A stretch of 63,493 bases of DNA, filler included. It is 12 parts of 12 records of this genome, joined end to end, with 100 filler letters (N's around TTAATTAATTAA, not from the genome) between each part and the next. Parts side by side here need not be neighbours in the genome. Positions count along the whole stretch, not along the records: positions 60,372 to 63,493 come from SRR7504441_2433; 11 more parts are not named here. One strand, given 5' to 3'. Position numbers and translations under genes: made by a program. This document shows positions 1-63,493 of the stretch, one piece after another. The notes under the pieces were generated by a model that saw only the letters and a program-made list of their open reading frames with translations, was not told the DNA's origin and made no database searches. Each line of letters starts with the position of its first letter. The first letter of the stretch is position 1.

Positions 1-385
1 TTGCACAATGTGCGCCCCTTGATACACTACTGACTTACCGCCGTCCCACGGATTCATGCGCGGCGCATGGCGCGCCACTAAAAGCCTTGGTCAGCGCGGT
101 CAGGTGCCTGCCCGCGCATCTTGGGTGGCATGGTAGCGGCATGGTGTCGTGATCCGACATGACGCATCCTCACTCAAGGGGATGATGGACGGCGGAAACG
201 AAACCGCAACGGTAAATGTACGGTAACAGTACGGTCAACGGAACCTTCACGAGTTAACAATGAGTGCTTGGTGAGGGAGTGTGGGAGTTCTCAGAAAACT
301 CCCACTGCAGCTGCACACCAACGAATCCTGACAACAACAGTGTGCGGCACTGTCGCGAGAGCGGGCAGGCTGCACTCGATCGCGG

Positions 386-1794
386 ATGGAACCGGAGGAC
401 TACGCAGCTGAGGGGCTTGCCATGCCTGAGAGCCTGCTCAGCCCAGACACCGCTAGTGCCTGGATCCGAGCAGCCCGGGCTTCGGGTCACTTTGACGCGG
501 CGTTCAACCTGCGGGGGGGTCGCAGCTGGGAATGGTCCTGGCACTCTAATTGCCCCGAAATCCAGCCGGAAGTACTGTACCGGATGGTGATGCGCCAGCA
601 GCTCGAGAATCTGCCGGCTTGCACTGACCGGCACATGCTCATTGCGGGTCTGCGGGCCATGAGTAACGAGCCTGTCAATCACTGGTGACTCCCCTTACCG
701 CAGCTCACCGGACACCTCCCTCAGGTATAATACTACTTTTGAGATGCTCCATGGAAGGTGGCGCCACGATAGAGTGTTTGAAGCTGCCAGCCTAGAGCTA
801 CGGGACGATGAGGACCTCGCCCAGGAGGCCATTGGGATGGAGCCGCTGTGCTTCTGTCACTGCAGCGAACGGCTTCGAAACGAGCCGGAGCTACTAATCT
901 TCGCACTGGAAGTACTGGACCGAATGCCCAGATGGATGAACACCCATAATAGTGCGAGTGTGTTGATTGGCGCTGCGGGGGACGCACTGTGTGACTCCGA
1001 GGCTGTGATGATGGCAGCCGTGTCTGTGAACGGTGACTGCATGCAGCATGCCAGCGAGAGGCTGCAAGGTGGCTCAGCAATGGTTGGTTGACCCAGCACT
1101 GATTGGCTTGCGCGGCAGGTAACCTTCCGCTGCTGACCAGAGCGGTTGGTCAAGTTCTTGTGCAGTCGTCTAATCACCTTTCTGGGCCCCCAAGTGCTTT
1201 AGCGTGGGCTACTCGTCAGCTGAAAGCGGACCGAGAGTTGGTGCTTCGAGCTGTGCAGCACGACGGCCGGGCACTCGAGCACGCAGGTACTGGCCGGTCA
1301 GGGCTCAACGCTCATTAGTGGTTGAACAGGCGCGCATCTGAAGGACGACAAGGAGGTGGTGCTAGCAGCCCTCAGAGAGCCTCTCTCTGGCGATTCCGAC
1401 AAGCCTTATATCCCTTCGAGCAACGGCATAGCGTATTCATTTGCTAGCGAGCGACTCCGGGACGACTCAGACGTACTTCGAGTTGCATTACAAGTGGAAA
1501 ATGACGGCAGACTTGACAAAGTTCCCAACCTCTCACTCGCGTCCGAAAGGCTAAGAGCTGACCCAGCACTCATGCTCAGCCTCGGAGCGGATCAAGAGGT
1601 CAAACCCCAAACCGCCTGAGTGTGGTGACCGCGAGGCTGCAGATCGTTTGTGGACCGAGTCGCGTGATTCAACATGCAGCTAAAGCGCTTTTGGAGAGTA
1701 TGGATTTCATCAAGGATTGGTTAGAACAACATCCCTCAACATTGGGGCTACTGCCAGAGGCTGTGAGAGTAGCATACGTGAAAGAGGTGCACTA
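386..1794 (+). CDS. DUF4116-repeat-like protein, 5 exons
   Basis: Repeats ASLELRDDEDLA, CSERLRNEPEL, QHASERLQG, QLKADRELVLRAV, FASERLRDDSDV. GT-AG introns 685-724, 1069-1118, 1287-1329 and 1599-1642 join the ORF pieces in frame. Confidence 0.75.
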
Positions 1795-1864
1795 ATGGAT
1801 CTTTGGACCAATTCTAGTTATTAATTGAGCTTGTGTTTAAGCTTGCATGGTGTAGGTCGACGTG

Positions 1865-2956
1865 ATGAGCGACATCTATAACTTGGAGTTCCTCGAGGCG
1901 CATAAACAGTGGAGCATGCTGCCCAAAGCGCTGCTGAGCTCGATTCGGGAAGACCCTGTCAGACGGTCGCAGGTGTTGTCATTATCGTTCTTTGTTTGTT
2001 CATCGCAATAGTAACTAGTAGTACAGCACAGCTATGATCAAACTCAGCTTACATGACGACTTGGCTTTAGCTATACACTTGTGACTTATGGCTCCTTGGT
2101 GTAGGTGCTTCTCTCACTGCCACGACCTACTGAGGAACAGCAACAGATGCAAATCAGAGTCAGTTTGACAAATGCAAATGGCGATTCAGGCTTCCATGAT
2201 CAGTCATTCAATGCAAGCGAGCCAGCTATGGTCGTCAACAAGGCATTGCAAGGTCGTTGCTACCTTGATCTGCGAAGCATGCGCGTGTTTAATATGTCGC
2301 GCCACTGTATGGTGGACCCTCAGCTTTCGATCGGGCTGCAGTGTGGTTACCAATCTGAATCTTATTGGAAGTACATGCCGAAACGTTCAGACCCCTCACC
2401 TATAGAGCTGAGATGCTACCTAAATGGTTACACAGTGGCCGCACAACATGTGGGCTACTGCCAATCGCGAGGTCAACCCATCGCAATGACCCATTCGAAG
2501 GGAGACGCAGCCGACACTCCACACCCAGGACCACGAGTAGACTTGACGACTGAAACTGTGGGTGCCTTGCCGCAGAGGTTGCTGGAGCTGGAAGGTGCAG
2601 CAGCTGAGTTGGTGCCGATGCATCTTTTGCTAGAGCCTGCGAGTCGGGTTGTAAAGCAGCCTGTAACACGGCCCATCATAGAAGCACTTTCACTGGCCAT
2701 GCACCCACACAGTGGTGCAGCGGAAGGGCTCAAGCAAGTGCTGAGATGCACTGGCATCCGGAACACAGTTCTAGCTGTTGCTGCTGCACCGGTACGCATT
2801 GAAGTATGGAGGGCCTCCAACTATCTGGAGTGCTTCCTTCAAGGTGCACTAAACCCAGAAGCTACTCTAGTTGAGGCGTTTGGCGGCGATGAGGCGTTAG
2901 CGGTATTTGCCTCGTTCGACATTCAATTAGTGTTTGTCCAGCATTACGAAACATAG
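1865..2956 (+). CDS. Hypothetical protein, 2 exons
   Basis: ATG 1865, 36 codons, then GT-AG intron 1973-2104 joining the 283-aa ORF in frame. No recognisable domain. Confidence 0.55.
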
Positions 2957-3302
2957 GTTCGAGAATCACTTGCTGTCAAGCAACACACATTGAACTATTA
3001 CTTAACACACTGAACTATTCAATGAGTCATAATTAAATTAAACCTCAATTCTAACTAAAGCAAGTGCTTTCCTATGAGCTGTGCGCGTGTCTCTTACGAG
3101 TTTGCTTAAATGTTGATCTACGTTGATGCCAAAAGTCTGGTCGTGTGTGGAAGCGGTTCGGCCAGATCGTTGATGACTGTCCGTTGACCGAGCCGCGCCG
3201 GATCGTTGATAATCGTTGATGACTTGCAGGACATCATACATGTACAGTGTACGCAGTAGTCATTTCAGCATTAAATTCACATTTCTTTTATTCGGGAGGG
3301 CT

Positions 3303-6300
3303 TCAATTATTCACGTTGAACAGGTCTCTGCGACTTAAATCTGGCCGATCGCTCTCTTTATTGCTCTCCGGGGCCGGTTGACGGTGGCGCGGCACAATTG
3401 GCGAATCGAGCAGGACACCGTCGGGTACGCAAAGCTCGACTAGCTGCTCTTCCAGATCCCACTCTGCCATGCTCTCATACGCCTGCACTTTACTGCATGC
3501 CTTGGGGTACCACTCGGGATACAGTACAGAACTGGACACCCGCTCACCGGTGTGCTCTATGATGCATGCAGCCAGCTCAGTGAGCACACTCATGAACCCG
3601 TTCAGGCCTGCCCGCCAATCGCGTCGTCTTGAACCGGGCTTGCCTGGCTGCCCCGGCGGGAGCGCGTCGTGCTCATCCCAGGCGTTGATCATCCTCTCGA
3701 GCAGGCTGCTCTCGCATAGCAGGAACAACCGGAGCTCTGATACCTTGCACAGACTCAGACCAGCGCCTCGGGCAGGCCCACCTCGAGCATGCTCTTAAGC
3801 AGGGCAGCGCCCGATACGTGCAGTTGGTTGTGCCACGGGAAGGCGAAGAACAGCTGCAGAGTGTGAGTGCCGCTGGCGGGCAGAGGGCACCTCTATCACA
3901 GTCCAAAGCAGTCCACTGCTCAAGAACCCAGCGGATATGCTCTCAAAAGAGTCACTCAGCCTGATCAATGTCGCAAGCAGCCAGATAAACCGTACCTGCA
4001 GCGTGCCCACACTGTCCCGACACAATTCAGACGCGCGTCGGCCCGTCGCCCGACCGGCTGGGCAGCTTGGTCGGCAGCACCGCGCGCCGGCGCGAAGGGA
4101 GCCGCTGGGAGAGCGCCTTGAGCCTGGATGATCTGATCGAGCTCGAGCGCGACATCCGGACACTGGACGGTGTCGAGCCGGACTGGTTGGGGAGCAGCAG
4201 CTTGCCGGCGTCCAGCAGGCAGTGACCTGCCCGGCGCCTCCGACCAGCCAATGAGCTGATCTGACCTAGTATCTGGATCAGTTGAGCCGGAAGAGCCGGG
4301 TGCGGCGAGTTCTGATCGACCGGCACAGTGCGGAGCTCCGGCCTGAGCAGAGCCTCCACGACAGTCATGAACGCGCCCAGTGTCTGCTCCTGCTTCTGGA
4401 CCATTCGGTACATTATGAGCAAGATGGATGGGGTGCTACTAATCAGCTCGTGCAGCGCGGCGTCCGATCCGCTCAGCTCGGCCACTTGGAACAACGCCTG
4501 CGTCCGGCTCACATCAGGGCGTGGGCGGCTCAGCTCACCGCGCTCAACATGCTGTCGCAGTCGGCGGCGACCAATCGAAGCTCGTCAGCCGTTTCTGCTG
4601 TTCCGTGCGCCAGGCGTGCTGTGACTTGGTCCCCAAACAGGAATTGGCTGAGATCAACATCGGGCGGTGGGCTGGCTGGAGGGTCCTGATCGGCTGGCAC
4701 AAGCCTCGAATGCCGATCTGAATGTATCAGATGCGTGCAGAGATCACGCGCGCTGTACAGTGGCGATCGGGGAGCGGGGAGCTCTCTGGGTGTGCATGGT
4801 GTGGAGCTGAGCCCGACTGGGCTGGGAGGCGAGCCCTTGCACTCGCACAGAACAGTGTGCAGCCTCACGAGTGAAAGCATGATGCACTCAGAGTGCAGAG
4901 ATGCAGCTGCAAACATCTCAAACAAAGGGAGGGCTTGGCTGGGTCCCGGAGGTGGCCGTTCGACAGCTGTCCACAGCACTTGCGCAAGATTTGGATGGGC
5001 GGTATCCGGTTCGTCAGGCGAGATCCCGAACGATTCGACCGCTTGTACTAGCATATCAGGCGGGGCCGGCAGCACACACCCAACCGAGTCGCAGCGCAGC
5101 GGCGGCCCGAGCGCCGCACCGCTCATGTCAAACACTGCACAGTTGCTGTTGGAGAGCACCCAGGGCAGTCTGCCGTCGACTGCAGGATCAAAGTCGAGAT
5201 CCTCGGCTGCGACTCGATGGAGCATCACAGACCTCAGCTGCTGCAGGCACGACAGATGGTCCGCACACGACCGGTGCGCGCGCAGGATCCCCTGGTGCTG
5301 TATGTTGAACGCGGCTGAAAGCACCGGGTGCTGCTCGATTAAGTCTGAGACCTCCTGCGCGACTCTGTCTATGCTCTCACTGGGAGTGGCCTGCACCCAG
5401 CTCAATAGATTGCAGCCGAGCCCGGTGCCTGCAGCGGCATCCGGAGCCACTGGTAGGCGTGCACCATCGGATACGACGCGAGCACCGTCTCCAGCCACAG
5501 CTGCGCACACTCACAAACTCGGAGCACACCTCACACCTGATCATACGATTCTCGTATGAAGCAGCATTCGGAAAGTATGAAGCACCTGCCCTCCGTCAGC
5601 CCTGTAGGTCCAATCAACCAACCGTTGGCGCGAGAGCTGCAGCCTGTTCACGGCGCAGCTGGAGAGGTCGGCCAAGTCGCAGCCGTAGACCATCTCGGCT
5701 GGCAGCGACAACCCAGCACGCTTGCACGGGCTCCATTCCCACCCGAGTGCAAACTCTAGCTCATAGTTCTCCGGCCCCTCCGAGCAGCAGCTGTCCAGGT
5801 AGGCCACAACCTGCCCCGCCGTCGGCCCACCCGCGGTCAGCCCGACCTCGGCCCGCTCCTCGGCCGCGAAGAAGACCGTAGTCATCTGGTCTCTCCCAGC
5901 CATAACGTGCCATATGTTCACCTCGAACTCGTGCCGGATTTCTATCGGCCCGGACCGGGAGGGCAGCTCAAACCAGCACAAGTCGCGCAGCCCGACCGAC
6001 CCGAGCGACAAGTGGCTGGCGAGCACGACCGGCACCGGCTCTGCTGCAAGTGGCACGCTCGCGAGAGGCTCAGGCAGCTCATAACTCCCATCCGGGCGCA
6101 TGCTGCGCGCCAAGTAATCAACCACCTGCCCACGGGTAGTGAGCGCCCCCCAGGGCCGGGAGGGCGCCTCCTCGAGCTCCTCGGCCGCGAAATAGAGCCG
6201 GGTACGCGGGCCGGCTGCTGTGCGCTCCACCACCCGCCACACGGGTGAGCGGCCGGCCAGCCCAGCCACCAGCTGGACTGTCACCGGCTCGGGCGCGCAC

Positions 6301-6848
6301 TCTAGGCTCAAGTAGGTGTACCCGCGCGCCGCGTGCTCGGCCAGCTGCTGGTGGTGGCTCAGCGCCGGGTGGTGGAGCCCGCCCGAGCTGTCCAGGTCGG
6401 GGCATCCGCGCAGGTACTCTAGCACTAGCTGCTTGTCGTGCGCCACGAAGCTCAGCTCCACCGGTCCGCCCACCGTCCGCCGGGTGACCGCGTAGTGCGA
6501 GTGGCCCAACACCTGCGACCCGAACTCTACATACACCTCGGCCGAGCCCCGCGCGATCCGGGCGCTCCCGTGGTCGAACAGGTCGGCGCTCACCTGATCC
6601 ACCAGCCCAAGCGGCTCCGGGGTGTGCGGGTCCGTCTGGGGCGTGGCTGGGGCCGCCGCGGCGCTCGGGGAGGTGGCGCCCAGCTCGAGGGCGGCCGCCA
6701 CCGACGAGACCCCGTGCTGGCGCAGCGCATTGCGGAGCTTGCCGCGGAGCACGATCGGGCTGCGGCCGATGGTGCGCGGGGTCCCCGTGCCCAGCTGGAT
6801 CAGGGCCGCCCGCAAGTCGTCCACCGACATCCCGTCGATCTCGGCCAT
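3303..6848 (-). CDS. Hypothetical multi-exon protein with N-terminal LEM/SAP-like helical motif
   Basis: MAEIDGMSVDDLRAALIQLG...LRGKLRNAL. 36-38 nt introns (e.g. 5501-5536) link ORFs 5541-6884 and 4530-5510. Linkage to ORFs 4027-4512 and 3303-3728 is assumed from strand and spacing. Confidence 0.55.
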
Positions 6849-6921
6849 GTTCTGCTCTCTCGCGGCGAGCACACCCGGGCTCAATCGATTCTAACCAAAG
6901 TCCGTTAGGCTCGGGACAACA

Positions 6922-9900
6922 ATGCCAATCAGTGCTTCCCCGGACACCAAGCGGCGCCAGGTGCGCCTTCGCAGGGCATATCCGTCGGAAGCAGCGGTGG
7001 GGCAGGCCCGGCTCAAGGAAGTGTTCCGCAGGGACAACCGGCTGACCGAGGCACAGCTGCAGGCGCTCAAGGCCCCGGGCGAGCCACTGATAGGTGTTCT
7101 CGGCGTTTGATCTGGACAGCAACAACGCCATCGATGCCGACGAGTTCTACGACCTTGCGCGTGTAAAGCGAATCGGTACCCGCCATGTCGGTTGGCCGCA
7201 CGAGCCCTCTGCAGGCACCGCCTCGCCTGAGTGGACCGTTGAGAAGAACGAGCGGCTCATGAAGGTCCCCGCCCCCACTCGCGGGCCTCCCAACGGTAAC
7301 GGACAGCGAGTGGACACGGACCAGAACGGGGACGTGTCGCTGGATGAGTTCCTCCGTTACTTTAACGACGTCTGGCACGGCGGGATGGCGCGACCCCGCC
7401 CGGCACGGTACTGAGCCCCTCTCCAGGCGCTGTTCTCCAACAAGGAATTCGAGCAGACCGTCGAGTACTTTCTAACGGTCCCCGCCAACGGCAGCCCCGG
7501 GCTGAGCCAGGGCAGCTGCCCAGGAAGCTGGCCCGACTCAAGGCGTCTGGTCAGTTCGCTGGGACGGCGTCGGTCAGGGAACAGCGCGGCCTGGAAACGG
7601 CAAAGCGCGGTGAGCGAGCGGCCCGACTGCGCGAGGTGTTCGGATCGTTCGACCTGGACGGGAACGGCTGGATTGGAGAGGAGGAGCTGCTCAAGCTCGG
7701 GCGAGCCAGGCGGGAGAAGGGGCAAGCGAGTGGTGAGTGGACAGTTGAAAGGAATCGGCGGCTGATTTGCCAAATGACCTCGGACGGAGGCAAGAGCGGC
7801 CGGATCAGTGTCCAGGAGTTTGTGCGGCACTTTGACGGTGCGCTGGCGGTCGATTCAGTTGCATTCGAGAAAGAGATACAAAATTTCCTCAAAGTCGCAG
7901 CCTCGTGCTCAACAGCAGACTCGTCGGCTGAGCCATCCAGGCTGAGCCCGAGGACCAGTCCGGGCAGCCCGGCCAAAGCCAGTCCGGGCCCGAATCAGTC
8001 GCAGCCGGCCGGCGAGGCGTCCTTGCTGGTTGAGCGTGTGGCTGGCACCAGGTTGGAGAACTCCAGTTCACCGAGCAAGCCGGCCAGCAGAGGCTCGGCA
8101 AGCCACGGCAGCCCGTCACAAAACCAGAGCAGTCCATCTGCAAGCAGAGGCAGCCCATCGCAGACCAAAGGCAAGAGCACGAGTAAGCGGGATCAGCGGC
8201 TGCGCCAGATCTTCTCGACGCTGGACCACAGGCGATCAGGAACTCTTAACCGGGCGGACCTGAGGGCGGTTGGGGGGCTTGTTGCGGGGATGATCGAGCA
8301 GCTGAATGCGCAAGGGCTGGAGGGATGCGACGAAGCCGAGTTTGTGGCGGCGCTCGGTCGAGCGATGAGCAGTGACCTGCAGGAGTTTGCTGGTCAGGCC
8401 GCAGAGATCGAGGCCAAGGCCGATGCGGCAAGCAAGCAGAAAGAGTCGGAACAGCGGGAGCGGCGGCAGGGCAAGCTTAAGCGGGTGTTCCGTGCATTTG
8501 ATCTCGATGGGAGCGGCTCAGTTGAGCGAGAAGAGCTCTACCAGTTAGGACAGGCAAAGAAATTGCCCGGGGCGAGCGCTTGGAGTGAGGAGAAGAACTC
8601 CAAATTAGTTGCCAAGCTGGACGCGGACAAGGACGGGCGGGTGTCGATCAATGAGTTTGCCACTCATTTCGAGAAGCTCCTCACGTTCAACGAGGGCGAG
8701 TTTGATGAATTGATGGGCCAATTTGTGAAAGGTAACTGTGGCTGAGAGCAGCCGAGCCCTCTGATCTGTGACTGACAGCGGCCGAGGGCGTTCACCTGAA
8801 CAAGTCTCGGGTGCGACATTCACGGCTAGAGAATATGGACCCCATCGAGAGGTATTCATTTAACTGTTCTTGTCGTTATGTTACTTTCCAGGGCCAAGCA
8901 CGAAGCGGCAGCGTTCACCAAGGATGCGGACATTGAAATTTTCAAGTGCAAACAGCAAGAGGGCGTGATGGACGACGCCAGAGCAAATGCCGAGAAGACG
9001 GCTCTCGACAAGGCAATCAAAGAGCTTTTGGCCCAGCAGGCGAAGGACGCGGCGCATGAGGAGCTGCGGGCTACTAAGAAGGCCGAGTCACGACTGGTCG
9101 AGGAGAGCAAACGGGCTGAGCAAGAGCACCTGAAGGCCAAGGCTGCTATGGAGAATGCAGTCGAAACCGAGTCTGATAGGGCTTCAGCGGTGGAAGGGGC
9201 CATACAGCACGCCAAGATGGCGCACAGCGGCCACCAGAGCGCGCAGACGGTGCTAATGTTGCGGGCGGGCGGTCTGACGGGATGCAGGCGCATCGAGAGT
9301 CTTTGGCGGTGTTGGATGCGAAGAGCGAGCTGCACAGGCAGCGGGCAGCCAAAGTGGCAGAGCTGGAGGAAATGCTCCGAGTTGCGCGTGAAGGGTTGAA
9401 ATTAGCGGCTGGGGAGCTAGATAAGGCCGTACAGGACAAGAAGACAAAGGCTGAGGTCGAGCACCAAGCTGTGGACAGACTCAAACAGGCCAAGACGGAT
9501 CAGGCCACGGCCGAGGAGGCCCACAGGCTGGCTCACACAGACATGATTGAGAGAGTCAACTCAGAGAGGGAGAAGTTACGCAAGCGCCAATATAACGAGC
9601 AGAGGCACAAAGCTGCGAAAAAGCTGGTCACTAGCGAGACAGAGCGCCAGTCAATAGTGGCCAAGCAGGCAGAGGTGGCGGTCGAGTCTGCGATGGCGTA
9701 TGCCCGGACAGTGGTGGAGAGGCGTGACGCGCACGCTGCGGCCAAGCTCGAGTGCTGGGTGGCGGTCGACGAGAAGCGCGTGCGTGGAGTGGAGGAGCTG
9801 GCGGCTGTGGACTGGTGGGACGCGGAGTCAGCCCGGCGTGACCAGCACGCAGAGCAGGTTGTTGCTATTATTATGATTGTGCTGACTATGGGGCAGATTA

Positions 9901-10571
9901 GCGCGGCGCAGAGGAAGGAGGAGCTGAAGAAGGCAGAGCTGAGGGCCGACTGGGAGGATCGACGCAGTGTCTTTGCCCGGAACCGAGCCAGGCAAGAGCA
10001 CCAGAGCGAGATCGAGGCCGCCCAGCGCAAAGAGGAGCAGCAGCGTACTGCGCACGAGACCGCCAGGCAAAGGGCCGACAAGACCAAGACAGTCTATGAA
10101 AGCAATGCAGCAAAGGCCCGTGAGTCGACAGAGGGCGCCAAGCACACCAGGGGTGAATTTGAGAAGGTAGTTGCCGCCAAGCGCGCCGAAATCGCAAAAC
10201 TGGAGCCAAAGAGGGCAGAGCGGGCAACAAAGGCGTATCGAGAGTTCATTGGGCGGGCTGCCGAGGAGGTGGCGGCCAGTGGCGCGGTTGATCCAGCTAC
10301 GCTCGAGGCCAAGGTGGAGCGGGCACTGGAGATGGCCATGCAGGGCATCGACACTTACAGTGCCGTCTCAGTCGACAAGAAGATCAGGCCCGTACGCCAG
10401 CCGACTGCCCGAAGCAACCCTAGTTCGCCAGCTCCAGCCGAGAGCGAGGTGTCGCCCCGGCCGTCGCCTCGGAGCGCTCGCGATCGATCCTCGTCGGCCC
10501 CGAGAGACGATAAATTGATCGAGCGCCTCAATGGCATCATCTCCCCGGAAAGAAAGGGAGAAAAGGTATAG
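6922..10571 (+). CDS. Multi-EF-hand protein with C-terminal coiled coil
   Basis: Repeated module RLxxVFxAFDLDGxGxI..EL..LG..W..E.N..L...D.D.DG.VS..EF. Several ~40-nt introns (7051-7093 GC-AG, 8852-8891, in-frame intron near 9858-9896). E/K/A/R-rich tail. Confidence 0.8.
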
Positions 10572-10882
10572 AGTACATGATTGTAACAAGTTTACTACAC
10601 TTCTAGAACTAATCTAGAACTACACTAGAACTATGGCTTAGTATCAATTCATAGACACTCATGATTGTACTGTATAAGTACTTTGGACACAGTCATTTGC
10701 GTACAATGTCATGATTGTAAGAGACTGCGAGCACGTGGAATCATTGTTTACTCTTATATCATAATTACTACTTGTAAATATTCACACCACACCTGTTGGT
10801 GATCACGACATTAATTTGTCTTTTCATCTGGGGAGTAGCTAGGATCCGATGGAGAGTAGCTCGGAGACGTCGGTGAGTAGCT

Positions 10883-10982
10883 NNNNNNNNNNNNNNNNNN
10901 NNNNNNNNNNNNNNNNNNNNNNNNNNTTAATTAATTAANNNNNNNNNNNNNNNNNNNNNNNNNNNNNNNNNNNNNNNNNNNN
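10883..10982. other. Artificial contig spacer (N-TTAATTAATTAA-N, 100 nt); same at 14580-14679, 20246-20345, 23842-23941, 30022-30121, 35810-35909, 41110-41209, 45187-45286, 51094-51193, 54589-54688, 60272-60371
   Basis: Identical N runs with a central six-frame stop linker, and genes are truncated at these points. Confidence 0.99.
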
Positions 10983-11342
10983 CATCCGCACCCCGAAGCT
11001 GAGCTCCTGGTCCCAGCGGGTGCGGAGCGCCGCCCGGGGGACCCCGCTGGTCGACCGGCGCACCCCGAGCACCTGACCGCCGGTCCAGCCGGGCCGGGCT
11101 CGGCCCACCGTGGTCCCCACGCGCACTTCGCAGCTGATGAAGATGTCGGTCGGCGAGTCCGGCGGGTCGGCGGGCAGCGGGAGCGCCCCCTCCAGGTTCT
11201 CGACGTTCACCATCAGCGGCAGCACCAGGTCGCCGGTGGGCCGGTAGGCCTTGGCAGCCGGCTCCACCTCGCGCGCCTGCGGTCGGAGCGGCACCGCCTC
11301 CTTCACGTACTGGAACGCGCTCGAGTCGTTGAACGACCGCAT
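10983..11342 (-). CDS. PI3-kinase-type C2 domain protein, N-terminal fragment (possibly Vps34-like), 3' truncated
   Basis: VNVENLEG...DIFISCEV...VLGVRRSTS...RWDQELSFGVRM resembles the PI3K C2 domain. One in-frame 36-nt GT-AG intron. Confidence 0.55.
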
Positions 11343-11413
11343 CCCACCGCGCGCTGCTGCTGGCAGACAGCCACCTCACTGCCGGTGCCCCGCCGATTAC
11401 ACGGCTGGCCGCT

Positions 11414-11427
11414 TCCGTTGAAACGGA
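11414..11427. promoter_or_regulatory. Inverted pair of AACGG (Myb/MSA-like) motifs in a divergent promoter; motif also at 207/236, 6901, 22628, 27821, 30341, 32838, 34836/34843, 47048/47055, 56034
   Basis: TCCGTTG-AAACGGA between the divergent ATGs at 11342 and 11501. The same core recurs just upstream of start codons. Confidence 0.5.
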
Positions 11428-11500
11428 AAGACGGTTGGGTTGCTGAGCGGCCTGAGCCTCTTCCGCCGCCGCCGTACACGAAAGTACCCGAGGCAAAGCC

Positions 11501-24090: not shown

Positions 24091-26126
24091 TTACTTTTGG
24101 CTTGCCACAAGCCCTTGGCTCAACTCATTTTGATCGTTGCTCTGCGTTGAATCTTGATCCGCCAGCTCCGTATCGAGACTGCCGCCCTCCGAGTTATGCA
24201 GCCGCAGCATAAAGAATAGCGCAATCAGCAGAAGCCCGAGCAGGACGAGCACCTGCACACATCCCAGCCTCGTCTACCGCGCTCAGCGGTGGCGCACCTT
24301 GACGTAAACCAGGTCATTCACGTGGTATTCGTCTCCAGAGCTCAGGCTGGGCAAGAGCACATCAATCCCAAACTGCCCCACACTCAACACGCCTCCAGCG
24401 GCTGCCGGTTGCCTGCGCAGCAAACCCGAACGACTGGTACATCTTGTAGCACGCTTGCTGGTGCGCGTTCTCTTCTCCGGACGGGAAGTACCCAGCCAGG
24501 ATTGCAGGTACCTGGAATATTGAGTCAGGATTGTCTATTGCTAGACGCTCTAATCGGCCAGCATTAGCAGCTGCGTGCCTGGCTCTCCCAGATTGCGTCA
24601 CCCATAGCAAAGAGTGCCGCCAGTCCGAAGCAGATGGCCCACGGGCCTGCTGTAGCAGTCGGGCCACGTTCGGTCCAGTCGCCGTCGTTGTTGATGTACC
24701 AGCGACTGGGCTGATCAGTACCGTCCGCAAACACGTTGCTGCTGGTGTTGAGCACCCACGGGCGGGAGAACAGCAGCAGCAGGAAGAACCCGACGTGCAT
24801 CATCACCGCGCCAATGATGAGCCAGGAGCGGCGCACGAGTGACTTGCCGGCCAGGAAAGTAGCCAGCAAGTTGACACCGTAAAACCAGGCCACAAGGAAA
24901 CCGACGTGCTTGTTGCCTGCCCTCGGGTTTCAGCAGATAGCCAGCACGGGCCAGACCGAGTGCCTCAGCCACAAAATAGCGGGTAAAGTCCGAAAGGAAG
25001 AAACCAAGAGAGAGCCCATTGTACACGATGATGGCCACCAGCAGCAAGAACCGGCGCTCTGTCACCCCAAACCTGCCGGTGCCGCGCTGGTTGAGTGGCC
25101 GGGCGGCGATGGCACCGTAGAGTGTTGAGCAGAGCCTGTGGTTTGAGTTTTGACTCGACGCTGAGCGAAGCTTCAGACACGCTGGAGTGAGAGAAGGAGG
25201 TGTCCCGTGGAGAGGCCAGGTCTTCAATCGACTGGTTGGCCACGTTCGGAATCCCGAACGTGAGGACCAGCACGCCCACGCCGCATATCGCCTGTCCCAG
25301 GGCATCGTTGCTATGGCCACCGGGCTAACAAGCTTCACACCGAGAGGATCACAAATAGAAATTTCACGTCCGAGGTGTACATCTGGATGATCGACGCCAT
25401 CAGCAGCCCGGCGCACCCATTGGCCTGGAAAAAGCTGAAGAAATATCCGTTGAACTGCTCCATCTTGGCTTTCATGATCTGGGTGAGCCTCTGCTCGATC
25501 TCATGTGCCTTCTCGTTGAGCAGGCTTGGCGGTTCCTTGTTAGCGGCCGGATCCTCCACTTCCCAAAGGTCGAGCTTCTCCTCCAGCTCAGCCCCCGCCG
25601 ATTTGACTGCACACCGCGACAGGTACACCCCTTGGCCTGTCCAGAGCAGCGGGGCTCCGAGTCCGACCAGGAAGTTCATCGGGATCGAGAGCGCCCAGGA
25701 CGGCTTGAGGTTACTCAGCACCATGAACACGTAGCTGGCGCCGCCCACCACCATGCTCAGCCTCGGGCCCCAGATGTCCACGACCAGTGGCCCGACCAGA
25801 CAGGCTACCGTGAACGTAGCGTACAGCGTGCACAGGCAGGCATTTCCTAAAGTCCGGTTGATGGTAGACTGGAGCGCCTGGCCGCCGGGCTGGCTGACTG
25901 GTAGGCCTGTCAGGCTCACCTGGGCGGTGTTGAACGCCAGGAAGATGCCGAAGAATCCGATCCCCATCACGATCACGTGCCGCAAGAAGGCCGCCTTGGC
26001 CGCCCTCGCCGCCGCCACCACGGCCTCCGCCTCCGGAGTGGTGTAGTCGTCGTTGCGGAGGGCCTCCGCGGTGTCCCGTTCCAGTCTCTCGAGCTTGTCG
26101 CCCACAGGGGTCTCAGGTTCCGTCAT
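24091..26126 (-). CDS. UNC-93-like MFS membrane protein
   Basis: FLAFNTAQ|ALQSTIN...GLGAPLLWTGQGVYLSRCA, YNGLSLGFFLSDFT. Multiple TM segments and ~40-nt introns. Confidence 0.85.
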
Positions 26127-26416
26127 GCTCACGAACCGATACGCGTCGAGCGGGCACAGACGGGCGTGGGCACGTTAAAAAATCACGAAATCAGAAGCTC
26201 GAATGCTCAGCATGCGGCCTGGACTATAAAAACGAGTTTGCGGTCCGGCGGGTGCGTTTTGGATTCGTGCGCAATAGCTACGCGATAGCTGCAGGGTTAA
26301 CAACTAACTTGTATATGTAGCGGGAAGATATTTAATCGCTCCGGCCAATGGCCAACGAGCACCAGCATGAGAGCTCATTGTTTGAAACCGTCACAATGAT
26401 GCACTCGACGCTTAGC

Positions 26417-27772
26417 TCAATCGTCGTCGTCCTCGTCGCTGGGTAAGTCGTCCAAGTCGTCCAGATTCTCCGCCAGGAATACACTCTCGTCAATCGGAAC
26501 GCTTTCTTCTAACGGAGCAGCAGCTGTGCTATTGTTGCCAGGTGGCGCAGCCGCAGCTGGCTCGTCAGCAGGCTCCGCCGAAGCCGGCTCAGCTCCCTCC
26601 CCGGCCGCACCCTCCCCGGCTGCCCCACCCTCCTGCCCTCGGGCTGAGCCCTAGCAGACCGGTCAGGATCACCTCAGCTGCCGCCTTGGCAGCCTCGGCA
26701 TCGTCAAACTCCCTCTGGTACTGGTCCTCTCCACCCGCCTCCGCGTCGTCCACGAAAATGTCCTGGTGGAACTGCCCCCCCAACAGCTCAGCCGGCAGCG
26801 CTGCCAGCAGCTGCCTCGAACAGCTGCCGTCCAGTGAGTTGAGACCTCCCACCCTTCTTGGTGCCCTTCTTGGCTTTAGCCAGCGACTTCTCCTTCTCCT
26901 GCGCCGCACCGTCACCACAGCCCGCCGCCGCCGGCCCACCGCCGCGCGCCGCTCGTCCCGCATCTTTTTCCACTCGAGGAATGTGTCTTTGTTGACAGGC
27001 GCGTCCAGCTGCAGGCTTTTACGCTGCAGCGCACTCAGAAGCAGTCGACAGCCCGGCGGCTACCACTGACTCCAGCTTGTCCTCGACAGACCTGCCATCC
27101 CTCTCGGCGAGTCTCCGGAGCCTTTCCTCCTCGGCAGCGTTCGCTTTCCTGTGGGCCAAACCTCTCAGGCCTGCCTCTGCGCTGTGAGGCTCACGCGTCT
27201 CGACGCTGCCGGGCCAGCTTGCGGCGGCCCTCTGCCTGGGGCGCTTCGATGCCCAGCTGGGCCAGGAAGGCGGCCGTGTCGTCGATCACCTCTTCCTCCG
27301 GAGGAGCTGGATCGTCGTCCAGGGCGTTCTTCTTCTTCTTGGGCTTCTCTGGGACCGCCTGACCGCTGGTCAGATGGCTGCGCGGCAGCCCAGGCGCACA
27401 TTAAACAGCGCAGCGATCTCGGCCTCGTGGGCCTTCTTAGCCTCCTTCCGGGACATGGCTTCCTTCTTGGCCTTCTCCGCCTTTCGGTCGGTGAACTTTT
27501 CTTGGGCGGCATGCTGCACGTTGGCGATGTACTTTTGGACCTTCTTACTCTTGTTCTTGTTCTTCATCCCGAAGGTCTTGTCGACCACCATTTTGGACTT
27601 GGACGCGTCCTTCTGCTTCTTACTCATGTCCTCTGTCCCCGCACCGCTCAGGGCCTGCCCCGACCGCCGCACTGCACTGCCCGGCCGGGGGAGGAGAGGG
27701 CACGGCCCGGCCAGCAGGCGGGGGCGGCTAGTGCCGGGGGCGGCTCGGTTTGCACTCACTTCCTTTTGCCAT
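26417..27772 (-). CDS. ZC3H15: ZC3H15/Tma46 (DFRP1)-like protein lacking CCCH fingers
   Basis: MAKG|KDMSKK...VVDKTFGMKNKNKSKKVQKYI, then DFRP-like PVNKDTFLEWKK...LTGRQLFE, C-terminus PIDESVFLAENLDDL. First intron 27633-27759. Confidence 0.8.
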
Positions 27773-27929
27773 GGCTGCGCTCGGCCGGCTGCTCGGGCCA
27801 GTGGGCGCTGCTCGAAGCTGTCCGTTGTAATCCTCGTCTTTTGGAAGTGGTCCAACTGGTCCAGGCGTCTGGCGTCCAGCGTCACCACTCACCAGCTGCA
27901 GGCAGCCAGCGTCATCAGCTACCCTCAAG

Positions 27930-29608
27930 ATGGGAACAACCAGCTCCTCCACTGAGGAGTGGGAGAGCCTGGGTCGGGCGGAGCCGGCCACGGGGAAGCT
28001 GGCGCTGGCCCCCGAGCTAATGGAGCAGCTGGTGCTGCCTCGGCTGCCGCTGGACGCGCTGATGCGCTGGTGCGCCAGCTGCCGTGCTGGGCAGACCGCC
28101 GGCGATAACCGCGGGCTCTGGCTGGATCTCCTGGTCCCGGGGCACGACCAGCTCCCGGCGCACTGGCTGCCGCTCTGCGACCGCTGGGCCTTGTCGCACG
28201 GAGTAGCCGGAGCGGGCCGGGTGGCCGGGGTGGGGCTTCGGACCCGTGTGGCGTACACCTGCGGCTCCCCGTGCGGCCAGGGCTGGGGCACACTCAAGAG
28301 CAACCTGCCGTTCATCGACAACCAGGCGCTGATGGACAGAAACAACTTCCCTCGCCGGAGCACCCCGGCCTCCATGCCCGAGCTCGGGGACCAGGTCAGG
28401 GCCATCTCTGTTAGCTCGTCCGACTGCGCCGTGCTCACCGACCTCAACGGCGCCCGGTCGGTTTTGCTCAAGAACCGGGGGAATGTGACCAAGCACGTTC
28501 CGGACATGCACGTTCAGACCCGCGAGTGCGTGTTGCCCGGCGCCGAGCTTGTTGTTGAAGACATGCCGTCCGCTGACAGGATTTTGCTCACCGACCAGGC
28601 CGGACTGCATGTTGGCTCGGTCCACTGTGCGAGCACCCACGCGCTGTTGGATGTGGGCGACCGGCGGGTGTTGGTCTCTCCGCGGCTTGAGACCACTGAG
28701 CGGCTCCAGCCTCTGCTCACAGCGTGCATGCTTGCTAGGCGGATTGAGCACCCGTGGCTGGACCAGAGGCAGGCGCTGACCAGTTGGGGTGGGCGAGCGC
28801 GGACGATTCTTGACGGCTGGCTGTCCGAGCCAGTGCGTGGTGGCTGCTGCTGCGCTGGGCTCGAGCATGACAGCTGCCGAGCTTGGTATGTGATTATTAT
28901 CAGGTAGTGTGTGACTATCCCACCAGGTGCGTGGACAGCGACGGGTCTGCTAGCTGGCAACACTGGGAGGACGGCGGGGGGCTACCGCGCCCGCTGCAGC
29001 TGCCCGTGCCCGTGGTCCAGCTCTCGTGTGGCAGCAAGCACACGCTGCTCAGAGCAGCGTCGGGTGAGGTCTGGCAGACGAGAGATCCACCGACTGCAGC
29101 GGAGCAGATCGAGCTGCCAGGCCGAGCAGTAGATGTCGCAGCCGGGTGGGACCACTCGCTGTTCTGTCTAGAGGATGGCCGGGTCTATGGGGCGGGCGGG
29201 TGGCCAACCGGCTGTGGGCATGGCACGCCGCATCTGGAGCCGGTGAGCCGTGGTGGTGCGAGGGATTGACGTGGGGGGCAGGAGCCGGTGTATTTCGGAG
29301 AATCAGGAGAATCAGTATCCGAGTCGATCGTGCAGATTGCTGCCGGGCACCATCACTCCCTCTTCCTCACGGCCAGTGGCAGGGTGTACTCGTGCGGAGA
29401 GAACACATGGGGTGCGCTAGGCGTTGGGGACCTGAACGAGCGAAGGCGTCCTGTGAGAGTCAGGTTTGGAGGGGCCGACGACACGCTGGTGCTGAGCGTG
29501 GCGGCTGGTGGCTGGCAGAGTGGATTCATCTTGGCTTTCGGTGCGGCTGTGCCGGGTTGGGGCGCGACGGGGCGGGTGCAGGCGGGTACAAGGCGAGTTC
29601 GTGTGTAG
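27930..29608 (+). CDS. F-box-like plus RCC1-repeat protein
   Basis: LAPELMEQLVLPRLPLDALMRWCASCR (F-box-like), VVQLSCGSKHTL, VAAGWDHSLF, IAAGHHHSLFLTASGRVYSCGENTWGALG. Confidence 0.75.
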
Positions 29609-29973
29609 TGATGTGAGCCGGATGGCATGGCCGGCTAGTCAAGTTGCAATGCATCCACCGACCAATTATCAATAAATAATACTATAAATAATCATGCTAT
29701 ACAATCATACATGTACAGTACAATGTTATGATTGTACCGAGATAGAATCCTCGAATTCCAACCTTTGGGTCAAAAATAAACATCCCGATCAATTCTAATT
29801 TTATGTAAATGAGGTATCAAACAATCAATTAATCAATCGATCAAGATCATCATCAGTTGATGATTGTTCATACCGGCTACATGTACGTATTGCGTACGTT
29901 CATGAGAAGCGCCACGAAGCGCCCAATTCTTCGCTTTTCATTGAGACATTCTACAGAAGGTTGCTTCGATCGA

Positions 29974-30021
29974 TCACCTCTTGCCTTTGCCACCTTTGCC
30001 GCCTTTGCCGCCTTTGCCACC
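29974..30021 (-). CDS. C-terminal (GGK)n tail of a gene cut by the contig end
   Basis: 9-nt repeat CCTTTGCCR reads GKGGKGGKGGKGKR* on the minus strand, next to an AT-rich 3' region. Confidence 0.5.
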   Translation of the reverse strand, partial: GGKGGKGGKGGKGKR

Positions 30022-30456
30022 NNNNNNNNNNNNNNNNNNNNNNNNNNNNNNNNNNNNNNNNNNNNTTAATTAATTAANNNNNNNNNNNNNNNNNNNNNNN
30101 NNNNNNNNNNNNNNNNNNNNNGCGCTTTGGCCGGGCGTTCCAGCCCGTCTATTAAATGTGCCATCCGCCTTGATGTACACCCGGGGTTGCTGATCTAGAC
30201 CACTTTGCCCAGGCAAAGTGCTCGCGCGCATAACTGTTTCGGGCGCGGATATCTGTTTGGCGCCATCATTGAAAGCATCGCCAATTCGCCATCTGTTGAG
30301 GATATGTTGAGGACTTGAGGTACTAAGGTGAGGTCAAAAGTCCGTTATCCCGGCTTGCTCCGCGCGCTTTGCTCCGGGTGAGGAGAAGAACTTCACCCCC
30401 GAGCGAGGCTGGCCGCGGTGGAGCAGCCGGCGGAGGCGCCGGCTGCAGCCGGGAGC

Positions 30457-31622
30457 ATGGACGTCCCCGAGCCGGCCGCGCCCCGGCCCGAGCCGGAGCA
30501 GCCGGACGCGCAGTCGGAGGCCCCGGCGGGCGAGGGGACACTGGACGATAGTCCGAAGCTCTTCACGTTGGGCGGGTTCGCGAGCTCACAAGCCAACGGC
30601 ACCTTTGGGCGGGCCGGGCTGGTCAACGGACATCCGGCGTACCAGCGAACGGACGGGCCGGAGGACCAGCGCTGGTGGTGCTGCCGGGCTGAGGACCGGC
30701 ATTGGTATGTGCAAGCCACTGGCGACAAGGGCCAGGCCTGCGGGTGCGCCCGGACGGCCGGGTGCCCGTGGGGGGCGACCGCCGAGTGGGAGGAACGGGC
30801 GCCCGACCCGCCGGCCGAGAGTATTTCTCTCGCGGCGCAGGACTGGTCGGGGGGTGAGGCGAATAGTTCGATCCGTCTGGGGGATCTAGACTGGCGTGAC
30901 GGCGATGCGCTCAGCCCCGAGGAGCCGCTGAGCAGCAAGGCGCGAGCCTGGTCGGTCGGCCGGCGAGTGGGCGGGGCAGGGGCGGTTTGGGGAGCCGATC
31001 CTTACTCCTGATGACTTTTCGACTAATCGATGCGACGAGTCTGCCAACTGGCTGGGGGACGACTTGAGCGAGCGGATCGCGTTCATGGAGATCCTAGCCG
31101 AGCGCAGGCTGCCGATGCCGCAGGTGTGGGCCCGGTGTTGGAACAGGTGTAAACGGGCGGGCAGAACGAGGCTCAGTTCCACGCATCGAGGGTATTTATC
31201 GATGAGGAGAAACGGTCGTGGTGGGTAGCAGGCGAGGCCGTGCCTGACAGGCGGACAGCTACTCGATGGAGCAGTGGCTCGATTATCTGCAGCTGCATGG
31301 ATACAGCCTCAAGGACTTATCGGAGAACGCTGGAGTGATGGCCACTCCGAGGGCGACAGTAGGCCGGTCGTCGCCGCCCGCCAAGGAGACCAACGCCCGG
31401 TTCAAGGCTATGGCCGAGTACGCCGAATCGTTCAAGGGCTCGATCTCGTTCATGCGGCAGACCTGGAGAGACGAGGCCCCAGCGCTCGTGGTAGTGCACA
31501 GGAACATGGCGTGGTATAGTGTGCGGCTTATCTGCATGTCGGGACAAGGGGTGGTCACAGCGGAGCACATAAAGCGGTGTATCACGGAGGCAGGTGCGTT
31601 GGAATGGGCGGCTGAGGTGTAA
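30457..31622 (+). CDS. Hypothetical protein, multi-exon
   Basis: ORFs 30418-31011 and 31266-31622 with ~40-nt introns between them (GC-AG near 30940-30979). ANGTF..GLVNGHPAY..W..WY module. Confidence 0.55.
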
Positions 31623-31898
31623 CGAGTAATTACGAGATCCTGATTCGGTACAATGTGTGCACAAGTCATTAGAGGACAATTATTAATACATGTAATGATA
31701 CGATGAAAGCAATTGATATAATTATCAACTGCGAGTTATTGACTTAGCGCTGAATCCGTATGACAGATTTGCACAAAGCGCATTAGGATTCTCTTTTGAA
31801 ATTGAAACTCGTTTGTATCATGAATATCGAATACAAGTGAGCCGGTACTTTGAGCGTGCAGAGTGTGCGCTAGGTCGAAAACAATTTACATGCTCAGT

Positions 31899-32738
31899 TC
31901 AATTCAGCTCTAAGTACAGGTCCGGGTCAATGCTGGGACCGGCAGTCGCCTGGTGAGCGAATCTGTCGTAGCTCACAGTGCCTTCACAGAATCTATCTAC
32001 AGCCGTACCCTCACCATGCAGCAGCTTCTCCTGCATCCGCGGCCCGAGCAACTTGACGTGCCACAGCGCCACCACAAACGCCCCACAGGCGCAGCCCAGC
32101 CCGAGCCCGGCACCGAGCCCTATCCACGGATTCCTTCCGAGCATTAGCCGCCTGTTGGTGCCTGCAGTGTCATAGTCCCGGAGGAAGTGGTTGGCAGTCC
32201 CTGGGAGCAGACTCACGTAGCTCGCTGTGCTGACCAACGCCAACGCCGACCCCAGCCCGGCCAGCCCGGCCGCCAGTGACGCGTTCCGTGGCTTGCGGGT
32301 GACCCCCCTTGCCGCCGGGCGACCATCCCTCGGGTCGGTGGTGCAGCTGCTCAGAAGCCCAAACGGCACCGCCCCGGCCGCCAGGATGATTGCCAGGACT
32401 GCCAGCGTCCGGCCCACGCCGCACGACGCGATCATGGCGTCGCAGTCGTCCCGACACGCGCTGCCTCGATTGCAGTCGGCAGTCCTGGTCGAATTGTAGG
32501 TGCGCAGGTCGCACAGCGCCTCTGGGCCCGAGTTGATGCGGCCAGCCCGTCGGACGCCCGCGATCTCGAACCTGTAGCGGTACAGGCCAAACTGCCCGCT
32601 GCCGTCATCGGCTCGAAACCGACTCCAGTCGTTGCTCAGCAGCGCCGTGAGCAGCAGCGCGGTGGCCAGCGCGGCCAGGATGGTGCCAACTGCGCACACC
32701 GACCGGCGGACCAACTCCAGATCGGCCAGTACGCCCAT
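31899..32738 (-). CDS. PMP22/claudin-superfamily-like four-TM protein
   Basis: TM1 followed by NDW...QFGLYR, a Cys-rich extracellular loop and three more TM helices. Single ORF. Confidence 0.65.
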   Translation of the reverse strand: MGVLADLELVRRSVCAVGTILAALATALLLTALLSNDWSRFRADDGSGQFGLYRYRFEIAGVRRAGRINSGPEALCDLRTYNSTRTADCNRGSACRDDCDAMIASCGVGRTLAVLAIILAAGAVPFGLLSSCTTDPRDGRPAARGVTRKPRNASLAAGLAGLGSALALVSTASYVSLLPGTANHFLRDYDTAGTNRRLMLGRNPWIGLGAGLGLGCACGAFVVALWHVKLLGPRMQEKLLHGEGTAVDRFCEGTVSYDRFAHQATAGPSIDPDLYLELN

Positions 32739-33067
32739 GGCTGCGGGAAGTAAGTGTCGATGAGCCAAGCGGCCTCGCACAACCCGGTCTTGACACGGAT
32801 GCTACCCTGACGCTGTCGCGTTTCGGCCGGTTGCTTTTCCGTTGCTCTGCGAATCCTGCAGCTGCACGTTCTGAGGTGCAGCAGATGGGGGCCGCAGTAG
32901 GGCCGCACTCCGCGCGAAGAGCCGATCTCCTGATTCACGATACGCGGTGGACAATCAAAAATCATTTGTTTTCTAATTGATATTGGTAATACAACTAATA
33001 AGGATTGATCAAATAGGTCAACCTAGTACCTTTAGCACCATCAGGTGCATACAACCCCAGCGAGAGG

Positions 33068-34786
33068 TTAGCGTCTACCTCTCAGCTTGGCCACCTCTTG
33101 CGCCCAACACTTAGCCCAAATACCGTCGTCTTGCTCATCCTCACGGCCATCCTTCTCCCCCGCTGCCCCTTGCCCATCCCTCTCAGGGGTGCCCCAGCTG
33201 CCAGCAAACTGATCCAGATCCGCCTCCTCCAGCAGCACCTCTTCGAACCGGTTGGTCCTCCCCTCGCCGAGGTCACCGCTCGTCCAGGTGGTCTTCCTGG
33301 CCCGAAGCGGGTGCCTCTCGACGCAAAGGATCACGTCATCGATGATCGCCTTCACCGCCTGCTGGAACTTAACAGAAACCTCGTCAGGGATGTCCAGCTT
33401 GGGCCGCAGATTGACCTCCAGTAGGTATATCTCCGGGTCCTGGCCAGCCCGGGCCGGTCTGGCGAGCATTAAGTCTATGCCAAACAGCTGAAAGCCTCGC
33501 CTTCTGAGCACGCCTCCAGCCACATACCCTGCAAGCGCCTTACAGATCTGCTGCTTGACGTAAGGGTAAAAGTTCCGGTCGAGCGACCAACCGCGCGGCA
33601 TCAGCCGCTCCAGGTCCTGCGGGCTGATCAGATTTGTGCTCGCATCGTAGCCCTCTGCCTCTTTATTTATCGCGTTATTGGTCAGATGAGCTCTTCGGTT
33701 CTCTTCACTCAAATCAGTAGGATCATAATCAGCCGTTGAAAACCGGCACACTCCATCCTTGTGCAGGTAGGCCTTAGCCCACGGCACCGGGTCGTCAGGT
33801 CGGGCTGGCCCAGCCTCGCACTGAGGCTCGTAGGTCACGAGCAGAAACATCCTCATATCGAACTTCTTGCTCCTCAAATGGGGCAGCTTCTCGTTGTAGA
33901 AGGCCAGATCGTTCGGCTGCCCGGCGTGCTCCACCAGCCACGGCCGCTCCAGATACTGCTGTATGACCCCGACCTCCGGCCCGACCTGAGAGAGGAAATC
34001 CTCCAATTCTTCTAGCCCGGGGAAAATCCGAATCCCGGAGGCCTTGTTCCCATCAGCCGGCTTGTAGATCCATTTGACCCGGTCCACGCGGCCACTAGAC
34101 TGCGGCCACGCGCTCATCTCTGCACGGATCAGATCCACAAGGCAGCCGGGTGCCTCGGCCGCCCACGCCTGGTTCTGCGTCTTGGCCTGGTCCAAGCACT
34201 CCTGGGCGAGATCGAATTGGCCCTCCTCCTGCATCACCTCCACAAACACCTGGTCGAACGGGTCCAGGTACTCCTCGTCCAGCTCCTCCCCGCCTGGGGC
34301 CAGCCCGAGCAGCCCGCTGTTCCGTTGGAGGTCTCGTACCACCTGCTCCCACCCTCAACGGAACCCCGCCCGGGGGGGGGGCGCCGTGAAGGGGAGCCAA
34401 CCGCGTGGGCCCATCGCCCGGCAAAGACAGGCCTTGTCCCATAGGTTCCTGTCGCTGATGTTGGTCCGCAGGTTGGTGACAGTTAGTTTGCCGATCATCA
34501 GATCGAAGCAGCCGTGCTTGAGCTCGACCGACACTGTGTCGTATTCCTCGTGCGACGCGAACCGTTGCTCCGGCCAGCCCGGCAGCCAGCATACCGCCGC
34601 GGTCCGGGCGTCGGCCACCTCCGAATCAAACATGTGAGTCGTGTCCTGGCCCACCCGCCGATAGTGCCGCCGCTCGAAGGCGCCGGCGCAGGTGTGCGCA
34701 TGGCCCTCGGGGCAGTAGTAACTGCGCGCCTTGATCGGCGATTTCTTGGGCGGGCGCGCCAAGGGGGGCTCACGGGCCCGGGGCAT
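33068..34786 (-). CDS. Tubulin-tyrosine ligase family (TTL/TTLL) protein
   Basis: WIYKP...GIRIF, IQQYLERPWL, KFDMRMFLLV, HLTNNAIN, FQLFGIDLML, LLEVNLRP. Confidence 0.92.
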
Positions 34787-34915
34787 TTGCTTTAGCGCGA
34801 TGCCCAGAGAGACGCTTGATCCCACCGGAACGATTGCCGTTACAACGGAACTTTAATTAAGACCGCTTTAGGGCCCCGGGGAGGCGCCTGAGCCCCAGTA
34901 TCAATCGTCGTTGTC

Positions 34916-35809
34916 ATGGGGTGCGGCGCCAGCACGCAGCCGAGCCCGGTATCGCCGGCCTCGCCGACGGGCCAGGGCGGACTGCTGGACTTGGAGGCCG
35001 AGTGGGCGATCGAGAAGCGGCGAGGCAGTCGCGGGGGAGTCAGGCGGCCCTCGGCTGATGCTGCCGCCGGGGACATGCTGCACGAGGCTGCCGCCGGGGC
35101 GCTCAGGCTGAAGGCCAAGGAGGAGGCCGACAGGCAGGGTCAGGAGGAGGCTGATCGACTGGCCGCGGAGGAGGCAGATAATAAGGCAAAAGAAGAAGCC
35201 GATAAGCTGGCCAAGGAGGAGGCAGACAGGAAGGCCGCGGAGGAGGCCGAACGATTCGCAGCGGAGGAGGCCGAGCGGGAGGCAGCGCGGCTCATCGAGC
35301 AGGAGGCAGCGCGGAAGCTCCAAGAGCGCGATTGGCTGTTCGCTGTGCCGGGGCCGCTCCCTGGGCCGGCCGATCCGGACAAGGCGGCAGCTGATAGAGT
35401 CAAGGAGCACCTGTGGGTGACCATGCTGCATCCAGATGCCAAGGCCCAGCTGCGCGTGCTCTTCCACAACCTGGATACCAGCCATGACGGCAGGGTTGAT
35501 GCGCAGGAATGGGCCAAGGCCGTCCGACAGAGCCGGCAAGCGCTCGAGAATGTGTTTGGAGGGGCCAGCAACGAGCACCTCGAACTCACCTTCGCCGCGC
35601 TGGATCGGTTCCCAACGGACGGTGCGTTAACCTGGGGCGAGTTTGAAAAGGCGGCCCGCGAGGTGCAGAAAAGGAGTCCGGAGCCTCGCAGGGCGAGCGC
35701 AGTGCTGAGGAGGCTGGTGGCTGCCTGGCGGGAGGGCGAGGAACGGGTGGGGTTGGAGAGCTTGTTCAACGGTCTTGCGAGCGACGGCAGCGTGGCCTGC
35801 TTTGGCTGG
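34916..35809 (+). CDS. Putatively dual-acylated (MGCGAS) EF-hand protein, 3' truncated
   Basis: N-terminal MGCGAS, AEEEADR-type charged repeats, EF loops LDTSHDGRVDAQEW and LDRFPTDGALTWGEF. Confidence 0.75.
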
Positions 35810-35963
35810 NNNNNNNNNNNNNNNNNNNNNNNNNNNNNNNNNNNNNNNNNNNNTTAATTAATTAANNNNNNNNNNNNNNNNNNNNNNNNNNNNNNNNNNN
35901 NNNNNNNNNAATGTATGTACGTTCGGGGATATTTGTGGAAGCTAGAAAGAGGGGAAGGCATGA

Positions 35964-38900
35964 TCAGTGCACTTTACGACGCTTTGTCGTGCGCGGGTGA
36001 GTTTCAGCGCTGCTTTCCCAAGATTGTTGAATGCATTGTAGCACATCATCAAGCAATACCTCACGATGTTGCTCATCGACGCCTAAAAGAGGAAGCCACC
36101 GACTTAACGATTGCTTGGTCTTCTCCCCTTTTGTCATCCCTTGTCTCCAGACCTCAGTAGGATCTACCCGCTTCGAAAAAGTCTTGTAATACAGCGCAAG
36201 ACCATTAATCTGTACAACAAGGGGACTCGAGTTGGGACCATACTTGTCTTGACTAAGTAGCGCTGACTCCATCTCACACAATTGACTCAGTGTCGGGCCC
36301 CCTGAAGGCCGCATGTGTCCGTTGGTACCAGAATGCGTTGGGTCGTCTGCCTTTTTTGCCTTTTCTACCTTTTCTGGCGAAGGTGCTGATAAATCGACTG
36401 CTGACTTGATTTTAATCCGAGGCTTGGGCTGTGACAGCCCAGCTGCCGTGGAAGCGTCAGCAGGCAATGCAGCCTCCACTTTACACGGTGCGGGCATGGA
36501 TTGAGTCATCTGACCTTCAGCAGGCGAAGGTTCGATCGAGATCTCTTGCTGCTGCGCCTGTTGTGACGTTACTGTATCCGACACTTTTCCAGAGGGCTGC
36601 ATGACTGGTCTGCTTTCCTCTACTGTCTGCACTGGGACGTTCGTTGGGGGTATAGGCTGTGAAATCTCTGTCATCTGTATTCGGAATGGTTGAGGGGTCA
36701 TTGGCATTGGTGCTGCCTCTGTTCCACGGACAGCGTGTACAGATTCTGGTGGGATCAGTGTCGCATTCATTCCTTGGTGTCCTGGGAGGGTGTTTGTGTT
36801 GCATATAACAGGTGCAGTAGTGAGTATTGGCTGGGCAGTAGATCCATCTTGTGCATGGGGCACGCTGATTGATGGAGCACTGCCACCCACACGTTGCAGT
36901 GCAGGGGCATTGATCATCTGACTTGCGAGGCTTGATTCCTTCTGTACATGGCTATTTGTTGGTTCTAATGGAACGGTTGAAACTCGATTGAACATGACAT
37001 TGCATCCTGAACTTTTCGAACCAGCAGGGATCTGCTGCATTTCTCCGCCGCCGTGTTCACCAGCTGCCATCTGTGCAAGCTGCAGGTGTGCTCCAGGAAT
37101 CATGCAATCGAGTCCTTGTCCTGATGGCTTTGGAATCATCCTTTGATCAATGTAATTGCTAGCTACTTGATGCTCATTCACACCTCCAGTTGTAGCCATA
37201 GCCCCGAAGTCAGTGCCTTGCTCATGTCGCCTCCGCTTCTGTGCTCGCTCCCAGGTTGGATCTCGCCCGAGCTGTGTGAATGCTGTGTTGGCAGCTGCAG
37301 GCTGTCCATGGCCACTAGAGTAGCCACCAAACGGAGGAAACTGTCCTGAGGTCTCCACATTTTTGGTTCTTTGTTGTGTCTCGTATACTTGTTGTGTGTC
37401 GTACCGGAGCTGCGATGAAGTAAAATTTACTAACACTGCAGGACCAGGATGGGTCGGTAAGCTGTAGGGCACTGTGGACTGTAACGGTGGAGGTTGGTGG
37501 CGCATATGTTGCGGTGCGCAGTATCCAAAGCCCTCTGAGGATAATCTATTTGGCAGGGGAACACCTTCCGCCATTCCAGATACAAACTGACTATGGTACA
37601 GGACCGCCTCTTCGGATTGCACTATGGGTAGATCTATGGGATTGAGGCCGTAGCCTGCTCCTGAGCCATTACTTGCTGCCGGATGCTGATAATGCATTCT
37701 TGGGTCTGCCCGCTGGCTATGCAGCATTGGCATGGCCATCATACCCGCCGGGAGGGCATTGCTGAGCTCTGAGTCTGGTCGTACAAGGCCATGCGCACCT
37801 TGCCAGCTGTCATGATTTCCCATCTCTGGCGCAGCATCTCGGTAAAGCTCTTTGGCCTGTGCTGGCTCACCTGGCTCTATTTTAGGCTTCCCTGGATCGC
37901 CAGCTGATGCAGCTGTTGGTTCTGGGGCTGTGGAAGCTGGAATGTCACCAGCTCCATCTACTTGAGGCAGCTTCTCTCCCGTTGGCGCAATGGCTGGCTC
38001 GTCTGCAACTACTACTGGCTGGCTAGGCCTTCTGCTTTCTTCAATCAGCAGCACGGGTGCATCGCCTGGAGACGCAGCTTCATCGCTCCCAAGCAAGGTG
38101 GCCTCAGCTCCAGCTGTATCTACAGTCAAACCAGGCACATTTGCCGCATCTGCCACCTGATTTGGTGCCTCTTCGACTACTTGCCTCTCCTGAAACACTG
38201 CAGGAGGCCCCTCCTGTACTGCTGCAGGAGCATCTGCTAGGGTTGGAGCTTGCAGATTCCCAGGGGTGTGCGCCCTGCCTGCTCCCAGCTCCACCTCTGG
38301 TATCTGAATAGGCTCTGCATCAATTTCTGCTGGTTCATCTACCGCCTCTGATCCAGCAGGGTTCTGTTGCTCTGTGACTGGGTGGACAGCTGAATCGCCT
38401 GCGTGATCTGGCTGCATCTGTTCTAGTGTTGCCCCTGCTGCTGCCTCAATAGGTTGGCTCGTCACTGCAACGCTCTGGGGGATTGAGCCTTCAATGGCAG
38501 ATGAGGCCTCCGGCTCCTGTGCAAGTTCCTGCTCTTTGAGTTGCTTCTTCTGCAGCTCTCGCAACTTTCTCTGCTCACTCTTGCGCTGCCTCTTTGCCTC
38601 TGCTGCCTCTTCCCTCAATGCAGCTTCAGCTGCAGCTGCTTCCTGGGCTTGCAAGAGTCCCTGCTGTCGATGTGCCCGCCTTGCTGCTTTTGTTGCTTCT
38701 TTACTGGCCCTGTAAACTTGGCATTGCTCTTTTGACAAAATCTCTGGCCTTCGCTGCCGTATTTGGGGCGTGAGCAGCATCGGAACATCTACAGGGACAC
38801 CCCCTACCATCTCTTGCTTGGTGTGAAACCATCGGTGTATACTATTGGCTGTGGGCATTGACGTGTCATAAGTACCCACAATCAGCCCGACAAATGGAGC

Positions 38901-41109
38901 AATCCCACTGTTCGTGTCCATCATCAGTGATTGGTAGTTTGCCTGGTTTTGTATGTCTGTGATTGAAGGATCGGGCTGAAACACTGGATGTGAGTGGTAC
39001 CATCCAATGACCTCCAGCTTTTGAGTTGCAATCACCTCACGTACATGCATCTCTGACGACGGGTCCATTTCCACGTCTGTCATCCCATCCCAGCCACAGC
39101 TTTCAGCAGCACGGCATGGGAACGCTGCCTGAATATACAAAGTGAGAGCCTCTGCGTCCCAGCGACCTCCAAGAAATCCAATGACTTCAGCATCAGCTAA
39201 GTGCGCATGGAGGTCACAAACAAAGCACACCTCAGGCATCACTTTGATTTGAAAAGGCTGCTCTCCCACCTGCAATCCGCCCCGTCGGCTTGGCTGCGCA
39301 CTCGCGTTTCCGTTGGAATAAGGTTCACACTGCACCATGGTGTGTGCATCAGCCACTCCAGTAAGCAGGGCCTTGGCCAATTGGGCAACCCGCAGTGATG
39401 CAGAGTGCGCTCGCTGACTCGAGTCTCTCAGTCTATTGACCGAGTACTCGGTTCTGTTCTTATCCTCGTCGTCCTCGTCACTTGAGCTTTCATCAGTAAA
39501 GATCTCGTCTTGCCACACACCGCGGTCCGAAACCAAGTCCACTCGAGGATCAATCGTGACTTCCCCAGCTGGCACTTTCTTTGAGCCAGGGAACAGATGT
39601 CTTGAAAGAGGCGTCGGTTTGCTCCACAGATCTTCCGATTTTGGAGAGCTTACCTGCGCCTTTGTACGAGGCCTCTTCCTCTTTGCAGGCTGCTGCTGCT
39701 GCTGCTCCAACTTTGCCTCTCGCTCCCTTTGAGCCCTCTCTCTGCTGAGCTCTTGAGCCCTCTCTATGCTGGCCCTCTCTCTTTCTTTCCGCTGGAGATG
39801 CTCTTCAACCACTTTGGCTACCATTGCATCCCGGGTCCTCTTCTCACGTTGGAGTGCGACGAGCTCCAGGCTGGGCACGTTCAGCCGAATCACATTCTTC
39901 TGCTTGGGGACCGGCTGCTTGATCGGCGCCTTGGATGACGGCGCGACCACAGAAGCACGCCCGTCCTCCTTGAGTGCGGCTTTGGCTGGGCTCTCCTCCT
40001 CGGGGGCCTCCGCCTCCGGTCGGCTCGGGGCCACAAACTTGCCTGTAGAGAAGCAATCCAAACAATGCTCGCCATAGAACACACTTGACCAGGCGCTGTA
40101 CGCATTCCGGCCCGACGCTCGCACCCCTCTCACGTGTGCCACGAAGGCCGACACGTCGTCCCACTCGCCGGATTCAAACTCAATTCTCCCATTCTCTAGA
40201 AGCGACGCAACCACCGTCTGCTCTTTGTGAGGAATGGTCAGAATGTCCTTCGCTGGCTTGATCACGCCGTCTCGCACCAGCGTCTGCAGCGTGATGGGCT
40301 CAGCCTCCACCAATGCCCCAACTTGCTGCTCGGATTCAACCTGCTGGTTCCGCTTCTCCTGCCGCCTCTGAGCCTCCCGTTCCTTCCGGACATCCCCAAG
40401 CTTGTCCAGGTCGTGACCGTATTCTTCAAAGTCTCGCTGCAGCTCCTCGAACAGCAAGCTAGCCTTTGCTCCCACCTCGTATGGCTCACCTGTGGCAAGA
40501 TAAAGCTGGTGCAGCACGACAGCCTTGGCAAGCCCGCTCGAATTCCCCTGGAACACCGCAGGGTGCCGCGCCAGCGCCAGTTGCTGCTTCACCGGCCCGT
40601 CGGGGCACATCTCCCACGCCTGGTCGAGCGCATTCTTGACGGGTTTGCCTTGGTTGGTTGGCATGTGTCGTATCCTGCGGACAGGAGCGTACCAACCCGG
40701 CTCGGCCGGTTCTGCTTTGGCCGCAGGCGACTGCTTTGCAGACTTGACACTCGCTGCCCCGGGTGACTGCGCCGGCGGCTCCTGCTGCTCTTCTGTAGCC
40801 TCCTCAGGCTCTGCTTTGATTCCTCCAGACGGCGCGGGCTGCCCCGCTACATCTGCAGGCTCACCTGCTGGCTGCGCCACGGCAGCCCGGGCAACTGGCT
40901 TTGCCTGCTTGGCCTCCTGACTCGTACTCTTCTGCTCAGCTGCCGCCTTTCGCTGTTTGGGACCGCGCTGGACTGGCGGCGCCCTGCTGGAGCCAGATGT
41001 TACGGACGCCCTGCTGGATCCTCCAGTTTTAGCTCTGCTCGCCCCGCCCTTTGGCTGCGATACGCCCTTTTTGGCAGCGATCGCAGCCGCCACGTCCTCC
41101 TCCGTGTTG
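35964..41109 (-). CDS. MPND: MPND-like protein (RAMA domain plus MPN+/JAMM domain), 5' truncated
   Basis: ITLQTLVRDGVIKP...SAF...AWSSVFY (RAMA), DLHAHL..EVIGFLGG...GWYHSHPVFQPDPSITD (JAMM), C-terminal YYKTFSKRVD..VW...KxxxSL. 1709-aa uninterrupted ORF. Confidence 0.8.
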
Positions 41110-41209
41110 NNNNNNNNNNNNNNNNNNNNNNNNNNNNNNNNNNNNNNNNNNNNTTAATTAATTAANNNNNNNNNNNNNNNNNNNNNNNNNNNNNNNNNNN
41201 NNNNNNNNN

Positions 41210-41233
41210 CCCTACACGACGCTCTTCCGATCT
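41210..41233 (+). other. Illumina TruSeq adapter remnant
   Basis: CCCTACACGACGCTCTTCCGATCT is the 3' part of the Illumina read-1 adapter and sits at the contig start. Confidence 0.97.
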
Positions 41234-45186
<3,953 letters not shown>

Positions 45187-45532
45187 NNNNNNNNNNNNNN
45201 NNNNNNNNNNNNNNNNNNNNNNNNNNNNNNTTAATTAATTAANNNNNNNNNNNNNNNNNNNNNNNNNNNNNNNNNNNNNNNNNNNNTTGACCGGTGTGCC
45301 TACTGTGAGGAAGATCAAGGCGAAACTGACTCAAACATGCACATGTACGGATAGGGGCCTTACGAGTACTCGTACTCTGAAGTATGGGATTGTACAAGCA
45401 TGCATGTACAACGCATACGAGTACCCGTATCAGTACTAAGCAAATCAGGATGTGATATAAATACATTTATTCGTGAAGTCGAACCTAGGCCACATAACCG
45501 GAGGGGAGGGGTCAGGATGTGATATGATTTTG

Positions 45533-47008
45533 TCATAACTGTGCACGATTGTGTCCTAAACTGTTATGAGACGCTATGCAAGCCGGCAATTGTTGCAAGA
45601 AACTAGCCACACCGACTCGATCCCCTACGGCTTGCAGCGCCACCGCTTCCAAGTAGTTCCCCAGCCACACGTCTCGCGTGTCTCCCGGAAGCTCCTGCAG
45701 CTACACGACCAAATCAAACCCCAACAGTCAGCTGCAGGCACCAGCTTGGCTGCCTTGGTCGCAGCTTGCTCAATCTCAGCGCTCATCCCTACCAGCGAGT
45801 GTGCGCACGCATCCCCGCCACCCTCCAGCTCGCCCTCCTCCACCAGCCCAGCCCAGCGCTCACTGTACAGCGCCCGGGCTGCCTCCACAGCGGCTGATGC
45901 GCCCCCAGCGGCCGCACGGAGAATGGACGAGAGCAGCAGGACTCCACCCACAGGCCCGAGCTCGCGTGGCAAGCCGACCCTGAACAGGTCCGAGGCCAGG
46001 TCGGACTGGGCTGCAGCTGTCCAGCTGTTCACTCCTATCGAGCCCCCGGGTGAGGTGGCTATTGCTTCGTGTAGCCAGAGCGGCGGTATGTACAGCAAAT
46101 CCTTCGGGCCGAGCTCGGCCATCACCGCGCTCGGGTGACCCGCAAGCCGATGCTGCGGGCGCTAGAATCAGTCCGGCCTGAGCAAGCAAGCCCACCTGGC
46201 ACTGAGCGTGCGACGGGTGCAGGAAAGGGAAAAGCTTGAGCTCTGCGTGAGCCGACGGCGGGGCCAGCCAGAACTGCTTAGTCCCACGCACCTGCCGCCT
46301 GGATGCCCGGGGCACCGGCCAGCTGTGCACCTGGACCACGAAGTTGTGGTAGCCGTCGTAGTGGCACGGCGCCACCGCGCCCTGCTGCCCGAGCCAAAGG
46401 TTGACGGAGCTCCTGCGAGGGTCCAGCACCAATAGCTGCTCGAGTGGCGACAGGTCCGACTCGAGCCGGCTGCCCACCTCGATCTCGGTGCTCAGGTACA
46501 CGAACCGGGACCGGTTGGGCTCGGCGTGAACTTGGCGCACCAGGCTGGCCAGCGGGAGTGGGACTGTAGAGTACCGATGCCTGGGACGGACTGCCCCCAA
46601 CCCGGCCAGCGGCCGCTTCGGATCAAAAAACGGCCCAAACACGGCGCTCCCGGGCTGAATGTAGGCCTCCACCGAGCCTGGGACCGCCCGGGCTAGATAC
46701 TCCCAGCTCCAGCGCTGGTGCGCCGGCCACAAGTCTGTCTCGGCACCACGAAGCACCACCGGCACCCCGCCGGCGGCCAGCTCCAGGGCGAAGGCGCGGC
46801 TAGGGCTCCATTGGCGTACTGGGACGCTGCTGTGCGCCGGGGCAGGAGCCGGGCCGCTCTGCCCTGCGGCGGGCTCTGCAGGCGACCGAGCAGCCCACCC
46901 GGCGAGCAAAGCCAGCACCGCGAGCGCCGCCACAATCCCGCCAGCTGCTGCAGGCCAGGACCGCCCGGCGGTAGCTGGTGTCTGCTTGGGACGCTGCTTT
47001 TTCGCCAT
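45533..47008 (-). CDS. JmjC / cupin_8 2-oxoglutarate oxygenase with N-terminal TM segment
   Basis: PVVLRG..WPA..RWS, NLWLG...CHYDGYHNFVVQ|VRGTKQF, LGPKDLLYIPPLWLHEA (HxD...H). Confidence 0.88.
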
Positions 47009-47104
47009 CCACAGTCGTCTGGCACAGCTGAGGAGCTCTGGTCGACCCAACGGCAAACGGCAGCACTAGGCCACTACCGGCGGGCGTCCACAAGCCAGGC
47101 CGTG

Positions 47105-47746
47105 ATGTCCTACTACCGGAAGCTGGCCCAGCCGCACAAGGTGTTCAGCGACTTCGTCAAGGCCGAGCCCCCGAGCTGGCGGCCAGCCATCGCCACGGCC
47201 TACTTGTACCGCGTCTCGCCGCTGGCAATCACGCTGGCCGGACTGCAAATGTTGTGGATCAACGGATTAGAGCAGCTCTACGCGCACGCCAGCTGGTTCC
47301 CGTGGTGGAGCTTCTGCGCGCAGTGTGTGCTCCAAGGCTTCCTCTCGTACATGGCTGATGTGCACACGTTCGGCCGCTGCAGCGGCTGGAAGGTGGCAGA
47401 CTGCGCCGGTGCGACGTTTCTGACAATAATGTCCACCATCATCCCGATATGCCAGTTTGGAGGGCTGATGACCTTTCCGACGGATATCTCGCTCTTCTTC
47501 TGTGCCACTGTGGTGGCTGCACTAGTGTGCAAAGTCCAGGGCTCCTCCATGCTGGATCAAGGTGAGCCAGCCACGGATCCGTGCGGCAACTGACCGGCCC
47601 GGTGCTGTCCAGGGCGATTAGACCCCAAGAAGCCCGGCTGTTGCGAGGCATTCATTGCTTGGCACTGCGGCTGGCACTTTTTCATACCTATTGGCAGCTG
47701 CGTCTCTAATATATGGCTTAGTGCGAAGGCGCTCGACCAAGGATAG
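47105..47746 (+). CDS. Small multi-pass membrane protein, CREST-like motifs
   Basis: TM segments with LSYMADVH, KVAD and a spliced C-terminal WHCGWH. One GT-AG intron starting at 47562. Confidence 0.5.
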
Positions 47747-47982
47747 CCAAGTATTTTCGATTATTATACTTGAAGTACGCAAAGCGTATTGTAGCGAATT
47801 GACAAGTTCTCGAGCCAATTGAAAAAAAAATTAGTTAGTCATCGAGCATTTATCAAAGCTCGTACTAACTCATTCTATCGTAATTTTTCACGACTGCGCA
47901 ATGGCAGCAGTGATCGTGGATTTTAGCTCTACCGTAACACCTGATGTTTGAGCGACATTTCAACGAGGAATCAAAGAGTCGA

Positions 47983-50900
47983 TCATTTGATGTAACTAGG
48001 CGCACGATGCCTCGTCGGTTCCTCGTGTACTGGAATCGCCGCCGAGGTCGGAACCATTTGCATGTCGACCTCGTCTCTCAGAGACTCGTCGTGGCCTCCC
48101 ACTGCTTCCTGGAAGCACCACCACGCCTGCAACCACCAATCAGACCAACGTTGCCCAGTGCCAGCACCCCATATCCTGTGAACCCCACGCCGAGCAAGAT
48201 CGCAACTCCAATAAAGAACCCGAGCATTATAGCGTTTCCGGATACTTGATCATCACTGAAGCAGTTAGGCAGCTCTTCAGCGGTTTTGGAATCAGTCGGT
48301 GCCTTGCTCGGGGCGATGCTGGGGCTTAGCGTTGGGAACGGCGATGGACAAGCTGCACACTCTGGGCACTGCTCTGTCGCCGCCCGTAGCACACGCATGT
48401 CTGGATCCACAGGTGCACCTGCCAGCCCAAGAAGTCAAACACAGGCCACAAGGGTAACGCTGCCTGCAAGCTCGACCAACTCGCCGTTGTCGATCGCTCG
48501 CTGAAGCGCCAGCAGGGCTTCATGTGCTGCTGTGGTGGTGTTGAGCATCACGGTCAAGCTAAAATCCACGATTACACTGCCATTGCGCAGTCCATTGATA
48601 ATGCAGTGCGTGTCCCTAGCAAGCACAGTGAGACTGCTAAAGCTTTAGGAGCGGCAACCATCCAAGGCCACGCTCGAAACTTTCGACGTCACGCTCAAAC
48701 TGAGTGACGAACTCGTAATAAGCGGTACTGCTTTCATCCTGGACCTGTTCAAGCTCGGTCAAGCGGCGGTCGAGTGCAAAGTCACCTGGTCATAGCTGAT
48801 GTAACCTGTCAAGCGAACTTGCCCAGAGGCGTGGCTTCGGGCAAGTGGAATCAGTTGAGTCGGTGCCTGGGACGGTCCAAAGTTCTCTGGGCCATCCCCG
48901 CCATCGGGGTCGCTGCTTGGGAGCGATGTAGGGGCACCTGTTCCCTGCAACAGCTCTGAGAACGTATTCTGAGGCGCAGTTACCATGTTTCCATTCCATG
49001 AGAGAACAACGTACCAGTTGTGCGGCGGAGAGTCGACATTGTAACGAATCCAGGCCTCAGAGCTCGGAATCATTAGGTCGGCGGTGGTTTGATTCGTCTG
49101 GCCCAAGGTCACCAAGGTCGTTGATGTTTCGTGTGTGAAGCTGTCGACCACTTGGTATTCAATCACCTGTGCCGGTCAGTAAGACTTGGCTTCAATCACA
49201 GACCTACCAAACTGTCCTCGGCATCTTCAATTTCAGTCAAGGGGCGCCATTCGATTGAGAGTTGAATGTGTGTCACGTCCTCGAAGTTCAAGTGGATCAT
49301 GCAACTGCCTGTCCACCACATTGGCCCGCGGCTACTGCTGAGTGTCATGCTAGATGCTGCCGAGTCCTCGATTTCATAGGGCACCCCACACTGCAACTCA
49401 TTCGTGCACTGCGCAGTGTCGTCTTCCATAGTCATCCAACCTGGATCACAAGTGCACCCGCCATCTGGGTTGCAAGACCCGTGGCCGTTGCAGCCCTGTA
49501 TGACATTGGTGTTTTCAGTGACAGTCAAGGTGGAGCCTTCACAGTCATCATCCACCGGGAACCAACCTGTGGTGGGCGGCTTGGCATTGCAGTCGCCACC
49601 ACACGAAGCCTGGAACACAGGCCGCAGGCTGAACGCAGTAGGGCCGAGAGCCACACGGACAGCAAGGTAACAGATATCTGGAGACTCATTGCCTTCACAC
49701 ACAAATTGGGCATCCTCGCCATTAAAGTAGGTGCTCACGACGCCTTCATCAGAGTACGCATAAGTTCCATCGAGTACAGCCATGCTGCCGCAACTAGTGC
49801 TGACCATCAGGTCAGGAAACTGCGGTGGCTCGTTGCTACAGCGCTCCATTTCGTCAGCAACCAGGTGGCAGCGATAACCAAAGAATCCCTCATCACAGCT
49901 ACAGTATCCGTGGCCTGACGGGTTCTCGTGACAAGTCCCATGGCCATTGCAACCACCAACACAACTAGTGGCGCGGAAAAAGGCTCGAAACCCATGCTTC
50001 TGTTCCGAGCCATCGGAGGTGAACCGCACTTGCATCTTGTTGTTCCGAGAGATAATCTGCGGGATTTTCAGGTCCACACCGGAATACTCTTCAATGAGAC
50101 TCCCACTGTACACGCGCATAAAATCATAGTTCTTCTCAGTCGAAAAATAGTCAAAGTCTAACGTCACAGAGAACCCATCCTCCACCTGCCAACCCCACGT
50201 GTGAGGCACGGTGAAATGGCTCTATGTGGCAGCACACCTCCAGATTCCAAACGCACGCCATGTCGCTGCTGTAGGCAGTATCAAGGCCTTTCCCTGTAAT
50301 GTCGCCACTCGCTGGCATCCGTGTTGTCTCGATTGTCTTCGACTGATCGCCAGTCACGGCTAATTTCAATCTCCCACCACATGGACCAAATTCGCAAGCA
50401 GGACCAAATCGCTCCTTGTCACAGTTACAGCGGCCAGTCTCCTCAACACAGCTACCAGCGCCAGAGCAATTCATTGGACACGCAGCTGCACCACACGCTG
50501 GTCCAACAAACCCTGGATCGCACTGGCATTGCCCAGCGATGCAATGCCCGTGGTCGCTGCACTGGACGACTCCGGGGCACACCGATGGCACCAGGCCATT
50601 GGTAACTTGCATACCTGACACAATTGGCTTGCCTATGTGAAAAATCATGCAAGGCACCTCCTTTGCTAGAAGAGATTATCAGCGCAAAGTCTTGTGAGGT
50701 GTAGTTGGTGGGTGTTCGCGCAGCATTCATTCTCACCAGCACATTATACGCCGCAGCTGCCGCCTTTTGGTTCAACACAACCTGCTCTTGGTTGTTGAAT
50801 CCGTCAGGTTGGTCGTGAGAGTCGTAAAGCCCCGCATTACCGAGAGAGGCCACCCCGCTGCTGGTGTCTGTGACTGAAAGATCCAGGTCGTGCACCAGCG

Positions 50901-51093
50901 GGTGCGCCGCTGCAGGGTTGCCTGCAGGGTCTGTCCATACCAGAGTGACTTTAAAACGGGCGCCAGCTGGGACCACGACATGGAGATGGTGTGCTTGATT
51001 GGGCTCGAGTGCTGGTCCTTCCATTGCAAACAGTGAGCACTCAGTTGTGTGCGACGCTAGGCAGAGTGTGTTGCTCAGATGGATCCTGCCATA
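47983..51093 (-). CDS. Membrane-anchored subtilisin (S8)-like protease, C-terminal part with EGF and CUB domains; 5' truncated
   Basis: YGRIHL at the contig edge (end of S8 domain), KVTLVWTDP..LVHDLDLSV..NNQEQV (KP-43/TagA-type beta domain), tenascin-type EGF repeats, CUB (DFMRVY..VRFTSDGS..GF), C-terminal TM. Confidence 0.75.
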
Positions 51094-51193
51094 NNNNNNN
51101 NNNNNNNNNNNNNNNNNNNNNNNNNNNNNNNNNNNNNTTAATTAATTAANNNNNNNNNNNNNNNNNNNNNNNNNNNNNNNNNNNNNNNNNNNN

Positions 51194-54100
51194 GCTGGAG
51201 CTCGGCGATTCTCAGCCACAGGTCCCGGGTCTAGTCGACGAACGTTCTCAGCCACACATTCTTTGGCCGGTGGCTCTGAGTCCACAGATTCCAGCGGGGT
51301 TGGGCCTGTGACCGAGGCTGCACGGTGCACCAGCTGCCTGAGCACACTGCCAGCTGATCAATCCCACGCTGCATGAATCACTTACTACAGTATTACTTAC
51401 TACAATAGTACTGCGAGCTGATAAATCGCACGCTGCACGAATTACTACTACAATAATGGTTCATCAATGCTGGCACCTGCACAGCTGGCCGGTGGTCCGT
51501 CGAATTGGCGGAGGAAGGGACCGATCCTGGCAGCCAACACAGATTAATTAACAATAAAGGCTTAACATGTGTTGATTCAACCTGGTATAGATGCCGGGTA
51601 AACTAAACTATTACACCATAGATTGTATTATACCTGGTAGATGCCGAGCAAAACATGCCCGAGCCCGCGGGAGCGGAGCACGTGTCTGATCGAGGCCCGA
51701 TCCACCTGCAGGGCCGTTACTGTTGACTAGATCGACGCACCAGTGGTGTGATGGCCTGGAGCAGCAGCAGCAGCCTGCCGGGGTGCAAGTGGGGCGGCCG
51801 GAGCATGCTGCACCAACAGACATTACGGCCTGAATTGGCGTCTTGTGGGTGGCACCGGGCAGCTGCGGCGAGGAATCCGGACTCTAGAAGAGAGGTGGGC
51901 TCGGCTCGCCGGATGAGCAATACCTGTGGACATGGTGTGTTACTAGCTGGTATACACTACTACTGTAGTACTTACTACAGTAGTACTTACTGTGGACATA
52001 GTGTGTTACTAGCTGGTATCCTAGTAGTGCTACTACACCCACAGGCTGGATAAGGCTGGATAAGGCTGGATTGTATGTTAAGCAAGCGAATATATCATGT
52101 TCGTACCACTTTCGGCAGCAGCTTAGGGACGGCGGCCATCCGCAGCTCTGTCACACACAGTTAACACGCGCCTTCCCGATTAGGCAAGTCTTGTTAACAC
52201 CTGTCGGGTAGCGCCGGCCTGGAGCTGTCTGGTCGCACGCCTGGCCAGTCGCACAACCTTAGTACTATAAGTACTTTTTCTATTATTATTATTATTATTG
52301 ACACCTGGTGGATCTGTGAGATAGTCTCAATCATTTCGGTCCGAGAGACTTTGGACGCGACCACCGGCCTCTTCAGCGGCCTAGACACCTCCGCCTCGCC
52401 CCTGGCCCGCCAGTCAGCCATAACTAACCTGCGAAAAGGCCACCGGATCACGCGACGTGGTCTCTTGCCCGCGACCGGCTGGCGAGGAGACGCTTCAGCC
52501 AAGACTGGTGCAGCAGACAGGTTTGCGCGAGCCGGCCACGCTGCGAGGGAGAGCGGCGCGGCTTGATGGGCTGGATTGGCGCGTCGAGCAGGATTGGGTG
52601 CGCGGTAGGCCGACAGTTGTGGCTGAGAATGGCTCACAGCCGGCGATTGTGGCTCAGCTTCGCTCGCAGCCGGTGATTGTGGCTCAGCTTCGCTCGCAGC
52701 TGGTGATTGTGGCTCAGCTTCGGCTGGGGCCCCAATCCCGAGCTGCGACAGGAACGCAGCATTGCGCTCCATCCTTACAAGCCTCTGTTTCTCATAATCA
52801 CTTAGTTCATGTCTCGTCGGCTCCTCAGGCGCTGAACCGTCTTCCGACAACCCCACCGGCTCCTCTGAGCCCTCATCGCCGCTCCAGCTGTCGCTCAGCT
52901 CTTCCTCGTCGTTCTGCTGCAACACGCTGGCCGCCGCCACCGCCGCCCGCCGCCGCGGCCTGAGTTCAACGATTAATGAGCGAGCGCAGCGATGCAATCA
53001 CCGGGCAGTCTCTTCCTGCAAAGCTTCTGCCATGTCAGCATCGAGCTCACAGCTGCATCGATCCCTAATCAGGCGAGTGCACCGCTAATTATTCTCTAAA
53101 TAAGAAGCACCTCGGCTCGGCAGGCTGCCCCGAATCCTGTTGACTCTCAGGCTGCCACCCCGCCGTCAGCTCGCTAACGATTCTGCAAATAAAGTAGGAG
53201 AAAAGTCGCCTGGTCGGAGCCAATTCTGGAGTGATCCGCCTCCTCTTCAGCTGCCAGCGCCTGGGCGCGGAGACTCGGCCGTGGTTCAACCAACTGAACC
53301 TGTCACCCAGTTAGCTGGCAGCTGCGACCATCGTCGAGTGGTCCTAAAATAGACATGGCATGCTCGCACGTGTTAGTTGGATTAAATCAAATATGTCAAA
53401 TATGGGAAACGCCTGTGAGGTCGAGGAAGTCCAAAGCATTGGCACCACATACCTGCCCGCCAGCTCCAGCATGAATAAACTATCTACATAATCGCTATTG
53501 CATGTTCTATATATAGTAACATATATCAAACGCACTGGTAAATCACATTCTTGGCTGAATCAAACTTGTTGAGCCTCTTAACTAACTGTTTGGCCTCTTT
53601 CCCTCGCTCCAGCCCTTGCCTGGACCAGAAGCACGTCGCCTGCCAGCCGCACGATTCCAGCCCAGTGCACAGACTATATACTTGCGCTCAATTATGCTAC
53701 AGTACAGTACAGTATACCGGTAGTACTAGTACAGTATAGTACTATGACTCAGTTGCCTGCAGCCCGTCGTCGGACTGAGTCAGCACCTGCCGTCGCACAG
53801 ATCATTTCTGAGAGATCCACGGGCAACATGCAGACTATACTGTACTAGTACTGTACGTACCAGTAGACTATACTGTACTAGTACTGTACCAGTAGACTAT
53901 TACTACTTGATAGGATGATAGGATGACCGCGTGTGACCCTGAAGGTCCAGCCAACGCCCGTGCGGCCCTCTTAATCTGATTAACCTGCGTGACAGTAACT
54001 GCAACCAACGGCAAAACAACGCACCACAATCGTGCCCAGCCCGGTCCCTGCTTCCCCCACCCGCTGGCTGCCCCCGAGGCTCCGCGATCCAACCGCAACC

Positions 54101-54588
54101 AACGGGCACACCGGCATGCCATCAGCAGCACATCCAGCACACAGCCTGTCCCATCCACCCCCCGGAACCCGCGCACCTGCCGTAGAACAGCGGTCAGATC
54201 GCCGTTGGGGCAGCCTCCTGCTGGCACCGTGGCGCCGGCGACCACCTCGCCTCCCCGGCACACGAGGCAGTGGGCGGTGCTCTTGTCACGCTTGATCAGG
54301 TAATTCAGGTGCCCCCCGGCCCGCAGGTTGGGCAGCAGCTCGTCACACACCTAATCCGGCAATAGATGACGTCCCGCCCACCCAGCCACCAGCTTCCACT
54401 GGCTCAGCACCGTCGGCGGCCCGTCCATCGCCAGCCAGCGCGCCGCGTCGGTCGGGGCCGCGGCCACCGTCTCGCCGCCCGACAGCGCCCGCATCGCTCC
54501 CCCCGGGGCTCCTGGCACGCACTTGCAGCGGCCTGCTGCCGTCGCGACACAGCAGCAGCCGGCACCACGACGACCCTGCTGTGGCGCG
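51194..54588 (-). CDS. GCN5-like GNAT acetyltransferase domain (~53410-54350) followed by low-complexity exons; ends uncertain
   Basis: Spliced: LLPNL...EVVAGAT|VRGF...LDVLLMA...GTGLGTIV|VNQIK...GSHA|VLTQSDDGLQ|ATCFWSRQGL...VIYQ|YVVPM, collinear with GCN5 HAT motifs. Later LSDYEKQRLVRMERNAAFLSQLGI. Confidence 0.55.
52637..52722. repeat. 30-nt coding tandem repeat x~3 (AEPQSPAASE on minus strand)
   Basis: CAGCYGGYGATTGTGGCTCAGCTTCGCTCG repeated. Confidence 0.9.
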
Positions 54589-55047
54589 NNNNNNNNNNNN
54601 NNNNNNNNNNNNNNNNNNNNNNNNNNNNNNNNTTAATTAATTAANNNNNNNNNNNNNNNNNNNNNNNNNNNNNNNNNNNNNNNNNNNNATCGAGGGGAGT
54701 GTAAGCAGCATCCGGCGAGGGACGCGGCTATAGTAATACAGCGGAAGAGGCAGCTGATGCCGCTGTGGCGGCCGGTGTGCCGTGTGATGCTCGCGCACCC
54801 GAACGATAGCCGGATTGATGTGCGCTGGCCGGCCGGCAAGGGCTGAGCAGGCGTGCTGCAGGACAATGGACGGATTTTCCTCAGATATGTAGATAAGCAC
54901 GGGTATGGCAATCGGGCGGCGTGCGGCCGCGGGTGTGTACATCTGATGAACGCCGAGTGTGGTATACAGTAATAGTTAAATTAGTTATAGATCTGGGCAG
55001 GCTACCAGTACACTCTGTTTACAATCAAGCTACTTACATAGTCCGCG

Positions 55048-55996
55048 CTAGCTAGCCGGCACGTGTGCTTGCTTGGTCCGCTTTGCTTTGTTCAAATAAG
55101 ACCACTCGCCAGGCCTACTGCGCGACTGCCGCACCTCCCAGCCGTCCGGCAGCCGCCGGGCTGGCTCCGACGGCGGCGCTCTCTGCCGCTCTTTGGTGTG
55201 AATATTCTGGTAGCTTGTCAGGCCTGGTCTGCTACGAGAAGGTACTCGTACCCACCCGGCAGGCAGCGGCGCAGGGACTACAGGTCGCATCCGAGACTGA
55301 GTGGCCAGGTGGAGTGCCCCGCACGCCAGATGGTTGGCGCTCGGCCGCGCCACCGGCTGGCTCTGGCTGGGCCGGCTGTGCACAGCGCAACCCGCAGGCC
55401 TCTTGTTACAGCACTGCTTGCAAGCGCCGAATCTGCCCCAGTGCTCAGCCCTCGCTGGCCGCCAGCCGCACCGGCAGCCCCGTTTGCGCTTGGAGCCACA
55501 CCCGTGAGACATGCACCGGGTGGCCGCCGTCTCGCTACGAGCCGGGAGCGGAAGGCTCTTGCAGAGCGCTGCGGCTAGCGGGCCTAGCACGAACGGGTGG
55601 ACCATCTCGGGCAGGCTCTCCACCTGCCAGGGCTCGGCCCAGTCCTCGGCCCTGGCACCATCTCTGCCGCGCGGCCCATGGTGTCGGGCGAGGCCGCCGA
55701 CGGGCACGGTGGCAGACCAAGGCAGCGGCCCGCAACTGTCCGGCTAGACCGCCAGCGGTCAGACCCGGGGGCAGCGGCTCAGCCCACCCGGCGAGCGCGG
55801 TGAGCCGGGGGATCCGCTCGGGCGGCGGTCCGGTCAAAACCCATTGGTTCAGGTTGTGCTCCTGCTCAACCTCAGCAGTCTGGCCGGCTGCGGCACACAC
55901 CCAGCCGGCCGCGGCGGCCGAGTCGCCGGTCAGGGCGGCCCGCCGGGCGAGCAGCGCGCTGGCCAGCAGCGAGCGCACCCCGGGCTCCTCCTCCAT
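55048..55996 (-). CDS. Cys/His zinc-finger plus tandem WW-domain protein
   Basis: After removing an in-frame 39-nt intron: CMSHGCGSKRKRGC|RFGACKQCCNKRPAGCAVH. LPAGWVRVPSRSRPG..Y.N and LPDGWEVRQSRSRPG..Y.N. Confidence 0.7.
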
Positions 55997-56092
55997 GGCC
56001 ACTCCACAAGGCACAAGCCGAAGCGGGCTTCTTTCCGTTGAGGAGCCGGGCTCGAGGCGAGGGGCAGCACGCGTCAGGTCGGGGGAGCGGCG

Positions 56093-59000
56093 ATGGCGTC
56101 CGCCAACGGAGATCCGCGGTGCCTGTACATCCCGATCAAGGACTCGGAGGAGGCGGTGGCCATCCCGGTGAGCCAGCTGCCGGACGACGTGGAGGAGGTC
56201 CCCCCCGCGGCCAAGTGCGGCCGGCGAGCGGCGACAGGTCCTCAACGTGTTCCGTGGCGAGATCGCGCCGCTGGACACCTGGCTCTCGTTCGCGGTGGAG
56301 TACCACCGGCAGGGCCGACTCAAGCCGTTCATGGACATCATTACCGAGGGATCTAGCCCTGGTGCCGGCCCGGGCCGGCCGGCTGGCTCACTGGGCCGCG
56401 GCCAGAAATCGCCGAGTTTTATAAGGAGGCCAAGCAGGAACGAGTGGCCATCCTGAGCACCAAGGCGGCCCACTGCCTCTCCACTGCCCAGCGGGTGGGC
56501 TTGCCCCCGCCCCGGGGGCCGACGCACCGGCCAGGCCCAACCGGATAGCTCGGAGTACACCGAAGCCATATCCCAGGCCGAGAAGCTGTGCCTGCGCGGC
56601 CAAGCCCCGGCGGAGTCGGCTGGGCAGGTATGAATCGGCGGAGAAAATAGACACTGAGAGTGAGCTCGTCTTCCTTGGCCGAGGTGCGCGGTGCGGGTAG
56701 GTTCAGGCCTGACCTCCCGCAGGGTTCCTCCTGTTCCTTCAGGGCAAGTACAAGGACGCGTTCAAGAATTTCGAGTTCGCCCGGAGTTTCGCCAAGACCA
56801 GCTCCGGCGACCTGCGCGACTCGATCCCCGCCATGCTGGGCATGGTGTGTTGCGTCCCGCCCCCGGCCACTCACAGGTGGTAGGCGGCTGTCCATTACCA
56901 AAACAGCCGGTATTCGGATGCGCTCGGGCTATTCAGCCGGGTGCTGAAGAGCGATCCGTGCTGCCCAGCGAACGTCAGAGTCGGGATGGCGGTGTGCCTG
57001 CTGCAGCTGAAGCAAATCTCGGAGGCACGACAAGTGTTTGAGCGGGTGTGCTTCCAGGCCGGGCCCGGGGCCGAGCGGAGTGCAGGTACTGGAGCTGGAG
57101 CCGGAGAACGTGGACGGGCTGGCGCACCTGGCCATGCTGGACATCAACAGCGGCGAGGTCCGTCTGAACCGCCCTAGCGGTGTTAGCGGCCGGCTGCGGA
57201 GATGTGTTAGTAAGTACGTTCGGTGGAGTGCCCGGGGCGCTGTGACGAGCATTTCGCTATTGAGCAGTCTGTCTGTGGGTCGGGGCGCGGTTGGGATCCG
57301 GCTGGCTGGAGCATCGGGGTGCAGGTGGCGAAGGGATACGAGCGAATGGTCCAGGCTTACCAGCTCAACCCTCTGGATGCGAGGGTGCTCGTCGTGCTCG
57401 CGCACTATTGCTTCCTGCAGCAAGACCTAGACAAGGCACGCGTGGTCTGTCCCGTCATTTGACCGGCTGACAGACGGCGGCTCTGGCAACCAAGGTGCTG
57501 CAAGTTACTAGGTCTCCCAAGATATCGAGCGCAGCGCACCTCAAGGTGCCGTCTAAGCCGGGCGCTGGGCATGAGTCCAGCCCAGATCGCCCAAGTGGCT
57601 CACAAGCGCGAGGAGATGGACACGGCGTTCAAGGAGTACACGCGCGCAGCCCAAGAGGATCCTCAGAGCTCACAGGCATCCCGACTCGCTGGCATGCTCG
57701 ACTCACTTGAGTTTCATCTCAGGCGTTTTATGGATTGGCCCAGTGCCACGTGTGCCGGAACCAACTCGGCCACGCCGTGCAGTGCCTGGAGAAGGTACTC
57801 ACGCTCTCACCTGCCAGCTGGGAGCCGAAGCGACTGTTGGGGATTCTGTACTCAAGGCAGCCTTAGGGCAGCCAGTCGGCTGAGCCTGGGGTGAAGGATG
57901 GACAAGCCACAAGTAGGCAAGGCGCTGCAGCTGTTGAAGCAGGTGCTCGAGGCTCGCCCGAACGACTCAGACGCGCTGATTGAGATCGGCGAGCTGCAAG
58001 TCCACCAGGTGACTCTAGAGTCGGGTCGTGAGGCCAGCGGGGCGGCAGGAGAGCACTGAAGCCAAGGTGGCATTGGACAAGTTCAAACAAGTCCCAACCG
58101 CCGCCCTGGGCCGCGCTGAGCTGACGGCAGGTGGCCACTGCCGGCTCGATCCCGCACCAGAGTTGGAATAATCTTGGGGCTGTGCTGCACAAGCTCGGGG
58201 ACATTACGGGTGCGATGGAAGCGTATAGGCACGCGGTGGATGATGGGGCGTTTGATGCGGAAGATCAGCTGGTAGCCGACCCAACTGAGCTGGCCAAGGC
58301 GGCAGAGAAGGCAGCTGGAGCGTGCATCGGCTGTGGGGCTGATTCATGCGCAGGTGACGGTTTTGTACAACATGGCTAGGGTGCTTGAGGCCCAGGGCAA
58401 AGAGGACAAGGCACGAGCCCTTTACAAAAAGATAATTGAAGGTGGCCATACGGCGGACTGGCAGGCACTCAGGGCTGTGGCCAGGCACCCCGGGCTACAT
58501 GGACGCCTACCTTAGGCTGTCAGAGCTCGATAAAGACAAACAGTGGCTTGAGAAAGCCTTAGAACAGAACCCAGAGAACATTAACGTCAGCGCCCCGAGC
58601 AAGGCCGGGGCTCACGGGCGGTGGCAGGTAAGGCTGCAGCTCGGGACAGCTGCGCTAGATCGGCGGGACTGGGAGACAGCCAAGAAGGAGTTTGAGCGAT
58701 GCCTGAAGAGCGACAAGAGCTGCATGTGCGGCTGAGCTAGTCAGCTGAGGCTCACTGGCAAGGTAGGTATGCTCTCATATCGCTCGGGAATGTCTTCTTG
58801 CATTCTTACAAGAACGATGACAAGGCGCTCAACAGAGCGGCTGACATGTTCTCTCGAGCGCTGTTCAAGCAACCAAACAACACATACGCTACGCACGGTA
58901 TTGCATGCGTGCTAGCTGAGAAAGGACGATTTGCTGAGGCCAAGGAGGCGAGCGGCGTTAGCTGGCTGAGGGCGCTGAGCCGGTGGCAGGTGCTTGACTG

Positions 59001-60271
59001 GTTGCACGAGCATCGGATCGAGTCGTGCGACATTCTGGTGGTTTGCCCACGCCTGCGCTGGCTCACGCTCAATGCAGGCCAACCTTGGGCATGTGCGGCT
59101 CAAGCTGGGCGACTGCCGGATGGCGGCTACATGCTATCGTAAGGCGCTCGAGCACGTCGCAGTCCACGGACCGAGCCCAACCAGTAGTGACAGCGCGATC
59201 CGACTGCACCTTGCCCGCTGCCTGCTGCTTGACGAGGACTACGAGGGAGCAATGGAGGTGCTGCAGGGGGCCACCAGCCAGGGCCCGCAGCTCTTGTTCA
59301 ACCTGGCTGTGATTATGGAGCGGTACGCCAAGTGCGTGTACAACAACCCGAAACCAAACTTGAGTGACGTCGAGGTCCGGCCTGAGTCTGTCCGTGTGGC
59401 TGAGTCGAGGGCAGGCGGCGCACCAGAACATCCAGGCAGCCAAGAAGCTGTTTAGCGACCTCTTGCTTGTATTTGAGGAGCCTGAGCCGGGCAAGCTGCC
59501 ATTCAATAAGGCATGCTCCACGAGCCAAACCAGGGCTGAGTGCGGTGCGCAGGAGCAGATCTCAAAGTACGTCGACAAGTGCGGCGAGCTGGAGAGCCAG
59601 AACGAGGCGATTGCGACCAAGGCCAAGACAATTAAAGCCGAACAGGCAGCGCGCCAGTGGCATCGCCGGCCTGAGGCAGGCCGCAGGAGGATCGGTGGCG
59701 CGCACAGAATGAGCAAGTCGAGAGGGTGAGGCAGCAGCGGCGCGAGAAAGAGATCGCCGAGCAGGTTGCAGGCTGTACGGGCAGGCGGTGACAGGTGTGT
59801 GTGGCAGGAGAAGCTCGTCGAGGAGCGGCGGCGGAAGGACGAGCTGGCGCAGGAGGACGAGAAGGAGATGGATGGGATGCGAGCGGAGTGGGAGCATCAA
59901 CAGAACTTGGAGATGCAGGCCGAGCAGCAGAAACAGGAGGCAAAGCAGAAGCGCTCGAGGAAGAAGGAGAAGCTGCAGGTGGAGCGCGAGTTGTGGCTGG
60001 AGTGACTGGGGGACAGGTGGTGGAGGAAGTGCTGCCAGATGATGAGTTGCCAGACGAGCTGGAGGAGCCGATCTTGCCTGACGAAGAGGACGAGGAGGAC
60101 GAGCTCGAGCAGTGCGTCTGGCTGGCTGGCTGGTGGTGGCGAGCATTGGCAGGTATCCGACTCTAGACGACGATGCGGAGGATGCCAAGCCGAAAGCGGC
60201 AGCTGAGGAGGAGCAACCAGCGGCAGAAGCGGCTCCGGCCAAGAGGCGCCTTCAGCTGAAGAGAGCTCGAG
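56093..60271 (+). CDS. CTR9: PAF1 complex TPR subunit CTR9, 3' truncated, 26 modelled introns
   Basis: LYIPIKDSEEAVAIPVSQLP...EIAPLDTWLSFAVEYHRQG, PANVRVGMAVC, TVLYNMAR, YMDAYLRL, YALISLGN, NTYATHGIACVLAEKG. The spliced model is collinear with CTR9. Confidence 0.93.
57192..57269 (+). ncRNA. Candidate intronic box C/D snoRNA
   Basis: Inside the 167-nt CTR9 intron 57158-57324. Terminal stem GGCTGC/GCAGTC, C-like GAGATGT, C' GTGACGA, D-like TTGA preceded by GCATTTCGCTA (antisense to rRNA-like TAGCGAAATGC). Confidence 0.5.
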
Positions 60272-60443
60272 NNNNNNNNNNNNNNNNNNNNNNNNNNNNN
60301 NNNNNNNNNNNNNNNTTAATTAATTAANNNNNNNNNNNNNNNNNNNNNNNNNNNNNNNNNNNNNNNNNNNNTCATTTCGTTGCAGATCGAGTCGATCCGT
60401 CAGCTGCCGGGTAGGTGCTCGGCGGTGCGTGCTGTCTGGCGTG

Positions 60444-63400
60444 ATGCCGCGCACTCGCGGGCTGCTCGAGCTGGCTGCGGTGGAGCGGATGCTCTGGGAG
60501 CAGACCAGCCGGGCCACAGACCCTGGCGAGGTGAGCATCAAGAAGAAGAACGCCGTGCTGGCCGACCGAGGGGCCGAGGCCGTGGCCGAGTTTGTGGCTC
60601 GAGAGGACGGCGGGCACGCGGTGACGTCCCGTGCATTCCCTTTTCAGGCCGGGCAGGTGACACAGCTCAATCTGAGCGACAATCAGATCGGAGCCCCCGG
60701 GCTGACCCGGCTGGCGTCCATGCTCGCCGACAACTGCACTGTGCGCACACTCAATTTGTCCAAAGCCTGCGGCGCCGTGGCCCCGCTCGGGGCGGCGCTG
60801 GCAGCCAATCGGTGGCTGGTCGAGCTCAACCTGCAGGAGTGCGGGATAGGCCCGGACGGCTGCCAGGCGCTCGCTCGGGGGCTCGAGCGCAACCTGACGT
60901 TGGAGCGGCTTAACCTCAGGACAAACAACGCCGGCGACGCCGGGGCCGCTGCGCTGGCCGGCTGCCTGGGGTCCAACACAGCGCTTGTTGGGCTGAATCT
61001 GGCCCGGAACCAGCTGAGCCCAGCCGGGGCCGAGTGTCTGGCCAGCGGGCTCGAGCACAACAGCAGCCTGCAGGAGCTTAATATTGGCAACGAGCTCACC
61101 AGCTGCGCCGGAGGGCAGCGGCTTATCGAGCAGCTCGCCCGGAACGCCGACCCCTGCCGGTTGCTGGCCCGGGCCGGGCAGCTGGCGCGGCTGGCCGGTC
61201 GGGGGCTGGGTGATGGCGAGGTCGAGGCGATGTCGAGCTGGTTAGTGGCACATTGTGAGGAGCTGGTGGAGCTTGAAATGCATAATAACAAAATCGGGGA
61301 GCGCGGGGCGACGGCGCTGGCTGCGGCAGTCGAGGCCTGTCCGACGGTGCGTGCGGTGAGCCTGCATGGCAACCCTGCTGAAGGCTCCGGGGCGGCTGAG
61401 CGGGTTGCGGGAGCGGCGGCGGTGAATGAGCTTCGCTGGATAGAATCACAAGGAGACGGGAGCGGCCGGGAGACCGGGATGAGGTCGGTGAGTCGGCGAG
61501 GGCTCGGGGATGTTGGGGCTGTGATGGTCGCGGGCTGGTTGCGGGACGAGTGTCGTTTCCTCACAGAGTTGGTGCGTTTATTAGCCACTTTATTAGCCGC
61601 TTGGCTCTGAACCCAGCGGACAGGGGCTTCATCATAACGGAATCGGGGCAGCGGGGGCACAGGCCTTGGCCGAGGCGCTCCGAGGGAACTCTAGCCTGAC
61701 CGAGCTGTCGGTTTATTGTAACTTGAAAGGAAGCTTCTGGGGCAAAGCACTCGCTCACGGACTTGCGGACAACCGCACAGTGAGCACTCTCGATCTCGGC
61801 GGTAATGGAATCGGGGACGAGGGCGCGGCTGCTCTGGCGGGGCTGCTCGCAAGCAACACGACGCTGACGGATGTACATATGGATTATAATCAGATTGGCC
61901 AGGAGGGCGTTGCGCGGCTCGCCGACGCAGTTCGGGGCCACAGCTCGCTCCAAACGATCTGGCTGCAAGGCAACCACTCGCCGTCAGCTGAGCAAGTCCA
62001 ATCAGAACTGGCCGCCAGCCGTCCAGCCTGCCCGCTCCCAGCCGATGACTGGCAGGCGCCGCGCCCTTGCTGTGGCTGGCTGAGCCGCTGCGCAGGGACT
62101 GGTCGCACGCGGTCGTACTTGCTCGTCGCCGGTGCGGTGTGCCGACCAGCTTGGACAGGAGTTTGCAGACCAGGCAAGCTCGCTGTCGATTGACCGTGAG
62201 CGGCTGGCAGCTGGCAGAGCTGTGCATATCTGAGTTTGCGGCCAGGAGCGGCGACTATCTAGCCTCAGTAAGCCCCAGCACTGGCATGCTGAGAGCTCCG
62301 CAGGTGCGAGGGGCAGTTGTGCTAGCAGGCTTCGCTCTCCGCCGGTGCGTTCCTCGGCCAGGGGTGTAATAAGCGAGCCCGAATGACAGCAAGGACGCAT
62401 CTGGGGCTCACTGGCTGCAACTGATCGCTCTTGGGGTAGCTGGTGTCCCAGGCCTACCTGACTGGAACGCAGGCTGGCACAAAGTTTATGCCACCTCCCG
62501 TCGCCTCCGCCGACAAAGCGGCCGAGCTAGTGCACGACTCGCATGCTGAACCGCTCGCGCGCCGGGCACTCCGCCGCTGGCTGACGGGGCAGGCATCCCG
62601 CTGGGCCTGTGGGCCGGCTGGAGCTATTGCAGGTGGCATTGGCGCATGAGCAGCCGGCGGAATCGGTGTTAGAATGGAAAAGCAACCGGCTCGTGCTGGC
62701 GGCCAGTGTGTCGCTCCACATGTTCAGTAGCGCCGCGCCGTGCGGGCGGGCCTCGATGCCGGTCGAGTCTGTCGAGGGGCTGATGGTCAAGGGCGGGCTC
62801 TCGCAGGAGTCCGTGCAGGGCGGCGGGTGCAGGCCGGTCGAGCACGCCGCGGAGGTTATTGGATTACCCTGCGGAGGGGCGTCTGTCACTGGGCTGAGCC
62901 TCAGTTGCTCAGACAAGCTACGGCGCTGGAATAGGCTAGGACTGCAAGGCGCGTTGCTCTCGTGTCTGATCGAGCAGCCGATCCGGATGAGCTCGCTCAC
63001 AGTAGGACGGAAGTTCTGCCGAGACCGCTGCGAGGCCGCGTTCCCGGATCTGCCAGTGCTGGGCACAGGGGCAAGGTTAGAGCACCACACACGGGCCGGG
63101 CTCCGGACCGGAGATGGCGATGAGAGCGTCTGGTGGCACCCGGGGATGCAATCGGTGCACCAGCGTGCCCAGGGCTCTCACCAGCTTGGGAGGGCAGGTG
63201 TGCCGGCACGACGGGCGGACTGGTCGCACTCTGGGCTCCCGTCAGCACACCGCAAGGTGCCTGACCAGCGGCGGGGTGGCTTACCGGGCCGCAGTGCGAT
63301 CTCCGGGGCTGTGATGTTTGAAGAGTGGTGCACACTCCGGGCGAACTGGAGATTAGAATCGAAGCTCGATGAGGCCGTTGTGCAGGCCAGCTCACTTCTC

Positions 63401-63478
63401 GAAGCCAAGATGGCGGCCAGCGAGTACATAGCAGCGCGACAAAAACTTTACTTTGGCGCGCCGGCGGAAGGCACATGA
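60444..63478 (+). CDS. LRR (RNI/NLRC3-like) fused to an ADAR/ADAT-type adenosine deaminase; start may lie upstream
   Basis: LxxLNLxxNxIGxxGAxALAxxL repeats, then spliced QEFADQ|LAELC...VLAGF...LIALG|AGTK...HDSHAE (62542-62550)...APCG (62741)...SCSDKLRRWNRLGLQGALLS (62903)...EYIAARQKL. Confidence 0.85.
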
Positions 63479-63493
63479 ATGAAACTAAGCTTA

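Follow-up and report, generated by a model that had tools for sequence, protein, structure and literature searches.

A divergent, intron-bearing gene that joins an RNI-type leucine-rich repeat solenoid to an ADAR/ADAT1-type deaminase domain

Does this locus encode one protein in which leucine-rich repeats (LRRs) precede an RNA adenosine deaminase and, if it does, what kind of deaminase is it and what might the repeats do for it? The window, meaning the whole stretch of DNA analysed (63,493 nucleotides), is made of 12 short contigs with linkers of N44-TTAATTAATTAA-N44 between them. The gene is on the last of these, a 3.1-kb contig from a fragmented assembly, and has ten short introns of 36-52 nt, three of them with GC donors. 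Sequence comparison confirms that one real gene, from a marine microbial eukaryote, joins an LRR solenoid to an ADAR/ADAT1-type deaminase. The initial annotation had claimed as much, with RNI-type repeats, a complete A_deamin domain and neither dsRBD nor Z-alpha, and Pfam and a profile match across the junction bear it out. The main features are these:

60272-60371, no strand: artificial contig joint (N44, TTAATTAATTAA, N44)
60372-63493: contig of the gene, last piece of the window
60444-63478, plus strand: whole gene, ATG at 60444, TGA at 63476-63478, 11 exons, 876 aa
60444-60620, 60657-61571, 61624-62055, 62096-62173, 62211-62267, 62304-62344, plus strand: exons 1-6
62390-62435, 62473-62592, 62633-63154, 63198-63256, 63295-63478, plus strand: exons 7-11
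60444-61989, plus strand: RNI-type LRR solenoid (Pfam LRR_6), aa ~1-486, ending in IWLQGN (61957-61974)
62141-63454, plus strand, spliced: Tad1/ADAR-type adenosine deaminase domain (Pfam A_deamin), aa ~524-869 (envelope 524-869)

For the repeats, Pfam LRR_6 scores 71.8 bits in 60444-61610 and 57.3 bits in 61597-62193 (cut-off 23.4), and the profile alignment of the solenoid covers hmm positions 228-483. The AF2 model of a 911-aa relative, P0004 (pLDDT 85.6 and pTM 0.75 for the whole protein), shows strands and helices in an unbroken solenoid from residue 1 to 476. The top matches of the LRR by sequence and by fold are ribonuclease inhibitor and the LRRs of NLR proteins (NOD2 and NLRP3 closest among solved structures), in which the repeat type is likewise LRR_6 with alternating strand and helix; by sequence comparison, RanGAP1 and many axonemal proteins match the same LRR type too. 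A linker of ~45 aa leads to the deaminase. There Pfam A_deamin (PF02137) reaches 92.5 bits in 62585-63478 against a cut-off of 27, which places the domain in the superfamily, and 23.8 bits, under that cut-off, in 62440-62649.

The evidence that the two halves are one protein is collinearity with full-length relatives, and on the alignments this is more than chance. When the spliced protein was compared with a profile of eight such relatives, a domain crossing the junction scored 236 bits (E 4e-74; aa 228-666 against hmm 228-688) and a second domain, aa 686-869, scored 106 bits. A single BLASTP HSP runs from aa 111-868 of the window protein to residues 108-904 of P0004, and it puts the N-terminus of the former within 3 residues of that of the latter. 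Among relatives, LRR and deaminase are in one uninterrupted ORF in 45 of 80 metagenome loci.

Members with names are XP_003080871.1/Q012Z1 of O. tauri, annotated 'Leucine-rich repeat, ribonuclease inhibitor subtype', and XP_003058571.1/C1MRU6 of M. pusilla CCMP1545, a 'predicted protein'. LRR_6 and A_deamin occur together in 11 of the 47 matches of one search and 17 of the 28 of another, further proteins with both are P0345, P0370, P0388 and P0348, and two Atlas clusters, with 51 and 104 members, have the architecture. Our search of the literature found neither a report of it nor enzymatic or substrate data for any member of the family. The Mamiellophyceae proteins have the same domains in the same order as the window protein, are collinear with it over almost their full length and share with it (S/D)RxLGD.GA, G.HHN.IG, W(L/I).GN, the FAD-type helix, GTKF, DSHAE..ARR, APCG, the (P/G)GC loop, SCSDK..RW, GDGDES and HDGRTG; one clade holds their deaminase domains together with its own. 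They differ from it in that identity is only ~31% (~31-35% for full-length relatives generally), in being of the single-ORF type where the window gene has about ten tiny introns, and in a PPGC loop where the window has GGGC. An N.KG.FWG motif in the window LRR is common to P0345, P0370 and P0388, and not to Mamiellophyceae-type proteins. Of the columns invariant in the family, 48 of 52 are kept, as are 33 of 40 near-invariant ones, with H, E, C and C among those kept; the four invariant columns that changed are E>D, Y>F, H>Y and Y>F. Full-length collinearity, the invariant residues and clade placement together assign the protein to the LRR + A_deamin family, and on this comparison the window gene is a divergent, intron-bearing member of a family with representatives in Mamiellophyceae, dinoflagellate-type sequences and further lineages. 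It adds a very divergent member, with introns, and evidence of the family beyond green algae and dinoflagellates. No close relatives of it were present in JGI metagenome contigs, and the only close match in an exhaustive protein search was a 157-aa fragment at 92% identity, diverging after 76 residues, from which no splice evidence came. No second A_deamin was found on any of the 11 remaining contigs. Pfam on nine large ORFs of the window found no taxonomic marker, and the TTL ORF, looked up in the Atlas, matched a mixture of phyla.

Is the enzyme likely to work? The residues by which this is to be judged are located as follows:

62542-62550, plus strand: HAE (aa 606-608), zinc-ligand His and catalytic Glu, in DSHAE, then ..ARR; invariant in 28 relatives
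62735-62746, plus strand: APCG, with the first zinc-ligand Cys (codon 62741-62743)
62780-62797, plus strand: LMVKGG
62816-62830, plus strand: QGGGC loop, in which a Gly aligns with ADAR2 residue 488 in the alignment to 5ed1
62903-62917, plus strand: SCSDK, then LRRW, with the second zinc-ligand Cys, and a Lys that corresponds to ADAR2 K519
62927-62962, plus strand: WNRLGLQGALLS, by motif location

The features given for the superfamily in the relevant passage of PMC3239186 are all there: the zinc ligands His, Cys and Cys, the catalytic Glu, an Asp two residues before HxE and two Arg after it. HAE, APCG and SCSDK, which the initial annotation had named, were thus located and are invariant in relatives, and the catalytic centre is, from its sequence, intact and the enzyme apparently active. 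Metazoan ADARs (ADAR1, ADAR2) are the best matches among solved structures, with E ~1e-9 for one exon and 1e-44 to 1e-52 for the family profile, Hydra ADAR being a further PDB sequence match; the deaminase half of the P0004 model, a predicted fold, also finds ADAR1, ADAR2 and Hydra ADAR (TM 0.56-0.76 on target). In ADAR2, as described in a section of PMC11334849, inositol hexakisphosphate is held by R400, R401, K519, R522, K662, K672 and K690, and a relay runs K519-D392-K483. Besides the zinc ligands and catalytic Glu, the window protein shares with ADARs the equivalents of R400, R401, K519 and R522, and it has that of D392. The segment with K690 is missing, the family profile aligning only to ADAR2 chain position 380 (residue 678), and the residue spaced like K483 is a Glu; because of these two differences cofactor binding and activity could differ from those of ADARs. 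The equivalents of K662 and K672 we take to be in EAK...AAR.

With an ADAR-like active site, the protein is nonetheless outside the ADARs. Searches of the four window pieces and of relatives gave no dsRBD (dsrm) or z-alpha, both of which the same search finds in ADAR-like loci. Residue 488 of ADAR2 is the flipping Glu of a Gly-Glu-Gly loop, called 'strictly conserved' in a passage of PMC11334849, and Gly-Gly-Gly is what aligns to ADAR2 487-489 here. In a quick tree the LRR-linked deaminase domains are one clade (SH-aLRT 100), and the window's deaminase lies in it and outside the ADAR clade (96) and that of the named ADAT1s (99), on a long branch of 1.43 whose placement at the base is not settled, the tree carrying warnings that long branches meet. 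The tree thus indicates that the family is a clade of its own beside ADAT1 and ADAR.

An unlikely reading, and the one that survives best of the alternatives, is that the protein is the functional ADAT1/Tad1 of its lineage, a fast-evolving tRNA-Ala A37 deaminase whose LRR helps to bind the tRNA or a tRNA-processing partner. ADAT1/Tad1 is of the same superfamily, with a long C-terminal extension and no dsRBD, like the window protein, and the motifs D-x-HAE, RR, PCG and SCSDK..RW are common to both. A missing Gly-Glu-Gly loop, which intercalates in duplexes, is what would be expected for an adenosine in a loop, and among Mamiellophyceae-type sequences conservation of the family gene is strong. 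A search with P0021, of the ADAT1 clade, gave no protein with a Mamiellophyceae name among the best 120 of 444 matches, the nearest named being from haptophytes, though as a word-indexed search limited to those best 120 it is weak evidence of absence. (P0021/L078, considered as a standalone Mamiellophyceae ADAT1, turned out to be haptophyte-like.) ADAT1 differs in being a standalone domain, the window's being fused, in the same frame, to ~480 aa of LRR upstream, and in what we take to be its loop before SCSDK. Against this reading, the tree keeps the deaminase domains apart from the named ADAT1s. Forcing them together with plant TAD1 cost 43 lnL units and was rejected (p-AU 0.007), a test whose group was chosen after the tree had been seen and which shares the quick search and long-branch caveats of that tree. 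An ordinary ADAT1 with an LRR added, the case that phylogeny was to check for the initial annotation, is disfavoured by both tree and AU test, and the loop, in which the initial annotation found the ADAT1 type not evident, differs from the ADAR type in the 5ed1 alignment and from what we take to be the ADAT1 type. The window has no tRNA gene. Also against an ADAT1, PMC11946409 reports an ADAT in 9 of 13 protists with an ADAR-like protein.

The last comparison leads to proteins already in print. 'Protistan ADAR-like' proteins, as characterised in parts of PMC11946409 and PMC5357065, are without dsRBD, have 'several other domains' and form a clade separate from ADAT; they comprise Symbiodinium candidates (Liew et al. 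2017, PMC5357065) and 28 sequences from 24 protists (Microbes Environ 2025, PMC11946409). They have, like the window protein, an ADAR/Tad1-type deaminase domain without dsRBD, and the main text of neither paper mentions LRRs. The dinoflagellate transcript P0003 (EukProt) and the dinoflagellate-like LRR fusion P0348 either belong to the clade of the window's family or carry motifs of that clade. We infer that the family probably corresponds to these proteins. The architecture, for which the initial annotation knew of no characterised protein, is not unprecedented: it is in O. tauri, M. pusilla, the two Atlas clusters and the single ORFs of the metagenome loci, and its probable counterparts without dsRBD have been published (PMC11946409, in part).

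What we consider rather probable is that this 876-aa protein, made up of a ~480-aa RNI-type LRR solenoid, the ~45-aa linker and a Tad1/ADAR-type zinc deaminase, acts on RNA, the deaminase converting adenosine to inosine and the LRR serving for recognition of substrate or partner. The predicted reaction is hydrolytic deamination. The conserved solenoid, packed beside the catalytic domain, would take over the role that dsRBDs have in ADARs, binding the RNA substrate itself or else a fixed protein partner by which the substrate is delivered. The intercalating loop is replaced, by GGG here and by PPG in Mamiellophyceae-type relatives, and because of that replacement the target adenosine is more likely to be exposed or looped in a structured cellular RNA than to lie within long dsRNA. 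The accepted view is that ADAR-type transcript editing arose in animals and that other organisms have no relative of it but ADAT1 (PMC3239186, PMC5558901). A bolder proposal, possible and put forward tentatively, is that deaminases linked to LRRs make up a third branch, an ancient one, of the ADAT1/ADAR type, with the RNI-type LRR horseshoe in place of dsRBDs as RNA-recognition module, and that they edit mRNAs or other RNAs than tRNA, cellular or viral, from A to I at selected sites in abundant marine picoeukaryotes (green picoalgae, dinoflagellates and the lineage of the window). If that were true, ADAR-style transcript editing would have arisen outside animals too, on a different targeting principle. 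In any case a conserved, widespread and, to judge from its residues, catalytically intact family in ecologically dominant marine microbes, neither ADAT1 nor ADAR, has an LRR solenoid in place of dsRNA-binding domains. Should the LRR prove to be a module for recognition of RNA or a partner, this would be a new way to aim an A-to-I deaminase, of interest for the evolution of RNA editing and for editing tools.

The initial annotation had given the LRR a different role, that of sensing a ligand, viral for instance, and then switching on deamination of tRNA or dsRNA as antiviral defence. This we regard as very improbable. In favour of a sensor, the repeats are of ribonuclease-inhibitor/NLR type, and solved LRRs of NOD2, NLRP3 and other NLRPs match them by sequence and fold. 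In its favour, too, are the part that ADAR1 plays against viruses in animals and the strong pressure that prasinoviruses exert on Mamiellophyceae. However, NLR proteins have NACHT or another NLR module, and the LRR of the window gene is fused to an RNA-modifying enzyme instead; neither a NACHT/NB-ARC NTPase with the LRR nor any NACHT, NB-ARC, TIR, death-fold or other signalling domain was found, whether in the pieces of the window or in the five relatives searched. The half of the LRR adjoining the deaminase is, at 57% identity among relatives, almost as conserved as the catalytic core (60-62%) and not hypervariable like arms-race sensors. That RanGAP1 and many axonemal proteins match the same repeat type also counts against a sensor.

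Very improbable too is an organelle-targeted ADAR-like editor acting A-to-I on transcripts of the mitochondrion (or plastid), a role that has been suggested in paradinids. In its favour, PMC11946409 proposes from immunostaining that a protistan ADAR-like protein is mitochondrial in two paradinids with massive mitochondrial RNA editing; MitoFates predicted no targeting in that same study. What the N-terminus of the window protein matches in its relatives is their first LRR repeats, and not an extension. We know of no organellar RNA editing in chlorophyte algae, and this too counts against the organelle.

It is at the junction between the halves that the recommended reading, one protein with an LRR-aimed deaminase, meets its last alternative. 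The introns are:

60621-60656, plus strand: putative intron 1, GT-AG, 36 nt, optional since the frame is open without its removal
61572-61623, plus strand: intron 2, GT-AG, 52 nt, with an in-frame stop inside, joining ...FLTEL to GLHHNGIG
62056-62095, plus strand: junction intron A, GC-AG, 40 nt
62174-62210, plus strand: junction intron B, GC-AG, 37 nt, within the conserved N-terminal helix FADQ/LAELCISEF (the stroke marks the splice)
62268-62303 (GT, 36), 62345-62389 (GT, 45), 62436-62472 (GT, 37), 62593-62632 (GC, 40), plus strand: four introns between exons 5 and 9
63155-63197 (GT, 43 nt), 63257-63294 (GT, 38 nt), plus strand: 3′ introns flanking the 59-nt exon 63198-63256
63207-63224, plus strand: HDGRTG, family-conserved motif on that exon

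Unspliced, the LRR frame runs to a stop at 62191-62193, inside junction intron B. Stop-free solutions across the junction number 135 with a single intron and 1424 with one or two, because of which an open frame alone proves little. Only 62174-62210 is singled out among them: all of the best 12 of the 1424 paths use it, with the family profile and with an independent ADAT1+ADAR profile, and by the latter the canonical GT alternative, 62161-62210, is 9.4 bits below it. Junction intron A, which shifts the LRR frame into that of the first deaminase exon, was the choice of the initial annotation and is one of several that score equally (62021-62084 with GT and 64 nt, 62041-62095 and others are within 1.5 bits), so that of the two junction introns then proposed one is singled out and the other is not. 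RNA contigs of 151 nt from an oligo-dT library lie on the LRR exon (60698-60848) and on the deaminase exon (62652-62966), DNA carry-over being possible. No read or transcript spans the LRR-deaminase junction, 61948-62472 being without RNA or DNA cover in the four runs aligned to the gene out of 11, each with 5-9% of sampled words. That two neighbouring genes, or a chimeric contig, were put in one frame by permissive GC-AG introns in GC-rich DNA is scarcely credible: the 1424 paths, the short contig of a fragmented assembly and the junction unspanned in four runs speak for it, whereas dozens of relatives that are single uninterrupted ORFs are collinear with both halves in order, spacing and subtype-specific motifs, a separate deaminase would have no start codon before GTKFM, 18 residues upstream of HAE (there is no ATG in the frames of the first two deaminase exons), and the conserved helix is restored by splicing only.

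One RNA contig that ends at 62586 continues into unlike sequence, with 4 mismatches in 36 letters, and is uninformative. In run X2 a DNA contig lacks 12 nt at 61577, in intron 2, an intron that is itself supported by continuity of the profile (hmm 352-358). Across the four introns of 62268-62632 the family alignment of the spliced sequence runs through LGxGTKF and HDSHAE. On inspection, all eight introns first listed begin with GT or GC, end with AG and measure 36-52 nt; removing these alone gives one stop-free frame, of 903 aa, from the ATG at 60444 to the TGA at 63476-63478. The exon with HDGRTG matches the profile (hmm 852-874) in a frame other than that of its flanking exons, and in the spliced alignment the two 3′ introns bring the motif in frame, giving the model of 876 aa.

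The gene under study, which joins leucine-rich repeats (LRR) to an adenosine deaminase domain (A_deamin), is on the last piece of the window (60372–63493; G+C 65%). The window comprises 12 contigs of 3.1–10.9 kb and G+C 0.55–0.65, joined via N44-TTAATTAATTAA-N44 linkers that have stops in all six frames, and since it is a concatenation, adjacency between its pieces is meaningless. Public runs that have words in common with it, at 5–9% of the sampled words per run, come from marine, seawater or aquatic metagenomes. The eight introns named in the initial annotation all have a 5′ GT or GC and a 3′ AG and are 36–52 nts long, and splicing them yields a stop-free frame (903 aa, from the ATG at 60444 to the stop at 63476–63478). 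Two further introns had been suggested near 63155–63295, and these can now be placed: a profile derived from eight full-length relatives matches the conserved HDGRTG motif in a frame other than that of the adjoining sequence. With them removed, the model comprises 11 exons and specifies 876 aa. Its features discussed here are:

60444–63478, plus strand, LRR and A_deamin fusion gene
60621–60656, plus strand, intron that may be spliced or retained
62056–62095, plus strand, intron that may bring the LRR frame into register with that of FADQ, several alternatives being possible
62174–62210, plus strand, GC-AG intron within the start of the deaminase domain
63155–63197, plus strand, first of the two 3′ introns
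63257–63294, plus strand, second of the two 3′ introns

In Pfam, both upstream ORFs match LRR_6 and the downstream ORFs match A_deamin, and the motifs HAE, APCG, SCSDK, WNRLGLQGALLS and LMVKGG are all located where they had been reported. GC donors, each preceded by CAG, are present in three of the ten modelled introns and a G follows the acceptor in seven; all ten are 36–52 nts. This intron style is unusual and might aid in naming the organism.

An open frame is by itself weak evidence for one gene, because 1424 one- or two-intron paths across the LRR-to-deaminase junction are stop-free in this GC-rich DNA. What settles the issue is collinearity with relatives, a missing start, a helix-restoring intron and relatives with a single ORF. 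Against the full-length family profile, the spliced protein gives one domain that runs from LRR through linker to deaminase (aa 228–666, 236 bits) and a second at aa 686–869, and BLASTP gives a single HSP between aa 111–868 and residues 108–904 of a 911-aa relative. A separate deaminase gene would lack a start, since the frames of deaminase exons one and two are devoid of ATG; the deaminase part has its earliest Met in GTKFM, 18 residues ahead of HAE. Only with intron 62174–62210 removed does the domain gain its conserved N-terminal helix (FADQ|LAELCISEF). Whether paths are ranked with the family profile or with an independent ADAT1+ADAR profile, the best 12 all use this intron, and on the latter profile the canonical GT-AG alternative, 62161–62210, is 9.4 bits lower. 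In 45 of 80 related metagenome loci the LRR and deaminase parts are in one uninterrupted ORF. That the fusion is real is concluded with high confidence. No reads crossing the junction were seen in public sequencing runs, and in an oligo-dT RNA library both the LRR half and the deaminase half have 151-nt contigs, none over an intron. A DNA contig from another sample (public run X2) lacks 12 nts inside intron 2 at 61577, at a short tandem duplication (TTATTAGCC...), and has four further differences from the window across 315 nts, so a related strain exists in the sea.

Literature searches found no published account of the LRR + A_deamin architecture. The initial annotation knew of no characterised protein of this kind; the architecture is not unprecedented, given the single-ORF loci and the database members. 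LRR_6 and A_deamin occur together in 11 of 47 proteins matched by a word-indexed search that took the largest deaminase exon as query, and in 17 of 28 from a profile search. Cluster look-up gave an O. tauri member (XP_003080871.1/CAL55039.1/Q012Z1, 930 aa, annotated ‘Leucine-rich repeat, ribonuclease inhibitor subtype’) and one from M. pusilla CCMP1545 (XP_003058571.1/C1MRU6, 793 aa, annotated ‘predicted protein’). Two ESM Atlas clusters (51 and 104 members) combine A_deamin with LRR_6; of the members with known taxa, most are Chlorophyta. The single-ORF loci fall in G+C classes 0.56–0.60, 0.66–0.71, 0.49 and 0.42. An exhaustive search (1582 matches at E<=1e-3) brought in more such proteins from other sources (P0345 from EukProt, P0370, P0388 and P0348), and P0348 has motifs in common with a dinoflagellate transcript, P0003. 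[P0345 (g4886.t1, 864 aa) has a TAFII28 histone-fold region before its LRR_6 and A_deamin, and this gene model may be a merger of two adjacent genes made in annotation.] Three proteins on contigs up to 1.2 Mb, P0011 and P0015 (about 1595 aa) and P0012 (1413 aa), have N-terminal EF-hands and p25-alpha (TPPP-like) before the LRR and deaminase, a hint that some lineages may have calcium control or a microtubule association. A second intron-bearing lineage, of G+C 0.60, is present at metagenome loci L047:1-5300 and L051, where LRR pieces and then deaminase pieces are in successive ORFs on the same strand.

Identity of the window protein to these relatives is only 29–38%, and its sole close match in the exhaustive search is a 157-aa fragment. 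It keeps 48 of 52 invariant and 33 of 40 near-invariant family columns, which argues for a constrained member and not a decaying copy. To an existing, biochemically uncharacterised family, the window gene adds a new member that is divergent and bears introns; its contribution is breadth, not mechanism.

Iyer et al. 2011 (PMC3239186) described Tad1 as pan-eukaryotic and restricted ADAR to metazoans, and LRR is absent from its text. Keegan et al. 2017 (PMC5558901) expected ADAT1–ADAR intermediates in protists, and Symbiodinium was reported to have three ADAR-like candidates (Liew et al. 2017, PMC5357065). A 2025 paper (PMC11946409) has 28 sequences that are ADAR-like, drawn from 24 protists, 14 of the 28 in one clade; the proteins are without dsRBD and with ‘several other domains’, and mitochondrial editing is proposed in paradinids. 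LRR fusions may be among these sequences.

The main rival to an LRR-targeted enzyme is that the window protein is its lineage's working ADAT1. In a deaminase-domain tree (66 rows, 434 columns, quick IQ-TREE, arbitrary root) the LRR-linked domains, including those of the window, the dinoflagellate transcript and the EF-hand forms, are one clade (SH-aLRT 100), apart from the named ADAT1s (99) and from the ADARs as a third (96). Were the green-algal LRR-linked proteins plain TAD1 orthologues, grouping with plant TAD1 would be expected. A tree constrained to hold the LRR clade with plant TAD1 is worse by 43 log-likelihood units (p-AU 0.007), for a group chosen after the tree was seen, with the window branch long and long-branch warnings issued. 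Also against this rival, of 13 protists with an ADAR-like protein, 9 were reported to have ADAT (PMC11946409). A standalone ADAT1 candidate for Mamiellophyceae proved haptophyte-like.

Pfam detects no dsRBD or Z-alpha in the window gene, and the same search detects both in ADAR-like metagenome ORFs. [Three of these, at L031:318-4190, L026:83-3523 and L027:2534-4906, are single uninterrupted ORFs of 791–1291 aa with z-alpha, dsrm and A_deamin. This ADAR1-like architecture, at G+C 0.43–0.45, groups with ADARs in the tree, and their source could be animal cDNA within the data sets, or they could be genes without introns. Another ADAR-like protein, P0343 (1286 aa), has about ten copies of the segment around the RTKIESGEG flipping loop and several of the SCSDK region, apparently an artefact of assembly or gene calling.] Alignment to ADAR2 (5ed1) puts a Gly of the window protein at ADAR2 residue 488, giving QGGGC, and Mamiellophyceae-type relatives have PPGC at this position. 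Gly-Glu-Gly is described in a review (PMC11334849) as strictly conserved in ADARs, with Glu488 the residue that enters the duplex. As the intercalating Glu is missing, the target adenosine would more likely be exposed than buried in long dsRNA. Equivalents of ADAR2 D392, R400, R401, K519 and R522 are present, and the segment bearing K690 is beyond the end of the LRR-linked family.

An AlphaFold2 model of the 911-aa relative, P0004, from 28 aligned sequences (pLDDT 85.6, pTM 0.75) has a continuous strand/helix solenoid at residues 1–476, then a helical linker and the deaminase, with low confidence in the loop between the two zinc cysteines. The whole-chain pTM is a hint that the packing of the two halves may be defined. 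With Foldseek, deaminase domains from ADAR1, ADAR2 and Hydra ADAR match the C-terminal half, and LRRs of ribonuclease inhibitor, NOD2 and NLRP3 match the N-terminal half; the LRR sequence profile has further matches to RanGAP1 and many axonemal LRR proteins. Mean identity among eight relatives is 60–62% in the deaminase core, 57% in the deaminase-adjoining half of the LRR, 42% in its N-terminal half and 35% in the linker.

Given a complete catalytic centre that is kept under constraint, the window protein is most likely an active A-to-I RNA deaminase. We favour an LRR-targeted deaminase that would act on structured cellular RNA, because of the LRR conservation pattern and since Pfam found neither NACHT nor NB-ARC in the window gene or five relatives. 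The pattern fits an LRR that would be a fixed module binding substrate or partner, not a fast-evolving sensor. The antiviral sensor first proposed is unsupported, the deaminase-adjoining LRR half being nearly as conserved as the core and those two domains not being found.

Elsewhere in the window, a 1714-aa stop-free ORF at 35967–41108 on the minus strand has RAMA (restriction-enzyme adenine-methylase associated) and JAB/MPN domains, a strange pairing for a eukaryotic contig.
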